DNA of 64,000 bases, from assembly GCA_032128875.1 (NCBI GenBank), contig JAVLKG010000008.1:64001-128000 (forward strand), given 5' to 3'. Made by a program: the position numbers and the translations under genes. Position 1 is the stretch's first letter. Every line of letters begins with the position of its first letter. Of the stretch, positions 1-64,000 are shown piece by piece. This DNA comes from Candidatus Melainabacteria bacterium 17Bon1m (GTDB taxonomy: Bacteria; Cyanobacteriota; Vampirovibrionia; Obscuribacterales; Obscuribacteraceae). The notes under the pieces were generated by a model. That model was not told the DNA's origin. It was given only the letters and a program-made list of their open reading frames with translations, and ran no database searches.

Positions 1-81
1 GCATCTGTGCAACAAGTGCCGGCTGGAAGCCAGCGCTCCGGCCGCCCCCCTCCGGGCGAACGACGTTCGGAATCACCCCTA

Positions 82-155
82 TAAAAACAGGTCGCATGCA
101 ATGCGACCCCACGCTGAGAATTAAAAACAGGTCGCGTGCAACGCGACCCCACGCT
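82..155 (-). repeat. Two tandem REP-like palindromic units (40-bp period)
   Basis: Units at 82-115 and 122-155. Cores GGTCGCAT-GCA-ATGCGACC and GGTCGCGT-GCA-ACGCGACC differ by a compensatory change. On the minus strand each is headed by GTGG. Confidence 0.8.
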
Positions 156-2359
156 TAATATCGGATTTGCACGTGATGCTCTGGTCGGGTGAGCTGGTCT
201 TTCAATTGTTCGGCAGCGGCTTTAGTAACGCCGGATTCCTGCATGTCGATAAACTGCAAGTCTCTCATCTGTGACAACGGCACAGTCACGGAATTGTCGA
301 GCTTGGTGAATCGCAGCTGCAGTTGTGACAAGTTGGGCAAATACTTCGGAAAGAGCGCAAGAGTTTTCGCATCTATCGAACAGCTGTTCAAACTCAAGCT
401 CTTCAGACGTTGAATCTTACCCAAAAGCGGTATCCACGAGGCATCAACCTGAGAACCATTCAAATTCAAATACTCGAGAGAGGGCATACCGCACAAAGAC
501 TTGATACCGTCAGTAGTGACACTATTAAATCCAAACTCAAGCGCTATCACATGCTGTAGTCGTCCAATTGCAGCAATTCCAGTTGGACTCAGGCTGCAAT
601 TAGAAGCATCTACAAACTGCAAAGATGGCAATGATTCAAGATTCTTTATTCCATCACCTCGAAGGCTTTTGCAAGCTCTAAAGCCGAGGCGCTGCAACTG
701 TTTCATCGACGCAATATCTTTGAAGACATCATCAGTCACCGGCGCGCCGGAGAAAAAGAGCGATCGAAGCTGCAGCCCGGATATGGATTTTAAGCCATCG
801 TTAGTAATTTCATTGCCCTGAACGGATAGGTTCTTCAAAGAGGTAATTTCCGCAAGATATTTCATGCCTCGATCTGTAAGCCCGGTGCGGTCCAGGTGCA
901 GCTCTAGCAGTTCGTGCAATGTACGTAAGTTAGATATCCCGGCGTCGGTTATATTTGTAGAGTCCAAGGATAAAAAGTGCAGACTTTTTTGAGTGGGCAA
1001 AATCGCCAGACTCTTGTCCGTAATCTGTGAATTGGATACATCAAGGGCGCTGATACCTAAATCGGTGTTGAAATACTCACTGAAAAACTTATCGTCCATA
1101 CGCTTAGGATCGAGATAGCGCACCATCTTAGTACGCTCCAGCGTCAAGAGTTTATCGAGTCTTGCAGACTCCTCCAACTGCGCAGACGACACGCGACCCA
1201 GCATCGCTTTTCCAATCATATTTGTCAGCATGATCGAACTTCCTGCTACTCCCAGAAGGCTAAAACCGGCAGCAAGTGAAATCAGCACCAGCTGCCGCTG
1301 TTCGCGATTCCACCTCATTTGCCGGGCACCTGTCGCATCCAATTTTTCGGGGCGACCGACCAGCGCTTGCACCTTTGTGAGATCATCGAGCATCAATTTC
1401 ATCGATTGATATCGATCAGCAGGATCTTTCGCGAGAGCTTTAGCCATGAGGTCTTCCAACGGCTGTGGAAACTTCATGTCCGGTCTGACTTCAGAAAGTG
1501 TGCGCGCTGGTTTTGAAATTTGGTCGACAATAACGGAGACCATAGATGAGCCTGAGAAGGGCGGTTTGCCAGTGATCGCTTCAAATAGAACACAGCCCAG
1601 GGCGTAAATGTCGGAGCGTGCATCAAGCTCGCCGCCCTGACATTGCTCTGGGCTCATGTACTGCGGAGTGCCCAACAACTCGCCAGTTTGCGTAACCTTT
1701 GTCGAATCGCTTTCCAATATTTTGGCGATGCCGAAATCAACAATCTTCACTTCCGGAAATGCACAATCGTAATCTGAAACCATGATGTTACTCGGCTTAA
1801 GATCGCGGTGTAGGACATTTCGATCATGAGCATGTTGCAATGCATGGGCAAGTTGAATGGCGATGTTAATCGCAGCCTCCACAGACAGCGGGCCATTTCG
1901 CAATATCTCTGAAAGCGGCTTTCCATCAATGAAATCCATGACCATGTAAGGCTGGCCGTGCTCTGACACACCATAGTCATGCACAGCGATGATACATCGG
2001 TGTGACAGTCCGCTGACCGCCTCCGCTTCTTGCTGAAACCGCCGTGTTATCACGTCCGACATCAAATGGCTGTGCAGCATTTTTATAGCGACCAAGCGTT
2101 TTAATACCGGATTTTTAGCCTTGTAAATCACACCCATGCCGCCGGAGCCAATGAATTCCAGGAATTCATAATTGCCGACCAGCTTGCGTCCCTCACCGAG
2201 CGTGTCGTCGATTATTGTGCCGTCCTTCGGACAGGCAGCAACAGTGAGAGGTACATTCAATCCGCACTTTGGACAGACACGACTGGCAGGTGTTTGTACA
2301 GGAGTCTTCGGCTCATTGCCAGACTGCGTTGAGATGGTGACCGCATCTTCGTCCTGCAC
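155..2359 (-). CDS. Hanks-type Ser/Thr protein kinase with N-terminal Zn-ribbon-like motif, one TM helix and C-terminal leucine-rich repeats
   Basis: GSGGMGVIY, VAIK, HRDLKPSN, DFG, GTPQYMSPEQ; CPKC...CPKDG; hydrophobic segment LVLISLAAGFSLLGVAGSSIML; many LxxLxL repeats. Confidence 0.95.
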   Translation of the reverse strand: MQDEDAVTISTQSGNEPKTPVQTPASRVCPKCGLNVPLTVAACPKDGTIIDDTLGEGRKLVGNYEFLEFIGSGGMGVIYKAKNPVLKRLVAIKMLHSHLMSDVITRRFQQEAEAVSGLSHRCIIAVHDYGVSEHGQPYMVMDFIDGKPLSEILRNGPLSVEAAINIAIQLAHALQHAHDRNVLHRDLKPSNIMVSDYDCAFPEVKIVDFGIAKILESDSTKVTQTGELLGTPQYMSPEQCQGGELDARSDIYALGCVLFEAITGKPPFSGSSMVSVIVDQISKPARTLSEVRPDMKFPQPLEDLMAKALAKDPADRYQSMKLMLDDLTKVQALVGRPEKLDATGARQMRWNREQRQLVLISLAAGFSLLGVAGSSIMLTNMIGKAMLGRVSSAQLEESARLDKLLTLERTKMVRYLDPKRMDDKFFSEYFNTDLGISALDVSNSQITDKSLAILPTQKSLHFLSLDSTNITDAGISNLRTLHELLELHLDRTGLTDRGMKYLAEITSLKNLSVQGNEITNDGLKSISGLQLRSLFFSGAPVTDDVFKDIASMKQLQRLGFRACKSLRGDGIKNLESLPSLQFVDASNCSLSPTGIAAIGRLQHVIALEFGFNSVTTDGIKSLCGMPSLEYLNLNGSQVDASWIPLLGKIQRLKSLSLNSCSIDAKTLALFPKYLPNLSQLQLRFTKLDNSVTVPLSQMRDLQFIDMQESGVTKAAAEQLKDQLTRPEHHVQIRY

Positions 2360-2368
2360 AACCAGCCC

Positions 2369-4660
2369 TCAGAATTTTACTTCAGCGCCATGCAATGCCT
2401 TTTTTAGAGATTCCTGAGAGGGTCTGCCGACCGCGGCGCCCTGGACATCGACGGATTCCAGAGTCTTTAACTTGCGTAATTCCAGAACACCCTTTTCTGT
2501 CACCCGGGTATTGCTCAAATCGAGGTGCTTGAGAGCGGGAAGTTTTGCGGCGATGAGAGCTAATGTTGCATCGTCGATGTCGGAATTTGCCAGCACCAAT
2601 GTGTCCAAAGCCGGCAATTTGACTACTTCTTCCAACCTAGCCGGAGAAAAATTGGTAAAACTCAAGTCGAGTGTTTTCAAATTTGGCAAAGTCTCCAGTG
2701 CTGTAATCGCACCATCCTCGATTTTGCAACCGGACAAGACGAGTTTGCGCAGACTGGCTATTTGTGCGACTTCATCGAGATCTTCTACAGCGATTTCGCT
2801 GTCTTTCAGATCCAGCCATTCCAATTGTTTCGCTGCTGCCAAAGCAAGGAAATTCTTTTCCCCTTTAGGAGAATACTCTCCTATTTCTAAGTGTTGTAGC
2901 TTGGGAAACTTGCTTATTGTTGTTAGTCCCTCAGCGCTAACGCGGGTTCCGGTCAAAAACAAGTCATGCAGGTTTGCGCTCGGAATCGCAGCGATGCCTT
3001 TATCTCCGACGCTTGTGTGCTCTACGGAAAGTTTTTCGAGCGTGGTCATATTGGTGAGGTGCTTGATGCCGGCATCAGTAACAGCGGTTTTGTCGAGGTA
3101 CAAACGCTCAACTTTTGGCATTGTGGCTATGTATGTGAGATCGTTGTCTTTGATTTTCGTATTGTCCAAATGAATCGAGACTACGTTCTTTTGAAGCGAA
3201 ATGAATGGGATGCCAAAGCTGGACACGTCATTGTCGGCAAGTTCCATTTTCGTTATGCCTGTATCCACATCAAAGAATGTGCGAAGCAGCTCATCATCAG
3301 CCTTGCTCATGTTCAAATACTGAACGAGCTTTCTGCGCTCGTTCATTTTGGCAATGGGCAAATTGTTGACCGCTGCCAGCGGATTACTCAAAATCGCCCT
3401 GGTTATGTGGGTTGTCTGAGAATCATGCACAACCTTGATGAATGAAATTGAAGTGACAGCAACTGTGCCAAGGGTGGCAAGTGAGCCAAGCATCAGCAAA
3501 AAGAGATTGCGCTGCTCTTTATTCAAGCGCATGACACGCATTTTGGACCAGGCAGTCGAACTCTGTTGTGCAAGAACTTTGTGCACGTCGATTAGATCAG
3601 TTGTCAGCTCAGACATGGACTGATAGCGGTCGGCCGGGTCTTTGGCGAGCATTTTGGCAATAATGTCTTCCAGGTGCCCAGGGAATAGCATGTCAGGGCG
3701 GGTTTCTTTCAATGTGCGCGGGGCGGTATTCATCTGGTCGACAATAACCGAAACCATCGAATGCCCAGCAAACAACGCTTTTCCTGTCATGGCTTCGAAC
3801 ATCACGCAACCAAGTGAATAGATATCCGAGCGGGCATCCAGGTTGCCCCCGCGGCACTGCTCAGGGCTCATGTACTGTGGCGTTCCGATCAGTTCGCCGG
3901 TTTGAGTCATGCGAGTTTTTTCGGATTCGAGAACTTTGGCAATACCGAAGTCGACTATTTTTACTTCCGGTTCAGCTTTTTCAAGGTTGGTGACCATGAT
4001 ATTGCTGGGCTTCAAATCTCGGTGCAAAACGCCCCTGTCATGCGCGTGCTGAAGCCCTTCAGTGAGCTGAATAATAATCTTGAGCACTGCTTCTATGTTA
4101 AGCGGAGTCGCTTGCAAAACATCCGAAAGCGGCTTGCCTTCTACGAAATCCATGACCATATAGGGCTGACCATGCTCGGACACACCGTAGTCGTGAACAT
4201 GAATAATGTTGCGGTGATCGAGCGAGCTGACGGCCTCCGCTTCTTGCTGAAAGCGCTTGTTGATCGCATCCGAAACAAGATGCCCATGCAACATTTTTAT
4301 CGCTACAAGACGGTTTAAAACCGGGTGACGCGCTTTGTAAATGACGCCCATGCCGCCGGCGCCGATAAACTGGATAAACTCATATTTGCCAACCAGCTGA
4401 ATTCCAGGCTGTCCATGAACGGTAATTGGCGTGCCGTCTTTCGGACAAATGCCCACGGACATCGGCAACTCCAAACCGCAAGAATGGCAAGCGTGAGTAC
4501 CGGGTGGCGGAGTTTGTTGCCCGGCGATTGTGAAGTTTAGGGTCTTAGGATCGTCGATTTCCACTGTACTAATCCAGTACGAAGCTGGAGACTCCTGTGC
4601 CTGTTTTGTACCCAGGCATGCGGCTAATGAGACTGCCTGTGCAGGCGTAATATCAGCCAC
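2369..4660 (-). CDS. Paralogous Ser/Thr kinase (Zn-ribbon, kinase, TM, LRR)
   Basis: GAGGMGVIY, HRDLKPSN, DFG, GTPQYMSPEQ; CHSC...CPKDG; TM then LRRs; start uncertain. Confidence 0.95.
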   Translation of the reverse strand: MADITPAQAVSLAACLGTKQAQESPASYWISTVEIDDPKTLNFTIAGQQTPPPGTHACHSCGLELPMSVGICPKDGTPITVHGQPGIQLVGKYEFIQFIGAGGMGVIYKARHPVLNRLVAIKMLHGHLVSDAINKRFQQEAEAVSSLDHRNIIHVHDYGVSEHGQPYMVMDFVEGKPLSDVLQATPLNIEAVLKIIIQLTEGLQHAHDRGVLHRDLKPSNIMVTNLEKAEPEVKIVDFGIAKVLESEKTRMTQTGELIGTPQYMSPEQCRGGNLDARSDIYSLGCVMFEAMTGKALFAGHSMVSVIVDQMNTAPRTLKETRPDMLFPGHLEDIIAKMLAKDPADRYQSMSELTTDLIDVHKVLAQQSSTAWSKMRVMRLNKEQRNLFLLMLGSLATLGTVAVTSISFIKVVHDSQTTHITRAILSNPLAAVNNLPIAKMNERRKLVQYLNMSKADDELLRTFFDVDTGITKMELADNDVSSFGIPFISLQKNVVSIHLDNTKIKDNDLTYIATMPKVERLYLDKTAVTDAGIKHLTNMTTLEKLSVEHTSVGDKGIAAIPSANLHDLFLTGTRVSAEGLTTISKFPKLQHLEIGEYSPKGEKNFLALAAAKQLEWLDLKDSEIAVEDLDEVAQIASLRKLVLSGCKIEDGAITALETLPNLKTLDLSFTNFSPARLEEVVKLPALDTLVLANSDIDDATLALIAAKLPALKHLDLSNTRVTEKGVLELRKLKTLESVDVQGAAVGRPSQESLKKALHGAEVKF

Positions 4661-4725
4661 TGGCGAAGTTCAGCGGTTTTGAAAAACACTGATCAATCGA
4701 AAGGTTAAACGCCAGACGCCTTAAT

Positions 4726-6102
4726 TTACGCCTTGTTGACGCCTTGCTTGGAAAGATACTCGCGCGCTTCTGCCACCACATACAGTGAGCCCATAATGCA
4801 AATCACATCAGTTTCGGATGCGATAGAAAGAGCCTTGTCGACAGCCGTAGGCACGGATTCGGTGATGCACACATCCGGATGTTCGGGCTCGAACATACCA
4901 ATAACATCCTGAATCGCTACCGGATCAAGAGCCCTGGCATTCTGCGACTTGGTGGCTACTGCAAATTTGTTGAGCGGCTCCAGCTCGCGCCAAATGGCTG
5001 TAATGTTTTTGTCGCTATTGACGCCAACGACGAAAATACATTTTTCCACGTGAAAAAGCTGTTTTAAGGCACTTGCCAGCGCAGCGGCGGATTCGTGATT
5101 GTGAGCGCCGTCCAAGACAATAAGGGGTCCTTTGACTTTGCCTTCCTCGGTAACTTCACCTTGCATGATCTCCAGGCGACCAGGCAGTGTGGCATTCTTC
5201 AGTCCATCGATGATCTGTTTGCTGGCGACCGGCACACCTCGCTTCGCGAGCGCATCGGCAGCCGCAACCGCCGTGACGGCATTGAGCATCTGGTGCTGAC
5301 CGAGCAAGGGGAAGAAAACTTGAATCGATTCACCGGCGCGGTCGATTTGCATCGTCTGGCCGTCTTTGGTGTGGCTCACAGGCTTAAACTTGTAAGTGCG
5401 TCCGACATCTATCAACTCAGAGCGATTTTCGGCGCAGTTTCTCGCCACCGCCGATCTTGCCCCCATATCCTTTTGCGGAGCGAGAATAGTTGTTGAGCCT
5501 GGCTTGATAATTCCGGCTTTGTTGTTGGCAATTTCGGTGGGAGTGCTGCCGAGCGCTTCAGTGTGCTCTAGCGAAATTGGCGTAATGACAACGAGGTCGG
5601 TACTGTCAAAAACGTTGGTTATGTCAAAACGTCCACCCATTCCAACTTCCACGACCTGCCAGTGGGTTTTGGGCTGACGAGTGGCAGCCAGATGGAAAAA
5701 CAGCGCGGTTATCAGGCCGAAGGTGGAGAGGGGAGCAGTGTCTGCTTTCATCTCTTCTTCGATTGCCGGCAAAATCTCAGTAAGTCCCCTGGCGAATTCT
5801 TCCTCGGCAACAGGCTCGAGATTAAACTCGATGCGCTCGCAATAAGAGTGCAGGTGCGGGCTGGTGAAAAGAGCGGTATTGAAACCGGTTTCGCGAAGGA
5901 TCGAGGCGATCATAATCGACGTGCTGCCCTTGCCTTTGGACCCGGTCACGTGGATGGTATTGCGCCCTTGATGCGGGTTGCCCAAACGGTTCAACAGCGA
6001 ACGCATCGAGTTGAGGCTCATTGTTGAGCCACGCGAACCGTGCGTCCCCCTCTCCATGTCAGGAAAGGAAAGTAAGAACTCGATTGCCTCCGAATAATTC
6101 AT
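4726..6102 (-). CDS. folC: Folylpolyglutamate synthase/dihydrofolate synthase
   Basis: IHVTGSKGKGS, FTSPHL, EVGMGGRFDITN, KAGIIK, LPGRLE, LDGAHN, GSLYVVAE. Confidence 0.95.
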   Translation of the reverse strand: MNYSEAIEFLLSFPDMERGTHGSRGSTMSLNSMRSLLNRLGNPHQGRNTIHVTGSKGKGSTSIMIASILRETGFNTALFTSPHLHSYCERIEFNLEPVAEEEFARGLTEILPAIEEEMKADTAPLSTFGLITALFFHLAATRQPKTHWQVVEVGMGGRFDITNVFDSTDLVVITPISLEHTEALGSTPTEIANNKAGIIKPGSTTILAPQKDMGARSAVARNCAENRSELIDVGRTYKFKPVSHTKDGQTMQIDRAGESIQVFFPLLGQHQMLNAVTAVAAADALAKRGVPVASKQIIDGLKNATLPGRLEIMQGEVTEEGKVKGPLIVLDGAHNHESAAALASALKQLFHVEKCIFVVGVNSDKNITAIWRELEPLNKFAVATKSQNARALDPVAIQDVIGMFEPEHPDVCITESVPTAVDKALSIASETDVICIMGSLYVVAEAREYLSKQGVNKA

Positions 6103-6890
6103 GATGCCCTGGGGATGCCTTTTCTGGTGTTGTGAAGTGAAGGAGCAAACGGCAATTGTCCGTTTTCAACGCGGCGGTTTTCAGGCGAAACTGGGGCCGC
6201 CGGGCCAATCTGCATACTCAACACTATCTGAGTCTTCATTGCAAGAGACTATTAGCTCTTGGTTTTTATTACAGGTGGTCTGTTTGAGTCTTCAGCACAG
6301 CTACACATAGCCGGACCTCCTTAAGCAGAGCGGATCTCGCGCGAGTCTGACAGAGGCGAAGCAAACACTCGCGAAACATACAGCCTTGGTTGTTGGGAGA
6401 TAAGAACTTGAGCTTCGGGCCTGGAAAAGAACTCAAGATTAGCGAAGCTTGTCAAGCATTAATGATCTAGTCAAGATAGGCTAGCGTAGCTAGTGACTAC
6501 CTGCGCGAATCAAGAGCTTTCACTTCAAAGCTAGATTCTGTTTGGCTTTTAGCATCTTCAATCAAACAACAGATTAGTCAAGAATTCCTTGTCTTTCGTT
6601 CTTGATAACTAATAGAGTCGATTTATCTTACAAACCCCATTTTTTCAGAAAGGACATCTCTCTGACTTCGTAAAAGCTTCTTGCTCGCCACTCTCTAGCC
6701 AACTCACACGGGCTTTTGACTGACGAACAAGCACACCTGCCCGCTTTTCAAAGCAATCGAAATCCTGACCAACGGCAAACCACCTGGTCGGGCTGCCGCT
6801 CTTCATGCATAGGGTCTCGACCTCAACCAGACCCTTTGCCTGACGAGCGCACAACTGACTACTCGGCAGCAGCCGAGAGATTAGGAGGCA

Positions 6891-7778
6891 ATGATGCCTA
6901 ACTCTAACCGCAGACGTTCGGGCTCGCAGAAAGCGACAATCGAAGCTGTGCTTGGTGCCGGCGGCATCAAGCTCTTCTGCCTGATCGGCTTTCTGAGAGC
7001 GCTCGAGAAAAAGCGTGTCAACGTCAGCATGTACACCGGTGCATCGGCTGGTTCGCTGGCGGGTCTCTTCTACACCAACGGCTACGCGCCCAAGGAAATG
7101 CTGGATATCTTCCTCGAGGAAGACGTCCGCAACTTCGCTGTCCGCAACCCGTTAACGTTCCTCAACCCGCTCAACTACCTGTCCGGCGGCATCATCGACA
7201 TTCGGGAGTTTGTGCGTCGCCTGGTCGAAAAGTACGAGCTGAAGCCGCAGAAAAACCTGCGCATCCTCACCTACAACGTGCTGCGTCGCGAGCCGGTTCC
7301 CTTCGAAGGCACCAATTACGACGTCATCGATGTTGCGGCTGCGTCTTGCGCTGTTCCTCTCGTCATGAAGCCGGTTCTGCACTGGGGCGGTCAAGGCGAA
7401 GGGGAGAAGAGCAAGTTCGGGATCCTCATGGACGGCGGCATCCACGACATCAACCCGCACAAGTGGGCGAAGGGCAGGGCTGTCGTAGCCAATCTCGGCT
7501 TCGCAGATTCGCTGCCCGATGAGTGGCTGTCACCGCTCGACTGGTATTTCCACCTCATGGAGATGACCTGGTCGAGGGCTCTTAGCTGGTATTTCAAGAT
7601 TCCCGAAGGCGAGCACATCGTCATCGATGTCGCGCCGAAGAACGTGGCCGGCCTGACATTCGGGCTGTCCGCACGCACGTGCCGCGAGATGGAGGAGTAC
7701 TCCTACCAAGTCACGTGCCGTGCTCTGGACGATGAGATCGCCAAAGGTCTCATCCCAGTCAATCAGGGCGTTTCGTAA
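6891..7778 (+). CDS. Patatin-like phospholipase/esterase
   Basis: LGAGG, GASAG nucleophile, DGG; AGGAGG RBS. Confidence 0.85.
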   Translation: MMPNSNRRRSGSQKATIEAVLGAGGIKLFCLIGFLRALEKKRVNVSMYTGASAGSLAGLFYTNGYAPKEMLDIFLEEDVRNFAVRNPLTFLNPLNYLSGGIIDIREFVRRLVEKYELKPQKNLRILTYNVLRREPVPFEGTNYDVIDVAAASCAVPLVMKPVLHWGGQGEGEKSKFGILMDGGIHDINPHKWAKGRAVVANLGFADSLPDEWLSPLDWYFHLMEMTWSRALSWYFKIPEGEHIVIDVAPKNVAGLTFGLSARTCREMEEYSYQVTCRALDDEIAKGLIPVNQGVS

Positions 7779-7822
7779 GAAGCGCTTTCGTCTAACATCT
7801 CACTCAAAACGGAGAAATCCGC

Positions 7823-8377
7823 ATGAAAAAACTGATCGAATACCGAGCCTTCCCCTGGGTGGTGGCTCTGGTGGTCGGCGCTGTGATGGGTTTTCTGGTG
7901 GGTCCGCTGGTGACAGCCTTGACTCATCACGCAGCCCTTCCTTTCGCCTGGCAGTGCGTCCTCGGCATCATCGCCGCGGGCGTCACCGGCGGGGTGATCG
8001 AAAATGCGCTCTCTCGCCGTCCGGTCGCGGTCGACCCTGATCGCAAGCCGGGACTGGTCGACAAAGTCTTCGGAGCCGGCCGCGTTTACTACGTGGTCGA
8101 GCCCGACAAGGACGGTCGCATCCAGATCATCGTCAGCGCCAATGGCATCGGCGCCAGGGCTTTCGAAGACAAGCTCGTGCCGATGCTGAAGAAGATCGAG
8201 GGCATGGAATGGGGCAACCCAATCAAGCCCAGCCAGAGCGCGCCGGCAAAGGGGCTGGTCGCTCAACCCGCGCCGAAAGGCGACGGGATCATCGTCGGGA
8301 CCATCCTGGCCGAGGCGAGCCTGGCCAAGACAATCCCGCAAATCGAAGAGTGCCTCGGCTCGGCCGAGCCTCTTTGA
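7823..8377 (+). CDS. Hypothetical membrane protein (2 N-terminal TM helices)
   Basis: GGAG RBS, strong codon bias, hydrophobic N-terminus; partly similar in layout to 25600-26244. Confidence 0.75.
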   Translation: MKKLIEYRAFPWVVALVVGAVMGFLVGPLVTALTHHAALPFAWQCVLGIIAAGVTGGVIENALSRRPVAVDPDRKPGLVDKVFGAGRVYYVVEPDKDGRIQIIVSANGIGARAFEDKLVPMLKKIEGMEWGNPIKPSQSAPAKGLVAQPAPKGDGIIVGTILAEASLAKTIPQIEECLGSAEPL

Positions 8378-8493
8378 TGCACAACGACTATGCCTGAGCC
8401 GACGCCCGGGCCTCGTGAAGAAGCTTGCCACAAGCCAGCTTCCATCGAGGTTCGGGTCGAGGCGAAGGCGCCAGAGAGAGCGAGAAAAATCTC

Positions 8494-8517
8494 GTAGGGG
8501 CGCATCGTATGCGCCCT
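8494..8517 (+). repeat. GTAG-headed REP-like palindrome
   Basis: GTAG-GGGCGCAT-CGT-ATGCGCCC-T. Confidence 0.7.
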
Positions 8518-8544
8518 GCCTCTCTCAAACTGGAAAGGCAGCTT

Positions 8545-9096
8545 ATGAAAACACATCTAGCAAACGTTCTGGACCTTGAATTGAGCTGCTATCCCGACGG
8601 AAAGTTTCCCGACGACGAGCGGCAAGAAATCATCGAGGTCGGCTTGACCACGGTCGATCTCCACAAGATGGAGATTGTCGCCGTGCGCAGCATCCCGGTG
8701 ATACCGACGATGTCCTCCATCAGCCCGTTTTGTGCTGAGCTGACCGGATGGACGCAAGCGGCGCTCAACAAGCAAGGTGTGCCCTTCGAAGAAGCGGTTC
8801 GCCGCCTCGTCGAAAAGCACGGTTCCAAAAACCGGCTGTTGGTCACGGATTCCGCTGGTGATCGCAAGTTCTTCGATTGGCAGTGTGCAATGTTCGGCAA
8901 GGCGTCGCCTTTCGGCGACTACGAGCAGAACGTCTCGGTGCTCTTCTCCATCTACACGGAAATCTTCCAGAACGTGTCTTTGGACGACAAGCTGGAAAAA
9001 CTCGGACTCAAGTTCGAGGGACGCCGGCACCGCGCCGACAGCGACTCAATGAACATCGCCCGGCTGCTCATCGAACTGAAGCGCCGCATGCGTTGA
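8545..9096 (+). CDS. DEDDh 3'-5' exonuclease (ERI-1/KapD-like)
   Basis: VLDLELSC, EIIEVG, LTG, HRADSD; start moved to ATG 8545. Confidence 0.85.
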   Translation: MKTHLANVLDLELSCYPDGKFPDDERQEIIEVGLTTVDLHKMEIVAVRSIPVIPTMSSISPFCAELTGWTQAALNKQGVPFEEAVRRLVEKHGSKNRLLVTDSAGDRKFFDWQCAMFGKASPFGDYEQNVSVLFSIYTEIFQNVSLDDKLEKLGLKFEGRRHRADSDSMNIARLLIELKRRMR

Positions 9097-9149
9097 AAAA
9101 CGCTCTGCGACGCAGCAGCAAACGAGGTCTCTTAATGACCAGTGAAAGA

Positions 9150-9197
9150 ACAGACTGTGCGGCATAAACAACCGCACAGTCTGTCATCTTTCTTTCT
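9150..9197 (+). terminator. Probable intrinsic terminator
   Basis: 13-bp stem ACAGACTGTGCGG/CCGCACAGTCTGT followed by pyrimidine tract. Confidence 0.6.
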
Positions 9198-9913
9198 CGT
9201 CCAGCCCAACTACTGCATATCATAAGGCACCAGATACGCCACCACACAAACAGCTATTTTTTGAAGTCAAAGGTGCGGCTGTACTTCGGATTGCTTTTCG
9301 ACCCAGCCACTGTGACGAACCTTGCGTTTCTACTGCGCATCGAAAGCGGTTGTAGGCGTTTTATTAGAGCTGCCGCCAGCTCGCGAAGGGATTAACAGCC
9401 TCTCACAAACGCGCTAGCCGTTGCGGTGCTGTTTAATGCACAGACCGATTTGGTCGCCGACCCGAGAACCTCACCCAGGCTGCGCTAGTGCTTCACAGCT
9501 TCAAATTTCGACGTACTTTCCCCCCTGCGCTCATTAGCGCAATTTCATTAAAAGCTACCCCAAAAGGAGGGTGGTCAAGAACTGAGAAGTACTACCACCA
9601 CTCATGATCGAGGTGTAGATCTGCTTATTTGGTTTTACTCTGACACTGACTTTTAGTCATACGGCTATTAGAGCTACCTAAGGTTGCTAAATGTCTTACG
9701 TAAGAGTTAGGGTCAAAGCACGTTTTATAAACACTCTTTCATTCCGGAAAAACCCAACCACTCTTCGTTTCAACTTTCATCCAACACCAATTCAGCCCTG
9801 CCAGTTCAGCTCTTTTGCTGTGGCGGGGTTTTCCGTCTCTTGTTGCAGCCCTCACTTAGAGCATTTTGACGCTCAGTTTGGGACCGCAACTACCAGACCT
9901 GAATGAGAACAAC

Positions 9914-10663
9914 ATGGCGAATCTACCCCTGACAGTTCGCTGGTACATGTTCGTGAATGACATCATTCGCGTCTATGCCAGATTGATCCTCAGGCGCCTC
10001 GACAAAATAGACTTCGGAGCTCTGCTCGGTGGACCCGGTTCAGGAAAAGGCACCCTTGGCGTTCGCCTCGGACCTCTCCTGCGACTGATTCTGCTCGGCA
10101 TGGGCGACGTTCTCAGGCGCGAGGATATCCAGAAAGAGTACGGGGACAGACTAGCTGCGATGAGCAAAGGCGGCTTGTTGCCCGACTCCCTGGTTCACGA
10201 AATTCTCGAGCGAGAGCTCACCAAGCCTGCATATGCTCGTGGCGCCATCTTCGATGGAATTCCGCGAACGCTGAGGCAAGCGCTTCTTCTGGAGCGTTCG
10301 CTCGCATGGCGGGGTCTTCGTTTGAACTGGGTGGTGCTGCTCGATATCGATGAAGAAGAGCTCGTGGAGCGACTGACGCATCGACGCACCTGTCCCAACC
10401 CCAATTGCCGCCGCACCTATCACCTCATCAGCAATCGTCCGAAAGTCGAGGGAATCTGCGATGAGTGCAAAACTCCGCTGATTCAGCGCAAGGATGACGT
10501 GCGTGAGGTGATTGTGGAGCGGCTTCGCAAATACCGGGAGGAAATCACTCCTCTCTGTAGCTTCTACAAGGCGCGCGGCGTTTTGTATGAAGTAAAGCCG
10601 GCCAAAGGGAGCACTCCGGAAGAAGTGTTCAACTTGGCCAAATCTGTCCTAACGAGCAACTAG
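9914..10663 (+). CDS. adk: Adenylate kinase family protein (divergent, Cys-type LID)
   Basis: GGPGSGKGT, GDVLR, DGIPRT, RRTCPNPNC...CDEC, QRKDD; start moved to ATG 9914. Confidence 0.85.
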   Translation: MANLPLTVRWYMFVNDIIRVYARLILRRLDKIDFGALLGGPGSGKGTLGVRLGPLLRLILLGMGDVLRREDIQKEYGDRLAAMSKGGLLPDSLVHEILERELTKPAYARGAIFDGIPRTLRQALLLERSLAWRGLRLNWVVLLDIDEEELVERLTHRRTCPNPNCRRTYHLISNRPKVEGICDECKTPLIQRKDDVREVIVERLRKYREEITPLCSFYKARGVLYEVKPAKGSTPEEVFNLAKSVLTSN

Positions 10664-10673
10664 GAGAAAGACC

Positions 10674-10895
10674 ATGGCTCGCACTTTCCATGTCCTCGCC
10701 GATGACGGCAGCATCGACAAGCGTGCAACCCGCGCTCGCCGCCTGCACGGACCCGGTGCCAAGCGCGTTTCCACGCGTCGCAGCACCATCTGGTCCAACA
10801 TCTCCGGCCTCGGTCCCGACGGCAAGGTGCGTCGCGCCAACGGCAGCATCGACCACGCGGCAACGCGTGAAGTCGAGCGCGGCTGGCACGACTAA
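10674..10895 (+). CDS. Small basic repeat protein 1 (2 DGSID-type motifs)
   Basis: AGGAG RBS overlapping the adk stop; FHVLADDGSIDKRATRARRLHG and NGSIDHAATRE. Confidence 0.8.
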   Translation: MARTFHVLADDGSIDKRATRARRLHGPGAKRVSTRRSTIWSNISGLGPDGKVRRANGSIDHAATREVERGWHD

Positions 10896-11195
10896 GCAGT
10901 GACTGGCGTCGAAGCGAAGGAGAAGGTTGCCCACCCGATCCCCGCTTCGGCGCGCAGCCTGCGGTTTGCTCAAAAATTTCGACGGTGAGTGCAGATACCT
11001 GGTTTGCACTTGCCCGGAAGACGCTGACTCTTGCGATGCCGGCAACGGCTCCACGCAGGTGGTCGGCGTATGTGGAGTACCGGTTCGCATGTTGCGTTCC
11101 GGGTTGGTTACAAAACCGACTAAGGGAGCCGCTTACAGGAAGCAGCTTACCTGGTCATGACAGCCCACTTGGGCGAAATGGAGAACTGTTATGAC
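10896..11195 (+). ncRNA. Candidate structured RNA, copy A
   Basis: Colinear with 11596-11990; helices 10906-16/10943-53, 10984-96/11002-14 (loop ACCTG) and 11154-63/11186-95; compensatory changes between copies. Confidence 0.65.
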
Positions 11196-11595
11196 GAACA
11201 TCAACACCACCAATGGCAGCAACGACCTCATCCCCGGCACCAACCTGACCTGGGCTGACGCCGCCGCGATGCACAAGGACTACCTGCGCGACCAGCGTTG
11301 CAAGGGTACCCGCCGCAGCCGCCGCACCCGCACGAACCGTTCGAGCAAGAACGACGGGTTCTACGTGCTGGCGGAGGACGGCAGCATCGACAAGCAGGCC
11401 ACCCGCGAGCGCCGCCTCTTCGGACGCGACGACCGTCAGGTGACCGTGCACCGTGCGCCGCAGGTCGACACGCTGACTTCCGATTGGGACGGGTCGTACT
11501 CGTTCCGCCCGGACGGCAGCATCGACAAGGTCGCCACCCGCGAGCGTCGCCTCTTCGGTGAGCCGGAGAGCTACCTCGCGAGCCTGCTGAACTAA
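11191..11595 (+). CDS. Small repeat protein 2 (2 DGSIDKxATRERRLFG motifs)
   Basis: GGAG RBS, codon bias, two motif copies, Arg-rich linker. Confidence 0.85.
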   Translation: MTNINTTNGSNDLIPGTNLTWADAAAMHKDYLRDQRCKGTRRSRRTRTNRSSKNDGFYVLAEDGSIDKQATRERRLFGRDDRQVTVHRAPQVDTLTSDWDGSYSFRPDGSIDKVATRERRLFGEPESYLASLLN

Positions 11596-11990
11596 GCAAG
11601 TGAAGTTAGCACCGGAGCGTTGGAAGGGCTGCCCGCCTGACCGCGCTCCGGTGCGCTTCTTGCTGTTCGCCCCAGAATTCACGGCAGAGCATTGACGCGC
11701 ATCAGCGCTCGGCTTTGCCCAAAGAGTTTCGAAGCACAAGCAGCTACCTGAGCTGTGCGTGCCCGGAAACGCTGATAGCGGAGATGCCTGCAGCTCTTCG
11801 CTCCAGCGTTTGCAGCGTCACCGGGTGGTGGCGTTGCAAAACCATGACGTGGATGTTTCTGCGTTGTGGAAAGCCGGTTCACTTGTTGTGAGCCGGTTTA
11901 TTTGGTGAACCCGACTAAGGGAGACGCACTCAGGATGCGCCTTACCTGGTCATGACAGCCCACTTGGGCACATGGAGAAACTGTTATGAC
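11596..11990 (+). ncRNA. Candidate structured RNA, copy B
   Basis: Helices 11609-19/11644-54, 11740-45/11751-56 (loop ACCTG) and 11949-58/11981-90; 29 nt identical to copy A (11941-69 = 11146-74). Confidence 0.65.
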
Positions 11991-12495
11991 GAACATCGAA
12001 AACACCACTGGCAACAGCAGCATCAGCGGCGCCGAGCACAAGCACTGGCTCCGTGAACTGCGCATCGATCGCAGCCTCGGTCTCGACCGCGGTGTGCGCA
12101 ACGGCAGCAAGAAGCGTCGGAACAACGAGGCGACTCGTCCGTTCCACGTCCTGGCCGCCGACGGCAGCATCGACAAGCGCGCCACCCGCGAACGCCGCCT
12201 CTTCGGACCGGACGCCACCCCCGTGGTCACCTCCGGCTCGGACGAGAACATCGGCGCCGACTGGGATGGCCGCTACGTCCTGAAGGACGACGGCTCCATC
12301 GACAAGCAGGCCACGCGCGAGCGTCGGCTGTTCGGTGAGCCCGAAGACCTGTACGGCCGTAACGCTGCCGACTACTTCTTCGGCGACGAAGAGGGCGATG
12401 CCGACAGCAGCTTCCACGTCATCGACGAGGACGGCTGCATCGACAAGCAGGCCACGCGCGAGCGCCGGCTGTTCGGTTCCAGCCTCTGGAACTGA
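11986..12495 (+). CDS. Small repeat protein 3 (3 DG(S/C)IDKxATRERRLFG motifs)
   Basis: GGAG RBS, same MTNI start as protein 2, three motif copies. Confidence 0.85.
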   Translation: MTNIENTTGNSSISGAEHKHWLRELRIDRSLGLDRGVRNGSKKRRNNEATRPFHVLAADGSIDKRATRERRLFGPDATPVVTSGSDENIGADWDGRYVLKDDGSIDKQATRERRLFGEPEDLYGRNAADYFFGDEEGDADSSFHVIDEDGCIDKQATRERRLFGSSLWN

Positions 12496-12567
12496 TACCT
12501 GAAGGGCGTCGGCACTCGCGGACTTGATGCGCAAACGCATTAAGCTCTGCGAGCACCGGCGCTGGTA
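12496..12567 (+). other. Long imperfect hairpin closing the repeat-protein array
   Basis: TACC/GGTA, GGCGTCGG/CCGGCGCT, CTCGCGGA/TCTGCGAG, CTTGATGCG-CAAA-CGCATTAAG. Confidence 0.55.
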
Positions 12568-12752
12568 GCCTTGAAAGGCGAGGGTCCTTCCCCTCGTCTT
12601 TCATTTTTAGGGCATTACCTACTGTATGCCATCGTAATTTGAGCAAGAAAAAGAAGCAGGCGACCTGTCCGAGCATTTTCAGCTCGGGACAAATCGCCCA
12701 CTTCAAGACCATTCTCGCTAGTCGTTGTTACGACTAACGGGAATGCAAGGGA

Positions 12753-13334
12753 TTACTTGCGCTTCTGCGTGCGAGGCTTGTCGTCGAAACACGCAGTGCA
12801 CACCTTGGTGCTCGGCTTCAGCCCGCCCAGGATCTTCGCCTCATCTTGCACTCGGCAGAGAATCTGAATCTCTTCGAGCTTGAGGCTGTCACCCTCCAGC
12901 TGCGCGAAGACGTGGGCGCGACAGGCAAGCGCGCGAACGAGTTCGCCGATGTCACCGCTGAACTGCTCGCCCGTGAGCATCCGTGCGATCTTGCGGCATT
13001 CCTGTTTTGCGGCTTGCTTGAGCGCAAGAGAAAAAATACCGCAGGCCACCCGAATATCTCGCCAGGAAGATTTCGGGAAGCCGGCGAAGATCAGCTCGGC
13101 ACGCGCGGCGACGGTATTCTCCGGAGGCGACACACGTTCGTCTGCGCCCGCCGGGAGCATGTTGATCGCGTCATACAACGGGCCCAGACCGGCACGCGCA
13201 TTGAGCACGACGAAAAGATCGATCTTGTCGGGGTCGAACTCGTGTTCGTGAAAAACGCTCAGACAGGGAATCACCTTGATTTCGACGGACGAGCGAAGAG
13301 CAGCGATTGAAGCGGGTTTCTGATTGTCAGTCAT
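12753..13334 (-). CDS. Hypothetical protein
   Basis: 193-aa ORF with AGGAG RBS; no recognised motif. Confidence 0.65.
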   Translation of the reverse strand: MTDNQKPASIAALRSSVEIKVIPCLSVFHEHEFDPDKIDLFVVLNARAGLGPLYDAINMLPAGADERVSPPENTVAARAELIFAGFPKSSWRDIRVACGIFSLALKQAAKQECRKIARMLTGEQFSGDIGELVRALACRAHVFAQLEGDSLKLEEIQILCRVQDEAKILGGLKPSTKVCTACFDDKPRTQKRK

Positions 13335-13792
13335 GACTTTCTCCTATTCTCGTGACTCGTTTCACAGCCGGAACTGCGGTTGGGAAGCTAGAAAAAGCGT
13401 TGCAAATGGAGCTTGCGGGTGCTGCGAAAAAATTCCGGTCGGTGAAAACGAGATGTGGCAAAACCCTATGAAATCGGGCTGGGAAAGCGCAATCGAACCA
13501 AAGTATGATTGCCGATCTCGCGCTAAGTCGACCGCGATAAATGACTGGTTGCTCATGCACTGGCGAACGAACTTCAATGCTCAAAGACCGCACTGCGCCA
13601 GCCCCGGTTCTCGACAAGAGCTAACTGCAACCCTTGAAGACCAATACTTTGGGACTATGATGCAAGCTGCGCCATAATACCCAGGTATGATTTCGCCGCG
13701 CGAAGCTTTTCGCAAGTTAGCGCCAGCTCTTGACGGGCATGCAAAACCCGTCTTGCCTCGATTTTCTATTAGAATGGCTTTGTGTGGAAGGA

Positions 13793-15385
13793 ATGGACGC
13801 CGTGCGCGAACATCAGATCGTCATCAGCCTCAAACCTGAGCAGTTTCAGGAAGTGCAAAAACAAGCTCGGGCAGCTGGAGCTCAGTCTGTTGGCGCCTTC
13901 GTGCGGCAAAATCTGCTCAACTTCCTGGGATTGGAAGAATCGATCAACGCCGGTAAAGCCTCTCAAATGTCTCCCTCTGTCCAAGCTGACCCGGACTGGC
14001 GGTTTATCGCCGGAGAATTGCGCCGCCTGCACCGCGAATTGAAAGTCTTGTCCAGTGAGGCAACTGTATCGAACACCCTGGTGACCGACATAGCCGGTTC
14101 GAACAGTTCGATCAGTGGTCCTACCACTGCGACCGGAGGTCCTCTTCTGGCTTCCACAGTGGCTTTGAGCGAACCTTACAGAGAGCCGGTGCCGGAATAC
14201 AGCCAGCCGGCACAGCATGAAAACTTCCTTACAGATGGCGCGCCGATAGCTGTCGATGACTATTCGGACAATCTCGACGATTCGCTCATTCTTCCCCCAG
14301 CGCATGGTATCACCGGCGGCGGAACGACTCCTTTCTTCCAGACTCCCACGATGCCCAGTCGATCGCCTTTCGGCATGCCGATGTCTTCAGGACTTCCACT
14401 TTCATCGCCTTTCTCGCAGCATACGTTCATGCCGAATATCTCTCCTCTGCCGAGCGATTTGGGCATAGCGGCTCAAGCCCCGGCAAAGCAAGAGTTCACC
14501 GTCGACGAAGGAGATCCGGTCGAAACGACGAAGATTGAGGCAAAACCACAGCAGCCGGCGGAAACGCAACCAATAGCGCAACCCACAGCAACTGAGACCG
14601 CTGCAGCCACGCCCCAAACATCAGCCCAGAGCGCCTCTCAGCTAATAACTCAACCGACATCGCAAGCTGCGTTTCAAACCGCATCTCAAGACCCTCAAGT
14701 TACACAAGCTGCGCAACCCGTTTCACAACCAGACCAACGACCTGCAGCAGCAGCCCAGCTTCCTCCTGCAAATGCTCCCCAGCAACCTCCGGCAGTTCAG
14801 CAACCTGTTGCCCCACCGCAAGCAGCAGCACCTGTACAACCGGAAGCGCCGACTATCACACCTGTGCAAACTCGTTCACAGATTGCTTCTCAAACTCCAG
14901 CTGAGCAGCCAGGAGCATTCGCGCCACAGAAAGACGACATGGAAGTTCTTGCAGACAGAGCGTTTGCAATTTCACCAAGACTTGGCGCAATTGAGCCGGA
15001 AGTTACACTGCAACCGGCACAAAGCCGAAGCTTCGCCGACACTCTTGAAGAATTGCTCGACGCCGGCCTAATCAACCAGGTTTTGTCTCAGACCGAAGTT
15101 GAAGAGGACAATCCTTACGCCGGAGAAGTTGAAGCACCTCCGGAGGATGACCTGGTTCAGGTAATCGTTCAGGAAGTCGACGTACCCTCGCCCGACGCCA
15201 CAGATAGCAAAAACGCCGAAGAGTCCGATAACACGAGCAATAGCGAGCCTGAGGACAGTCAGAATGATCCGCCTGCCGCGATTCAACATGACCCTCCGCC
15301 ACCGCCTCGCCCAATTGGCGGCGCCGATCAATCTGGCGAAGACGAGCCACCCAAGCCACCTCCGCGCCGCAGAAAGTTGATGTAA
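13793..15385 (+). CDS. Hypothetical protein: RHH/MobC-like N-terminus and long Pro/Gln/Ala/acidic disordered region
   Basis: HQIVISLKPEQFQEVQKQARAAGAQSVGAFVRQNLL; low-complexity remainder; start moved to ATG 13793. Confidence 0.75.
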   Translation: MDAVREHQIVISLKPEQFQEVQKQARAAGAQSVGAFVRQNLLNFLGLEESINAGKASQMSPSVQADPDWRFIAGELRRLHRELKVLSSEATVSNTLVTDIAGSNSSISGPTTATGGPLLASTVALSEPYREPVPEYSQPAQHENFLTDGAPIAVDDYSDNLDDSLILPPAHGITGGGTTPFFQTPTMPSRSPFGMPMSSGLPLSSPFSQHTFMPNISPLPSDLGIAAQAPAKQEFTVDEGDPVETTKIEAKPQQPAETQPIAQPTATETAAATPQTSAQSASQLITQPTSQAAFQTASQDPQVTQAAQPVSQPDQRPAAAAQLPPANAPQQPPAVQQPVAPPQAAAPVQPEAPTITPVQTRSQIASQTPAEQPGAFAPQKDDMEVLADRAFAISPRLGAIEPEVTLQPAQSRSFADTLEELLDAGLINQVLSQTEVEEDNPYAGEVEAPPEDDLVQVIVQEVDVPSPDATDSKNAEESDNTSNSEPEDSQNDPPAAIQHDPPPPPRPIGGADQSGEDEPPKPPPRRRKLM

Positions 15386-15757
15386 AAGGGTCCATTTTGC
15401 AACCAAACGTTCCGAACCTGCTCCACAGTTCTTTTCAAAATTGAGCATTTGAAGGGGGAATTCTCCCACCGAGAACAGGCGGAAATTAGTTCTGGTGAAT
15501 TGACGGTCTTAATTTTGTCGCTTAATATCGTCGCTGTTCCGATGGCGGGAACGCTGATCAGCCAGCTTCTGACAGATTTAGTCTATATATGCAATTTAGA
15601 CGGCAAAGACGGGGGTAGAAAAACCCAACTGTCGGCTCCGCTTTAAGCTTGCATGCGCAACAAAATTGGCAATTTGGCGTGGTAAAACCGTGGTATATAG
15701 GATAGACCGATCTCTCTCATGTAGCTGTTTTCTGTCTGACCAAATGGTGGTAATGGC

Positions 15758-16198
15758 ATGTCCAACGACAACATAAATACTGGTAAGGGCGACTTGCAGC
15801 CCAAGCCACCTGATAAAGATTTTGATCCGCTGGAACTACTAAAAGAGCAAGAGTTAAGTAAACAAGCGGAACTGATAGACCTAGCAGTTAACGACGATAT
15901 CGTAGAAGAGACTGGTGACCTTTTAACAGAAGCGGAGCGTGAGACCTTGAGAATGACGGCAGAGCAAGTAGAAACGGCCAGAACAAGCTGGGCCGCCGTT
16001 ATTAAAGACCCGCAAAAATCCTTGCAGGCCTTGGATGAACAACAAAGACGCATCGAAGAATTGATCAAAGCAAAAGACATGGACGGGCTGCGTGAGATGC
16101 AACGCAAAGTTGACGAGCAGCTCAAAATGATTGTTGTGGCAGTGTCAGACGTAAAAAAAGCTCGCGCGTGGGATTCGGTGCTGATAGCAGCTTCCTAA
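15758..16198 (+). CDS. Hypothetical acidic coiled-coil protein
   Basis: 146-aa helical, E/K/Q/L-rich ORF. Confidence 0.7.
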   Translation: MSNDNINTGKGDLQPKPPDKDFDPLELLKEQELSKQAELIDLAVNDDIVEETGDLLTEAERETLRMTAEQVETARTSWAAVIKDPQKSLQALDEQQRRIEELIKAKDMDGLREMQRKVDEQLKMIVVAVSDVKKARAWDSVLIAAS

Positions 16199-16300
16199 CG
16201 GACGCGGCGGATCTCACGCGCAAAGACAACGAAAAGAAAAACTCCTGAGCAGCGCTCAGGAAAGTTTGACGCGTTTCGTTGCAACTGAATCAGAATTGAA

Positions 16301-16442
16301 AGCGTGGGGGCGCGTTGCACGCGCCCTTTTTTCGTTTGTTTATTCCCAAGAAACTTCCAGCTACGCAGGGGAGCAACATGCGGCTCCCTGCCAGGAAAGC
16401 GCATGCGGCTCCCTGTCAGGGAAGCGCATGCGCTTCCCCTAC
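16301..16442. repeat. Cluster of REP-like palindromes between convergent genes
   Basis: AGCGTGGGGGCGCGTTGCACGCGCCCT (16301-27) is near-identical to the reverse complement of 129-155. Three tandem ~25-nt CAGG..GCATGC..CCCT units lie at 16366-16442; the last is GTAG-headed on the minus strand. Confidence 0.75.
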
Positions 16443-16519
16443 GACTACCTAGCAAAAAGGACGACGCTTACGCATCGCCCTTTGTTTGATTCAGATCGAA
16501 AACAGCTTGGCGGAACGGT

Positions 16520-18118
16520 TTAGATATAACCGATCTTCTGATTTTGCGAGCTTGCCGGCGGCAAGATGCGCAAGCGTCTCATCGGCTCGTCACCGACAGA
16601 ACGACTGCTGAGGTTGAAGCGCTCGACCAGTTGGTGCTGCAAGCGGCGGATGTATGAACGTCGAGGAGCAAGCTCGATTGGTTCCATACGATCGACCACA
16701 CGCGTGATGGCCTGGCGTGCTTCTTCCAGAGCAATTTCGGTTTCGTCCACATCTTCTTCGATGTCGACTGCACCGATGGCCGATTCGTCGAGATGCAACG
16801 CCTCGCGCAGAACTTTCTGAATTTGCGGAAGGTTGTTGCTCTTCACTACATAAACCGGCACCTGCTGCGCTTCTGCAAGCGAGTAGATTTTTGCTCCGGC
16901 ACGAGCGTAACTCTTGAGGGCTAAAATCGCATCAGCTTCGTCGATTGATTTGACGACTTCGATCGGCAGTTGGAGCGTCTTTACGACGCGTTCGAGCAAC
17001 CCCTTACTTACTGCATAAGGATAAACTTTGAGGTGTGTATCCTGGGGGTTGCCCCAATCCTGTGAGAAGGCGGCAAGTCCGTCTGCTGAAGGTGCTGCGG
17101 TAACGATTGGCTCTTGCTTTTGAACGACTGCAAAATCGCCGGTAGATTCGTCTCTTTTTCTTATTTCCGGGTGGATTTTCCAACCGCGCAAGAGTTGATC
17201 GACAGAACCGGCTACATCGCGATGAACAGCCAGAGTCTGGCGATCGAGAATTTCGATGCAAACATCAAATGTCGGTTGAGCAGCACGTTCCAAAACAGTC
17301 TTCTGGGTACCACGGCGGCGCGCTTCGTCATCACCCAGAGTTACCGACTGGATGCCGCCGACCAGGTCGACCAAGGTCGGGTTCTTGAGCAAATTGTCGA
17401 GCGCATTACCGTGCGCGGTGCCAATTAGCATCACGCCGCGTTCTGCAATGGTGCGTGCTGCAGCGGCTTCTTGCTCGGTGCCGATTTCGTCGATGATGAT
17501 CACTTCAGGAGTGTGGTTTTCAACCGCCTCGATCATTACCGCGTGTTGTTCACTCGGGTGAGCGACTTGCATACGGCGAGAGCGTCCGATTGCAGGGTGC
17601 GGAACATCGCCGTCGCCGGCAATTTCGTTGGAAGTGTCAATCACGATAACGCGCTTGCCAAGCTCGTCGGCGAGCACGCGACCCATCTCTCTGAGCTTTG
17701 TCGTTTTGCCGACGCCCGGAGGTCCAAGAAAGAGAATCGACTTATTGCTTTCGACAAGGTCGCGGATGACGTTAATCGTTCCACTAATAGCGCGACCGAC
17801 GCGGCAGGTCAAACCAATGATTTTTCCTGAACGATTGCGCAAGGCCGAAATTCTGTGCAGAGTTCGCTCGATACCCGCGCGGTTGTCGCCGGAGAACTGG
17901 CCGATTCTTTCAATCGCCTTCTCCAAATCCATTTCGCTTACTGGCTCGTCCGACAAAACAAGTGTGTGTCTGTCGAGATATCGTGCCTCCGGCAGCCGTC
18001 CAAGGTCAAGCACGACCTCGTAAAGTCCTGTCGAATCCTTTTCCAAAATGCTTCGTATTGCCGGCGGCAATATAGCCAGGAAAGAGGATAGGTCGTCAGC
18101 AGCGGGGATTACTTCCAT
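16520..18118 (-). CDS. Ycf45/SpoIIIAA-like AAA ATPase with C-terminal R3H domain
   Basis: GPPGVGKTT, IDTSNEIAGDGD, AVENHTPEVIIIDEIG, RRLQH (R3H); start moved to ATG 18118 with GGAG RBS. Confidence 0.9.
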   Translation of the reverse strand: MEVIPAADDLSSFLAILPPAIRSILEKDSTGLYEVVLDLGRLPEARYLDRHTLVLSDEPVSEMDLEKAIERIGQFSGDNRAGIERTLHRISALRNRSGKIIGLTCRVGRAISGTINVIRDLVESNKSILFLGPPGVGKTTKLREMGRVLADELGKRVIVIDTSNEIAGDGDVPHPAIGRSRRMQVAHPSEQHAVMIEAVENHTPEVIIIDEIGTEQEAAAARTIAERGVMLIGTAHGNALDNLLKNPTLVDLVGGIQSVTLGDDEARRRGTQKTVLERAAQPTFDVCIEILDRQTLAVHRDVAGSVDQLLRGWKIHPEIRKRDESTGDFAVVQKQEPIVTAAPSADGLAAFSQDWGNPQDTHLKVYPYAVSKGLLERVVKTLQLPIEVVKSIDEADAILALKSYARAGAKIYSLAEAQQVPVYVVKSNNLPQIQKVLREALHLDESAIGAVDIEEDVDETEIALEEARQAITRVVDRMEPIELAPRRSYIRRLQHQLVERFNLSSRSVGDEPMRRLRILPPASSQNQKIGYI

Positions 18119-18189
18119 GTGGTTTCTCCGTAGTCGGTCTGTTGCTGCGGGTTTTGGGTTCCCGCTCAATCGAACACCATTCAAAGGCT

Positions 18190-19668
18190 TCATTTGTTTT
18201 TTACGACCCGTAAGCTCCTTATACCAGTAAACTGCATTAAATACGCAAGGCTCTCTTTTTCAATTAGCTGCCCAGGAACCACCACCGGTGTGCCGGGCGG
18301 ACAGGGTGCAATGCATTCGGCTGCGACACAATCGAGCGCTTCACCCACTGCCACCAAATGCGATGGCAAGCGAAAGGCTTCGCCAGGCTCCATAGAATGC
18401 ACGAAAAGCGGCGGAGCATCAAAAGCTTCAAAGTTTTGCTCGGGCGCATCCGAAAGCTCAGGATCTTTAGCGATTTCCTTGAGTGTTTCCACAAGCAAAT
18501 CGATATCCTTTTGCTCGCTGCCCATGCCCAAAAGGAAAAGAACAGACTGATTGAAAACAGCCTCGACACCAATCCCACGCTGATTCAACTGACCGGCCAG
18601 GTCGACAGAAAATAGAGGTCTGACAAGCACGTGCAGAGGCTCATGAATCGGCGCCTTGGCATACACTTCGTAAGAACCGATAGCGTCGATTTCCCGACGC
18701 AATTTTCCAGCTAATTCAACGACACTCTGCAGACGCTTTGTTCCATCTGCAGAATTCAAAAACTCCACGCAGCGCTCAATCGAAGCCATAAGCTGATAGT
18801 TGGGGCTGGAAGACTGCAGAGCAGTGAGGAAACTTCTGGCCTGGTCAAGAGAAAATCTCGAGTCGTGGGCGATGTGCAAGGCTCCGGTCTGAGTCAAGGC
18901 AGGCAGAGTTTTGTGCAACGAGTGCACGACAATGTCGGCACCACTAGCCAGTGCCGAAACCGGCAGAACATGCGGCGCAAGCAAATGAGCTCCATGAGCT
19001 TCGTCCACGATCAGCAAGACGCCTTTCTTCTTGCAAATCGACGCAATGGTTTTGATGTCGCTGATTGCACCGCCATAAGTGGGCGAGACAATTAATAGAG
19101 TCTGAGCGTTGGTTTCATTGAGCGTGCGCTCAATCGAGTCCGCAGACACATGTTCATAAAAACCGAAAGTGCTGTTCCATTCTGGTTTGTACCAGACAGG
19201 CTCGAGATTGGCCAACGCCAGTCCATTGACACCGGAGCGATGCAAATTAGCAGGAACCAAAATTCTGCGCCCCACTGATGCCGCCGCCATGAGTGCGGCC
19301 ATCAGACATGCAGAAGCTCCATTAACAGAAAGGAAAGTGCGGCGAGAGTTAAACAAGGATGCCAAACTATTTTCAAGACTGAGCAAAACCCCGTCGGGCC
19401 GGCTTAAATCATCAAGTCCCGGCAACTCGGTCACATCAGTGGCAAGTTGCAGAGAAAACGTTTTGTCCGCCCCAAACGCCTGTGGACGCCCTTTATGACC
19501 GGGAGTATGGAAAGAGGCGCGCTCGCCGGCAACCACCTCGGAAATTTTTTCAGCAAGCAAAAACGCTCCCTCCGGCTGGGAAGGAGCTTGCAAATCAGAC
19601 ACAGATACAGTGCCCGAGGAATTCTCGCTGGCAGTGTTTTTTCTCTTCAGTGTGGCGTCGTGAATCAA
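18190..19668 (-). CDS. PLP-dependent Orn/Lys/Arg decarboxylase family protein
   Basis: FHTPGHKG, DVTELPGLDDL, VDEAHGAH, SLHKTL, SSSPNY, PCPPG. Confidence 0.9.
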   Translation of the reverse strand: MIHDATLKRKNTASENSSGTVSVSDLQAPSQPEGAFLLAEKISEVVAGERASFHTPGHKGRPQAFGADKTFSLQLATDVTELPGLDDLSRPDGVLLSLENSLASLFNSRRTFLSVNGASACLMAALMAAASVGRRILVPANLHRSGVNGLALANLEPVWYKPEWNSTFGFYEHVSADSIERTLNETNAQTLLIVSPTYGGAISDIKTIASICKKKGVLLIVDEAHGAHLLAPHVLPVSALASGADIVVHSLHKTLPALTQTGALHIAHDSRFSLDQARSFLTALQSSSPNYQLMASIERCVEFLNSADGTKRLQSVVELAGKLRREIDAIGSYEVYAKAPIHEPLHVLVRPLFSVDLAGQLNQRGIGVEAVFNQSVLFLLGMGSEQKDIDLLVETLKEIAKDPELSDAPEQNFEAFDAPPLFVHSMEPGEAFRLPSHLVAVGEALDCVAAECIAPCPPGTPVVVPGQLIEKESLAYLMQFTGIRSLRVVKNK

Positions 19669-20456
19669 CGAGTGGGTTCAGCTCTTAACTGACTGTATAA
19701 GACCCTTTCGGACAACGAACATGCACAACGAACTGTGCTCTGACACGTTCAGTATAACATAGTTAATTTTGTTGCAAATTCTCAAAACCGGCACCCAATG
19801 AGGCATTGCAGCGATACGAGATATATCGCCCATGCATAACACAAAGCACACAGTCGACATTCAGTCGACTCTTACAACAATTAGTAAACTAAATGTCGAG
19901 AGGGTTGCATGTTTGAAAGGCGGAACTTCCACTCATCAACTAGGTCAATTAGTTGACAGCACAAGCCAATTTCCAAGAGGCACCCTTTTCGGATGCAGGT
20001 TTTTCCATGCCACCAAATACGCAACCAACAAAAAATCGACAACACAAAATCGCGCAAAAACACACGCGTAAAATCGAAAAGTACGAGCGAAAAATCGAAA
20101 TGATTTTTCGAAAAAACATCTCTCGACTGTCGGGGTGCACCACCATTCGAGGTATCACCCAAACGCGCTAATTCTGGCTCACAAACGGGTTTTCAATAAG
20201 GAAAAAAAGTTTGATGAGGCCAGGACTTTTCGGATGCAGATCAGTTCCCCGCGCGTCAAAGATTTTAAAAATTGTAATCGTGCGGCGCGATTTCCAATTG
20301 TTCTAACCAACGAAAACCCTGTTGCTGCAAAGCTTTCCATACGAGGAAAAACAGATCCCCTCTGGAAACTTTCCGATCGGGGTGGGAACTTTGCCCCCAC
20401 CCTCGGGTCATTCCCGATGCGCAAAAGCGTTGAAGAACCAAAAATTATAAGGATAG

Positions 20457-21530
20457 GTGATCGCGATGAACCAGAGAAAGAATGGAAAAATCGCGTTGTT
20501 GTTAGCCGCTGTTGGAGTGTTGTGTGCCGCTACGGTTTCGTTAGCCGAACAAACTCAACTTGTTAGCACTACGCGTGTAGTAACTGCATGTGGCGAGCTG
20601 TTCGCCCTCGACTCTAATGCTGATGGCATGACCGCTGCAGAAAGAGTATCTATAGTACAAAAACGCCTCGATGACGCTCTTATTAAGAGTTTGCACCGCG
20701 TTCCGGAAGCAGTTAGCGTTGCCGTCGTCAACCGCAACCCTAGCGTGCTTATCGATGGCAAGTTGATCGTCACTGCCGACGGAAACAGCGCAGCTAGAGC
20801 CGGCATGACCCAAATGCAATTGGCACAAAAATGGGCAGACAGCATCAGAGCTTGCATGGCACATTCCGAAGAGCTGGAAAAATATGTCGCCATGCTGACC
20901 GGCAAATTTGCAACCCCTGTAGCTTCAACCAAAGCACTTGGTAATGACGAAGTAGCAGTAGCACCGTCGGAAATGCTCATGCCTATCGAGCTGGCCACCC
21001 CAATCTCCACCGAAGCATCGATTTTGGGCGACAGAGTAGAAGCAGTCATTACACATGACGTTCCTCTTAAACCAACTTTTGATACCTATATTCCAGCCGG
21101 ATCGCTGGTATACGGTGAAATTGTTGACGCCGACCAATTCTTGCCCAACCACTACGCTGGCAAAGACGGCTTCACGGTGGAGTTCTATGAAATCCGCATG
21201 CCGGACGGCAAGAAGATCCCAATTACGGCTCACATTCTCGGCGGCTTGAATGCATGGAAACTTATCCATACAAAACCCACCACAGCTGAGCACGTACAAC
21301 CAGTCTCTGTAGCAGTACAAGACAATCGCATCGTAACTGTCGATTTGAACGCCAAGAGAGGCGTCATCACCGGCGGTTGGAAAGGCACACCGGTTGATGA
21401 AGCTACTCAATCCAGCTTCCGCCGCGCTTGCTTCAAACGTTTCCCTGGCGTAGTGATTCCTTCTGGTGAGCCCATGATGATGCAGCTTTCCGGAACCACC
21501 ACTGTTGCCGTATCACAACAAACAATGTAA
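20457..21530 (+). CDS. Secreted two-domain protein
   Basis: Signal-peptide-like N-terminus; paralogous to the next gene (TADGNSA, LAxKWADSIR, IPxGS); may start at ATG 20466. Confidence 0.8.
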   Translation: MIAMNQRKNGKIALLLAAVGVLCAATVSLAEQTQLVSTTRVVTACGELFALDSNADGMTAAERVSIVQKRLDDALIKSLHRVPEAVSVAVVNRNPSVLIDGKLIVTADGNSAARAGMTQMQLAQKWADSIRACMAHSEELEKYVAMLTGKFATPVASTKALGNDEVAVAPSEMLMPIELATPISTEASILGDRVEAVITHDVPLKPTFDTYIPAGSLVYGEIVDADQFLPNHYAGKDGFTVEFYEIRMPDGKKIPITAHILGGLNAWKLIHTKPTTAEHVQPVSVAVQDNRIVTVDLNAKRGVITGGWKGTPVDEATQSSFRRACFKRFPGVVIPSGEPMMMQLSGTTTVAVSQQTM

Positions 21531-21544
21531 TAAGGAGATAACCT

Positions 21545-22513
21545 ATGTCTACGTCAATGAAGAGCAAAATTTTTGCTTTGGCATTGTTAGCCTCCTTCGC
21601 TGTACCTGCTTCATTTGCTGGATTCAACAACGGCAATAAGGTGACCCTCGGTGGCGAGGACGCTTTCAGAATTCTGGGTTCCGCCGAAGGATTTTCACCG
21701 GAAAAGCGTGCCTGGCAAACTCAAGATGCGCTCGATAACGCGCTTGTACGCGCCAGCTCGATCGCTCCGGAAGCTGTAACAGTGCAAAAGTTGAACGGCG
21801 CTTTCGTAGTCTGCCTGGACGGACAGAAAGTAGCTACAGCAGATGGAAACAGCGCACAATTGGAAGGCTGCTCGCCGGAAGCGTTGGCCAATAAATGGGC
21901 TGACTCTATCCGCAACTTCCTTTCCGATTCGTCACGCGCTAGCAACTACGTTGCAACTTTGAAAGATCCCAATCAAGTAGAAGCTAATGTAGCGATGGTC
22001 GAACGCAAGCTCTATGCTCCAGCCGGGCTTAAAATGGCTGTCAGACTGGACCAACCGCTCTCGTTCGCCACTGTAAAAGCTGGTGACGTAATCACCGGTA
22101 CTGTACGTGAAGAGTGCCGCATGGGCAACTATGCCATTCCTTCGGGCAGTATCGTAACGGGTAAAGTAGTTGAGTTGGAGCCGGATTCTTACGCCGTTTC
22201 CTTCACCACTTTGCGCCTCCCCTCTGGCACGGAAATGCCGATCGCCGCAAGTCTTGCCTACGGAACCGTAGTCACGACCAAAGGACCACACCTGGTATCA
22301 ACCTATGCAATTCCTTCCGGAATGGCTAATGGCGTACCGGAAATCGCCGGCAGAATTCCTGCATCGGTAGCCATCGGCGCTGTGGGCGGCAACGATCAAA
22401 CCACGATCGTTATGCATCGCAGCAGTGACGTGCTCACCGTAGACCAACCGCTGGCAGTAGTGCTGCAAGAAACAGCACCAATCACCGTTGTTTCGGTCGG
22501 TCACGAAATGTAA
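21545..22513 (+). CDS. Secreted two-domain protein, paralogue of the preceding gene
   Basis: AAGGAG RBS, signal peptide, shared motifs. Confidence 0.85.
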   Translation: MSTSMKSKIFALALLASFAVPASFAGFNNGNKVTLGGEDAFRILGSAEGFSPEKRAWQTQDALDNALVRASSIAPEAVTVQKLNGAFVVCLDGQKVATADGNSAQLEGCSPEALANKWADSIRNFLSDSSRASNYVATLKDPNQVEANVAMVERKLYAPAGLKMAVRLDQPLSFATVKAGDVITGTVREECRMGNYAIPSGSIVTGKVVELEPDSYAVSFTTLRLPSGTEMPIAASLAYGTVVTTKGPHLVSTYAIPSGMANGVPEIAGRIPASVAIGAVGGNDQTTIVMHRSSDVLTVDQPLAVVLQETAPITVVSVGHEM

Positions 22514-22587
22514 TTAGCTTTGGCGGAACTGGAAGGCAGGCTTTATGCCTGTCTTCCGGTGAAACCAAAAGAGAAGGAGGAAACCCA

Positions 22588-23292
22588 ATGTTTCTAAAAC
22601 GAAGTAAGCAAACACTGATTCTGGGCTCGATTCTCTCGCTTCTGAGCATCAATTGCGCACAAGCCAACGATTTGAGTGACTTGCTGCATAGCTGGGTAGG
22701 CAATGGCTATAGCAACTTTAACAACCTGTCTTCAGGTCATCAGATTTCGACCATCAACAATATTCAAAACCGCATCACCCAACTGCGATCGGATGCGAAT
22801 GTAGCAGTGCAAAGCGGTCAAATTACCCACAATGAATTCATCAATATGAATGCCGAATTGGATCGCATCAGCAACATGAGCGCCAGCTATTCAGCTAACG
22901 GCATGACATTCGGTGAGGCTCAAGCACTGATCGGCATGCTCGATACAGCGGCAACTCGCTTGACCAATTACGGCTATGGCAACGTATCGCAATTCCCTAG
23001 CTACAATCCAAGACCAGGCGGCTATGGCTTCGCCAACATCAATGAAAGGCAAGCCTTTATTCAACGCCGAATCGATCAGGGCGTTCGCAACGGCAGACTC
23101 AATCAGTTTGAAGCAAACAACCTGCGCGCACAATTGGATCGAATCGGACGCGATGAAGCCAACATGAGACTCGGCGGACTATCCGGCTGGGAAAGACAAA
23201 GTCTTCTCTCACGCTTGGACAATCTCAACAGTCGTGTGACCAATGAGTTGAACGACGGACAAATTGCCGGACGACGCAATCGCTGGTACTAA
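22588..23292 (+). CDS. Secreted helical repeat protein
   Basis: AGGAGG RBS, signal peptide, two related helical units (IxxxVxxGxIxxxE...LDRI). Confidence 0.8.
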   Translation: MFLKRSKQTLILGSILSLLSINCAQANDLSDLLHSWVGNGYSNFNNLSSGHQISTINNIQNRITQLRSDANVAVQSGQITHNEFINMNAELDRISNMSASYSANGMTFGEAQALIGMLDTAATRLTNYGYGNVSQFPSYNPRPGGYGFANINERQAFIQRRIDQGVRNGRLNQFEANNLRAQLDRIGRDEANMRLGGLSGWERQSLLSRLDNLNSRVTNELNDGQIAGRRNRWY

Positions 23293-23354
23293 GCGCATTG
23301 CCTAGTACGAAGCATTGCATAGTACGAAGCGTATTGCCTAGTACGAAGCGCATT
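23291..23354. repeat. 3.5 tandem copies of a 17-19 bp unit
   Basis: AAGCGCATTGCCTAGTACG, AAGCATTGCATAGTACG, AAGCGTATTGCCTAGTACG, AAGCGCATT. Confidence 0.8.
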
Positions 23355-23383
23355 CCGAAGGCGATAGCATTACGAGATACAAG

Positions 23384-23411
23384 GCGGGTGGCACTTAGCC
23401 GCCCGTTTTTC
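23384..23411 (+). terminator. Intrinsic terminator
   Basis: GCGGGTGGC-ACTTA-GCCGCCCGT followed by T run. Confidence 0.7.
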
Positions 23412-24005
23412 TTATTGCGTTTTGAACTTGCAAGAGTTGACGATGCTCATCATGATTGCCTCGGATTTTTTGAAATCGCTTTCTTTGTCTCGCGCAACCA
23501 TGACACAAAAACCTTGCTTCAAGCGGGTTACGACAGCAAATCCACTTGATCTACCGCCTTCCATAGAACCGCCAAAACCAGCCTTTTCGAGCTTCACCCC
23601 ATTCACTGTTAGTGGTTTGGCTGGCGTAGTTTTGAAGTCACTCGAGCCAGTTGAATAGGCACGAAAGACTTGATCGAAAACAGACTTCGAAGAAGACAGT
23701 TTGGCAGTTTCGGGAAGAACATCAACGCTAAGAACTGCGTGCTCGCCATTCTTATCATCCGGTCCCATGAACATATAAGTGAGTCGATCGCCTAAAGGAA
23801 GCATGGCTAGTCTGTAGCCCTTAGGAAGATTTGCTTCGACCTGCGCGCCACCGCGAAGCAGAAGTTGCTGTGGTCCTGGGGTTGTCGCTTTGATTGTCAA
23901 CGAAAAGACTTTGCTTAAGCCCATTTGCGGCGCAAGCAAACCGGCTGCGAGCAGACATGAACAGACTGCAAATTTCAGCGCTCTCGTCATCGAATTCCGT
24001 CGCAT
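23412..24005 (-). CDS. Secreted protein, possibly PsbP/DcrB-like fold
   Basis: Signal peptide; LPKGY; similar layout to the next gene; ends IVNSCKF. Confidence 0.7.
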   Translation of the reverse strand: MRRNSMTRALKFAVCSCLLAAGLLAPQMGLSKVFSLTIKATTPGPQQLLLRGGAQVEANLPKGYRLAMLPLGDRLTYMFMGPDDKNGEHAVLSVDVLPETAKLSSSKSVFDQVFRAYSTGSSDFKTTPAKPLTVNGVKLEKAGFGGSMEGGRSSGFAVVTRLKQGFCVMVARDKESDFKKSEAIMMSIVNSCKFKTQ

Positions 24006-24014
24006 GTTTTCACC

Positions 24015-24704
24015 CTAGCCTTGAACTTTGCATGATTTCACGATTCCGCGAAGAGTCTCTTCCGATTGCTTGAAGTATTTGCCTCCGTTGCGACCGGTGA
24101 AGATCAAAAAACCGCTTTTCAGCCTGCCTACATAGAAAAAGCCTTCGAGCGCCGTTCCATCTGGAATGAAGCCGCTGAATGAGGCACTTTCGAAAGAGCG
24201 ACCATCAATGATTTGCGGATCGTAGTTTTGCTGGCGGAAGTCTTTGAGATTGCTCTTGCCAGGCTTCATCATGATATCGAGAACCGCCTTATTGGAAGGC
24301 AGTTCATCGGACAGTTTGAACGGCAACATGAAAAACATCACCCCTGGTTGAGTGTCATCTGCATTTCTGGGACCACTGAAGGCGTACTCGATTTTTCCAC
24401 TGTCCTCGCGCTTTTTGATCGTCCAACCTTTAGGCAAATCGACTTCAACCTTTTCGGTAGGAAAAGAAAGAATCTGAGGATTCTCGGTCGGCTCGACAAT
24501 TTCAGCGCCACGAAAGGGCTCTGAATGCTTGATCGGCTCGTTTGTTTTTGGTGTTGAAACGCTGGTGGGATCAGGAAGAGAAATTGGAGAAGCCATGGAG
24601 CCGGGCGCAGAAACCAGAGGCGGATCAGCGATGGCGACGAGAGGCAAAATGGTGAAACTGGCGCAAGCGAGAAACGTGCGGAAAGCCAGACGGAAACTCC
24701 TCAT
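24015..24704 (-). CDS. Secreted protein, paralogue of the preceding gene
   Basis: Signal peptide; LPKGW; ends IVKSCKV; start moved to ATG 24704 with GAGG RBS. Confidence 0.7.
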   Translation of the reverse strand: MRSFRLAFRTFLACASFTILPLVAIADPPLVSAPGSMASPISLPDPTSVSTPKTNEPIKHSEPFRGAEIVEPTENPQILSFPTEKVEVDLPKGWTIKKREDSGKIEYAFSGPRNADDTQPGVMFFMLPFKLSDELPSNKAVLDIMMKPGKSNLKDFRQQNYDPQIIDGRSFESASFSGFIPDGTALEGFFYVGRLKSGFLIFTGRNGGKYFKQSEETLRGIVKSCKVQG

Positions 24705-24904
24705 TACTACCTCAAAAGTGAAACCCGCACAATTGTCCAACGACATATCAAAAACTGCAATCGGATATGACCTGATTCCACGTTAAACCGCTACTTGACT
24801 GGCTTCCCATTTTTTACTACTTCTTTTAGTATAGACAGTCTCAAAACGTAAGGGCAAAAGGTTTGCCGATGCAAACCCAGAGCCACTTACGAATTTGGTT
24901 GGCA

Positions 24905-25390
24905 TCAGTCGACAAGCCGCAGACGTTCGTGAGACGGAAACGAATTCCAGTCGTAGCGGCTGAAGGCGCATGCGCAGGCGGATTTGACCACTTCGACGGA
25001 GCAGTCGGACAAAAGTCCAACCAAACCGGCAGCGGTCTGCGCCACACACACGTCAGTCATCACCCCGACAACACGGAACAAGTTGGCAGGCAGTTCGTGC
25101 TCGGCGCAATACTCGACGACTTCCCGAGAGCCGTCTTCGTGCGCTTTCTTGACCTTATGCCGTTTGGCATAACCAGCCATGATTTCGAGCAGATCGCTGT
25201 CCGTTTCACCAGCACACTCGAGGTCGAATTCGACGACGATGATGTGCCAGCCACGCTGCATCGCAAGGCGCACCTCTTCTTTCACACCGCGCATGGCGGA
25301 GCGAGCAAGCGGAAAGCCCTGCGATTGCATGTCGACAATGACGAGGGCACCAGTTTCAACCGGCACCGCTAGTGATGGCATTGTCATCAT
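24905..25390 (-). CDS. Isochorismatase-like cysteine hydrolase
   Basis: ALVIVDMQ, conserved Lys, GVMTDVCVAQTA. Confidence 0.85.
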   Translation of the reverse strand: MMTMPSLAVPVETGALVIVDMQSQGFPLARSAMRGVKEEVRLAMQRGWHIIVVEFDLECAGETDSDLLEIMAGYAKRHKVKKAHEDGSREVVEYCAEHELPANLFRVVGVMTDVCVAQTAAGLVGLLSDCSVEVVKSACACAFSRYDWNSFPSHERLRLVD

Positions 25391-25599
25391 CGTTTTTCTC
25401 CTCGTAAGCCTCGAAAAGTAAACGCCGGGCGGCGAAAATCAAGCGTTGGCGCCTGACTCCCGCCACCCGAGCGCTCTCTCACTACTTCTCAAAGCCATTG
25501 TGTTTGCCGACAGGAAAGACCGCTCCCTAAGCGTCAAATGCGTCTTTTCGACACAGATGTCGCTTCGAACAGTGCGCTAAAGCGCGCTGCTCTACGGTG

Positions 25600-26244
25600 T
25601 TAAGCGCCCTTCCTTTCGACGACTGCGGTGAGCTTGGCAATCACCGCCTGGTGATTGGTGCCTGCCGCGATCTTGCCTTCCATGCGACGAGTGCCATTGC
25701 CGGCGTTGGTCGGGTTCGACCAGACGATGCCGGAGACGGACTCGAGCGCGGAGCGGATGCCGCCGTTGCCCTTGAAATCGCTGCCGCTGGCGCCCGTCAC
25801 GACGACAGTAACAGCAAGGGAGGCGTCATCGTTCTTGGTGACCGTCGCGGTGATCTTGGCGGTCTTGATGACGTGGGGCTTGTCGCCGACGTTGACGAGT
25901 GTCACCGGAACCGGCGTCTTGGCGAGCTGTGGCAGTCGCTTGGGAGCCGGGCGTTCCGCCTGCTTGGAAGTCGGACGCTCTGCCTGCTTTCGAGAAGTCA
26001 CGGCAGGAGCAACAGCGGAGGGGACATCGAGACAGTCGGTAGTGAAATCGACCAGGTTCTTGGTGGCGAACCATCCACCAAGAGCCAGCACGCCGGTACC
26101 AATCCAACGCGCCATGTCCGGCAGGTTGTACTGGAAGTACTGTGCGATGGGTTCGGCGGCGAAGTAGGCGACAGCGCCGACCACGACAGAAGCTAGAAAC
26201 CTCACGAAGTAGGTTTCGATTTTGGCCTGAGTGCAAGACTTCAT
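25600..26244 (-). CDS. Hypothetical membrane protein (2 TM)
   Basis: GAGGAG RBS, strong codon bias, duplicated KQAERP. Confidence 0.75.
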   Translation of the reverse strand: MKSCTQAKIETYFVRFLASVVVGAVAYFAAEPIAQYFQYNLPDMARWIGTGVLALGGWFATKNLVDFTTDCLDVPSAVAPAVTSRKQAERPTSKQAERPAPKRLPQLAKTPVPVTLVNVGDKPHVIKTAKITATVTKNDDASLAVTVVVTGASGSDFKGNGGIRSALESVSGIVWSNPTNAGNGTRRMEGKIAAGTNHQAVIAKLTAVVERKGA

Positions 26245-26718
26245 AGTTTCTCCTCTTCAGAGACTTTGTTGAACACGTGACCGGAACACACTCACTCCAC
26301 ACTGTTGTGAAGGAAGATGCGTCCGAGTGATTACGGGGAATGATTTTTCGGGGCTGAGCGAAAGTAGTTGCAGAAGGAGAAAATAGTGAGAGTAAAAGTG
26401 AGCCTAAGAATTCAAGACAGGATTCTCAAGTGATTCACTTTTTTGTAAAGATAGAAAGAAGCTTAAAAGGGGATGCCAAGTAGCTCAAATAGCCATTTTA
26501 GAGCCATCGAGGAGACTGCTCGACAAATTCTTGGCAACTATTTACGGGGTATTTTTCTGGCAAGACCGAAAGGCTCAAGCTGGTTGCAGATGCCGTATTC
26601 AAGTGGACATTAAGGCGCTGCCATGATTAAGTCCCGAAAAAGCGCCACATTGCGGCTTAGCGCAGATAGCGCAAATAGCTCTTTCTGTTACCAAAACGAC
26701 GTGCTAGGCTCTTCGATT

Positions 26719-27903
26719 ATGAGTAATCCGCAAGAAATGCTCGAAAAAGCAGCCAAGCTTTCCGAGCAAATAATCCAAGTACGCAGACACTTACACTCCG
26801 CTCCCGAACTGAGCTTTCAGGAAGTCAAAACGGCCCAGTTGGTGAAAAACCGGCTTGAGCAGCTCGGCTTCACAGTGCAAGAGGGCGTGGCAAAGACAGG
26901 ACTGATCGCTGATATCGGTTCTGAAAACGGCAAAACCGTAGCAATTCGCTCAGACATGGACGCGTTGCCAGGCTTCGAGTCTACGCGCGCTGGTTATGTT
27001 TCCCAAACGCCAGGCATTATGCACGCATGCGGTCACGATGCACACGTCGCTATTGTCCTTGCTGCAGCAGAACTGGTGGCTAAAGAGTTTGCGGCAAACT
27101 CGCAGGGTGAGCCACAGGGGCGGTTGCGCATTATCATGCAGCCGGGAACAGAAGAGGCGGAACGCGACGGCAATCAGAGCGCACGAATGCTCATGGATGC
27201 CGGCGCGCTGAATGATGTTAGTGCATTACTGGGACTGCACGTTGATGCAACGATCGAAACTGGTCGAGCTGGAATTATCTCAACGCAGCTCAACAACGAG
27301 GTTTCGATTTTCACACTAAACATTCAAGCAGAAGAGCAAAACGGAAAGTCACAAGACGCTTTGCCCAAAGCGAATAGTTTGATGACTGCGTTCTACAAAT
27401 TGGCGAATGATTTGAACAATCGAGGCACAGCATCCTTGGCGCTTGGCTCCTGCATTTCATCTAGCCAGAGAGGAAATATTCTTTCGCCGCAAGTAGTTCT
27501 TTCCGGCACCATATCAAGTACCAATGCCCAGGCAAAAGCTGAGGCGGTTCAACAAATAGAAAAACTCGCCGCAAAAGAAAACAGTGATGGTCTGACAGTT
27601 TCGCTTCAAGTTGCTGATACCGATTCAAATTCAATGCAGAGCTCAGCCGTCATTGAGACTTTGAAAACAGCAGCGATTGACTTACTTGGCGAAGGCAAAG
27701 TATCTGACTTAAGCCGCAAAACATGGGCATCTGACTTCGCTCTTCTTGCCAGTGCAGCACCGGCTGCCTTTGTCTATCTAGGCGCGCAAATCTCCGGCAG
27801 TCGCCGCATCCACCATCAACCAACTTTTGATCTGGACGAAACTGGCTTACACCTGGGTGCCGCCATCCTTGCGCTTTCCGCCTTACGGCTAATGCGAAAT
27901 TGA
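26719..27903 (+). CDS. M20 family amidohydrolase
   Basis: RRHLHSAPELSFQE, RSDMDALP, MHACGHDAH, GLHV, HHQPTFDLDE; start moved to ATG 26719. Confidence 0.9.
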   Translation: MSNPQEMLEKAAKLSEQIIQVRRHLHSAPELSFQEVKTAQLVKNRLEQLGFTVQEGVAKTGLIADIGSENGKTVAIRSDMDALPGFESTRAGYVSQTPGIMHACGHDAHVAIVLAAAELVAKEFAANSQGEPQGRLRIIMQPGTEEAERDGNQSARMLMDAGALNDVSALLGLHVDATIETGRAGIISTQLNNEVSIFTLNIQAEEQNGKSQDALPKANSLMTAFYKLANDLNNRGTASLALGSCISSSQRGNILSPQVVLSGTISSTNAQAKAEAVQQIEKLAAKENSDGLTVSLQVADTDSNSMQSSAVIETLKTAAIDLLGEGKVSDLSRKTWASDFALLASAAPAAFVYLGAQISGSRRIHHQPTFDLDETGLHLGAAILALSALRLMRN

Positions 27904-28299
27904 GATTCTAAGTGTGTAATAAATTTCTAGATTTTTGTTACACCACTCAAACTTGAAAGCCTGCGCAGAGAAGGCTTGCGCTGCGTCAACTCGATTTGCA
28001 TTTTAAACCGGTGCTTGAGAAACAAACAGGCACCGATCTTCGTGCCCAGAAGATGTAATAAAAATCTGGAAATTATTACATTTTCAAATCGCCGAAATGT
28101 CGATAGCCAGCCAATCTTGAATTTCCTACTACGCGCAATCGTACACAAAGCACTAAAAAAGCGAGCCAAGGAAAACATCTAGAATTTGCAATCGATTTTG
28201 ATATCGAGTGCAGTTCGAGGTGAGTTTCCAGGGCTCGCTCCAGATGCCGGTTTAGCGGTCATCAAAACATCCCGGCTGGATGTTCTGACTTAGGCACCA

Positions 28300-28776
28300 T
28301 CAGCGCGAGAACGCCTGATAGAGCTTGACGGGGAGAATGAAGGGGGCGGTGAAGAGATAGCCGAGGAAGCGGTCGGTGAAATTGTCACCGAGGCTCCGGG
28401 GCCGGCTGCACATCTTCTGCGTTTCCGCATCAGTCGCATGAGTCGCATCAGCAGAGCCGGCGGGCTCGACTGTCGGAATGCGGCGCGGCGAGCCGAAATA
28501 ATCGACACGCACGAAGCCCCACTGGTCGAGGTAAACGCCCGACTGCGTGCGGGGAGTGCACGCGTAGGCGCGCACTTCAGAAGCACCGCCTTCGACGACC
28601 TGGCTCTTGTAGAAGTCCAGACCAGCCACCAGGATGAACGCGAGAGGCCAGTAGAAATTCACAAACTCACTGCCGACATTGAAGATGCGCGCGATGGCGA
28701 GAACGCCAAGCGCGGAGAGGACGTACGCAAAGTACGTCAGGTACGTGGCAAATCGGTTTTTCACAAAATTCTCCAT
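28300..28776 (-). CDS. Hypothetical membrane protein
   Basis: Hydrophobic segments, codon bias; could start at 28833, overlapping the upstream stop. Confidence 0.6.
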   Translation of the reverse strand: MENFVKNRFATYLTYFAYVLSALGVLAIARIFNVGSEFVNFYWPLAFILVAGLDFYKSQVVEGGASEVRAYACTPRTQSGVYLDQWGFVRVDYFGSPRRIPTVEPAGSADATHATDAETQKMCSRPRSLGDNFTDRFLGYLFTAPFILPVKLYQAFSR

Positions 28777-28829
28777 GCACAATATCCGTTTTCCGTACGG
28801 ATTTTTGTTGTTATGAACCGTGCCACCGC

Positions 28830-29171
28830 TCATGCAGTGCGATGGTCGGTCTGGTAGTAGAGGTTCTCAGAGAGCATGCCTCTCAGACTGTCAGCCAGTC
28901 TGCGGCTAACCTGGTCCTCGTAATTGCCCTTGTACTCGCCGCCCAGAAGTTGCGTGCGCTCTTCATCCATGACGATGAAATTGAGGCGCCCTGCATTGAG
29001 AGCCTCGACGAGCGACATGCCGATTTCCGGATCGCTGAGATGGTCAGGCAATTGACCACGCTGATGAATGCGCTCTTTCAGCGCTTCGACAGCTTGGAAT
29101 GGCGTTGCGGCGTACACCGGGAAAAGGCAGATGCCGGTAGCCACGAGGTACTTGTTTGTTCCTTGGTTCAT
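28830..29171 (-). CDS. Hypothetical protein
   Basis: ATG 29171 with GGAG RBS; 113 aa. Confidence 0.65.
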   Translation of the reverse strand: MNQGTNKYLVATGICLFPVYAATPFQAVEALKERIHQRGQLPDHLSDPEIGMSLVEALNAGRLNFIVMDEERTQLLGGEYKGNYEDQVSRRLADSLRGMLSENLYYQTDHRTA

Positions 29172-29385
29172 TATTACTCCAGCCCATGGGAGGGCGGGTG
29201 CCGGCCAGGTCAGCCGACACCAGGTCTTTGAGACAAGCGCTAATCGCCGAACCGACAATTCGGCTCGACGATGCACTTGTGACTGGCTCAGGCAGTCTGT
29301 ATTGGCAGACTACGCGATTGAGCCGTGCAGGACGAAAAGAGTTCCGCTTCTAAATTCGCTTGGCTTCTAAATTCGCTTGGCGAAA

Positions 29386-30153
29386 TCAGCAGTTGATGCC
29401 GAAAGAAGCGAGGCGCGTCTTCAGGTCATCGATGCCGATGAAGCGGATGGTGTTCATGCCCAACTTTCTGGCTGCCTCGATGTTGCCGGGCAGGTCATCC
29501 ACGAATAGACACTCTTCAGCTTTCAAGCCGCTGCGCTTGAGCACCTCCAGGTAGATCGCTTCTTCCGGCTTGGCATAGCCGACCAGATAGGAGAGAATCA
29601 ATTCCTCGAAGTGGCGCGAGACATTGTGCGTGCTTTCCAGGTACGAGTAGTGACTGTCGTTGGTGTTGGACAGAAGGTAGATCGGGCGGTCTTTCTTGAG
29701 CGACTGCAGAAGCGCCGCCATCTCCTCGTTCTCACGGAAAGTGGCGTTCCACAACGTGTGAAACTCATCTTCCTGCAAGTTGAGGTCGGCGACTTTGGCG
29801 TTGATTTCGCGCAGGACATCGGCTGTTCCAGCTCGACCTGATTCGTAACCAAGAGAAGCAATGTGCTTCAGAATCGGGACGAATTCCTCACGCGTTATCC
29901 CCGCCCTGTCACAGAAGCCCTGACAAACGGTTTCCCACTCGAAATCGACGAACACATGGCCCATGTCGAAAACGAGTAGTTTCACTTGCTTGCCCTTTGA
30001 CGCGACGTCCTTCTGGGGATCAGACGCCATGATATCAGAGCTGCTGGCAGGCGTCGCCGATGGCGATGCTTGCTCAATTTCAGGCAACGGCTCTTGTGGA
30101 GCGGCTGCGGTGTTGCTAGGAGGCGACATGGTGAGACCTAGAGATTGTGTCAC
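29386..30153 (-). CDS. HAD superfamily phosphatase (YihX-like)
   Basis: VFDMGHV, LLSNTN, KPEEAIY, LFVDDLPGNIEAA; start uncertain. Confidence 0.9.
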   Translation of the reverse strand: MTQSLGLTMSPPSNTAAAPQEPLPEIEQASPSATPASSSDIMASDPQKDVASKGKQVKLLVFDMGHVFVDFEWETVCQGFCDRAGITREEFVPILKHIASLGYESGRAGTADVLREINAKVADLNLQEDEFHTLWNATFRENEEMAALLQSLKKDRPIYLLSNTNDSHYSYLESTHNVSRHFEELILSYLVGYAKPEEAIYLEVLKRSGLKAEECLFVDDLPGNIEAARKLGMNTIRFIGIDDLKTRLASFGINC

Positions 30154-30243
30154 GTCGGCCGTGGTTGAATCAGCATCAGGCGTTCAGTGACGGGGTTCAG
30201 TGACAGCGATAAGTGACGATGACTTTGTTGCATCGCCTTTTCG

Positions 30244-30939
30244 TCACGGCAGGGTCGCGAAAAACGTGCGGCGGAAAGCCGGGTTATGAAAAATCAGGTG
30301 AATGTAGCTGCCCCAGATCTTGCGGTCCGAAGTTACCAATCCATCAAGGTTTTCATCACCGGGCTTCCAGTCGACCTCAAGGTCGTCACTGACGCGAATT
30401 GCTTCGCCGTGCGGCTTTGGTTGCATGAAATCGCGCTTGCTGACAGCGTTCAGATGCAGATGTCGACCGGCGGCAAACGAAGCAGTCACCTCGCTATAAC
30501 CAGATCGAATCTCCAGACCTGATACTGTTTCGCCTTCGCACTTGCCGAGTTTGAGTTGGGCAGTCGTGCGCGACTGCATCATCGAAGGACCGAAGGTGGT
30601 TCGGATGGGAAGCAAACCGAATCCGGCAAGCTCTTTGTGCACACCTTGCTTAAGCAGCGGGTCGTAGAGCCTTTCTCCAAGCATCTGATAGCCCCCGCAG
30701 ATACCGATGACGGTACCTCCTTTGGACAGATGCTCGCGAATCAGCCTGTCGCCGCCGTTTTCGCGCAGGTAGACGAGGTCGGACATTGTCCTGCCGGAGC
30801 CGGGCAGAATGATGACGTCAGCATCACCGCTATAGTTCTGCGGTTTTACCCAGCGGACGTCGAGACTGGGGTCGCCGGCAAGCGGCAAGAACTCGTCCCT
30901 TCCATGGAATGGGAGTTCAAAGATAACAAGTTTTCGCAT
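30244..30939 (-). CDS. Stand-alone CobQ-type class I glutamine amidotransferase domain
   Basis: IILPGSG, GICGGYQMLG, GSYIH; no synthase/ATPase domain. Confidence 0.8.
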   Translation of the reverse strand: MRKLVIFELPFHGRDEFLPLAGDPSLDVRWVKPQNYSGDADVIILPGSGRTMSDLVYLRENGGDRLIREHLSKGGTVIGICGGYQMLGERLYDPLLKQGVHKELAGFGLLPIRTTFGPSMMQSRTTAQLKLGKCEGETVSGLEIRSGYSEVTASFAAGRHLHLNAVSKRDFMQPKPHGEAIRVSDDLEVDWKPGDENLDGLVTSDRKIWGSYIHLIFHNPAFRRTFFATLP

Positions 30940-31136
30940 AGCCCCTCTTTTTTAGGTCTGCTGCAAACGCAGACCACTTCTTGTTTTTGGTGGCAGATTG
31001 TTAACCTGCTACAGGGACTCGTAGATTATGAAAAAGAACTAAAGGACAGAGGCTCGACGTCGGATTAAGGCACTGCTTTCGCAATGCCTTGCACCGACGG
31101 TCGAGCATGTCACTTCAGCCCCGTCTCAGACCGATG

Positions 31137-33062
31137 TTAGGCGGTCTTGCGACGACGACGACGAGTCACGATCACGACGGTGTTGCCACCGGCGGAACCG
31201 CCACCGCTCGCCAGCTTGATGCCGTGAGCAGCGTGCGCGTCTTCGATCAGCTTGCGATTCACGCCCTTGTTCAGGTTCGTATCCGCGGTGATCATGCAGC
31301 GAAGCATGTCGCGGAACGTGACCTTGTGGGCGGGAACGAGGCTCAGAGCCATCATGTAGATGGCGAGGAAGCTGTTGATGGCGTCCTCTTCCTTGCCTTC
31401 GCCGGCTGCGACGCAGAGCGCCTCGAGCATGTCGGCGTGAGCGCCGCCCGAGATGAGCCCGTCATCGTGCACTTCACCGGTCTTGTCTCCCGGCGTCACC
31501 TTGTCGTTGCGCTGGATGCGGATGCCATCCGGCGGCAGAGCGTACTCGCCCACGACGCGGCGATCGGCCTTGATCTCCTTGAGCCCGAACTTCTCACCCA
31601 GTTCCTTGGAGAACCAGAGGCGGAAGAGGTAGCCCATGGCGATGGCCATCAGGTCACCGGACGACTCGTGCATCGCGCCACCCTCGGCACCAGGCAGGTC
31701 GTTGCCCGGCGTCTGGATGAACACGAAGTAGTGCCCGGCTTCGTGCCAGAACACCGACAGATCGAACGCGATCACGACGTTCAGACCACCGCGCTTCAGC
31801 CCCGAGCCGACGCCACCGCGAAGCTGCGGGTCGGACGGATCGAAGTACGCGTTGTCACGGACGCCGGGATCCTGCACGTAGACCGGGATGGGCGAAGACG
31901 GAGCCTTCAGACCCATCTTGATCAGGTGCCTGATCTGCAGGTTGAGCGTGAAGAACGCGACGACCGCAGGGAACTCGGGATCCTTCGCACCGTAGTTGAA
32001 GGTTCCGTCGGCCTTGGCCTTCACGGGCTTGCTCTTGTCGCCGCCGACGAACACCTGGTAGTACTCGTTCTTGAGCACCTTCGGGTCGGGCAGCGTGTCG
32101 ATCACACCGTCCTTGATGGCCTGGTCGATCACCTTGTTCGGGTCCGGAACCCGGTAAAGGGTCTTGACCTGAACGGCCTTGCCGGTACCGGCCGGCGCAG
32201 CGAAGTGCAGCAGGTTGCGGTTGTAGACAACCTCACCCGTCTTGGCGTGCACCAGGAAGCCCCAGAGCACACGCGGCTCGCCGACCGACAGCTTGACCTC
32301 GTAGACGGGGTCGAACGTGTCTTCGTGAGCCGAGAACACCAGATTGACCTCGTTGTTGCTGCGGTCGACAACCTTGCGGTTCTCGGCGATCAGCTGCGTG
32401 AGGCGGCCGGTGTTCAGCGCCGACAGGTCGATGTTGGCGATGGCCTGGTTGAGCTTGACGCCCGCCAGCTTCTCGCCCAGAGGCGACTGCTTCTGCGCTT
32501 CTTCCTTCGCCAGGTCAGCCTTGGCGAGGATTTCGGCGAGAGCCGTCTTGGCGTTCGCGATCGCCTGAGCGCGCGTGGTCAGCTTGCCGAGGGTGGACGG
32601 CTTGCTGCCATGGCGCAGGGTGTTCACGATCTGGTAGACCGTGCCATCCTTGCCCATGTGCACGTGCACATAACCGGCGCGAACCGGAACCGCAGTGCGA
32701 CGGCTCTTGACCGTGTGCACCTGGTTGAAAGCGACGCGATAGCCGAACGGGAACTCTTCCACCTTGGGGGCGGAGATTTCGCAGGTCGACAGCTCGAGCA
32801 GCTTGGCGATCTTGTTGTTGCGGATGGTGCGCAGCGCGTGACCCTTGGGGTCATTGGCGAAGCGCGAAGTCGACAGCCCCTTGGCGGAAGAGGTGCTGAT
32901 GATGCGGACGGAGCCCGTGTCGTGGAAGTCCACTTCGAGCGAAGCGTCGTTGGCCTTCAGCTGTTCGACGATGTTGACGAGAGCCTTCTTCGGTTCACGG
33001 GATTCCGTGACCTCGCTGGCGCCCGTCGGAGGTACGAGGTGATTGTGAATAATCATAGTCAT
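31137..33062 (-). CDS. Thermolysin/fungalysin-like (M4/M36) zinc metalloprotease with propeptide
   Basis: DNAYF, WHEAGH, GAMHESSGD, EVHDDG; PepSY-like LVHAKTGEVV; start ATG 33062 with AAGGAG. Confidence 0.85.
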   Translation of the reverse strand: MTMIIHNHLVPPTGASEVTESREPKKALVNIVEQLKANDASLEVDFHDTGSVRIISTSSAKGLSTSRFANDPKGHALRTIRNNKIAKLLELSTCEISAPKVEEFPFGYRVAFNQVHTVKSRRTAVPVRAGYVHVHMGKDGTVYQIVNTLRHGSKPSTLGKLTTRAQAIANAKTALAEILAKADLAKEEAQKQSPLGEKLAGVKLNQAIANIDLSALNTGRLTQLIAENRKVVDRSNNEVNLVFSAHEDTFDPVYEVKLSVGEPRVLWGFLVHAKTGEVVYNRNLLHFAAPAGTGKAVQVKTLYRVPDPNKVIDQAIKDGVIDTLPDPKVLKNEYYQVFVGGDKSKPVKAKADGTFNYGAKDPEFPAVVAFFTLNLQIRHLIKMGLKAPSSPIPVYVQDPGVRDNAYFDPSDPQLRGGVGSGLKRGGLNVVIAFDLSVFWHEAGHYFVFIQTPGNDLPGAEGGAMHESSGDLMAIAMGYLFRLWFSKELGEKFGLKEIKADRRVVGEYALPPDGIRIQRNDKVTPGDKTGEVHDDGLISGGAHADMLEALCVAAGEGKEEDAINSFLAIYMMALSLVPAHKVTFRDMLRCMITADTNLNKGVNRKLIEDAHAAHGIKLASGGGSAGGNTVVIVTRRRRRKTA

Positions 33063-34414
33063 GCTCCTTATGGCGGCATAGGTCGACCCCGGTCGACATC
33101 TGCACGCGCGTTGATGCACTCGTTCTTGCAAGGGAACGAGCGCGGGTTTTGCTGATGTCGACTGACAGGTACCTTCGTTGCCGGGGACAACGCAGGTAAG
33201 ACCTTAGGGGTCTGTTTAACAGCGTCTTGCAAACGCAGGTCTTTTCTTTCGAGCCGTTTTTGGAAAGCCGTCTCGAATCTTTCGACTCTGCAAAGTCGAA
33301 GTAACTACTGCTTCCGTCGGGTGGACGGGGTTTTTAGTTCAGTTAGTTGAAGACTCCATTTGCAGAAAAGAAAGTGAAAAGATGCCTTGAATTTAGTAAT
33401 CGGAGCGACTTAAAAGCAATGGCTTCGCTAAGGCCCTGAGCCATAGCCTAGAGCTATTAGAGCGACATTTCGGGCGCGCCCGTCATAAGACTTACGTTGA
33501 AAATCCGCCGCATATCGGGCGCGACAGCAAAGAGATATACATTACGCACCTCTGCCACCGCAGTTAGCGGGGGTGCAAGAGTCGAAACCGGTCGTTGGAA
33601 TTAACAAATCTAAGAGCTTGCTAATCTGGCGCGCGCTAGGGCAACCCTTACCGGATTCGGGAAAACCACAGAATGAAAAACCTAGCAGAGCCGCGCTGAT
33701 GATTGCAGGCACTAAAACGGCGCAAAATCCGTAAAGTAATGCAAAACGGGGGTTTTCGGTCAAAAAGCTAGCGGAAATTAGCGCTCGCTCATCTGCAATA
33801 AATGTAAGAGGCCTAGATAAGTGCGCGCGCGAACTCTCTTAGATCACCTGATCTCCGCTCATGAAATTCAAAAGCATTACTAGTTCACGTTTTGTACAAA
33901 AGGCTTGCTTGACAAGTATCGAATTTCTTAGTCTCAGATCACATTCACTTCTACTTCTTGCAAAAAACGGACAAGACAAGCCCTTAAATCAATCCAGGTC
34001 TCAGCTTCCAGCTAAAACATCCGGCACTCATGTGCTTGGGACAAAAACGAACCTGGTGTGGCGACGAATCCGTGTGAGCAAGAGAAAGTGGTGTTTCGAA
34101 GTATGACGCGTTCGCTGTTCTTCTCCGACTGTCTGTCCAGGTGGAGAACAACTTCGAATCGTCTAAACGCATGGACGTCTTAGCACAACTAATGAACGCG
34201 CGAGTGTTCATCAGTGGTGCGGACTAAAGTGCCCTTCTCAATTCCACAGCAACAACGAGTTGGACTGATGTCGCCTAGCAAACGACTGATGTTGCAGCTC
34301 TTTCTTGCTGAACGTGCGTTTGAGAGGACAGTCTCAAGCGCGGATGCATCGGTAGAACAATCTTGATTGTTCCGCATGACGGAGCTTGCTTCGCCAATGC
34401 GGGAAAGGAGACCT

Positions 34415-34894
34415 ATGTCGAAAGTTCCAGTAAACCTGCTTCCCGCCAGCGTGCAAACCCTGGTGGAACGCCTCACGGCCGCCGGTTTCACTGTCGTCAG
34501 CGCCACCACCGGCAACGGCCGGAGGAATCTTGGCGATGACAGTGAGCCCACCGCCGCCGAGCGCGCAGAAGCCACTCGTCGCGATGAGCTGATCGTCCTG
34601 CAGGACATGCCGCTCGACGTGCTCGACATCACGCATGTGAGGTTGACGCGTCGGCAGAGCTTCGAGACCTGCACGATCGAGTTCACCCCCTCGAGCCTGA
34701 AAGTGAGCGAGCAAGCCGATTCGACGCCCGTCGTCGTTTCGCTGCCCGCTCACTGGCCGGCTGCCTGTCGCGCAGGTGCCCAGGCGATTGCCGCCCTCGG
34801 GTACTCGCGACGCGGCGACTCGCTGACGTTCATCAAGGGAAATCGCACCACCGATGGGCCGGATGGCATCTCGGTGGGATTCAGCTGGTGCTAA
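34415..34894 (+). CDS. Hypothetical protein
   Basis: AAGGAG RBS before ATG 34415, codon bias. Confidence 0.7.
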   Translation: MSKVPVNLLPASVQTLVERLTAAGFTVVSATTGNGRRNLGDDSEPTAAERAEATRRDELIVLQDMPLDVLDITHVRLTRRQSFETCTIEFTPSSLKVSEQADSTPVVVSLPAHWPAACRAGAQAIAALGYSRRGDSLTFIKGNRTTDGPDGISVGFSWC

Positions 34895-35130
34895 ACCACC
34901 ATCTGGAGCGGTTTCTATCGGGGCGCTTAGAAGGGCACCCCAAACCCGACCAAGTGTGAGCCAACACTAAGACGGGTGCCCGTCTCGTGTTCAGACGTTC
35001 TGAACACGAGCGGGCGCTAGACCGTCTCGCATAGTTCGTGTAACGACGCTGCGAAACGGCTCCTTCCATCGAAAAGCTGCTTGCCATCTCAGGCGGCAGT
35101 TCTAAAGCTCAAAAATGAAGGAGCTCAAAA

Positions 35131-35898
35131 ATGAACGAATCTGTAGCCAAGCTGTTCGAAGGCTGGCGTCCCAAGGTCATCTTCTGGGATATGTGGATGA
35201 CCCTCGGGATGAGCCATTGCCGCGAACCAATCGGAGAAGCACAGGTGATCTTGTCACCTATGCAGCTGCCAATCGGTGCCAACCGGCACCCGATTCCGAC
35301 TGGTGACTTCCTTCGCTTCTGTTTGACGAACCCGACCGCTGACGAGACCCTCTTTGCAGAGGAAGCCTCGGCAACGTTCGGCTGGGATCTGGACACGCGT
35401 CGCCTCGATGCGTTCCGGACTCTCATCGGCAAAGAGAAAAACTGCATCGCCCTTTTCCCAGAAGTTCAGGAAGTCCTGGACTTCGTGCAGTCGCTGGGAT
35501 TCCGCCAGGGCATCATCAGTAACCTCTGGGCGTTCCCGTCCGGTCGTCTGTTTACCGACACTGTCCTCAGTCGGTACTTCACTCGGCAGGACATCATCTG
35601 TTCCTTCGAAGTTCGGCATCCGAAGCCGGACCGAGAAATCTTCGACGAAGCGTGCAGACGCTTCGGCGTTCGTCCCGATGAATGCCTGATGATTGGCGAC
35701 AATCTGACGGCAGACATCAAAGGCGCGCTGGCTTGCGGCATGAAGGCGGCGCTCATCGATCGGCAAATGAACGTGGATCCGGCCGAACTCGTCGCTCTTA
35801 GCGAAGACGGGTTCCCGCCGGTCCTGTACATGACCGACCTGAAAGCGCTCGAGAAGTATCTCGCCTTGTGCCCTGTCAGTGGCGGTTGGCGCGCATAG
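35131..35898 (+). CDS. HAD-like hydrolase (divergent motif I)
   Basis: IFWDMWMTL, GIISN, KPDREIF, MIGDNLTADIKGA. Confidence 0.85.
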   Translation: MNESVAKLFEGWRPKVIFWDMWMTLGMSHCREPIGEAQVILSPMQLPIGANRHPIPTGDFLRFCLTNPTADETLFAEEASATFGWDLDTRRLDAFRTLIGKEKNCIALFPEVQEVLDFVQSLGFRQGIISNLWAFPSGRLFTDTVLSRYFTRQDIICSFEVRHPKPDREIFDEACRRFGVRPDECLMIGDNLTADIKGALACGMKAALIDRQMNVDPAELVALSEDGFPPVLYMTDLKALEKYLALCPVSGGWRA

Positions 35899-36004
35899 CG
35901 CTCCGCATTCTGTAGGCATTAGCCACATCGTCCGTTCGGGGCGCGCGCACTGCTCAATCCGGGCAGCTGTGCGCGTCCCCACCTAACGAGAAGGATGGTA
36001 TACC

Positions 36005-37465
36005 ATGTCAACTCAGTTCTATTATCCGAGCGACGGAGAGTTTCTCCCTCCGGCTCTGCTCCGGTGGCTGGAAGAAGGGCGCCGTCCGCGTGCCCGACTG
36101 AAGGCCTCCCACGAAGACTTCGTGGTGGAGGAAGAGAGCCTCGATGGGATCCGCTTCACGGCTGACACCGTGAGCAATCTCTCCGCCGCGCAGATCGCGA
36201 ACGCCTCGACGCCGACGCGCTTCATCCAGATCAAAGTGGTGAAGCGTGGTCTGACGACGGGGCACACGGAGCACTTGCTCAGGTCCAAGCTCAGGGACCA
36301 GGGCTGCGAGGTGCGCATCACGTATGCCGGCAACAAGGACAGGACCGCGGAAACCGCTCAGGGCATGCGCATCGAGTTCAAGAGCTACCCGGAGGGTTCC
36401 GACCCGATGGAGCTCGTGAAGCGGCTGTGCAAGCCCCACAAGCTCAACGGACGTGACTGGTTCATCATGGACCCGCTCTACGTCCAGGGTCCTCTGAATC
36501 TGGGCGCCCTCAAGGGCAACCACTTCAAGATCCGCCTCATCGTTCCCGGCATGAACTCGCAGATGATCACGAGCTACCTCAGCGAGAAGGTCAGCAAGCT
36601 GGAGGCGCACAACTGGCGCTTTCCCAACGCCTACGGCAAACAGCGCCGCGGTCGTTGCCAGACCAATGACCTCCTCGGGTACGCCTTCCTGCAGCTGGGT
36701 CCTCTGGCTGCTTTCCGGATGTGCCTGACTCTCGGCGCCCCGGACGAGTCCGACTTCGCCAAGGAAGTGCGTGCCGCACTGGCGAAGTGCTGGGAAGAAT
36801 TCGAAGAGGCACGCAACCGTGGTGCACAACTCGGAGAGCAGTTCTCGCACTTCGAGGATATGCACCAGATCCTGATGTACGGGCCGAACCGTCAGCGTTG
36901 GGGTGAGGATCAGAAGGAGCCGGTTCACGTCCGCGTGAACATGCCCATCGAGTTCTCGCTCGTCACGCAGGCGGCGACGCATCGTTGCCTCGATGAGGTG
37001 GCCATGAAGCTGCCCCGCGAGTTCTCACTCTGGATCGGCGCCATCCAGGCGTACTGGTACAACCAGAGTCTCCTGAAGGTGCTCGAAGGGTCGCTTGTCC
37101 TGCCGGAAGGCGTGAACGAGATCCCGCTCATGGTCAACAAGCCACGGGCGGTCGAGTTCTACGGCAAGTACTTCCCCCAGGCACTGCCGGGCGACTACAA
37201 CCGGAAGAAGCAGCGCATCTTCCGGCTCTACAACCGCGTTGCCAGACGGTACTTCGAGCCGTTCAGCGCGGGTCCGGTGCGCTCGGTCTTCGCCCAAGTC
37301 AGTGACTTCGGGTTCAAGGCGGGGAACGAGGAAGTGCTCATCGAGAACATGCTCCCTTCGGGCTCGTTCGAGACGACCTTCCTGTCGATGTTCTTCGACC
37401 TGGATTCCGACTACAACGGCAAGGCCACGGCTGAAGGAGCGGTGTTCGCTCTGGAGGCCGAGTAG
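36005..37465 (+). CDS. truD: TruD-family pseudouridine synthase (divergent)
   Basis: EDFVVEE, YAGNKDRTAETAQ, LKGNHFKI, FPNAYGKQR, LPSGSF. Confidence 0.8.
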   Translation: MSTQFYYPSDGEFLPPALLRWLEEGRRPRARLKASHEDFVVEEESLDGIRFTADTVSNLSAAQIANASTPTRFIQIKVVKRGLTTGHTEHLLRSKLRDQGCEVRITYAGNKDRTAETAQGMRIEFKSYPEGSDPMELVKRLCKPHKLNGRDWFIMDPLYVQGPLNLGALKGNHFKIRLIVPGMNSQMITSYLSEKVSKLEAHNWRFPNAYGKQRRGRCQTNDLLGYAFLQLGPLAAFRMCLTLGAPDESDFAKEVRAALAKCWEEFEEARNRGAQLGEQFSHFEDMHQILMYGPNRQRWGEDQKEPVHVRVNMPIEFSLVTQAATHRCLDEVAMKLPREFSLWIGAIQAYWYNQSLLKVLEGSLVLPEGVNEIPLMVNKPRAVEFYGKYFPQALPGDYNRKKQRIFRLYNRVARRYFEPFSAGPVRSVFAQVSDFGFKAGNEEVLIENMLPSGSFETTFLSMFFDLDSDYNGKATAEGAVFALEAE

Positions 37466-37666
37466 TCCATCGAGTCAGTGCCGACGTCTGTGCCAGGGCG
37501 AAGCTCGAAGCGCAGACGAAGGCGTCGACTAGGTGAGGCTGTTGCAGCAGCTTGGGGGGTTAGCGGTGCGAACTGCGCCTCCCAGGCTGAAACAGCAGCG
37601 AAAACGGTGGTGGCACAGTGCCATCACCGGCGGTGTTCTCAACATCAACTGAAAGGGCACGACTTT

Positions 37667-38008
37667 ATGGTGTTCATCATTCTGACCGGTGGCAAGAGCA
37701 AGCGGCTCAAGGGCAAGCGCGGGGGCGACAAGTTCGACTCCAACGCTCGCGGCCGCGCCGAGGACAAGCGTTTCCACCGCGAGTGCAAGCTCGCCGCGGA
37801 GCGCAAGGCCTTCCGGCGCGAGGCGCGCATCCAGGACTCGGTGTTCGAGCCGGTCGCCTACGCGACCAGCTCGGCGTCGGGCATGGACAAGCCCAAGAGC
37901 CGGGACTCCTTCGTGACGGAGGACGGCGGCACGCGCGTGACCATCCGCTACAACGCGGACGGCATGGCGGTGTCGGCGTTCATCCGTCCGGTGGGGTCCC
38001 GCCGCTAG
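37667..38008 (+). CDS. Small Lys/Arg-rich hypothetical protein
   Basis: ATG 37667; very strong C/G third-position bias. Confidence 0.65.
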   Translation: MVFIILTGGKSKRLKGKRGGDKFDSNARGRAEDKRFHRECKLAAERKAFRREARIQDSVFEPVAYATSSASGMDKPKSRDSFVTEDGGTRVTIRYNADGMAVSAFIRPVGSRR

Positions 38009-38114
38009 CTCGAACTATCGGGCTGCATTCCGGCTCCCGGCGGCGCAAGCCGTCGGGGGCTGGTCGGCAGTGCAGGGTGATACTCATGATCGAATGTCCA
38101 TCTAGGAGAAAGCC

Positions 38115-38348
38115 ATGAACGATCAACGTGATCCTCGCCAGCGTCAGCTTGCGAACGGAACGTCATTCAAGGCTCGTCTGTGTCCGGGGTTATTCGCAGC
38201 CACGTCGCTCATCGAAGCGGCCAAAGGCATCAGCGACCACGGCAACAGCAGCGAGAGTGACGACATCGGCGGCGGCAACAACAACATGCCGGCAGCCTAT
38301 CCGACACGCCACGAATCGGTCAGCGTCTACGACCTGATGACGGCGTAA
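38115..38348 (+). CDS. Small hypothetical protein
   Basis: AGGAG RBS, 77 aa. Confidence 0.55.
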   Translation: MNDQRDPRQRQLANGTSFKARLCPGLFAATSLIEAAKGISDHGNSSESDDIGGGNNNMPAAYPTRHESVSVYDLMTA

Positions 38349-38444
38349 CAAGAAGGGGACGGGTCGCAGTTCCCTAACAAAGGGGCGGGCAGCGTTTAGC
38401 CAACTGAACAACAGTTGGTTGGCGCTGCCCGTCCTACAGCGGCC

Positions 38445-38520
38445 AGACTGGCGTCCGGAAGGGGTTTTCATTCGAGTCATCGAACGATTTCCTCCCCTTA
38501 CCGGCACGTCAGTCTTTTTT
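38445..38520 (+). terminator. Long hairpin with U tract ending the 34415-38348 gene block
   Basis: AGACTGGCGT-CCGG-AAGGGG ... CCCCTT-A-CCGG-C-ACGTCAGTCT-TTTTT. Confidence 0.55.
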
Positions 38521-38929
38521 GCGCGCTTCTACTATTTCACACAGTATACCATAGAACGACATAGCCATGCCGTTTTTCGAAGCATCATCAACTTTCTGCC
38601 GAAGGCAGTCTGCTGCCACCACGATGATTTTATTCTCCGCAGGCGGCAGAAGAACAATAGAACACCTGGCTACTCATCAGACTCTCAATCGTTTCCAGCA
38701 CCCACAGATCTATGCAGATTTCAGACTGTGTGCAATAGTAGTGATATCCGTGCACGGATTTCCAAGCTAAGAAGAAGCAGTCACATTCAAGTTTTCGCGC
38801 TAACACCGCTCTTTTGAGAGCGGTTGCCCGCCATTAGAGCTTTTCAGATTTTAGTTCGGCAAATCATGTGACCCCGCTTCAAAGTGGCTCGAAGAGCTGT
38901 TTCGAGCAGGTCTCACCAGGTATGTCATC

Positions 38930-40081
38930 TTGAAGTCAAATTCTGCACTGGCATTAGCCACCACAATCTGCATCTTATTAAGCGCCTTCCAGGGCTCGGC
39001 TCGACCGGTTTTTTCTGCGACTGAAACAGACGCAAAAAGCGAAAGCAGAACAAGCTCAAAGGCCGCTTTCTTCGCACGCAAACAAGCCGAGGAAGCGTTC
39101 GAGCAGCAATATGAACGCGTCTGGCAACTGGCCGCGCAAAACTTCCTATACGAAGATAGACTGCGCAATTTCGACAACTGGAGAGACAAGTACAAGGGCA
39201 AGATCCACTCTGCACGCGACTATGACAGCGCCTGTACAGCCATGCTCGACTATCTGAATGACGAATACACTTTCTTTCGCGACATCCATTCGACTGGTGA
39301 GCGCAAGACGGAATCAACTGCGCGCAATGTTGTCACTGCAAAAACGTTCAAGAATTCAATCGGCTACATAAAAATCCGCACCTTTAGCGCGCGCGCATGC
39401 GTAGACGAAACACGCAACGCACTCAAACAATTCTCCTTGCAGCGAGCTCTCATTCTCGACTTGAGAGACAACTGGGGAGGCAGTATCGATGACGCTTTCG
39501 CCATCTTCCAAATGCTTGCGGACGCAGGTGACTTCGTCAAAATGGTTGGACGCGAGGACGCCATCGGTTATAGCGAGACGCTCTCCGTAGAGCCACAGCA
39601 GGCTGTAAAAGCGCGCGACGGAGACCTCGTTGTCTTAAGCAGAGAAGCATGTATTGCCCCGCAGATACCGATACTTGTACTAGTCAATGGCGAATCAAAG
39701 TCAGCCGCCGAGATGCTTGCCGGTGCTCTCAAGGACAATGGACGAGCAGCTCTCATCGGTGAAAAAACATTTGGCAAGGGTGTCGTGCAGCAGGTTTGGG
39801 AGTTCGACAACGGAACATCGGTGAAAATCACCTCAGCTCGTTTTTTCCGCCCCTCCGGCTTGCCCATCCAAGGAGTCGGTCTGGCACCAGATGTAAGAGT
39901 GACAGTCAGCCGAGCTTCGGACGCACAGTTGCAGCGCGCCATTCAAATGGCCTTCAACAATTCTCAAAAGCACATCGCCCATCGCCCCGGCCCATCCTTC
40001 ACAAAAGACGCTCAGCATGCGGCTTTCCATCACACAAGCGCGCCCTTTGCCATCAAACAATCGGCCGCAGGCAATCGCTGA
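38930..40081 (+). CDS. S41 (CtpA-like) C-terminal processing peptidase, apparently without PDZ domain
   Basis: Signal peptide, IGYIKI, LILDLRDNWGG, SKSAAE, GEKTFGKG, GVGLAPD. Confidence 0.85.
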   Translation: MKSNSALALATTICILLSAFQGSARPVFSATETDAKSESRTSSKAAFFARKQAEEAFEQQYERVWQLAAQNFLYEDRLRNFDNWRDKYKGKIHSARDYDSACTAMLDYLNDEYTFFRDIHSTGERKTESTARNVVTAKTFKNSIGYIKIRTFSARACVDETRNALKQFSLQRALILDLRDNWGGSIDDAFAIFQMLADAGDFVKMVGREDAIGYSETLSVEPQQAVKARDGDLVVLSREACIAPQIPILVLVNGESKSAAEMLAGALKDNGRAALIGEKTFGKGVVQQVWEFDNGTSVKITSARFFRPSGLPIQGVGLAPDVRVTVSRASDAQLQRAIQMAFNNSQKHIAHRPGPSFTKDAQHAAFHHTSAPFAIKQSAAGNR

Positions 40082-40484
40082 CAGCGAGATTAAACGGCGG
40101 TTCAAACTTCGTACATTGCGTTACAACGCGCTTTCTTAGCTGCTTCTCACCACACCTAGCGGAGCAGATCGAGGCGCCGGATCTGGTGCTTCAGGAAGAT
40201 CGAACCACTACCTTGACAATTATTTAGCTGATTCTGGCAGAAACAGTATTGGTGTCACCATTTAGTTTTGCTTGGCTGTACTTACATCTTTCCACCTCAT
40301 CAAAATAAACACCAGGCAACAAAGCACCAGAACCGTCCTCTCATAGACACCTCTCTCATGCTCATTCAGCGACATCCAATCGCCGGACGAGCAACCGCTT
40401 TGAAAAACTGCCGAATAAACCCCGGCGTTCGCGTAATGCAACTGCCGGATATGATGCATCACTCATCTAGAAGGAAGACTTCCG

Positions 40485-41267
40485 ATGATCATTCTGCAAA
40501 CTCTAAAGTGGCTTGCCATCACCGCCGGCGCTGCGATTGCCGCTGTTCCGGTTTTGCTGGCTATCGCGGTTTGGGCGCTCCTGATTCTCGCTGAGAGCTG
40601 GCACTACAAGCTGTCTCGCTATCGGGCCTTGAAAGCGCTCGAAGATGTCCGCGCACTGAAGGCCCGATTCGCCAAGGCGATTTCGGCTCCCGGACTCAGC
40701 AATCCGCTGATGCGTGGTTTTAGCATTCCGCTCAATCGTTTCGAGAAAGCGCTTGCCACTCTCGAATCCCGCGTCGAAGCGCTCGAGCACGCCAACGATG
40801 TTCGTCACGGACCCCACACTCGCAGCGAATGGAAATACCTTCGCCGAGATGTGAAACGCGTCGTGCGCCGCGGCAAGCAGCTCGAGTACTACCTGGAAGC
40901 GCCTGATGCACGCGATGGCATCTGGCCGTTTGTCGACGATCACACGGCAATCTACGCCGACAACAACTACGAACGTTTCGTGCCTTCACCGGTTCCGGTA
41001 CCCGTTTCTGCGGCTGGTCCCGCTCGCCTGACGCACCGGCCGCACCATGCGCATCGCAACTTCGGCATCGGGCGCGGCGCGCTTGTCGAAGATGTGATGC
41101 CTTCGCTGGAAGAGCGTCGGCAGGCTCAGGCTGCTGTACTTGCCGACAACCCCTCGGTGACCGTACTGCAACCGGTGGTGCGTTCGCAAGTCGCCGTCGG
41201 CGTATACGACAAGAATGGCGTGGTCGTGCCGTTCCGCCGACCGCACAAGATCGACGTGAAAGCGTAA
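40485..41267 (+). CDS. Hypothetical membrane-anchored protein
   Basis: N-terminal TM followed by coiled-coil-like region. Confidence 0.65.
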   Translation: MIILQTLKWLAITAGAAIAAVPVLLAIAVWALLILAESWHYKLSRYRALKALEDVRALKARFAKAISAPGLSNPLMRGFSIPLNRFEKALATLESRVEALEHANDVRHGPHTRSEWKYLRRDVKRVVRRGKQLEYYLEAPDARDGIWPFVDDHTAIYADNNYERFVPSPVPVPVSAAGPARLTHRPHHAHRNFGIGRGALVEDVMPSLEERRQAQAAVLADNPSVTVLQPVVRSQVAVGVYDKNGVVVPFRRPHKIDVKA

Positions 41268-41527
41268 AACGATCGCAAGATCCGGGGAAGTGGGCCAATG
41301 GGTCCGCCGTGTGCGGAGCAAACGCACTGGTCTTCTTCTCCGGATCTGCCAAAGCTCGCAAGCGTCTTGTTCCATCTGCTTGCGAGTCGAATAGGAAACA
41401 CGCTCTGCGCTCGCGTCTCACGGGTTCAGCAAAAGCCTGGCACCGCCGGGTTTTTGACATGCGTCATTTCGCCCTGCTCGCCTCATCCGGAGGATTTTCT
41501 ACGGAACAACAACAGGGAAATAAAAAC

Positions 41528-42037
41528 ATGAGACAAGTGAAGTTCATCGCCACGGCGCTCGTCGTGGCACTTTCGACCATTGCCACTCCCGCTGCCTTGG
41601 CTGCGGACAATATGGACATCACGATTGAGGTGGGTAAACCCCTCAAATACCTGAAGCCCATCACCGACGACAAGCCCGCGAAGCTCAACGGCATCGCGGA
41701 TTTGACGAAGGACGGCAAGGTCAAGAAGCCCAACTTCGAGCCATTCACAGTGGCGAAGAAGACAATCACCGGAACCAACTATTCGACGAAACCCGGCGAC
41801 TTCATCATCGCCGAAAAAGGCTCCTACGTATGGGCCGAGAAAGGCTCGCACGTCGAAGCGATGGCTGGTTCCGTCGTCATCGCCATGGGTGGAACAGTCA
41901 CTGCCCATGCCGGTTCGCGCGTTGATGCGTATGACGGCAGCAAAGTCATCGCCAAATCGGGTTCTACCGTCGTTACGGAGAACGCGTCGTTGGTGACGGC
42001 TGAGCCCGGCGCCACAGTGATTGTCGAAATCGAATAG
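41528..42037 (+). CDS. Secreted protein with octapeptide (VxAxxGSx) beta-solenoid repeats
   Basis: Signal peptide ending ALAA; about 9 repeats; start moved to ATG 41528. Confidence 0.75.
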   Translation: MRQVKFIATALVVALSTIATPAALAADNMDITIEVGKPLKYLKPITDDKPAKLNGIADLTKDGKVKKPNFEPFTVAKKTITGTNYSTKPGDFIIAEKGSYVWAEKGSHVEAMAGSVVIAMGGTVTAHAGSRVDAYDGSKVIAKSGSTVVTENASLVTAEPGATVIVEIE

Positions 42038-42095
42038 GGCACGGCAACAACTTTAGCCCGGTGCAATTCCGCACCGGTTTGAAAAGGAGCAATCC

Positions 42096-42323
42096 ATGCG
42101 TCTTGAAGTCACACCGAAGGAACCCTGGCACATCCGCATCAAGGATAACGGCAAGGTCGTCCTCGACAAGGTCCTCGAAGCCGGCGTCGCCCACGTCGTC
42201 GAAACCGCAGCGCCCGCATGCGGCACGACCGAAGCGTTTCTCGTCGAAGGCGACGATGAGATGCTGATCGGCAGCGCCGAGTACGGTGCGTGCCCGGACG
42301 AAGGCGAACAGGCGAAGTCCTGA
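42096..42323 (+). CDS. Small hypothetical protein
   Basis: AAGGAG RBS, codon bias. Confidence 0.6.
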   Translation: MRLEVTPKEPWHIRIKDNGKVVLDKVLEAGVAHVVETAAPACGTTEAFLVEGDDEMLIGSAEYGACPDEGEQAKS

Positions 42324-42622
42324 CGCTCTGAGATAGCGGCGCTCTAGAATTCATTCTGGACGTCGTCGCCTCTCTCAAGGGGCAGGGGATGTGGTCTAAC
42401 AGCCATGTCCCCTGCTTCTTCTGGCTGTCTTCAAAGGAAAGGCACATGCGTGTGCTTTTCCTTTGCAGACACTCCGTCTGCAGGAGATGCCCAGAGCATC
42501 TTCTTTCCGCGGGTTACTGACTGCTCCAACAGCAATGAAAAAAACATTGGGGTATTGAGGAATCCGCACATCACCACCGGAATGCTGCAGTAATGCACGC
42601 ATTCCCAAGCAAGGATGAAACT

Positions 42623-43018
42623 ATGTCCTTCAAGTGCGGTTGGCAGGCAGGCGGCTTCTTCGCCGTCTACATCGGCGTTATCGCCTTCGTGATTCGCATC
42701 ATCTTCGGCGACCACACGCTGGCACAAGCAGGAACCGAAGCGTTGACGGTCGGGCTCTACAGCGCGACCCTCTACACGCTCGGGTACTACCTCGGCGGCG
42801 CGATCTTCGAGCTGCGGTATCTGCTCTTCATCGTCGCCGGAGCGGTCGGCATGTGGCTCCTCGGCGACCACATGAATGCCGTCTACGCGGCAAGCTTCAC
42901 GTCCACGTTCTTCCTGGCGGTCTACACCGGGTTGGCGGGGCTGATGGCTTTCCTCGGCGTCGACGACCAACATGGCGAAGCCTACATGAACTGGCTGGCT
43001 GCGAACGACATGCTCTAA
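42623..43018 (+). CDS. Small multi-TM membrane protein
   Basis: About 4 hydrophobic helices; start ATG 42623. Confidence 0.7.
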   Translation: MSFKCGWQAGGFFAVYIGVIAFVIRIIFGDHTLAQAGTEALTVGLYSATLYTLGYYLGGAIFELRYLLFIVAGAVGMWLLGDHMNAVYAASFTSTFFLAVYTGLAGLMAFLGVDDQHGEAYMNWLAANDML

Positions 43019-43171
43019 GCATGTGAGCGGCAGTTAGTTTGTGGGGAAACGGTTGGACTGGAGAAGCTCATCAAGAGCTCGTCTTCACTCCACCGTTTCT
43101 TTTTCAAAAACCGCAATGACATGCCATAGTAGAACCTTGAAAAAGGAGATATAGATGGATGAAAGTGGCGT

Positions 43172-43675
43172 TTATTTCTTGCGCTTGTAGTTGGCGGACA
43201 TGATTTGCGTCCACTTACCATCCGCACCTTGCAAACGCGAACGCAGAATGCGATTGTCGTCGTCGACAATCTCGATAATGTCCTGATAGTTCAGCTCTTT
43301 GCCTTCGTTTTCAAAGTCAGGTCCTACGGTGCTCAATGTCAAAACCTTCTTGTCTGCATCGAGTTCACCCTGATAGACCCACATGTTGGTCATCATCGAA
43401 CCAACCCAACTGCCCACAAAGTGCTTCTTCTTCGGGTCGTATCCGAGAGTCATTCTAGTCAGACCTGAACCCTCAGGCGACTTCATCTCACCCTCAGCGA
43501 TCATCCAGAAGTCACCAACTGCTCGAACTGTTTCATGTCCAGTGCTCTTGCTGGCCGGTTGCTCAGGACCCATATGGCATTCGCCTTCAATAGTCCAATC
43601 GCCGACCAGCTTCAACAGCCACTTGTGCTCCTCTTCCGGCTGCGGCGGCGTCCACTTCTTTTCTTCATCAGCCAT
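43172..43675 (-). CDS. DUF1579 family protein
   Basis: EHKWLLKLVGDW, LGYDPKKKHFVGSWVGSM. Confidence 0.85.
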   Translation of the reverse strand: MADEEKKWTPPQPEEEHKWLLKLVGDWTIEGECHMGPEQPASKSTGHETVRAVGDFWMIAEGEMKSPEGSGLTRMTLGYDPKKKHFVGSWVGSMMTNMWVYQGELDADKKVLTLSTVGPDFENEGKELNYQDIIEIVDDDNRILRSRLQGADGKWTQIMSANYKRKK

Positions 43676-43979
43676 GTCGGGTACCTCGTGATGTCATTCG
43701 CGAACCGCATATAATCGCGGTTTCAACAGGTTATCTCTTTCAGAACAGGGAGTCCAAACGTTCATTCTATCCGCCTGAAAGTTGGCGAAAGTCATTAGGG
43801 CGAGCCAAGTTTACGAAGGTTTTCTTCGCGAACCTTTCCCACCCTCTGCTACTGCGCATAGTACAAATATGTTTTAAAGGAAACGAGCCTGGCATCACGA
43901 TTGCCGAAGCAATTGCAATGACCAGGTCGTTTCCAAAACTCAACTCGAACGCGTTCGACAGTTACAACGCGTTCAAAAC

Positions 43980-44912
43980 CTATAGCGCGTTCGACATCTC
44001 GTAGAGATCGTCGGCGAGCTTTTCGATCTTGGCGCGGTCAGCGACCTTTGCCAGCCACTGCGCGGGAATCGCATCGACACCCAGATAAGCGCCGGCGATC
44101 TGACCGTAGATGGCTGCCGTCGTATCCGCATCGTCGCCGAGATTGGCGGCGAGCAGACAGCCGGTTTTGAAGTCGTCCGATTTGTAGAATGCCCACAAAG
44201 CGGCTTCCAGAGCCTTCGCCGCGTAGCCGCTGCCTTTGATTGTCGGCGGCTCGTTCGTCTTGAACGAACCACCAGCAATCTCGGCAATCTCCTTGCACAG
44301 CGGGAACTTGTCCCAGTAGCCAGGCTCCGGACCGTAGTTGGCGCCGAGGAGAGTTTCCTTGCTCTCGCCGTTGAGCGCCCCAACGATAATCGCTGCCATG
44401 TAGCGGCAAGCGTCGACGGCGACGGTGGCACCATGAGTGGTGCGCGAACTTTCTGCGGACTTCTCGACAGCGTTGGCGGCGTCATTGAAGTACACCAGCG
44501 GAACTGGCGCCAAGCGCATGATCGAGCCGTTGCCGGCCGTGTACGGATCGGTAGAACCGGCGTACGGATTGCTGCCGTTTTTCTCGAATTTGGCGAGCGC
44601 TGCGCTGACGGTATTGCCGATGTCGAAGCATTCGCCGTTGCTGCTCATGTAGCCTTCGCGCCACCAGCGAACGTAGCGTTCCATCTGGTCTTTGGCGTCG
44701 AAGCCGAAACACTCGATAAGGCTAGCCGCCAGGCAAAGCGCCATCGAGGTGTCGTCAGTCCATTCGCCGGCCTTGAGTTTGAACGGACCGCCGCCGACCA
44801 TGTCGGAGATGGGTTCGAACGTGCCGGGCGGCATGAACTCGAGCGTGGTGCCTACCGCATCGCATGCAGCAAGACCAAGCATTGCACCGCGGAATCGTTT
44901 CTTTAGACGCAT
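43980..44912 (-). CDS. ADP-ribosylglycohydrolase (DraG/ARH family)
   Basis: DAVG, GEWTDDT, GNGSIMR, TTH, GDDADTTAAIYGQIAGA. Confidence 0.92.
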   Translation of the reverse strand: MRLKKRFRGAMLGLAACDAVGTTLEFMPPGTFEPISDMVGGGPFKLKAGEWTDDTSMALCLAASLIECFGFDAKDQMERYVRWWREGYMSSNGECFDIGNTVSAALAKFEKNGSNPYAGSTDPYTAGNGSIMRLAPVPLVYFNDAANAVEKSAESSRTTHGATVAVDACRYMAAIIVGALNGESKETLLGANYGPEPGYWDKFPLCKEIAEIAGGSFKTNEPPTIKGSGYAAKALEAALWAFYKSDDFKTGCLLAANLGDDADTTAAIYGQIAGAYLGVDAIPAQWLAKVADRAKIEKLADDLYEMSNAL

Positions 44913-45123
44913 TGATTCATCCCTGATTCAATTGGTTTGCGTTTCGGGTGAGGTTGGCCCAAAGCGTTTGCGCGACGCACCAATTATGGCAGATGCGTCA
45001 TGCGAACGAGTGGGGATTGCGACAGGGAGCGGACCTCCAGATGGAATCCATCGCACCGCATTGCTGCAGCGCAACTTCATCCACTTTCGAGATCCGCTCC
45101 CGCGCAATGATGTCCAGTGCTGA

Positions 45124-46173
45124 TTACTCAGCAGCGACCGGCTGAGCAGGCGTCGCAGCCTGGAACGCCTTCTTATCCTCTTCCGTGAGGAGAGTGAAAG
45201 CGGGGTCGGACAGGAAGCGAACCGGCATAATCGGATCGAGCATGCCGGTGCCAAGGCCGAGCAGACCCGTTCCGTAGCGGTTGGTCTTCACGCCGAGGCG
45301 GGCGTACAGCTCCAGGCATGCGCCGATGCAGGTCCAGTGACTGGCTGCGCGGCGGCCGGTGAAAAGACCGAACCAGTCGTAACCGGTGACGGTCAGCTTG
45401 CTCTTGATCCAGTTTTTCGCGAAGCCAGGCAGCGGAACATACCGCAGCACCTTGTCGCGCGTAGCACGAGCTTCCTGACGCCAGCGGTCGTTCTCCTTGA
45501 GCATGACGCGGCAGAGCTTCGGCATCAGCTCGAGCTCTTCGGCAGTGAGCGGATGATTGAGCCGCATGACCACGTAGTGACCGCGGCTTTCCGGCTTGCG
45601 CGTAAGAACCTCGACGCGGTTGAACACCGTGCCGTGTTCCATATACGAGCTGAAAGCCATGAGCTTGCCGTCTTCCTGCAGCACCACCACTTCGCCGTGA
45701 CCAACCGATTCATGCAAGCGAGTGGCGATGCGGCCGGAGGTGAGGATGAGGTCGCCGGGGCGCAGCACTTCCTTGGGTGGGTTGATCCAGGTGCCCTTCG
45801 GCAGCGGTCCGTGCCCCTTAGTCATGTACTGCTTGCGGTTGCGCCGGTAGAGCGCATAGACACCGCCCCAAGCGAGAAGCTCGGCTACGGCAGCGATGAG
45901 AATCGACTGCGAATCGGTGCTGTAAACCGCCAGACCCGCCAGCGCCAAACCTGTCCACATGGGCAGGAGCACCTTGAGGCGGGAGAAAAGATCGAAGTAG
46001 GTCGTGAACAGCTGGCGCATGCCGAGCACCGTGAGGGCGAGCCAGAAACCGCTCACCGCCAGGCAACTCAGACTAAACTCCCAGCTCAGACCACCGTGGA
46101 ACCACAGCCAGGTCATGTAGCCCAACAGAATGTAGGACGACTGACCAGCGAACTTCATGATGCGATAGAACAT
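45124..46173 (-). CDS. Membrane protein with permuted papain-like (YiiX/LRAT-like NlpC/P60) domain
   Basis: About 4 N-terminal TMs; LRPGDLIL...VGHGEVV (His) preceding YDW...WTC (Cys). Confidence 0.65.
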   Translation of the reverse strand: MFYRIMKFAGQSSYILLGYMTWLWFHGGLSWEFSLSCLAVSGFWLALTVLGMRQLFTTYFDLFSRLKVLLPMWTGLALAGLAVYSTDSQSILIAAVAELLAWGGVYALYRRNRKQYMTKGHGPLPKGTWINPPKEVLRPGDLILTSGRIATRLHESVGHGEVVVLQEDGKLMAFSSYMEHGTVFNRVEVLTRKPESRGHYVVMRLNHPLTAEELELMPKLCRVMLKENDRWRQEARATRDKVLRYVPLPGFAKNWIKSKLTVTGYDWFGLFTGRRAASHWTCIGACLELYARLGVKTNRYGTGLLGLGTGMLDPIMPVRFLSDPAFTLLTEEDKKAFQAATPAQPVAAE

Positions 46174-46323
46174 AGGAAACTTCTTCCTGCGCTTTCGCGC
46201 GTTTGTTTAGCAGAGTGGCGGAGCGCCGCTCTGCAAGGAAACACACATAGATTCGTGGCGTTCCTTTGTTTTGAACCTCAGGCAGGGCGACACCGCATTC
46301 GGTGCAACCCTTATGCGTGACAA

Positions 46324-46355
46324 GGAAAAGGGCAGCGGTTTTGACCGCTGCCCTT
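46324..46355 (-). terminator. Intrinsic terminator downstream of bdhA
   Basis: AAGGGCAGCGGT/ACCGCTGCCCTT stem with T run on the minus strand. Confidence 0.65.
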
Positions 46356-46431
46356 GCCTCAAACTATTGATTCATCACGGTCGACGCATGGCGTCGACCC
46401 TACAAATAAGCGCTCGCGTCCCTGCGACTGT

Positions 46432-47289
46432 TTACCTTGCGACCCAGCCGCCGTCCATCACCATCGTTTGACCGGTGATGTTAGCTGCCGCAGGTCCGGC
46501 AAGGAAAACAGCCATTTCGCCGATTTGATCGACCTCGGTGAAGCGCTTGCTAGGTTGCTTTTCTTCGAGCAGTTTCACTGTTGCTTCTTCAATCGAGATG
46601 CCGTTCTTCGCAGCGAGCGCCTCAATCTGTTTCTCCACAAGCGGGGTGCGAACCCAGCCCGGGCAGATGGCGTTGGCAGTGATGCCGTTTTCTGCATTCT
46701 CGAGCGCCACCACTTTGGTGAGCCCGACAATGCCGTGCTTGGCGGCGACGTAAGCAGCCTTCTCGGCTGAGGCAACCAAACCGTGCACGGACGCGATATT
46801 GATGATGCGCCCGAATCCGCCTTCCTTCATCTTAGGCAGCGCCGCCTTCATGGCATGAAATGCTGCGCTCAGATTGATGGCGATGATTTGATCCCACTTC
46901 TCGGCCGGGAAGTCTTCGAGGCGGGAAGTATGCTGGATGCCGGCATTATTGACGAGAATGTCTACGCCGCCGAACAAGTCGGAGGCGTAGTCGATCATGT
47001 CGACGATGTCGGCAGGATTTTGCATGTTGGCGGCGTGGTACTGAACCTCGACACCATGCTCATCGGCGAGTGCCTGGCGAGTCTTTTCGACCTCAGCCGC
47101 ATCACCCAGTCCGTTGAGCAAAACTGAAGCACCGTTTCTGGCGAACGCCTTGGCGATCCCCAGACCAATGCCGCTCGTGGAGCCGGTGACAATCGCCACC
47201 TTGCCTGCAAGCGGACGCGTGTCCGTCGTGGACTTCGCTGCTTTGGTTTTGCGTGCCATTTCAGTCTCTCTATCTGATGTTTGAACCAT
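46432..47289 (-). CDS. bdhA: 3-hydroxybutyrate dehydrogenase (SDR)
   Basis: TGSTSGIG, NNAGIQH, SVHGLVAS, KAAYVAAKHG, CPGWVRTPLVEKQI; may start at 47259. Confidence 0.92.
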   Translation of the reverse strand: MVQTSDRETEMARKTKAAKSTTDTRPLAGKVAIVTGSTSGIGLGIAKAFARNGASVLLNGLGDAAEVEKTRQALADEHGVEVQYHAANMQNPADIVDMIDYASDLFGGVDILVNNAGIQHTSRLEDFPAEKWDQIIAINLSAAFHAMKAALPKMKEGGFGRIINIASVHGLVASAEKAAYVAAKHGIVGLTKVVALENAENGITANAICPGWVRTPLVEKQIEALAAKNGISIEEATVKLLEEKQPSKRFTEVDQIGEMAVFLAGPAAANITGQTMVMDGGWVAR

Positions 47290-47452
47290 GACTTACCTGC
47301 TCAAAGGAAAAAACTCTTGCCTCGCGACATGGAGTCGCGGCTGCGATGACCTTGCGAGTTAATCGCAGCAAGCATACGCTTTAATTTTGCGGTCACTATG
47401 AACCGCGCGTTTGCTTTTGGCAAGAGTTTCTATTTAAGCGGGCGTCACCATC

Positions 47453-48331
47453 TCACTGAGCAGCCGCCTCGGTTTCCGGCTTGGGAAGCCGTCCTTTGGC
47501 GATCGCATCGGTGAGAACCGAATGTGCGGTTTTGTAACCATCCGCGATCATTCGTTCGCACGTTTCAGCAGAGACACCGAAATTCAAACCCGCCACATCC
47601 GGCAGACCGCAATCGACAACGATGTGCAGATTGGGGTCGACGACACGCCGATGTCCGGCGATCGGGAAGTAGAGCTCGCGCATGTGGAAGTACCAATCGA
47701 TCGGATACTTCACTTCACGCGGAAGTTCAGAGGCAGGCTTGAGCGTGCTCACGATGGCAGGTGCCGTCGAGAAACACGTCGGGTTGTAGTGGAAGAGCGC
47801 GCCGTCGGCGAGAAGCCGCATGCGAGCCCCGTCTTGATACCACTTCGGGCGCAGCACCGAAGGCAACGCGCAAGAAGCGGTGAGCGCAGTAGCCAGATCG
47901 TAATCTTCACCTTCGAAGACCACGGGCTCCTGAGCGATAAGGTCGAACGCAACGATCTTGAGCTGCTTATTCGGCTTGAGACCGAACTCGCGGACCATCT
48001 CGCGCATCGGCTGAGTGAGGTCCACCGGACCACCAATCATGACCGAGAGCGGGTCGCCCCAGGAAAGAGCGCTGATGATCATGCCCATGTTCATGCGGTT
48101 GCCCAGCCCCCGGTGGAAAACGCGCGTCAATTCCTCGACGCCGTAACCATTGGTGACAAAGGCAGCGATGATGGAGCCGACCGAGGCACCAGTAACGGTG
48201 CCAACGGGAATACCCAGCTCCTCAATTACCTTCCAGACTCCGATGTGTCCAAAGCCCTTAACGCCGCCGGCGCCAAGAACAACGTCTACTCGTTCGCCCG
48301 GTTGGCGAGACTTGTTTGTGCAAGTAACCAT
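47453..48331 (-). CDS. Patatin-like phospholipase/esterase
   Basis: LGAGGVKG, GASVG, DGA; start moved to ATG 48331 with AAGGAG. Confidence 0.85.
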   Translation of the reverse strand: MVTCTNKSRQPGERVDVVLGAGGVKGFGHIGVWKVIEELGIPVGTVTGASVGSIIAAFVTNGYGVEELTRVFHRGLGNRMNMGMIISALSWGDPLSVMIGGPVDLTQPMREMVREFGLKPNKQLKIVAFDLIAQEPVVFEGEDYDLATALTASCALPSVLRPKWYQDGARMRLLADGALFHYNPTCFSTAPAIVSTLKPASELPREVKYPIDWYFHMRELYFPIAGHRRVVDPNLHIVVDCGLPDVAGLNFGVSAETCERMIADGYKTAHSVLTDAIAKGRLPKPETEAAAQ

Positions 48332-48451
48332 GTAGATCTCCTTTCGGATTCTAGTGATTAGATTCAAGGGTAACGGGCAATTATTGAGCCTCCTTCTACC
48401 CTGACTATTTGCAAGAAAACGCACGCACGAACACCATTGTCCGCGCGTGCG

Positions 48452-48517
48452 GTAGGGGCGGCATTAATGCCGCCCGCCGATGCCTTAGGAAAAGCAGGCG
48501 AGCCGCCTGCGGTTCCC
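48452..48517. repeat. REP-like palindromes
   Basis: GTAG-GGGCGGCAT-TA-ATGCCGCCC (48452-75) plus GCAGGCG-AGC-CGCCTGC. Confidence 0.65.
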
Positions 48518-48544
48518 CTAAACGAGAGAGAAAGAGACAGCGCC

Positions 48545-49915
48545 TCAGTACAGCGTGCGCTCCGTGAAGTTGAAACCGGTCACTTTCAGTGCCGGCATCA
48601 CAGCCGTCGGCGCTTCCTCACCGGAGGTACGACCCTCGGCAGACAGAGCCTGAATGCTGTTCAGCATCTCGATGATGCTGACATTGAAGCGCATGTTCTT
48701 GATGCCGCACTTCACCTTGCCGTTCTCGATGAGGAATGTGCCGTCCTGAGTCAGTCCGGTGATCAGCATCGTGGTCGGGTCGACTTCGCGGACATACCAG
48801 ACGCGCGTGACGAGAATGCCGCGGTCAGTGGATTTGATCATCTCCTCCACGGACGAGTCGCCGCCCTTCATCACCATGTTCATCGGGTAGTCCCCCATGG
48901 CGCTCGGCTCGGAGAGCCCGTGTCCGGTGCATTCGCACTTGAGCGCCTTGGCGCTGCGACGACCGTACACGAAATTCTTCACCACGCCATCTTCGACAAG
49001 AGCCAGGCTCTGTCGCGGCAGACCTTCACCGTCGAACGGCTGACCCGACTGATCCTTGTGATTGACGTCATCCCAGAAGGTGACGTTCTCACCGAAGACC
49101 TTCTTGCCGAGCTTGCCGAGCAAGCACGACAATTTGTCGACATGGCTCGTGCCGGCGAACGCGTACCAGAGCTGCCCGATCATATCGAGTGCAGCAGCCG
49201 GTTCGAGAATCACCGTGTACTTGCCGGGGTCGACTTCCTGCGGGTTGGCTGACAAGGCAGCTTTGGCAGCGGCTGTCTCTGCGAGTTGCTGCACGTCGAT
49301 ATCCGACGCTTTCACCGCTTGAGCTTTCACCCAGCCGGACGAGTCAGGCGCTGTCATCGTGATCGAGCACTCCGCCGAGGTTTCGCGGTGGTACACGAAG
49401 TGTCCCGCCGAGTTGCCGAGCGCGGAGTATGTCTCACCAGACGCATAGACGCCTGACGCAATAAGCTTCTTGGCGTTGGCGACATCGATGACCTTGCGCA
49501 CTTCGCGAGCGCGGTCCATTGCCGACATCTTCGCCGTCTTGCTGTCGAATCGGCTCACTGCCTTAGTCTTCTTGCCAGCCCTGCCCGACTTGCCATTGGA
49601 CTTCGGCTTCACAATCGGCTGCAGGCCCTCGTCCTTTTCCAGGAGTTTGACCGCAACGATGGCGTTGTCGATCAGTGCCTTGACCGCTTTGTCGGTGAGG
49701 TCGTCACCGTTGAGCCGGGCCTGACGTCCCTTGAGAAGAACACGCACCGAAATCGCTTCGGTGGTCGGAGCCTGGTTTTGCGTCATGCCGTTTTGGGCGA
49801 AACGCGACGTGGCGATGTTCGAGCCGTTGATGGTCACTTCGATGCCGTCGACTTTGCGTCGAGCGTAGCGGATGGCGCCGTCGATGATCTTCTTTGCTTT
49901 TGCTTCGTTGATCAT
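48545..49915 (-). CDS. pmbA: TldE/PmbA family protein
   Basis: SRFAQN, PGKYTVILEP, PFDGEG, TGLTQDGTFLIENG; 4-bp overlap with tldD. Confidence 0.88.
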   Translation of the reverse strand: MINEAKAKKIIDGAIRYARRKVDGIEVTINGSNIATSRFAQNGMTQNQAPTTEAISVRVLLKGRQARLNGDDLTDKAVKALIDNAIVAVKLLEKDEGLQPIVKPKSNGKSGRAGKKTKAVSRFDSKTAKMSAMDRAREVRKVIDVANAKKLIASGVYASGETYSALGNSAGHFVYHRETSAECSITMTAPDSSGWVKAQAVKASDIDVQQLAETAAAKAALSANPQEVDPGKYTVILEPAAALDMIGQLWYAFAGTSHVDKLSCLLGKLGKKVFGENVTFWDDVNHKDQSGQPFDGEGLPRQSLALVEDGVVKNFVYGRRSAKALKCECTGHGLSEPSAMGDYPMNMVMKGGDSSVEEMIKSTDRGILVTRVWYVREVDPTTMLITGLTQDGTFLIENGKVKCGIKNMRFNVSIIEMLNSIQALSAEGRTSGEEAPTAVMPALKVTGFNFTERTLY

Positions 49916-51501
49916 TTCGCACCTCCTTGCGCATCGGATTTGCCATCGGCGGTTCCAGCGCCAGCCGAACCGGCACCAACCGAACCAGCACCAGCCGAAC
50001 CGGCGTCAGACTTGTTCGCATCTGACGTTTCCGCATTCGGCGTTTCCGCATCTGACGTGGCGATGCCCACTTGCACGTTACGGAAACGCGCGGGAGCAGC
50101 ACCGTGACCGGTCCACATGGTCTGCATCGGCTGACCTTTTCCGCAATTGGGAACGCCCCAATTGACGTACTCTTCGACCGAGCAGATGGCGTCGCACGAA
50201 TTCCAGAACTCAGGCGTGATGCCGCTGTAGCTGGGATTCTTGAACATGCGACCGAGCTTGCCGTCCTTAATCTCCCAGGCAGCCTCGCAACTGAACTGGA
50301 AGTTGTAGCGGCGCCCGTCTATGGACCACGACTTGTTGATGTCGAAGAGATAACCGTCCTTCGTGTCCTTGATCAGGTCCTCGAGACTGCCTGCATTGCC
50401 TGGCAGAAGCGAGATGTTGGTCATGCGAATGATCGGCGCATACGCGTAGGATTCGGCGCGCATGGCGCCGCCGGATTCACTGAGACCGACCAGGTGAGCG
50501 GTGTCACGCGAACTCAAGTAGCCCGCGAACATGCCTTCCTTGACCAGATACGTCCGCTTGGCGCGCACGCCCTCGTCGTCGAAGCCGAATGAACCAAGCC
50601 CCGTCGGCTCCGTCGCATCAGCAACGAGATTGACGAGGGGCGAGCCGTACTGCAGGTGCCCCAGCTTCTCGGGGGTGAGAAAGCTGAAACCGGCGAAGTT
50701 GATCTCCCAGCCAAGGGCACGATCGAGTTCGCTCGGGTGACCGCAGGACTCGTGAATCTGCAGTCCCAACTGGCTGCCCGTCAGGATGATGTCCTTCTTC
50801 TCCTTGGGCATGGAAGGCGCCGTCAGCAGTTGCACAGCCTCTTCGGCAATGCGCTGCGCATGGTCCTTGATGGGCCAGCGGTTGATGATTTCCCAGCCGG
50901 CGAGCTCGTACTGCCCACCGAATGAGTTCGGCCACGAACGCCGCTGGCGGTCATGGTCGTCTGTGGCATTGGCTTCGATACCGATGCCGGAGCGAATGCT
51001 CGTCTGCTTGATGCGGCTGCCTTCCGAAGACGCGAAGTATTTCTCCTCGCGAATGAAAGACAGAGAGCCGCCCGCCAGAGTCACGCCTTTGACGGCGAGC
51101 ATCACTTTGGCGCAGTCGAAGAGCAGTGCCAGCTTCTCTTCGGTCGAAACCGTGAACGGATCAACCAGATGCGGCGAAACCCACTCTGCGACGTAAGCCG
51201 GCTCGTGAGCCAGCTTGACGGGTTCGGCAAGGCAGGTCGCTGAGGCGCGAGCGACCTTGACTGCTTCCTTGACGGCTTTGGCAATCGCCTTCTTGGTCAG
51301 CGTCTGGGTTGAGGCAAAGCCCCAACCGCCACCGGCGATGACTCGAACACCGAGGCCGGAAGACGTGCCTTGATTGAACTCAGCAACAGTCAGGTCTTTG
51401 GTCTGAATGTGCTGATACTTTTGATCGATGATACGCACGTCAACGTAGGTAGCACCTTCGTGCTTACCGACGTCGAGCGCGTACTCAGCTAGTGACTTCA
51501 T
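49912..51501 (-). CDS. tldD: TldD metalloprotease with low-complexity C-terminal tail
   Basis: GLGVRV, GWGFAS, HESCGH, FDDEG, RMTN, CGKGQP; start moved to ATG 51501. Confidence 0.92.
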   Translation of the reverse strand: MKSLAEYALDVGKHEGATYVDVRIIDQKYQHIQTKDLTVAEFNQGTSSGLGVRVIAGGGWGFASTQTLTKKAIAKAVKEAVKVARASATCLAEPVKLAHEPAYVAEWVSPHLVDPFTVSTEEKLALLFDCAKVMLAVKGVTLAGGSLSFIREEKYFASSEGSRIKQTSIRSGIGIEANATDDHDRQRRSWPNSFGGQYELAGWEIINRWPIKDHAQRIAEEAVQLLTAPSMPKEKKDIILTGSQLGLQIHESCGHPSELDRALGWEINFAGFSFLTPEKLGHLQYGSPLVNLVADATEPTGLGSFGFDDEGVRAKRTYLVKEGMFAGYLSSRDTAHLVGLSESGGAMRAESYAYAPIIRMTNISLLPGNAGSLEDLIKDTKDGYLFDINKSWSIDGRRYNFQFSCEAAWEIKDGKLGRMFKNPSYSGITPEFWNSCDAICSVEEYVNWGVPNCGKGQPMQTMWTGHGAAPARFRNVQVGIATSDAETPNAETSDANKSDAGSAGAGSVGAGSAGAGTADGKSDAQGGAK

Positions 51502-52107
51502 GGGATACCTTCCTGTGCAATATGCACGCGAGCACCAATTACACCATGACGCGGGCAGCAAGTCTCGCTTGTAAACCAGGCGTGACAAGGCTTTGCACCG
51601 CGCAATCGTGAAACTTCTGCTGCTCGCTCGTAGATAGAACTTGCCGTGCATTGTGTACGACAAGGAACTTTCAAAAGCCCTTGCGCAGTTTCGATTCGTC
51701 GAGAACCGGCGCAAGGCATCGTCAACACTTCATCCAGACGCCCTAGAGTTCTGAGAACAATCAATTCGTGTGGTATCCGTCCTCTCTCGAGGAATCTAGG
51801 TATAAGTGGAGACGAGCACGAATAGTTAGTTTACGGAAATTACTTGGGGCTGGAAGAAATGAGGAGTGTTTAAAATTTAGGAGTTCGGTCGTGTATGTAC
51901 CAAGTGTTGTGATTTCATTTGAATTCAAAAATACTAATAGGTAACCAATCTCATAAAGCGGTAAGGTTGGAACAGCACACAGGGAGCCAGTCGCCAAGCG
52001 ATCGCTAAAACCCTGCACAGAAGCGGTGTTTTCGTTAGTCGATAGCGCAGCTTTCGCAAAATCGCTCAAAAGAGCCCTCCATCAGACCCTCCGATTCACA
52101 TCAGCCT

Positions 52108-52292
52108 CATCCACTCCGAAAAATTCCGGTTTTTCGGAGTGGATGGAAAAGCGCCAAAACGCAGTATGCATCCACATCTCGCCACACAGCGGTTGTCAAC
52201 AGGCACACTTAGCGCGGATTGACGACACCCATTTTTAGCGGGTTTCGAGACTTTCATGCACTCCGAAAAACACCGAAATTTCGGAGTGCATG
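52108..52292. repeat. Two homologous long palindromes 147 bp apart
   Basis: CATCCACTCCGAAAAA/TTTTTCGGAGTGGATG (52108-45) and CATGCACTCCGAAA/TTTCGGAGTGCATG (52255-92). Confidence 0.8.
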
Positions 52293-52439
52293 GACGAGCC
52301 CCAAAATCGACTCCCATGCTCTATGCAAGAGGAGACGCCAGTCAGCGACTAAAAACGCTAGGCGCCACATGTGCATTGATGGGCGCGCTCCTTTTCGGAG
52401 CATGCCTACTCACAAAAGACAAAACTGAAAGCGAAGGCT

Positions 52440-53921
52440 CTAGTACGCCTTAGCAAAAATCGCTTTCTGCTTAGTCGCCTTGCCCGTGTAGAAGCACTTT
52501 CCTTCAGCATGGTTCTGATTGAAGGGAATGCAGCGCACGGTGGCTTTGGTCTCTTCTTTGATCTTGCCTTCGTCGTCGCTTGAGCCGGCGAAATAAGCCT
52601 CGAAGAAGCCGCCTTTCTTATCGACAAGCTTCTTGAACTCGTCATAAGAAGCCACTTCAGTGGTCATTTCTTTTCTGTAGGCAAGAGCGCGTTCAAAGAT
52701 TGCTTTTTGAACTTCAACGAGCAAGTTGTTAACGTAATCTGCGATGCCATCTTGGCTTACGTCGCGAACTTTGGTTCCATCGTGACGTTTCGCCACCTCG
52801 ACAACATTTTTCTCGCAGTCTTTAGGACCAATGTTGAGGCGAACAGGCACACCCTTTTGCTCCCAGTGATTGAACTTGAATCCAGGGGTGTGATTGTCTC
52901 TGTCGTCGAGTTTTACGCGCACTCCGGCATCTTTGAGAATGCCTTCGATCTTCTGGCAGCGCTCGATGACCAAAGTTTTTTCCGCATCTTGTTTGTAGAT
53001 AGGAACGATAACAACTTGAATCGGTGCGATTTTCGGAGGCAGAATCAAACCTTTGTCGTCGCCATGGCCGAGCACGAGCGCACCGACCAAACGAGTTGAA
53101 ACACCCCAGCTAGTCTGCCATGCGTGCTCCAATTGACCTTCTTGATTCTGGAATTGAATCTCGAAGGCCTTGGCAAAATTTTGTCCCAGGAAATGCGATG
53201 TCCCAGCCTGGAGAGCCTTTCCATCGCGCATCAAAGCTTCGATGCAATAGGTTTGAACAGCACCGGCAAAACGTTCGCGCTCGGTTTTCTCACCCGTCAA
53301 AACAGGCAAAGCCAGCCACTCTTCAGCAAGGACGCGGTAGACTTCCAGCATCTTTTTGGCTTCTTCTTGAGCTTCCTCAGAAGTTGCGTGCGCTGTGTGA
53401 CCTTCTTGCCAGAGGAATTCCATCGTGCGCAGGAAAAGGCGTGTACGCATTTCCCAGCGAACAACGTTTGCCCATTGATTGATCAAAAGCGGCAAATCAC
53501 GCCACGATTGGACCCACTGAGCAAACATATAGTTGATGATTGTTTCTGAAGTCGGGCGTACAATAAGCGGCTCTTCCAGCTTCTTTCCGCCGCCATGAGT
53601 GACGATTGCGCACTCTGGAGCAAAGCCTTCGACGTGCTCTTTTTCCTTGGTTAGGAACGATTCGGGAATGAACATCGGGAAGTAAGCGTTCTGGTGACCA
53701 GTGTCTTTAATCATTTTGTCCAGCGCGCGCTGAATGTTTTCCCAGAGAGCATAGCCATACGGTCTGATGACCATGCAGCCTTTCACCGGCGAGTAGTCGG
53801 CGAGTTCAGTCTGCTGAATGGTTTGCGTGTACCACTTAGCCTTGTCTGAGTCTTTGTCCTCATCGCCCAGAACATCTGCCGGATCGTTGTTCTTTTGCTC
53901 GATGTTCTCTTTTACTTCCAT
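52440..53921 (-). CDS. proS: Proline--tRNA ligase (short archaeal/eukaryote-like type)
   Basis: HVEGFAPE, RPTSET, QWANVVRWE, FLWQEGHT, QAGTSH, SWGVSTR, FAKAY. Confidence 0.97.
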   Translation of the reverse strand: MEVKENIEQKNNDPADVLGDEDKDSDKAKWYTQTIQQTELADYSPVKGCMVIRPYGYALWENIQRALDKMIKDTGHQNAYFPMFIPESFLTKEKEHVEGFAPECAIVTHGGGKKLEEPLIVRPTSETIINYMFAQWVQSWRDLPLLINQWANVVRWEMRTRLFLRTMEFLWQEGHTAHATSEEAQEEAKKMLEVYRVLAEEWLALPVLTGEKTERERFAGAVQTYCIEALMRDGKALQAGTSHFLGQNFAKAFEIQFQNQEGQLEHAWQTSWGVSTRLVGALVLGHGDDKGLILPPKIAPIQVVIVPIYKQDAEKTLVIERCQKIEGILKDAGVRVKLDDRDNHTPGFKFNHWEQKGVPVRLNIGPKDCEKNVVEVAKRHDGTKVRDVSQDGIADYVNNLLVEVQKAIFERALAYRKEMTTEVASYDEFKKLVDKKGGFFEAYFAGSSDDEGKIKEETKATVRCIPFNQNHAEGKCFYTGKATKQKAIFAKAY

Positions 53922-54153
53922 GACTTGAATACTCCCAGGGAAAATGCACGAAATGCGCCGGAAATCGCACGAAATTCGAAAAGTGCAAAACAGTGCGACA
54001 TAGTACTAAAAGTACGAAGGGTTCAGTATATATCACGCGCGGGCGAGCAAAAGGCTCAACTGCGGCTAAAGCAATACTTTGTATACTGTTAGAGCTGAAT
54101 CAAAGTGGCTCATGCGAAGTCAACAACATCAGCCGTTTGAAAGGTCCCCTGTA

Positions 54154-55116
54154 ATGCAACTGACCGGCGAGCTGTCTAAGGTCTCACTGCCCAATCTTTT
54201 GCAGCTAGTGCGCAACGGTGCATTGACGGGGAAATTCGGCTTGCTGCAGGGCGCAAAAACTGCAACTGTGCTGATAGAAGACGGCTCAATCGTCCATGCG
54301 GAAGCTGACGCATTACTGGGAAGGGAAGCGCTTTTCGAGCTTTTCCTCTGGCTCTCCGGCACCTTTTCTTTTATCGAAATCGATTCCGTGGACGACCACG
54401 AACGCTCTATTAATCCTGAAGATCCAGAGGAAACCACTGACAAGCTCATTCGCGAAGGCCAACACTACGCGGAACAAAAGCGCTTTCTCGACCAACTTCG
54501 CATCTCCGGACAATCGGTCCTCAGCCCGGTAAGAGATGCGCGCCCGCCAAAAATGACAGATTCAGCACAGCAGTTGCTGGCAAATTTCGACGGCAGGCAG
54601 CCACTTAGCGCCATACTCGCGCGCCTCACGTTGACTCGCCGCCAACAAATCCAATCTCTCGCCACCTTGCTTTCCGAAGGTATTTGCGTCGTTGTAGAAC
54701 CGCAAGAGCTGGATAGCATGTCGCAGATTCAGCTGCCTGACTGGGTTATTGCAAGACTAAGACAAGACAATCCCGACATTGCTCAAGCGATTGTGGACAT
54801 GGTTGTCTGGAGCGATCGCGTCAAATGCTGGATGTATCAAGCCGATGCTGATTTTGAACGCATCAAAGGCTTGCTCGAAAAAAATCAAAAAACACGAATG
54901 ATTGAAGATGACTATTACAAAGGCGAGAGCGCGGAAAACATTGGAAACATGGGAACTTCAGGAAGTCCAGGAATTTCAGGAAGTTCAGGAAGCTCGGGAA
55001 GCTCTCTTAATGAGGATTTGAGCATTACACCTTTCGGTGAGGTAGCTCAACCTTCACAAACCAAAACCAGTGGTCGCAGTCAAGCGCGCCGCCCTTCAAA
55101 AGACGTCGAATTTTAG
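54154..55116 (+). CDS. DUF4388 (PatA-N-like) domain protein
   Basis: LTGELSKVSLPNLLQLV...TG...G.IVHA...GREAL..LFLW..GTFSF; start 54154 or 54112. Confidence 0.8.
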   Translation: MQLTGELSKVSLPNLLQLVRNGALTGKFGLLQGAKTATVLIEDGSIVHAEADALLGREALFELFLWLSGTFSFIEIDSVDDHERSINPEDPEETTDKLIREGQHYAEQKRFLDQLRISGQSVLSPVRDARPPKMTDSAQQLLANFDGRQPLSAILARLTLTRRQQIQSLATLLSEGICVVVEPQELDSMSQIQLPDWVIARLRQDNPDIAQAIVDMVVWSDRVKCWMYQADADFERIKGLLEKNQKTRMIEDDYYKGESAENIGNMGTSGSPGISGSSGSSGSSLNEDLSITPFGEVAQPSQTKTSGRSQARRPSKDVEF

Positions 55117-55142
55117 TACGATGGATTCCTGCCGCCAGGCTC

Positions 55143-55170
55143 TATAGGGGCCGCATGGCGGCGACCCTAC
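55143..55170 (-). repeat. GTAG-headed REP-like palindrome
   Basis: Minus strand GTAGGGTCGC-CGCCAT-GCGGCCCCTA between convergent genes. Confidence 0.6.
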
Positions 55171-55172
55171 AA

Positions 55173-55976
55173 TTAGCCTTTCGGAGCGGCTTGTGCGAGG
55201 GTTCGCACTCTTTCTACGTCGACCGGATTTTCCACCAAACCCTGCCGCTTGAGCGACGATCCGACGATGACGCCGTCGGCAACTGAAAGAATTTCTTTGA
55301 CATTACCATTCGTGCAGCCGCTTCCACAAAACAATGGCGTATCTGGAAGTGCTTCACGCACAGCGTTAAAATCTGCCATGTCTGGTGCCGAACCGGTTGC
55401 CGTGCCGCTTACGATTAAACCGTCAGCCAAACCGCGCTTGACTGTATCTTTGGCGATGAGCTTGATATCCGCATCAGCAGTGAGCGGGCTGGCATGCTTC
55501 ACGAGCACGTCTGCCAGGATTTTGACGTCTTTGTTCGCCATCAATTGACGGCGATAAAGGTGCAAAGCATGGGCGTCTCCTTCGATAATCCCTTGATCTG
55601 TGACCATTGCCCCCGAAAGCACATTGACTCGAATGAACTTCGCACCAGTCGTGGCGGCCACAGCCAGAGCAGTCAGTCCATCGTTGCGCAATACGTTGAC
55701 GCCGACAGGCAAATCGCTGATCGCCATAACGCGTTTCACTACAAGAGCCATCGCACAAGCTGTGGCAGTATCGACTTTTCCCTTGGTAAAAGGCGCGTCA
55801 AAAAAGTTTTCCACGATAATCGCATTGACACCACCGGTGGTGAGTGCGGCCGCTTCCTGTTCAGCGCGAAGCATTACTTGTTCTAGATGACCATCGAAGC
55901 GCGATGAGCCCGGCAAGGGCATCAAATGAATTACACCAATTATTGGCTTGGTTGTGCCGAAAAGCTCATCGAGCAT
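55173..55976 (-). CDS. btpA: BtpA/SgcQ family TIM-barrel protein
   Basis: IGVIHLMPLPGS, VENFFDAPF, GVNVLRND, ADVLVKHA, SGTATG. Confidence 0.9.
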   Translation of the reverse strand: MLDELFGTTKPIIGVIHLMPLPGSSRFDGHLEQVMLRAEQEAAALTTGGVNAIIVENFFDAPFTKGKVDTATACAMALVVKRVMAISDLPVGVNVLRNDGLTALAVAATTGAKFIRVNVLSGAMVTDQGIIEGDAHALHLYRRQLMANKDVKILADVLVKHASPLTADADIKLIAKDTVKRGLADGLIVSGTATGSAPDMADFNAVREALPDTPLFCGSGCTNGNVKEILSVADGVIVGSSLKRQGLVENPVDVERVRTLAQAAPKG

Positions 55977-57130
55977 GTTTAGTCCCCGGTTTGTATGAAC
56001 AGCTGAATGCATCACTGAATAGATTCCTGAGTTACTGACGAGAAATGCTGACGAGAAAAACTAACCAGATTCCTCAACTACTAAATTGGATTTGCCTACT
56101 TTAACAGGTGCGTTTTTCGAGCTTGGAAAGATCTCTTTTCAACCACAAATTGACAGCAAAAGCACAAATACCAAAAGCCTCAAAAACCGGGATGTCATTA
56201 GATCGGCAAGCCCGCAGAAGAAGCATCAGACGCTCTTTCCAGAACCATAGCGCTAGCGCGTTTGATTGTAACTACTGGACCGCCTCAACCCACAATTCCC
56301 ACAACTACTTGAAATCCAGCATCTTAAGCAGAGCTCAAGAGTCTCAAAGCGAGAAGTTACGCGCGCGGTGCAAAGTGTTTCATATGCGAACTTCGCTAAG
56401 TGTATGTCGCCCAAAACCTATGCCAGTCGTGCGTTTTGAGCAAATTATTGACATCCGTTTTTGAGCACTACTTTTTAGAAATCCGCATCGAATGGCAGCT
56501 TCGAGCTTCTGACAACCTTGGCTTATAAGGAGCTTTCTGCAGAGTGCTCTGAAGATGTTTCCACTCTTAAAAGCTATGAAGCCGCGCGTTCTTGAACAGC
56601 ACATAGCTCTTTTTCTACTTTTGACTCCTGCCCTTCCTTCCAACACCTGTGAGACCCTAGACAACCCGAGCAACTGCTCCACCCCCTTGTGAGTCACCCC
56701 TGGAAATTCGCCATCCGCGCGAACTTCCTACTCACCGTCTAGGCTCGCTTGAATTCAGAAGCAACTCACTTCGTGAATTGCTTCTTTAGGTCACCACCCC
56801 CGCCATTTCGTGCTGCCAAATTTACGCGCGAATTCTTCCAGTCTCGAATTTCGGAAGGCAGAGAGACTGTTACTTGCCACGCTTGTCGCCAGGTCCTTTT
56901 TCGGCTGTTGTTTGCAGTCGACGGTGACACGTAGCTGGGTGGGAAATGGCGCTGTTCCGGCACGAACAGTTCCTATCGGGGCGTTCTCCATGGTGGAAGC
57001 GCCGTTCTTAACCAGCACTGCCGGTGGTGCCGCTCTTCGGTGGACGGACATTCATGTCGTCCGCGAGGAGTAGCACAGCGTTCCAAACACCGGTAGCTGC
57101 AAACCTCATCATGAAAGAGGAGCAATAAAA

Positions 57131-57703
57131 ATGGAAATCAACAACATCCAGAAGCTGAAAGGCTTCACCATCAGGGCTTTGAAGTGCTACATCAAGGCTC
57201 TCGAACTCGGCGAAGGCGTGCGTGTCTCTCAGCGTGCGTTCCGTTACGAGTTGTCCGCCGACGGTCTCACTGCCCGCGTCATCCGCACTGCGGACGGCAG
57301 CGAAGTCGAAGGCACCAAGCGTACGATCGAAGAGTGGGCCAAGGTCGGCAAGCCGGCTCGGCTCGGACTCATCGGTCTCAAGGCGAAGAAGCGTGATCTG
57401 CGTGAGCAGGGCGCCCGGGTGATGTTCGACCTGAACGTCATCACCGGAGAAGCCGGTCTCACCCGTGACGGCGAGCGCATCAGCAAGTTGCCCGTGTCGG
57501 GCAGCGACGAGCTGATGGACGCTCCCACGACCATCGAAGGCTGGGCCGAGCTCGGTCGCTCCGTCGAGAAGCCGCTTTTCGAGCAGCTCAAGGCTGCCCG
57601 TGAGTGGGGGATCAAGGACGCCGAACAGAAGGTCTGGGACGAAATGGTCGAGCTGGGCATCGTTCGCGAAAAGAACGAAGCCGGCGACTCCGTCCAGGCG
57701 TAA
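57131..57703 (+). CDS. Hypothetical protein with internal duplication
   Basis: GAGGAG RBS, strong codon bias; TIEEWAKVG and TIEGWAELG. Confidence 0.8.
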   Translation: MEINNIQKLKGFTIRALKCYIKALELGEGVRVSQRAFRYELSADGLTARVIRTADGSEVEGTKRTIEEWAKVGKPARLGLIGLKAKKRDLREQGARVMFDLNVITGEAGLTRDGERISKLPVSGSDELMDAPTTIEGWAELGRSVEKPLFEQLKAAREWGIKDAEQKVWDEMVELGIVREKNEAGDSVQA

Positions 57704-57927
57704 GTCATCACCAGTCCGCTCCCAAGCTGGATAGATCTGTAGTCCGCACAGAACTCACTTAGACGCCGCCTGCAAGCGGTTTCGCGCAGGAGTTTTGTGC
57801 ATGCCGAACCGCGCCGCCAGACGACCTTTTCGAGGTTGCCCTGGATCGCGGACAGAGTCCCAGTTCTAAGAGCCCCACAGTTTGCAGGAACCGCGAGTGT
57901 TTCTGCTCAACAATAACGAGGCTACCT

Positions 57928-60096
57928 ATGGACAAAAAGTCCTTCAAGTGGTTCGGGTGGATTGCCTTTGGATTGCTGCTCGTGTTTGCATTCACATCGT
58001 TGAACAACAACGGTGCGAACTCGCAGAACGGTCAGGCCAATCCGGCGACCCCCACGACCATCACGTTTTCCGATGCTCAGACGACGATTCGCGACAGCGC
58101 GTCGACGATCAAGAGCGTCACCCTCCTCAAGTCTCCGCAGGGGACTGTGCGGGAGGCCATCATCGAGCGTACCGACGGCAGCCGCCAGCAGGTGGTTGTC
58201 CCCGGTGAAGCCGGCGCCGAACGCCTGCTGACCGCGCTCAGCGATTCCAAAGTCACGCACGTTGCCGAAGAGCCGAAGGAGGCTTCCGGTTGGTCCGCAT
58301 TCGGCGGAACGCTGCTCAGCATCGGCATGATGATTCTGCCTCTCATCTTCATCTTCTGGCTGTTCAGCCGGATGCAGGGTGGCGGGGGCATTCAGCGCCA
58401 GATCGGGCAGTCGGGTGCCAAGAAGATCGAGCCTTCGACCGACTCCAAGACGTTTGCTGACGTCGCTGGTGCGGAAGAGGCGAAGCGGGAGTTGATGGAA
58501 ATCGTCGACTTCCTGCGCGATCCTTCCGAGCTGCGCGAAATCGGTGGCAAGCCGCCCAAGGGCGTGCTGCTCATCGGTGACCCCGGCAACGGCAAGACGC
58601 TGATCGCCAAGGCAGTCGCGGGTGAAGCGAAGGTTCCGTTCTTCGCCATCTCCGGCTCGCAGTTCGTCGAGATGTTCGTCGGCGTGGGTGCGTCCCGCGT
58701 GCGCGAATTCTTCGACACTGCCCGCAAGCATTCGCCTGCGGTTCTCTTCATCGACGAAATCGACGCGGTCGGTCGCCAGCGCGGCTCCGGCGTCGGTGGC
58801 GGCAACGACGAGCGCGAACAGACGCTCAACCAGCTGCTGGTCGAGATGGACGGCTTCACGCCGAACACCTCGCTGGTGGTCATCGCTGCCACGAACCGTC
58901 CGGACGTCCTCGACCCCGCGCTTCTGCGTCCGGGCCGTTTCGACCTCCAGGTGCTTGTGGATCACCCCGACGTTGTCGGGCGTGAAGAGATCATCAAGAT
59001 CCACGTCCGCAAGAAGAAGGTCGGCAAGGACTTCTCCGCGAAGGTGCTGGCTGAGCTCACTCCGGGCTTCTCCGGCGCTCAGCTGGAAGGTCTGACCGAC
59101 CAGGGCGCGCTCGTTGCTCTGCGCCGCATCCGTGCGCTCCGCAAGGAAGCGCGCAAGGGCGGCATGAGCGAAGGCGAAGTGAAGAAGAACTTCCCGTTCG
59201 AAGTCAGCATGGCGGACTTTGCCGAAGGCATCGACCGCGTGCAGATGGGTCCGGCGAAGGAAGGTCGCGCTGCCCGCATGTCCGAGAAGGACATGAAGAA
59301 CACCGCTTACCACGAAGTCGGCCACGCCTGGATTTCCCAGGTCATGCACGACCTCGACAAGGGCGGTGATCCGGTCGCGAAGATCACGATCGTGCCGCGT
59401 GCTCGCGCGCTGGGTTACACGCAGTCGCTCCCGAAGGGCGACCGCTACAACTACACGCGTGACGAGCTGCTGGCTCGCATCATGATGGCGATGGGTGGTC
59501 GCGTTGCTCAGGAGATCTTCCTGAACACCGTCGACACCGGCGCTCAGAACGACTTCGTCCAGGCGAAGAACATCGCCTTCCGCATGGTCACCGAGTTCGG
59601 CATGTCCGACCTCGGCCCGATCTCCGTCTCTGAAGGCGGGCAGTCTCCGTTCCTCGGTCGCCAGATGGCGATGGGTTCGGATGCCGGTCCCGAGCTGAAG
59701 AACAAGATCGACGCGGAGTGGGTGAAGATCGTGAACGAGTGCTACCGCGCCACGCACGAGATCATCGGCCGTGACAAGGAGGCGTTCATCCGCGTCTCCG
59801 AAGCGCTGCTCAAGAAGGAGACGCTGCTCGGCGACGAGTGGCTGGCTCTGTACAAGGGCTCGGAATGCGCCACTTGCGGTGAGGAAGTCGTCGAGAAGGC
59901 GATGGAGCACTGCGTGACCGGCGACTGCACCGACCCGATCGCTCCCGCGAAGGCTCAGCCGGCTGCGGAAGTGGTTGTGGCGAAGCCGGAAGGCGATGCT
60001 GCCGTTGCGAAGCCGGAAGGCGACGCCGCTGCTGCGAAGCCGGAAGGTGACGCTGCTGCTGCCAAGCCGGAAGGCGACGGTAGCGAGAGCAAGTAA
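57928..60096 (+). CDS. ftsH: FtsH ATP-dependent zinc metalloprotease (divergent)
   Basis: 2 TMs, [40 protein letters not shown]. Confidence 0.95.
59980..60078 (+). repeat. 27-bp coding tandem repeat (AKPEGDAAx) in the FtsH tail
   Basis: Units start at 59980, 60007, 60034 and 60061. Confidence 0.9.
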
Positions 60097-60103
60097 GTGC
60101 CTC

Positions 60104-60193
60104 GTAGGGGGTGACCTAGTGTTGCCCCCGCGCCAGGCGCTTATGCGCGACACACTCAGGTAGGGCTGGGCACCACATTCGGTGATCAGTCCT
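60104..60193 (+). repeat. Two GTAG-headed REP-like hairpins
   Basis: GTAG-GGGGTGAC-CTAGT-GTTGCCCC; GTAGGGCTGGGCACCACATTCGGTGATCAGTCCT, related to 46277-46311. Confidence 0.55.
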
Positions 60194-60518
60194 TCCTGCC
60201 CGACGGCTCACAAAGCCGTTCGGGCAAAACGCAGCGGGAGTCAAAGCCCGGGCTGTGGCCGCTTGAGATAAGCAATCTCATAAACCGCGATGCTCGCATT
60301 GCGGAAGCCGACGGTAAGAAATCGGCGAACAACAATCTGTGGAACCCTGCAATTTGCGCAGGTTCCTCATGTCCTCACGCCTGCTCCGGCAGCCGTGGTT
60401 GCAACTCTCAACGGGAGCATTCCCGAACCAATTACGGTGGTTTTCACCGGCTGCTTGGCGCACACAGAGTGCCTTGCAGGAAATGAAGCGCTGACGCGCT
60501 TTTTTGGAGTAACTAAAC

Positions 60519-61658
60519 ATGACCGACATCATGTCCATGGTCACAGCCGGCTTCAACATCGGTGGCATTGCCGCGATGATTGCGGGTCTGGCTGTGCTCA
60601 TCATCGTTCATGAATTTGGGCACTGGCTCGCAGCTCAGATGCTCGGGTTCAAGACGCCCATCTTCAGCATCGGTTTCGGCAAGCCGTTCTTCGTCCTCGG
60701 ACGCTGGCGCGACACCGAGTTCCGCATCACACCCTGGCTGCTCGGCGGCTATGTGGCTCTGCCCGAAATGGGCGACGAGTCCAGCGCCAAGGAGTTCATG
60801 AAGGCCAACGGTCTGGAAACGCAAGGCTTCGTCTACCAGCGCAAAGCCATTTGGCGGCGCGCTATCGTAGCGGTCGCCGGCGTGACCATGAACATCCTGC
60901 TCGCGGTCGTCCTCTTGTTCGGCATGTTTGCCACCAAGGGCGTTCCGACGCAGGAAGCCGTTCCCAACACCGTCGTCATCTACAATGTCGACGCCAACAA
61001 CACGACCATCGCTCGCGACGCCGGCCTTCAGGGCGGCGACCGCGTCGTCACCATCGGCGGTCACAACGTGACTACCGTCGACGACGTGCGCAACAACCTG
61101 GCTTCGCATCCGTCGCAGCCGGTCGTTGTCGTAATCGAGCGCAATGGTCAGAACGTCACCGTCACGCTCACCCCGACTTCCGAAGGGAAAATCGGCGTGG
61201 CCATGGGTCCGCAGATCCGCAACACCTACAAGGAAGTGTCCGTCGGCGAGGCTGCGAAGCTCTCGGTTGTCGGCACCTACAACGGTGTGACGGGCATTCT
61301 GCATGGGCTCGGCATGATGGTCGGCATCGTCGAGAAGCCGGCCAATCTGCCTGACGGCGCCACTGACGTTCATGCCATCGTCGGCATCGTCAGCTACGGC
61401 GCGGACATGTTCGCACAGGGCTTTGCGCCCTTCGTCATGTTCCTCGTCATGATCAGCCTCAACCTGGCCGTGTTCAACCTGCTGCCCATCCCCATCTTGG
61501 ACGGTGGTCACCTGGTGTTCCTGGCACTCGAGAAGGTGCGCGGCAGGCCGCTGTCTCCTCAGACGCAGGGGCTGCTGTACCAGATCTTCTTCTTCCTGTT
61601 CATGGCCCTGCTCGCCTTCGGCTTGTGGAACGACTTCACGAAGCCCATCGGCAAGTAA
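60519..61658 (+). CDS. rseP: RseP-like site-2 (M50) protease with one PDZ domain
   Basis: HEFGH, FSIGFG, LGGYV, AGVTMN, AGLQGGD, NLLPIPILDGGH. Confidence 0.93.
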   Translation: MTDIMSMVTAGFNIGGIAAMIAGLAVLIIVHEFGHWLAAQMLGFKTPIFSIGFGKPFFVLGRWRDTEFRITPWLLGGYVALPEMGDESSAKEFMKANGLETQGFVYQRKAIWRRAIVAVAGVTMNILLAVVLLFGMFATKGVPTQEAVPNTVVIYNVDANNTTIARDAGLQGGDRVVTIGGHNVTTVDDVRNNLASHPSQPVVVVIERNGQNVTVTLTPTSEGKIGVAMGPQIRNTYKEVSVGEAAKLSVVGTYNGVTGILHGLGMMVGIVEKPANLPDGATDVHAIVGIVSYGADMFAQGFAPFVMFLVMISLNLAVFNLLPIPILDGGHLVFLALEKVRGRPLSPQTQGLLYQIFFFLFMALLAFGLWNDFTKPIGK

Positions 61659-61807
61659 CGCCAAGACGGAAAGCAGTCCGCTCTGGTCGTCCGTGAGCAA
61701 CGCAAACGCTGCCCGTAAAAAGGCGGCGTTTGCGTTCTCAAACTTAACCGCGGTGTAAATGCCGCACTACATGCGCTGCGAAAAACGACAGCGCAGTGGG
61801 GAATACC

Positions 61808-62047
61808 ATGCAAGAATTTCTGCATGCCAGTTGGCCTGTTCTGGCGATAATTTTCGTCCTCTCGGCATCGATTACGATGTTCTCCAAGCAGATCGCGGAC
61901 TTCCTGTTCGCTCCGAAACCGGGTGGTCATCCGCTCGTTCAGGTGTTCAAGCTCATGGCTTACATGATGACTTGGATCTTCTTGCCCATCGCAACTGCGG
62001 TGGTCGCCTTGATGAGCCTCATCGCTCTCATTGGCGCCTTTGCATAG
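61808..62047 (+). CDS. Small 2-TM membrane protein
   Basis: Two hydrophobic helices. Confidence 0.6.
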   Translation: MQEFLHASWPVLAIIFVLSASITMFSKQIADFLFAPKPGGHPLVQVFKLMAYMMTWIFLPIATAVVALMSLIALIGAFA

Positions 62048-62859
62048 CCAAGGACGCATTGGCCTGAGCGTTTCCTGTGCGCCGGTTGGATACACGATGA
62101 AAGTCGTGTGTCCCGCCTGCGCATCTGGAAACGTCTCTTTTTGCGGCCGCCTTACTACTCTCTTTAGTATATTTATTCAATTCGTAGATGTTTCAACCCC
62201 CCACTGCTTTACAATGAAAGGAAGCGAACACTCCTACGCACCGTATTTGGTGCTCCGCCGATAATCCTTATGACAGACGAAAAGGACAATAAGAGGCTCA
62301 TTGGCGTCGGGCCAATTGAGCTAAGAGAGAGTCCTTTCTATTCTTGTTGAACTCAGAAAGAAGAAGAAGAAGAAGTTATAACTGGTTTGCTCGAATTCTT
62401 TGTCACCCAAACCACTCCATCTTCCTCAAACAATTTCGAATCGTTTTTGTCTCATTAAAACTGGTTTGCGATTTAATCAAACCTCTGAAGACTCGCACAT
62501 CGAGCGCATCTACGCGTGAGTCGTGCGATGTTCGCCAAATTATTGCAGTAAAAACCGCAATGAAAACGATGAAAAGTTCAAACAAATACTTGGTTTTGCC
62601 TGTTGCCAAGAGGTACGTTCTTAGTACACCTTTTCTCCCTTTTGCACACCCGGACAATCAACAAACACAGACAAAACAGCACTATCCGCTGAATGTACGT
62701 CGAACAATGCGTTCGACAGTCGCCCACCGATTTCACCGCCACCCCCGCTTGAAAGACAAACTGGCTTGCCAAGCCGGTTTGTGCACAACTTAGCGCAAAC
62801 AGCACAAGAAGTCTCACATCAAATCTCTCCGGCAAGACCGGAAGAAAGAGAAACCGACA

Positions 62860-63051
62860 ATGGCTTTCCACAAGCAGCGTGACCGCCGTTCCACCAACAC
62901 TCTGGCGCAGAGCGAGCCGCTCACGGGGCGCGGCGACGACCAGTTCAACCAGTTCGAACAGCTGGCGGAGGAAAACGAAAGCCACAAGGCGAGCCGTCGC
63001 GACCGGCGCCTGAACAAGCGGCTCTACAAGCGCGACCCCTACGCCGAGTAA
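62860..63051 (+). CDS. Small Arg-rich hypothetical protein
   Basis: 63 aa; nearly all codons end in C/G. Confidence 0.6.
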   Translation: MAFHKQRDRRSTNTLAQSEPLTGRGDDQFNQFEQLAEENESHKASRRDRRLNKRLYKRDPYAE

Positions 63052-63119
63052 GCACGCGCAGAGACACGCGGCAAACAGTTTCGACAAACGAGTTCATCAA
63101 AAACGCCAGGAGACAACAA

Positions 63120-63503
63120 ATGATCGCAGTCGATAACGCAAAGCTCTACGCGAAATTCATCGCAGCGGTGGAACTACTGTCATCGCTCGATCACACGCTG
63201 GCAGACGCGCGCGCATCCGTCACCAACATGGCGTGGCCCGAGGAGCACGGCAAGTTTCGCTTCTTCTATGACGAAATTGGCACAGCGACCAATCTACACA
63301 AGGCCGCTCACAACGCCATGCTGTCCTCGGCGTCGAACCTGCTCACCAGCAACACAATTGAGACGTTCTTCGTCCTGACGCGCGATGCCTGTCAGCGCGC
63401 TTTCGCGGCGCTGGAATTCGCAAATCGCGAAATCGGCAACTACTACACGAAATATCTCGATGTTTTCAAGGAAGCCGTCGAGAAGACCGAGAAGTTTCAG
63501 TAA
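63120..63503 (+). CDS. Hypothetical helical protein
   Basis: AGGAG RBS, 127 aa. Confidence 0.7.
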   Translation: MIAVDNAKLYAKFIAAVELLSSLDHTLADARASVTNMAWPEEHGKFRFFYDEIGTATNLHKAAHNAMLSSASNLLTSNTIETFFVLTRDACQRAFAALEFANREIGNYYTKYLDVFKEAVEKTEKFQ

Positions 63504-63558
63504 CTGTAACTCCTGCTTTCACCAGCATCAGAAGCTACTTTCAATCAAGGACAATGAA

Positions 63559-63948
63559 ATGCTCGGACACGCCGGTCACATCAACGCTCGTTTGCTGGCA
63601 GCTCTCAACGCGCTCGCCACCCGCCGCGAGCACATCCGTGTCGAAGCAATTGTGGTTCGCTCCTTCCGCAAGGACTTCGGCGCCGACAAAGAGGGTCTGC
63701 TGGAAGCTCTCCTGGAGCTGCTCGAGGCGTACACTTTCGAGCCGTGGAAGCATCAGTTGCCGAGCGGACTCGGACACATCTGCATCGTCATCCACCGTCT
63801 CATCAGCGAGATCTACCAGCACGACGCGGTGGCGCGAGTCGCGAAATATCGGCGCGCGGTTCAATATCTCGAAGTTCACGGTCACGAGTGGGCATCCGCC
63901 TTCCACGCCGTCGCCGACTACGTCGAACGGCAGAACAAGAGGGCTTAA
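63559..63948 (+). CDS. Hypothetical protein
   Basis: AAGGA RBS, codon bias; start moved to ATG 63559. Confidence 0.6.
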   Translation: MLGHAGHINARLLAALNALATRREHIRVEAIVVRSFRKDFGADKEGLLEALLELLEAYTFEPWKHQLPSGLGHICIVIHRLISEIYQHDAVARVAKYRRAVQYLEVHGHEWASAFHAVADYVERQNKRA

Positions 63949-64000
63949 GCAAAACTTGCAGACGGTGCCAGAGAGGCAAATGTATATGGACAATTCACGC

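Follow-up and report, generated by a model that had tools for sequence, protein, structure and literature searches.

Organization of the adk-like locus

The window analyzed here is a 64,000-nt stretch of contig JAVLKG010000008.1 from Candidatus Melainabacteria bacterium 17Bon1m, in which a gene for a divergent adenylate kinase paralogue is followed on the same strand by three small open reading frames (ORFs), encoding the proteins P1, P2, and P3. The ORFs are separated by two spacers, A and B, which contain the leaders of the P2 and P3 ORFs, respectively. All features are listed in Table 1. The order and lengths of the genes and spacers, as well as the long hairpin behind the last ORF, agree with the positions given in an earlier reading of this DNA (hereafter the original prediction).

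Table 1. Features of the adk-like locus, with positions counted from the first nucleotide of the window.
Feature	Position	Strand	Basis or remark
adk-like, divergent adenylate kinase paralogue	9911-10663	+	P-loop, 4-Cys LID; Pfam ADK
Structured 3′ third of the adk-like coding region	10379-10677	+	Fold z, covariance model R1 match
P1 protein, 73 aa, two repeat units	10674-10895	+	ORF
Spacer A, 295 nt	10896-11190	+	Between P1 and P2 ORFs
Hairpin just 3′ of P1 stop	10896-10962	+	MFE fold; without U-tract
Leader A, decayed copy of adk nt ~500-753	10977-11194	+	Profiles, fold
Leader A helix P1	10977-11020	+	Loop ACCUG
Leader A helix P3	11078-11104	+	Variable hairpins between helices P1 and P3
Leader A helix P4	11123-11152	+	Loop CAGGA
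Leader A helix P5	11155-11194	+	Nested P5a at 11163-11174
Leader A SD, GGAG	11179-11182	+	Unpaired; AUG at 11191 paired
P2 protein, 134 aa, RLFG-repeat, two units and Arg-rich linker	11191-11595	+	ORF
Spacer B, 390 nt	11596-11985	+	Between P2 and P3 ORFs
Hairpin just 3′ of P2 stop	11596-11663	+	MFE fold
Weak terminator-like call inside the post-P2 hairpin	11642-11655	+	Terminator scan
Leader B, second decayed adk 3′ copy	11727-11989	+	Alignment, fold
Leader B helix P1	11727-11768	+	Followed by three extra hairpins
Leader B helix P3	11872-11899	+	Fold
Leader B helix P4	11918-11947	+	Fold
Leader B helix P5	11950-11989	+	Nested P5a at 11958-11969; AUG at 11986 paired
P3 protein, 169 aa, RLFG-repeat, three units	11986-12495	+	ORF
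Long hairpin 3′ of P3 stop	12505-12563	+	z = -7.9 for 12493-12625
Intrinsic-terminator-like hairpin	12572-12612	+	13-bp stem, then TTTTT; probable operon end

The product of the adk-like gene matched the Pfam families ADK (PF00406; E = 1.3e-29, 103.8 bits against a cut-off of 26.8) and ADK_lid (E = 1e-13, 51.4 bits), and fell 0.9 bit short of the cut-off of TIGR01351 (167.1 against 168 bits). Its probable start was placed at the ATG at 9911 because orthologues begin with MANLPL. The gene is the second adk of the genome, the canonical copy (190 bits) being located on another contig. The P1 ORF starts 10 nt past the adk stop codon and is not preceded by a leader. The hairpins 3′ of P1 and P2 are homologous, and alignments of the post-ORF hairpin copies revealed compensatory changes, for example GAAGCG/CGCUUC versus GGAGCG/CGCUCC. 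One strong terminator, found after the P3 ORF, serves the whole array. No sigma70-like promoter was detected in 9300-12800; the promoters of the host may differ, and internal leader promoters are possible. Contigs from public RNA libraries cover all of 8200-13800 including convergent genes, a coverage that cannot show transcripts, their ends, or an operon.

Among the neighboring genes between 155 and 23289, Pfam identified Ser/Thr kinases with LRR, a Mur-ligase-like protein, a patatin, an RNase T-type exonuclease, an AAA/R3H protein, and a decarboxylase, while four ORFs had no Pfam match. No RiPP maturase (ATP-grasp ligase, cyclase, protease) was found by Pfam among these neighbors, which speaks against a RiPP precursor array, for example with graspetide-like repeated cores. 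PADLOC defence profiles gave 0 matches for the adk-like protein, P1, P2, P3, and a 193-aa neighbor; only the upstream exonuclease matched, to a generic DEDDh model. Downstream of the array lies a gene with an RHH-type N-terminus (REHQIVIS...), which is syntenic in 7 of the loci listed.

The small repeat proteins

Seven copies of the repeat unit [FY]xVxxxDGSIDKxATRERRLFG were recovered as originally predicted, two in P1 (the second degenerate), two in P2, and three in P3. The proteins had been thought to share little beyond this motif, but P2 and P3 align over 133 aa with 45% identity (E = 2e-31) and have their N-terminus in common, and P1 is 60% identical to P3 over 65 aa. P1 shares 92% identity with its orthologue in a related genome, with a dN/dS of 0.22; the corresponding ratios are 0.70 for P2 and 0.44 for P3, in agreement with the proposed selection on the peptides.

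Searches of Pfam with P1, P2, and P3 returned sub-threshold chance matches alone (DUF6009, 16.4 bits against 28.6; MVL, 12.6 against 25), NCBIfam gave no match, and the ESM Atlas contained no usable match for P3 or for the L090 protein. A profile of the repeat unit searched against 1.84 billion representatives yielded only 12 matches, one of which (P0029) looks spurious. For the small ORFs of other genera, Pfam, NCBIfam, and PADLOC returned nothing, and a homologue search with the L097 protein retrieved the query itself only. In the available literature on Obscuribacter/Melainabacteria, structured RNAs, and translational coupling, we found no description of the leader RNA or of the P1-P3 family. 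Judged by these sequence searches, P1-P3 constitute a narrow orphan family, and the original statement that neither protein family nor RNA is recognizable stands, with no Pfam family for the former and no Rfam family for the latter.

The low-confidence AF2 model of P3 consists of isolated β-bridge and helix units in disordered linkers (pLDDT 59.6, pTM 0.22), and all three proteins are Arg-rich, largely disordered, and multivalent. We picture them as disordered chains that would carry two to three short units of a β-bridge and a basic helix. They are probably multivalent binders of some kinase-linked partner. A predicted complex of the adk-like protein and P1, run without controls, scored 0.00, which gives no verdict and weighs neither way.

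Folding and covariation of the leaders

The two spacers align end to end, as first described, with 75% mean column identity, spacer B having two extra blocks relative to spacer A. Folded as single sequences, spacers A and B had z-scores of -6.25 and -8.69, respectively, and 0 of 100 shuffles were as good. Covariation was analyzed in 22 leader copies of one genus, taken from Melainabacteria/Obscuribacterales-type MAGs. RNAalifold returned 49 pairs for these leaders, with 92.9% of the cells paired against 34-42% when the partners were slid, and with changes on both sides in 27 of the 49 pairs against 4-13 in the slid controls; these counts are not independent, the copies being related sequences of a single genus. 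None of 500 shuffles (0/500) attained the observed values for pairing and covariation. Four helices covary and are reproduced by the single-sequence folds, which confirms the conserved base pairing noticed in the spacers; their covariation shows selection on the RNA fold, as had been proposed. A total of 49 leader columns are invariant, including an 18-mer.

The leaders are a linear series of hairpins with variable insertions, in which no junction or testable pseudoknot was found. Conserved unpaired stretches are GUGAAACCGACAAAGGGA and GGAAACGCUGA. The loop CCUG of helix P1 is complementary to the loop CAGG of helix P4, and a kissing pair between these two invariant sides is possible; a putative fifth base pair of this contact shows no covariation. 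The Rfam scan suggested with the original prediction was carried out (Rfam 15 cmscan of 9000-14000, E ≤ 10) and gave four matches of 18-21 bits where the gathering scores are 36-124 bits, so that no family came near its gathering score.

Relationship between the leaders and adk

BLAST searches of the window's spacers against the window's adk, at both the protein and the DNA level, gave nothing significant. The homology emerged via the adk of MAG locus L024, profiles, and a covariance model. In L024, an intact adk-like ORF extends through the conserved box and terminates shortly ahead of the small ORF. Each of the 21 remaining leaders, used as a query, matches the last ~90 nt of this adk (E = 2.5e-11 to 5.6e-26), and several also match its LID region. 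Using blastx, adk relics were detected in the leaders in shifted frames and with stops; in leader A, the relics are split between two reading frames and interrupted by an in-frame stop. A profile of the 5′ half of 21 leaders, made with the adk rows removed, matches nt 507-645 of the L024 adk (E = 6.9e-8) and nt 511-633 of the window's adk (E = 0.024), and both matches are collinear. The covariance model R1 matches the window's adk-P1 junction (37.3 bits, E = 5.6e-7) and, at the expected place, true adk 3′ ends in four further genera too. Gene conversion from leader to adk in L024 alone would leave the matches to the adk of other genera unexplained. Based on these sequence comparisons, the spacers are decayed, frameshifted copies of the adk 3′ third (LID to stop), and what was duplicated is thus [adk 3′ part + small ORF]. 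The original prediction had treated the RNA as an independent new partner of the proteins, a view that gives way to that of a decayed copy of the upstream adk-like 3′ third. A conserved upstream ORF in the leaders was ruled out, the indels not being multiples of three and the relic frames ending at different places.

The parent sequence is itself structured. The 3′ third of the window's adk folds with a z-score of -4.60, or of -3.91 in a separate script, against -2.49 to +0.60 in 15 other 310-nt coding windows; the values of -4.6 and -4.4 for adk 3′ thirds compare with the same control windows. It contains counterparts of the leader helices P3 (10562-10588) and P4 (10605-10635). In other genera, the 3′ coding third of the intact adk paralogue is also unusually structured (z about -4).

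No further copies of the P1-P3 proteins or of the spacers were found in the 7.55-Mb genome. Spacer DNA occurs in two copies, both at this locus, the other 15 matches listed being chance matches of 15-25 nt, and model R1 has two matches in its own genome. Proteins and spacers are thus found only at this locus and are no MITE; a MITE or REP-type dispersed repeat, raised by the original prediction as evidence that would count against it, is ruled out by the lack of dispersed copies.

Pairing of the start codon

Helix P5 is formed by GUCAUGAC(AG) paired with (CU)GUUAUGAC, and is predicted to bury the AUG, with the SD in an internal loop. The probability that the AUG is paired is 0.96 in leader A and 0.98 in leader B. 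None of the 22 leaders departs from the P5 sequence, the 18-nt box and the 3′ strand of the helix being unchanged throughout, and leader L063 keeps P5 despite the loss of the nested hairpin. In genus g47, the stop codon of adk falls inside the P5 loop and 9 of 10 P5 pairs are kept. In both L024 and g47, the P5 5′ strand is located inside the intact adk ORF and the probability of AUG pairing is 0.49-0.76. At true adk-ORF junctions, this probability varies from 0.09 to 0.76, so that an ancestral structure-dependent coupling is plausible, not general; at the adk-P1 junction of the window it is 0.15 and the start-codon helix is not formed. The P5/P5a pairing rests on the conservation of both strands and on the g47 and L063 variants, as there is no variation in the leaders, and a protein site or a site at the DNA level could explain this invariance just as well. 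By eye, no anti-sequestor pairing was found for the P5 strands.

Distribution and constraint in related genomes

Related genomes carry one to three modules of leader and ORF each, consistent with the predicted duplication of RNA plus ORF. Copy number differs between close genomes, and G007 is without the P2 module. Type-specific indels identify leader A and leader B as separate sets of orthologues across species, and the duplication is thus old. Over their 3′ 122 nt, the leaders share 59-80% identity with copies from genomes in which identity at adk four-fold sites is just 41-53%. In the closest comparison, K of the leaders is 0.14-0.18 versus a dS of 0.22-0.37, and in the closest genome pair the spacers (0.84-0.87) are only slightly more conserved than synonymous sites (0.69-0.81).

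At 10 of 22 adk-paralogue loci in other genera, an ORF of 104-152 aa starts between 3 nt before and 15 nt after the adk stop codon. These small ORFs are linked to the RLFG proteins by a BLAST chain, and in L097, from another genus, the RLFG-type ORF overlaps the adk stop codon as ATGA. Homologous ORFs that lack the leader RNA, an outcome the original prediction had named as adverse to it, thus occur both in L097 and in the P1 ORF of the window. The leader also precedes small proteins of a "family B," which have AGRLHGEDV in place of the RLFG motif.

Proposed origin of the leaders and alternative explanations

The best explanation combines the observed adk homology, fold, covariation, start-codon pairing, and distribution with a putative coupling and repression. 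We favor, as reasonably probable, that the leaders are inherited coupling structures retained as cis-acting intercistronic control or stability elements. The locus would be an expanded form of a conserved two-gene module of Obscuribacteraceae-type Melainabacteria, in which a divergent adk paralogue precedes a tightly, probably translationally, coupled small gene; in the ancestral pair, P5 may have made translation of this small ORF depend on ribosomes finishing adk, by RNA-unfolding coupling. In the genus of the window, a segment that starts in the LID-coding part of adk and closes with the small ORF would have been duplicated in tandem, giving adk - P1 - [adk-relic + P2] - [adk-relic + P3]. 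The relics have lost the reading frame, the pre-existing 3′ mRNA structure of adk would have been kept and strengthened, and they now form intercistronic leaders of 295-390 nt that are strings of hairpins. Since the relic is frameshifted and contains stops, upstream translation cannot open P5 in the leaders of the window, and without such translation the leaders would act as repressive or insulating cis elements. Translation of P2 and P3 may be held low or conditional until a trans-acting trigger or melting opens P5, and the hairpins probably also stabilize the intercistronic RNA.

A more far-reaching reading, which we put forward tentatively and consider rather unlikely, is that the adk-paralogue mRNA carries in its 3′ third, within the coding sequence, an RNA domain with a function of its own, which partial duplication freed as a translational switch that responds to a trans factor and gates the kinase-partnered RLFG proteins. 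The leaders would then be opened by the Adk-like kinase, by a feature shared by the small proteins, or by a cellular signal. If true, this would amount to a new regulatory module and to a documented origin of a riboregulator in coding sequence.

The hairpins might instead be RNase III/E sites or protective stem-loops that yield differently stable monocistronic units, with the AUG pairing being secondary. A stable hairpin without U-tract 3′ of every ORF, a linear hairpin series without a multi-helix junction, and a single terminator for the array would suit such processing or stabilization. However, hairpins of this kind rarely need a fixed sequence, whereas no leader deviates in the 18-nt box or in the 3′ strand of P5, a helix that specifically covers the AUG, and we regard this explanation as unlikely.

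It is likewise improbable that the basic RLFG-repeat proteins bind their own leaders (at the ACCUG/CAGG elements or P5) and control their own translation, in the manner of an autoregulatory ribonucleoprotein. The same invariant core precedes the family B proteins, which have another repeat architecture and only the degenerate AGRLHGEDV end; a leader shared in this way argues against leader-specific autoregulation by the encoded protein. The homologous ORFs without leader (P1, and the L097 ORF overlapping the adk stop) point in the same direction, and descent from adk already accounts for the leader sequence. These observations stand against the Arg-rich, disordered, and multivalent nature of the proteins, the invariant single-stranded and helical leader sequences as candidate protein sites, and the sequestered start codon. 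Autoregulation, one of the models offered in the original prediction, was therefore not borne out, and for the other, a ribonucleoprotein module, nothing in support was obtained.

A metabolite or signal riboswitch, with helices P1-P4 as aptamer and P5 as expression platform, appears very unlikely. In its favor are the length, conservation, and covariation of the RNA, the unpaired stretches GUGAAACCGACAAAGGGA and GGAAACGCUGA, which are likewise conserved, the complementary loops in helices P1 and P4, and the sequestered start codon, but there was no qualifying Rfam match even at E ≤ 10. The leader is a row of separate hairpins interrupted by large variable insertions, its sequence comes from a coding region, no metabolic annotation attaches to the regulated genes, and an alternative conformer is not evident. 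Both sides of the loop-loop contact are invariant, and a possible fifth pair in it does not covary.

That the leaders are young pseudogene fragments without function, similar through recency or gene conversion, would fit spacers that are demonstrably decayed adk copies, the variable copy number in close genomes (including G007 without the P2 module), and a conservation barely above that of synonymous sites in the closest pair. This is highly improbable in view of the compensatory changes and the level of pairing described above, the invariant columns and 18-mer persisting despite near-saturated adk four-fold sites, the old duplication that makes leaders A and B orthologous across species, and leader z-scores exceeding those of the parent coding region. 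An element acting at the DNA level is hardly credible. In this view, the palindrome GTCATGAC would serve with its partner as an operator or promoter site, recognized for instance by the downstream ribbon-helix-helix protein; the box is invariant and not covarying, and the RHH-type gene shows the synteny noted above. Against it, ~30 nt separate the two half-sites, whose RNA sequences are complementary if a G-U pair is counted, covariation as seen in the other four helices is not required of DNA sites, and the element descends from a coupling junction within the operon.

The origins of structured cis-regulatory RNAs are rarely traceable. In the case of inherited coupling structures favored here, the parent adk 3′ third, intermediates with the box in frame, and non-coding leaders coexist in relatives, and the path from coding region to leader is therefore directly testable. 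The locus defines a conserved pairing, in non-photosynthetic relatives of cyanobacteria, of a second adenylate-kinase-like enzyme with orphan disordered repeat proteins, and it draws attention to a coding region whose mRNA has an unusually strong, covarying structure. Should the leaders be inert, they would be a caution that a "conserved structured RNA" between paralogous genes may be a duplicated gene fragment.

Comparison with known systems

The adk-like protein has the P-loop GGPGSGKGT, the NMP-binding core, and the 4-Cys LID in common with adenylate kinases (PF00406/TIGR01351). It differs in being a second, divergent copy with an N-terminal extension of ~35 aa and with an activity that is predicted only, and its gene adjoins a coupled orphan small ORF and has an unusually structured 3′ third of the mRNA. 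Ribosomal-protein autoregulatory leaders likewise precede small basic proteins, whereas the present leader is common to differently built proteins and homologous proteins occur without it. Structured cis-regulatory leaders and riboswitch platforms share with our leaders the long covarying RNA upstream of an ORF and a last helix that occludes the initiation codon; here, in contrast, there is no described Rfam family and no apparent junction-type aptamer, and the RNA has a coding-sequence origin, is repeated within one operon, and is confined to one genus.

RNA-unfolding translational coupling is exemplified by rpmI-rplT, the MS2 coat-lysis genes, and the f1 genes VII-IX (PMC12548453). In these systems, a helix joins the upstream coding end with the downstream initiation region and the upstream reading frame ends shortly ahead of the downstream SD, and both features recur at the adk-small ORF junctions of L024 and g47. 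The leaders of the window depart from this arrangement, as the 5′ strand of P5 is outside any translated ORF, the relic being frameshifted with stops, and as the element lies 295-390 nt from the stop codon of the previous real ORF and has gained extra hairpins. The inhibitory P5 helix that an RNA-unfolding coupling element requires is nevertheless predicted in all leaders.

Organization of the array and its small proteins

The gene and spacer layout of the original prediction was recovered exactly as described, with a divergent adenylate-kinase paralogue (adk-like) followed by genes for three small repeat proteins (proteins P1, P2 and P3). By regular expression and alignment we located all seven predicted motif copies, two each in P1 and P2 and three in P3; the repeat unit is [FY]xVxxxDGSIDKxATRERRLFG, and copy 2 of P1 is degenerate. 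The proposal that the proteins share little beyond this motif was wrong, as BLAST identities show P1, P2 and P3 to be clear paralogues (P2 vs. P3, 45% over 133 aa, E 2e-31; P1 vs. P3, 60% over 65 aa). By their dN/dS values of 0.22 (P1), 0.70 (P2) and 0.44 (P3), these are genuine genes that evolve fast outside the motif. Long antisense ORFs overlap P2 and P3; the conserved motif and the dN/dS below 1 belong to the sense ORFs.

Features of the array and its surroundings (window positions)
Feature	Position	Strand	Size or remark
Two adjacent Ser/Thr protein kinases	155-4660	-	734 and 763 aa
KapD/RNase T-type DEDDh 3'-5' exonuclease	8425-9096	+	directly upstream of adk-like
Break of RNA-library contigs	9157-9177		
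adk-like	9911-10663	+	start placed by orthologues beginning MANLPL
P1	10674-10895	+	73 aa
Spacer A	between P1 and P2		295 nt
Antisense ORF	11155-11739	-	194 aa, overlaps P2
P2	11191-11595	+	134 aa
Spacer B	between P2 and P3		390 nt
Antisense ORF	11950-12540	-	196 aa, overlaps P3
P3	11986-12495	+	169 aa
Long hairpin, then intrinsic-terminator-like hairpin and T-run	after P3		end of array
ORF convergent with array	12753-13334	-	193 aa; no Pfam, NCBIfam or PADLOC match
Ribbon-helix-helix-like protein	13730-15385	+	551 aa

Both kinases upstream carry C-terminal leucine-rich repeats. Contigs of three RNA-library runs from one sample all break near the exonuclease gene, with adaptor-like loose ends in one run, an artefact of assembly or library being the probable cause. 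The ribbon-helix-helix-like protein has a weak NikA-like match (E 0.03) at its N-terminus (REHQIVISLKPEQF...), and its long tail is rich in Pro, Gln and Ala; in seven of the loci compared, the gene for this protein is found downstream of the array.

The original prediction recognized neither the RNA nor the protein family, and Pfam, NCBIfam and PADLOC gave no family for P1-P3, nor Rfam for the spacer RNA. A repeat-unit profile search of 1.84 billion representatives returned only 12 proteins. Apart from members of the family, four of these (P0025, P0026, P0028 and P0030) are long proteins of 402-583 aa with two to four repeats of the form F[VI]VxxxDG[ATS]IDREATRE, which have only the first ~18 residues in common with the window unit. 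They also bear C-terminal DVNxDG...DAL motifs and an N-terminal LESRQL motif, which we take to be dockerin-like and Planctomycete-typical, and their repeats may reflect either homology or convergence. In a low-confidence AF2 model of P3 (pLDDT 59.6, pTM 0.22), each repeat forms a beta-bridge and a 10-residue helix (pLDDT 70-80), and the linkers are disordered. The small repeat proteins may be multivalent binders of some kinase-linked partner.

Distribution in related genomes

Among 5.8 billion clusters, 22 relatives of P3 were found, the few named ones being 'Candidatus Obscuribacterales' or Melainabacteria MAGs. Matches occurred in nine of 41 related genomes, nearly all of the window's genus, g1 (7/12, and the own genome). 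The own genome (7.55 Mb, 35 contigs) contains no further copies of P1-P3 or the spacers, so that a genome-wide MITE is ruled out as their source; R1, a covariance model covering the 122 nt at the 3' end of the leaders (the structured parts of the spacers), gave two matches there.

Searching the species-genome collection for the invariant 18-mer ACCTGGTCATGACAGCCC, just upstream of P2 and P3, gave 18 stretches. Of these, eight lie on Melainabacteria- or Obscuribacterales-titled MAG contigs, with up to three tandem copies; the other ten are single chance matches in unrelated taxa, without the downstream start context, and were rejected. A metagenome scan added 11 stretches, six of them genuine, and the pooled set comprises 23 distinct upstream regions (22 leaders and one intact adk end). 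The gene order is always adk-like, [P1], then leader plus small ORF one to three times, with an RHH-type gene downstream wherever the contig is long enough to include it. Behind the leader lies the gene for an RLFG-repeat protein or for a ~105-aa protein of a second type, family B (~101-107 aa, ...DPSETEGVDFFDEI...AGRLHGEDV..., no Pfam match), which occurs after the same leader in up to three tandem copies (loci L025, L030, L035, L045, L050 and L058). In one related genome (G007, L012/L022), whose P3 is 99% identical, the whole leader A and P2 module is absent and the order is P1, one leader, P3 (compared with L042/window), so that close relatives differ by the gain or loss of entire modules.

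The leaders are relics of the adk-like gene

Alignment of upstream regions showed that what stands as a 'leader' before the first small ORF of locus L024 is the adk-like coding sequence itself, which reads from the Cys motif of the LID (four-Cys) domain through ...KGSTPQEVLNLVMTALSGN* and stops just before the Shine-Dalgarno (SD) sequence of the small ORF. All 21 other leader queries matched the last ~90 nt of this gene (E 2.5e-11 to 5.6e-26), and several also matched its LID region. In addition, blastx detected coding relics in the leaders, such as PENADARDACKGSLVQR against adk PQVADICDACKGPLIQR; those in leader A lie in two frames with a stop inside. From 21 leaders, without either adk row, we built a DNA profile of the 5' halves; it matched nt 507-645 of the L024 adk (E 6.9e-8) and nt 511-633 of the adk in the window itself (E 0.024), with weaker collinear matches in two more adk genes, and in 61 kb of background from the window the best E was no better than 0.2. 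R1 found the junction of the window's real adk 3' end with the next ORF (37.3 bits, E 5.6e-7), and the same junction at the correct position in genera g47, g46, g7 and g9. Direct BLAST of the window's spacers against its own adk gave no match, and the origin was therefore invisible to a reader without tools. The four matches to adk given above establish the homology: the spacers derive from about the final 250 nt of adk, as decayed copies, and the duplicated unit is the adk 3' third plus small ORF. The predicted unit of RNA plus ORF thus holds, with the RNA being a decayed adk 3' copy.

Structure and conservation of the leaders

As predicted, the alignment of the two spacers spans their full length, at a mean column identity of 75%, and spacer B has two additional blocks. 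Both fold better than dinucleotide shuffles (z -6.25 for spacer A and -8.69 for spacer B; 0/100 shuffles as good for each). RNAalifold, applied to 21 leaders and two adk ends, gave a 5' helix P1 with ACCUG in its loop, a variable middle of one to three hairpins, helix P3, helix P4 with CAGGA in its loop, and helix P5 with a nested hairpin, P5a (GCCC-N4/5-GGGC). The claimed conservation of base pairing was borne out by pair counts, as 92.9% of 1117 cells are paired, against 34-42% when the 3' partners were slid by one to three columns. Both sides changed in 27 of 49 pairs, against 4-13 with slid partners, and column shuffles reached the observed values in 0/500 cases for four of five measures and 1/500 for the fifth.

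The covariation is carried by helices P1, P3 and P4, and P5 and P5a are invariant among the leaders. Since these two never vary, their pairing rests on the conservation of both strands, on a natural variant at L063 that has lost P5a and kept P5 with the SD in its loop, and on the g47 adk junction, where 9/10 P5 pairs are kept with two changes. P5 is predicted to pair GUCAUGAC(AG) with (CU)GUUAUGAC, which places the AUG inside the helix and GGAG in a 12-13-nt internal loop; the partition function gives the AUG a paired probability of 0.96 (P2) and 0.98 (P3).

The leader 3' domains, with 49 invariant columns, are 59-80% identical, compared with 41-53% at four-fold sites of adk in the same genomes. 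For the closest genome pair, leader K is 0.14-0.18 and dS 0.22-0.37. By these estimates, the leaders are conserved beyond neutral expectation. Type-specific indels reveal orthologues of leader A and of leader B in other species, which rules out a recent duplication.

The proposed ancestral pair of adk and small ORF

The canonical adk elsewhere in the genome scores 190 bits. The divergent window copy, which has an N-terminal extension, reaches 105 bits to PF00406 and 167.1 to TIGR01351 (cut-off 168). Of 104 genomes of the family, 50 carry relatives of this paralogue (E<=1e-40). At the 22 such loci inspected in other genera, the adk is followed by a 104-152-aa ORF whose start falls anywhere from 3 nt upstream (ATGA overlap) to 15 nt downstream of the adk stop (10 loci), a ~295-309-aa ORF 64-142 nt downstream (6), a hydrophobic ORF at +11 (1) or a 75-aa ORF at +39 (1); the remaining four lack an ORF of at least 45 aa or are truncated. 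Pfam gave no family for these small ORFs. They are tied to the RLFG proteins by a chain of BLAST matches, from g1 WTY-type proteins to a g41 protein (E 1e-22 to 2e-27), from g41 to g9 through a weak, short-motif link (E 4e-4), and among the g9, g47, g46 and g6 proteins (E 1e-8 to 1e-21).

The intact adk 3' third itself folds unusually well (z -4.60 at window 10379-10688 and -4.38 at L024:1583-1892(-)), whereas z ranged from -2.49 to +0.60 in 15 further coding windows of 310 nt, and it has the look of a structured RNA lying within a coding region. The P3 hairpin recurs with differing sequences in adk genes of five genera (7-11/11 pairs), in an alignment that was fitted to the model and leans towards it. 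It would thus appear that the structure is older than the duplication and was kept, and strengthened, once coding constraint had been lost.

Possible function of the leaders

The feature is real and lineage-restricted. We regard it as a clear example of partial gene duplication in which the coding relic survives as a structured leader that is conserved and sequesters the start codon. The protein family to which this leader is attached is an orphan one, coupled to a second adenylate-kinase-like enzyme. Less probably, the leaders could be a processing or stability module, a riboswitch or a DNA operator. The idea that they are an inert relic is weakened by their covariation and invariance. The originally proposed autoregulatory ribonucleoprotein, in which the repeat proteins act on their own leaders, is weakened by the occurrence of the same leader before differently built protein types and of homologous ORFs without it, and the locus is not a new system of that kind.

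No sigma70-like promoter was found at the array, where the organism's promoters may differ from that type, and the single strong terminator follows P3, which together suggest one operon. Contigs of public RNA libraries cover the whole region, convergent genes included, and say nothing of its transcripts. In the start-codon-sequestering leaders of the window's duplicated modules, the relic is not translatable and nothing obvious opens P5, so these leaders should keep the translation of P2 and P3 low or conditional; a protein, helicase, temperature or ligand are candidate triggers. Protection of the intercistronic RNA may be a further role of the leaders. For the ancestral pair, we propose that the adk end pairs with the region around the small-ORF start, the adk stop lying just before the SD, an arrangement that fits the RNA-unfolding model of translational coupling (PMC12548453).

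Follow-up and report, generated by a model that had tools for sequence, protein, structure and literature searches.

Leader RNAs apparently descended from an adenylate kinase paralog place an invariant helix over the start codons of small genes in Vampirovibrionia

Some mRNA leaders carry protein-binding translational operators, as exemplified by ribosomal-protein leaders and the phage coat-protein operator. The leaders described in this report resemble them in being structured, with invariant hairpin loops, a sequestered start codon, and small arginine-rich products encoded downstream. However, the leaders are absent from Rfam, their partner is only a candidate, and their origin from coding sequence is documented by alignment. 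Riboswitches with translational expression platforms offer a second comparison, being likewise multihelix, covarying cis elements with a helix over the initiation region. In contrast to these, the leaders match no known class, show no alternative fold in MFE or centroid predictions or by inspection, vary in the spacing of their modules, lack a metabolic context, and are confined to one genus. A third comparison is translational coupling by RNA unfolding, for which a review (PMC12548453) gives MS2 coat–lysis and E. coli rpmI–rplT as examples. As in such coupling, a presumably inhibitory helix joins the end of an upstream frame to a downstream start in genome G001 and in genus g22. The leaders differ from these examples in that the upstream partner of the spacers in our window is no longer translated, with no conserved open reading frame (ORF) crossing them, and in that the helix is preceded by three further conserved hairpins. 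Finally, ribosome termination structures (RTS) are stable hairpins located directly after stop codons (PMC7518266).

The window, by which we mean the entire 64,000-nt stretch of DNA that was analyzed, carries a gene for a second adenylate-kinase paralog (adk2) followed by three small genes. Two homologous spacers on the + strand, A (10896-11190) and B (11596-11985), precede small genes 2 and 3. All the sequence strings that the original prediction quoted from these spacers are present where it placed them, and the observation is confirmed: the arms of hairpin H1 (A, 10906-16/10943-53; B, 11609-19/11644-54), the ACCTG loops (A, 10997-11001; B, 11746-50), and a 29-nt identical block (A, 11146-11174; B, 11941-11969). 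Copy B, in which extra inserted hairpins had been noticed, has two large insertions in its alignment with copy A, for which the mean column identity is 76%. Each spacer is composed of the post-stop hairpin H1 of the preceding small gene and a noncoding leader of ~230-320 nt descended from the 3′ end of adk2. The features, in window coordinates, are as follows.

9866-10663, + strand: adk2 (Pfam ADK 1.3e-29, ADK_lid 1e-13), taken as the 265-aa ORF as listed, with a provisional start position
10396-10663, + strand: 3′ part of adk2, from the LID zinc knuckle to the stop, the apparent source of the leaders (DNA alignment, covariance model)
10674-10895, + strand: small gene 1, 73 aa, beginning 10 nt past the adk2 stop and carrying no P5 helix
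10896-10962, + strand: H1-A, long stable hairpin at the gene 1 stop codon, with no U tract and not scored as a terminator
10977-11019, + strand: H2 of leader A, with outer pairing UUUCG/CGGAA, a 13-bp inner stem, and loop ACCUG at 10997-11001
11021-11069, + strand: H2b of leader A, a length-variable hairpin with conserved base ACGCUG/(C)GGCGU
11080-11102, + strand: H3 of leader A
11123-11152, + strand: H4 of leader A
11154-11195, + strand: P5, the putative lock, of leader A, formed by strands 11154-11162/11187-11195, with the AUG (11191-11193) in the second
11163-11174, + strand: inner hairpin of P5 in leader A, GCCC/GGGC
11180-11183, + strand: SD of small gene 2, GGAG, unpaired
11191-11595, + strand: small gene 2, 134 aa, with two DGSIDKxATRERRLFG repeats
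11596-11663, + strand: H1-B, post-stop hairpin of small gene 2
11675-11729, + strand: insertion hairpin of copy B and its orthologues only, with no other copy in the genome
11730-11765, + strand: H2 of leader B, loop ACCUG at 11746-11750
11767-11869, + strand: H2b, H2c, and H2d of leader B, each a near-perfect hairpin, the three spanning an adk2-homologous stretch that leader A lost
11871-11899, + strand: H3 of leader B
11918-11947, + strand: H4 of leader B
11949-11990, + strand: P5, the putative lock, of leader B, with AUG at 11986-11988 and an unpaired SD at 11974-11977
11986-12495, + strand: small gene 3, 169 aa, with three repeats
12496-12567, + strand: post-stop hairpin of small gene 3, following the last gene of the array and kept in six genomes
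12572-12608, + strand: canonical intrinsic terminator, 13-bp stem plus T5, likely the end of the operon

The small genes are probably cotranscribed with adk2. Their products are small, hydrophilic, and arginine-rich; they belong to no family in Pfam or NCBIfam, and the ESM Atlas gave no usable match. No metabolic or transport theme was found among the genes downstream of the leaders. The translation-initiation region of small gene 1 has a folding energy of -7.1 kcal/mol (z 0.16). In three RNA-labelled runs from the same sample (X2-X4), single contigs of 7151-7175 nt span the entire region, and the longest contigs of these libraries exceed 140 kb. Contigs of 7 kb in RNA-labelled runs indicate that DNA was probably present, and therefore these runs are uninformative on transcripts. 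An independent metatranscriptome (X17) contains six short contigs from a relative, with 90-99% likeness, that cover 9697-9844, 10473-10881, 11080-11353, 11364-11423, 12005-12898, and 12510-12770, where gaps in coverage are uninformative.

The compensatory changes originally predicted for at least four helices included those of H1. This hairpin is the post-stop hairpin of the preceding small gene and not part of the leader element. Such a hairpin follows all 19 of the small genes examined, one further locus being too short. H1-type hairpins start 0-12 nt past the stop and have folding energies of -29 to -50 kcal/mol over 85 nt. They resemble RTS (PMC7518266) in lying directly after stops and in having no U tract, but they are much longer and more stable than a generic post-stop structure. 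A role for H1 as an intrinsic terminator was considered and rejected, with H1-A not being called and H1-B being called only for a 5-bp substem with a weak tail; the canonical terminator downstream was called at 12572-12603.

DNA alignments and covariance-model searches together indicate that the final ~270 nt of the upstream adk2 gave rise to both spacers. Both align collinearly to the 3′ ends of adk2 from the window and from G001, a genome of the same genus. In G001 the corresponding stretch is an open adk2 frame of 308 codons, with 64% identity to the adk2 of the window. When searched against the 64-kb window, the G001 adk2 3′ end (303 nt) matches spacer B at 11747-11971 (E 3.9e-11) and spacer A at 11074-11176 (E 1.6e-6), and a profile of adk2 ends from the genus built without G001 also matches spacer B (E 0.0025). 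A covariance model of the leader 3′ module matches the adk2 end of the window at 10551-10685 (33.9 bits, E 2e-9). Matches to the leader model are also found at the adk2 ends of G003, G007, G008, G010, and G002, and those of genus g22 score 44-48 bits. A match in G100 (28.7 bits) was treated as a false positive because no adk gene adjoins it.

The loop of H2 corresponds by homology to the codons for Y-H-L in the adk2 LID. At the protein level, similarity between the leader A ORF at 10927-11160 and adk2 has been lost (BLASTP E 1.2), and the homology is one of DNA/RNA only. The duplicated unit comprises the adk2 3′ part, a small gene, and its post-stop hairpin H1, and it occurs in tandem arrays of one to three units whose number differs between genomes. 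A standard adk gene of ~220 aa is present elsewhere in the genome, and many genomes of the family carry both adk types. The upstream adk had been taken as a hint that the RNA might bind adenine nucleotides. That hint loses its basis, since the link to adk reflects descent of the spacers from the adk2 3′ end and not a ligand.

The leaders fold far better than expected by chance. Spacer A has a minimum free energy (MFE) of -140.2 kcal/mol (z -6.38) and spacer B of -198.2 kcal/mol (z -9.14), values equaled by none of 100 shuffles in either case, whereas the z values of three coding controls, each 286 nt long and taken from the same operon, are -0.86, -0.98, and -0.91. Of 16 leaders, 15 have the better fold on the + strand, the strand favored originally on the basis of G-U pairs. 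Covariation was assessed with 23 distinct copies, taken from metagenome contigs and from nine genomes that belong to a single uncultured Obscuribacterales genus; because all leader copies come from one genus and a sister genus, these comparisons are not independent. The original prediction required that substitutions in more homologues not break pairs as often as they preserve them; across the 23 copies, 95.6% of cells in the 3′ module are paired, compared with 33-41% when partners are slid. Double changes occur in 13 of the 32 pairs of this module, compared with 7.3 +/- 1.2 after shuffling (0/500 reach 13). By helix, they affect 12/16 pairs of H2 (covariation score 0.444 versus 0.233; 0/500), 6/10 of H3, and 7/10 of H4. 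Thus, compensatory change holds for these three helices with many double changes, and the broader proposal of a multidomain RNA is upheld as far as a multihelix, covarying, + strand element located in cis before genes is concerned, although nothing points to a riboswitch.

Some of this structure is already present inside adk2 reading frames. The adk2 3′ part of the window (10400-10685) has a z value of -4.56, compared with -0.86 and -0.98 for the rest of adk2, and the G001 adk2 3′ end has a z value of -4.32 with the same shuffling tool. In separate shuffle runs, the 3′ 286 nt of all seven genus adk2 genes scored give z values of -2.5 to -5.65. When single sequences are folded, 11/11 anchored adk2 ends form hairpins at the codons corresponding to H3 and H4. 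For H4, 89.1% of cells are paired in 12 real adk2 frames from four genera, compared with 78.7 +/- 1.6 after shuffling and 21-43% with partners slid. Among real adk2 ends a 3-nt indel puts H3 out of register, and RNAalifold consequently failed to recover it; the presence of H3 in adk2 is seen in single-sequence folds and in covariance-model alignments, the latter being fitted to the model. Taken together, these comparisons suggest that the fold is older than the duplication, with H3 and H4 existing in real adk2 frames of four genera.

One could propose from this that the spacers, being adk2 fragments whose parent ends are structured and already carry H3 and H4, are functionless pseudogene remnants that inherited their hairpins and resemble each other owing to recent duplication or gene conversion. 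We regard this as highly improbable. The leaders evolve more slowly than synonymous sites: between G000 and G008 orthologues, divergence per site is 0.126 for spacer A and 0.162 for spacer B, about half the rate at fourfold-degenerate sites of the three flanking small genes (0.21-0.31). Orthologous leaders are also more alike than paralogous ones, which places the duplication before the species splits. Moreover, the frame was destroyed yet pairing improved (z -6.4 and -9.1, versus about -4.5 in adk2), and pairs have been maintained through double changes.

It is harder to dismiss the idea that the fold has no switching role and confers compactness only, selected in the untranslated adk2 fragment after duplication, for example to shield a long untranslated stretch between cistrons from endonucleases or exonucleases and to insulate the cistrons, with P5 being an ordinary hairpin. 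H2-H4 might indeed serve RNA stability only. Their stems vary freely while remaining paired, extra hairpins come and go between copies, and copy B, with its z value of -9.1, consists almost entirely of perfect hairpins. The very stable hairpin after each small gene, similar to the post-stop structures of PMC7518266, would fit the same explanation. Still, compactness leaves unexplained why CCUG in the H2 loop, CAGGA in the H4 loop (NNCAGGA), the 17-mer CCUGGUCAUGACAGCCC, and AACUGUUAUGA are invariant in 23/23 copies while adjacent stems drift, and why the sole invariant helix is exactly the one that covers the start codon. Among paralogous leaders, mean identity is 90% for columns 93-140 and 67% for columns 1-92. 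Protection from Rho is also improbable, as a search of the genome (93% complete) gave no Rho RNA-binding domain. Overall, we consider this explanation unlikely, but it deserves more weight than the pseudogene account.

The 29-nt identical block forms the 5′ half of P5, a helix with the start codon that the original prediction missed. All 12 pairs of P5 are invariant in 23/23 copies, and in each copy the helix pairs the AUG and flanking bases, with a free energy of -16.3 kcal/mol for both copies in the window. Because P5 never varies, covariation cannot support it, and its invariance could equally reflect sequence-specific recognition or a site acting at the DNA level. In G012 the helix persists despite deletion of the inner GCCC hairpin. 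It is also found with 8/8 pairs in the adk2 gene of G001 and with 7/8 pairs in two adk2 genes of g22, where its 5′ strand is made of the last adk2 codons and the stop codon of adk2 comes after the inner hairpin but before the SD. With 9 + 4 pairs, a free energy of -16.3 kcal/mol, and an unpaired SD, P5 is not the weak, mismatched helix over SD and AUG of an RNA thermometer. Control by CsrA was likewise considered: in 23/23 copies the H4 loop carries CAGGA and the SD reads GGAG, but no CsrA gene (PF02599) was found in G000 (93% complete) with a search that was positive in three control genomes.

The P5 block contains GTCATGAC, a perfect 8-bp palindrome within the invariant 17-mer, and a near-repeat of it, GTTATGAC, occurs 33 nt downstream. 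These sequences might be the operator of a dimeric protein or a recombination site driving duplication, and the latter would suit the varying tandem arrays of one to three units. However, no sigma-70-like promoter was found in 9500-13000, where 0.7 were expected, and the G-U pairs and the 15/16 strand asymmetry point to RNA. Furthermore, the motif is not above chance elsewhere in the genome, with 10 hits at <=3 mismatches compared with 9 for the reversed control, and adk2 homology accounts for the spacers without a mobile element. We therefore give a DNA-level signal very little credence, marginally below even that given to functionless remnants. Dispersed palindromic repeats (REP, MITE, integron attC) were also rejected, as the 7.55-Mb genome contains no match besides the two spacers.

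The arrangement of several covarying helices linked by invariant unpaired stretches is a trait typical of riboswitches, and the start codon is occluded by a helix. Accordingly, H2-H4 might be an aptamer for a small molecule with P5 as its expression platform. By inspection, the invariant CCUG and CAGG loops could make a four-pair contact. Yet no relevant Rfam match was found in 9000-14000 even at E values up to 10 (cmscan, 4227 families; chance-level miRNA/sRNA hits only), and no pairing exclusive with P5 was seen in MFE or centroid folds or by inspection. Copies differ by up to ~90 nt in the distance and content between conserved modules, and such variation is uncommon in aptamer cores. Moreover, the regulated genes encode small hydrophilic proteins of no known family and not transport or metabolic functions, the element is confined to one genus, and its adk neighborhood is explained by descent and not by ligand logic. 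A riboswitch is thus improbable, albeit less so than the pseudogene or DNA-level explanations. Regarding the possible loop–loop contact itself, both loops are invariant and covariation is uninformative; one extra pair for such a contact between the H2 and H4 loops fits 10 of 16 copies by inspection.

The reading we favor, with a probability of roughly 0.5, is that the leader is a cis-acting translational lock with a folded scaffold, kept after the adk2 fragment stopped coding. The leader would act in cis on its mRNA. P5 would pair the start and first codons of the downstream gene with sequence ~30 nt upstream, leaving the SD exposed in an internal loop. Because it pairs the start codon region, P5 can be viewed as a lock and presumably represses translation, although an exposed SD may make the lock leaky. 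In the ancestral state, which G001 and the sister genus would still represent, the 5′ strand of P5 would be formed by the last adk2 codons, and a ribosome finishing adk2 would melt P5 and thereby allow the small gene to be translated, a case of coupling by RNA unfolding. When the unit was duplicated in tandem, the lock, H2, H3, and H4 would have been carried along, after which the duplicated fragment would have become untranslated and lost its frame while selection kept and even strengthened the fold. Since the spacers in the window have no translated upstream partner, the lock would there be uncoupled from its key. No conserved upstream ORF was found through the leaders, in which the frames that terminate at ATGA or at the TGA within P5 range from 15 to 249 codons and have no common start. 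Nor did the other candidate openers turn up: no alternative pairing was seen, no CsrA gene was found, and sites that could encode a trans-acting complement of the 17-mer are not in excess in the genome (10 at <=3 mismatches, compared with 9 for the reversed control).

If the lock has another key, we infer that the invariant loops (CCUG in H2, CAGGA in H4, and CCUGG before P5) form the surface touched by the factor that opens or holds it. This factor is most likely a protein, possibly the arginine-rich small proteins themselves or the adk2 product. More tentatively, and with the odds against it, the leader could be a genuine sensor RNA that arose from adk2 coding sequence and responds either to a protein (the small proteins or the adk2 product) or to a ligand. 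We give this possibility somewhat more weight than compactness. If true, the intermediates would still be visible, with helices doing double duty in the adk2 frame of sister lineages and, in this genus, duplicates that have lost the frame and sharpened the fold.

A limited literature search found no description of this leader element and nothing specific on bacterial small RNAs arising from pseudogenes. To our knowledge, almost nothing is known about RNA-level control in Vampirovibrionia, the uncultured, nonphotosynthetic relatives of cyanobacteria, and the leaders represent a well-supported, undescribed structured RNA with no Rfam family in these organisms. The adk paralog and a small protein family of no known family form a conserved gene pair in several genera, whose tight coupling suggests a shared function. 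The leaders also provide an unusually clean example of an event that is rarely visible, wherein a structured, regulatory-looking cis RNA was born from a duplicated coding stretch that lost its coding and kept its folding, with the coding, half-way, and noncoding states all surviving among related genomes.

The two non-coding stretches at issue, spacers A and B (or leaders A and B, with respect to the genes that follow them), lie before the second and third of three small genes downstream of an adenylate kinase gene. The features of this locus are as follows.

9866-10663, + strand: adk2 (Pfam ADK, 1.3e-29)
10674-10895, + strand: small gene 1 (73 aa)
10896-11190: spacer A, between genes 1 and 2
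11191-11595, + strand: small gene 2 (134 aa)
11596-11985: spacer B, between genes 2 and 3
11986-12495, + strand: small gene 3 (169 aa)
12496-12567: post-stop hairpin of gene 3, the last of the array, with the nested stem GACUUGAUGCG...CGCAUUAAGCUC
12572-12603: canonical intrinsic terminator, after gene 3

Genes 1-3 are tandem paralogs. Their arginine-rich products carry two, two and three copies, respectively, of a repeat of about 16 residues (DGSIDKxATRERRLFG), and searches of Pfam, NCBIfam and the ESM Atlas returned no family or neighbour for them. The adenylate kinase gene is a second, longer paralog of about 260-300 aa (adk2); the standard adk of ~220 aa lies on another contig of the same genome (G000:C10:136377-136730), and many genomes of the family carry both. 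In 15 of 30 adk loci fetched, a hydrophilic ORF of 73-153 aa begins at -1 to +17 nt relative to the stop of adk2. These small ORFs (L078-L096, from several genera) match no Pfam family, and we read their common motifs, such as DRxLARHGD or RENRLFG, as probable signs of a single family. To judge from this arrangement, adk2 and the small ORF look like a conserved, tightly coupled gene pair whose role is so far unassigned. Upstream, on the same strand, 6891-7778 encodes a patatin-like phospholipase and 8425-9096 an RNase T-family exonuclease.

The original prediction described the spacers as two homologous copies with compensatory changes in several helices, and each sequence string that it quoted is present at its coordinates. 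When aligned, spacers A and B show 76% mean column identity and have in common the 29-nt identical block it reported; B has two large insertions. Minimum free energies are -140.2 kcal/mol (z -6.38) for spacer A and -198.2 kcal/mol (z -9.14) for spacer B, with none of 100 dinucleotide shuffles as good in either case, compared with z values of -0.86, -0.98 and -0.91 for three coding stretches of 286 nt that served as controls within the operon. The expectation that structure forms on the + strand RNA was also borne out, as this strand folds more stably than its complement in 15 of the 16 leaders (mean difference 19.9 kcal/mol).

Of 12 other genomes in the genus, 8 yielded relatives of the spacers by BLAST, as did none of 24 genomes from other genera of the family and none of 24 from outside the family. 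Arrays contain one to three units per genome, and spacers A and B are the only copies in the 7.55-Mb window genome. An exact scan for the invariant motif returned 10 metagenome contigs and, in GTDB (one genome per species), 8 contigs, all titled Melainabacteria, Obscuribacterales or Cyanobacteria bacterium. One genome (G007, locus L007) has a single unit in which an A-like 3′ module precedes a gene-3-type ORF, and a metagenome contig (L034) carries an identical 3′ module plus a second, B-like unit. This pattern suggests loss of units or recombination between them.

From the window and loci L001-L043, 23 distinct 3′ modules passed our filter; these are related and paralogous copies, and the comparisons cover one genus plus a sister genus. 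Within this set, the compensatory changes first proposed from two sequences hold and extend to further copies. RNAalifold recovered four helices, namely hairpins H3 and H4, an eight-pair helix, P5, that covers the start codon, and a nested hairpin of four pairs enclosed by P5. Double changes occur in 13 of the 32 pairs of the module (6/10 in H3 and 7/10 in H4), versus 7.3 ± 1.2 after shuffling (0/500 reach 13; n = 23), and paired cells amount to 95.6%, versus 33-41% with the partners slid 1-3 columns out of register. For hairpin H2, a model-fitted alignment of 22 distinct rows, which is biased toward the model, gives double changes in 12 of 16 pairs (8.3 ± 1.3 shuffled; 3/500 reach 12), a covariation score of 0.444 (0.233 shuffled; 0/500 reach it) and 91% pairing of the inner stem. 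Double changes are already present in 8 of 11 H2 pairs in an unfitted MAFFT alignment.

The 29-nt block constitutes half of P5, a helix missed by the original prediction. Specifically, GUCAUGACA (11154-11162 and 11949-11957) pairs with UGUUAUGAC (11187-11195 and 11982-11990), and the second strand includes the start codon (AUG) of the gene that follows. The Shine-Dalgarno sequence GGAG is unpaired in a 12-nt internal loop of the module, and the nested hairpin has the form GCCC-loop-GGGC. Folding energy is -16.3 kcal/mol in both copies, and 12 of 12 module pairs are the same in all 23 copies, with variation confined to the tetraloop. In genome G012, P5 is retained though the nested hairpin is deleted. 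Gene 1, directly behind the real adk2, lacks a P5-type structure (-7.1 kcal/mol, z 0.16). Part of the invariant block, GTCATGAC (11154-11161 and 11949-11956), forms a perfect 8-bp palindrome, and therefore the P5 5′ strands of leaders A and B, on one transcript, could pair with each other.

Hairpin H1 has the strands originally proposed for it, but it lies outside the adk2-derived element discussed below and belongs instead to the ends of the small genes. Every small gene examined (19 of 19, array-final genes included) is followed, starting 0-12 nt past its stop, by a very stable hairpin of -29 to -50 kcal/mol (within 85 nt). This hairpin lacks a U tract and resembles the stable post-stop hairpins termed “ribosome termination structures” in PMC7518266. 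The hairpin at 12496-12567 is of a distinct type conserved in the window genome and in G008, G007, G003, G002 and G004.

The lead to the origin of the spacers was one “leader” in genome G001 that retains an open frame. This sequence is the true C-terminus of the G001 adk, whose open frame runs to 308 codons, shows 64% identity to window adk2, and stops just before the Shine-Dalgarno sequence of the small gene. An alignment of the two adk 3′ ends with spacers A and B reveals that they are homologous and collinear all the way from the LID zinc knuckle to the adk stop; the H2 loop ACCUG aligns with Y-H-L codons, H4 with KGSTP(E/Q)EVF codons, and the invariant 17-mer with N-L-V-M-T-A codons. Searched against the 64-kb window, the G001 adk end matches spacer B (E 3.9e-11) and spacer A (E 1.6e-6), and a profile of seven genus adk ends without G001 gives collinear matches to B (E 0.0025) and A (E 0.036 and 0.17). 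Conversely, a covariance model of the leader 3′ module matches the window's own adk2 end (33.9 bits, E 2e-9), those of G002, G003, G007, G008 and G010 (31-38 bits), and those of the sister genus g22 (44-48 bits). Likeness between spacers and adk2 is no longer detectable at the protein level. The duplicated unit was therefore [adk2 3′ ~270 nt + small gene + post-stop hairpin].

The fold predates the duplication. Against shuffles, adk2 3′ ends score z -4.56 (window) and -4.32 (G001); in runs of 60 shuffles each, all seven genus genes scored lie between -2.5 and -5.65, the 14 adk2 loci of other genera lie between -1.5 and -5.35, and two standard adk genes score -0.3 and -1.2. All 11 adk2 ends carrying the anchor motif form, in single-sequence folds, hairpins where the H3 and H4 codons lie (five ends without the motif were left out); these 11 come from four genera and differ considerably in sequence. 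Five of the 11 also have a terminal GCCC/GGGC-type hairpin, with GCCG/CGGC in one genus and a three-pair GCC/GGC in another. Across 12 real adk2 ends, H4 cells are 89.1% paired (78.7 ± 1.6 shuffled, 21-43% slid), with a covariation score of 0.315 versus 0.140. P5 pairs number 8/8 in G001, 7/8 in two g22 genes, and 1-4/8 in the other seven.

The non-coding copies show signs of selection. For G000 compared with G008, orthologous divergence per aligned site is 0.126 for spacer A and 0.162 for spacer B, as against 0.21-0.31 at 4-fold degenerate sites in the three small genes. Leader orthologues are closer than paralogues (e.g., 93% versus 65% over columns 1-92), and so the copies are old and have not been homogenised. 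Even so, columns 93-140 still average 90% identity, with the rest down to 67%. No reading frame conserved through the leaders was found.

In coupling by RNA unfolding, as described in PMC12548453, an inhibitory helix extends from the last codons of an upstream gene to the downstream start, and the terminating ribosome opens it. The adk2-small gene junctions of G001 and g22 have the same anatomy, and there a ribosome terminating on adk2 would open P5. Spacers A and B differ in that they keep P5 letter for letter, yet are not translated through it. We thus read the leaders as probable locks that act in cis on the translation of genes 2 and 3. In them, H2-H4 would form a conserved folded platform, and the invariant loops CCUG and CAGGA, together with CCUGG before P5, would be the likely points of contact with the factor that keeps the lock closed or releases it. 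Alternatively, the leaders might be purely stabilising or insulating structures, riboswitches, neutral relics of adk2, or sites acting at the DNA level. Each of these explains less well than a lock the combination of drifting but compensated stems, letter-perfect loops and a letter-perfect start-codon helix.

A search for the opener of the proposed lock among CsrA domains, conserved frames through the leaders, and complementary genome sites found no candidate. In the window genome (93% complete), searches for a CsrA domain and for a Rho RNA-binding domain both gave no match. Three runs recorded as RNA-Seq (X2-X4), possibly from the same sample as the window DNA, include contigs of 148-182 kb and contain the whole 3.6-kb stretch in single 7-kb contigs; hence, they evidently contain DNA.

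Rfam holds no family for the leader element, and we found no description of it in the literature searched. The mechanism class, comprising start-codon-occluding leaders and coupling hairpins, is already known. What is new is this particular multi-helix element, together with its documented origin in coding sequence, the coding and non-coding states being found side by side.
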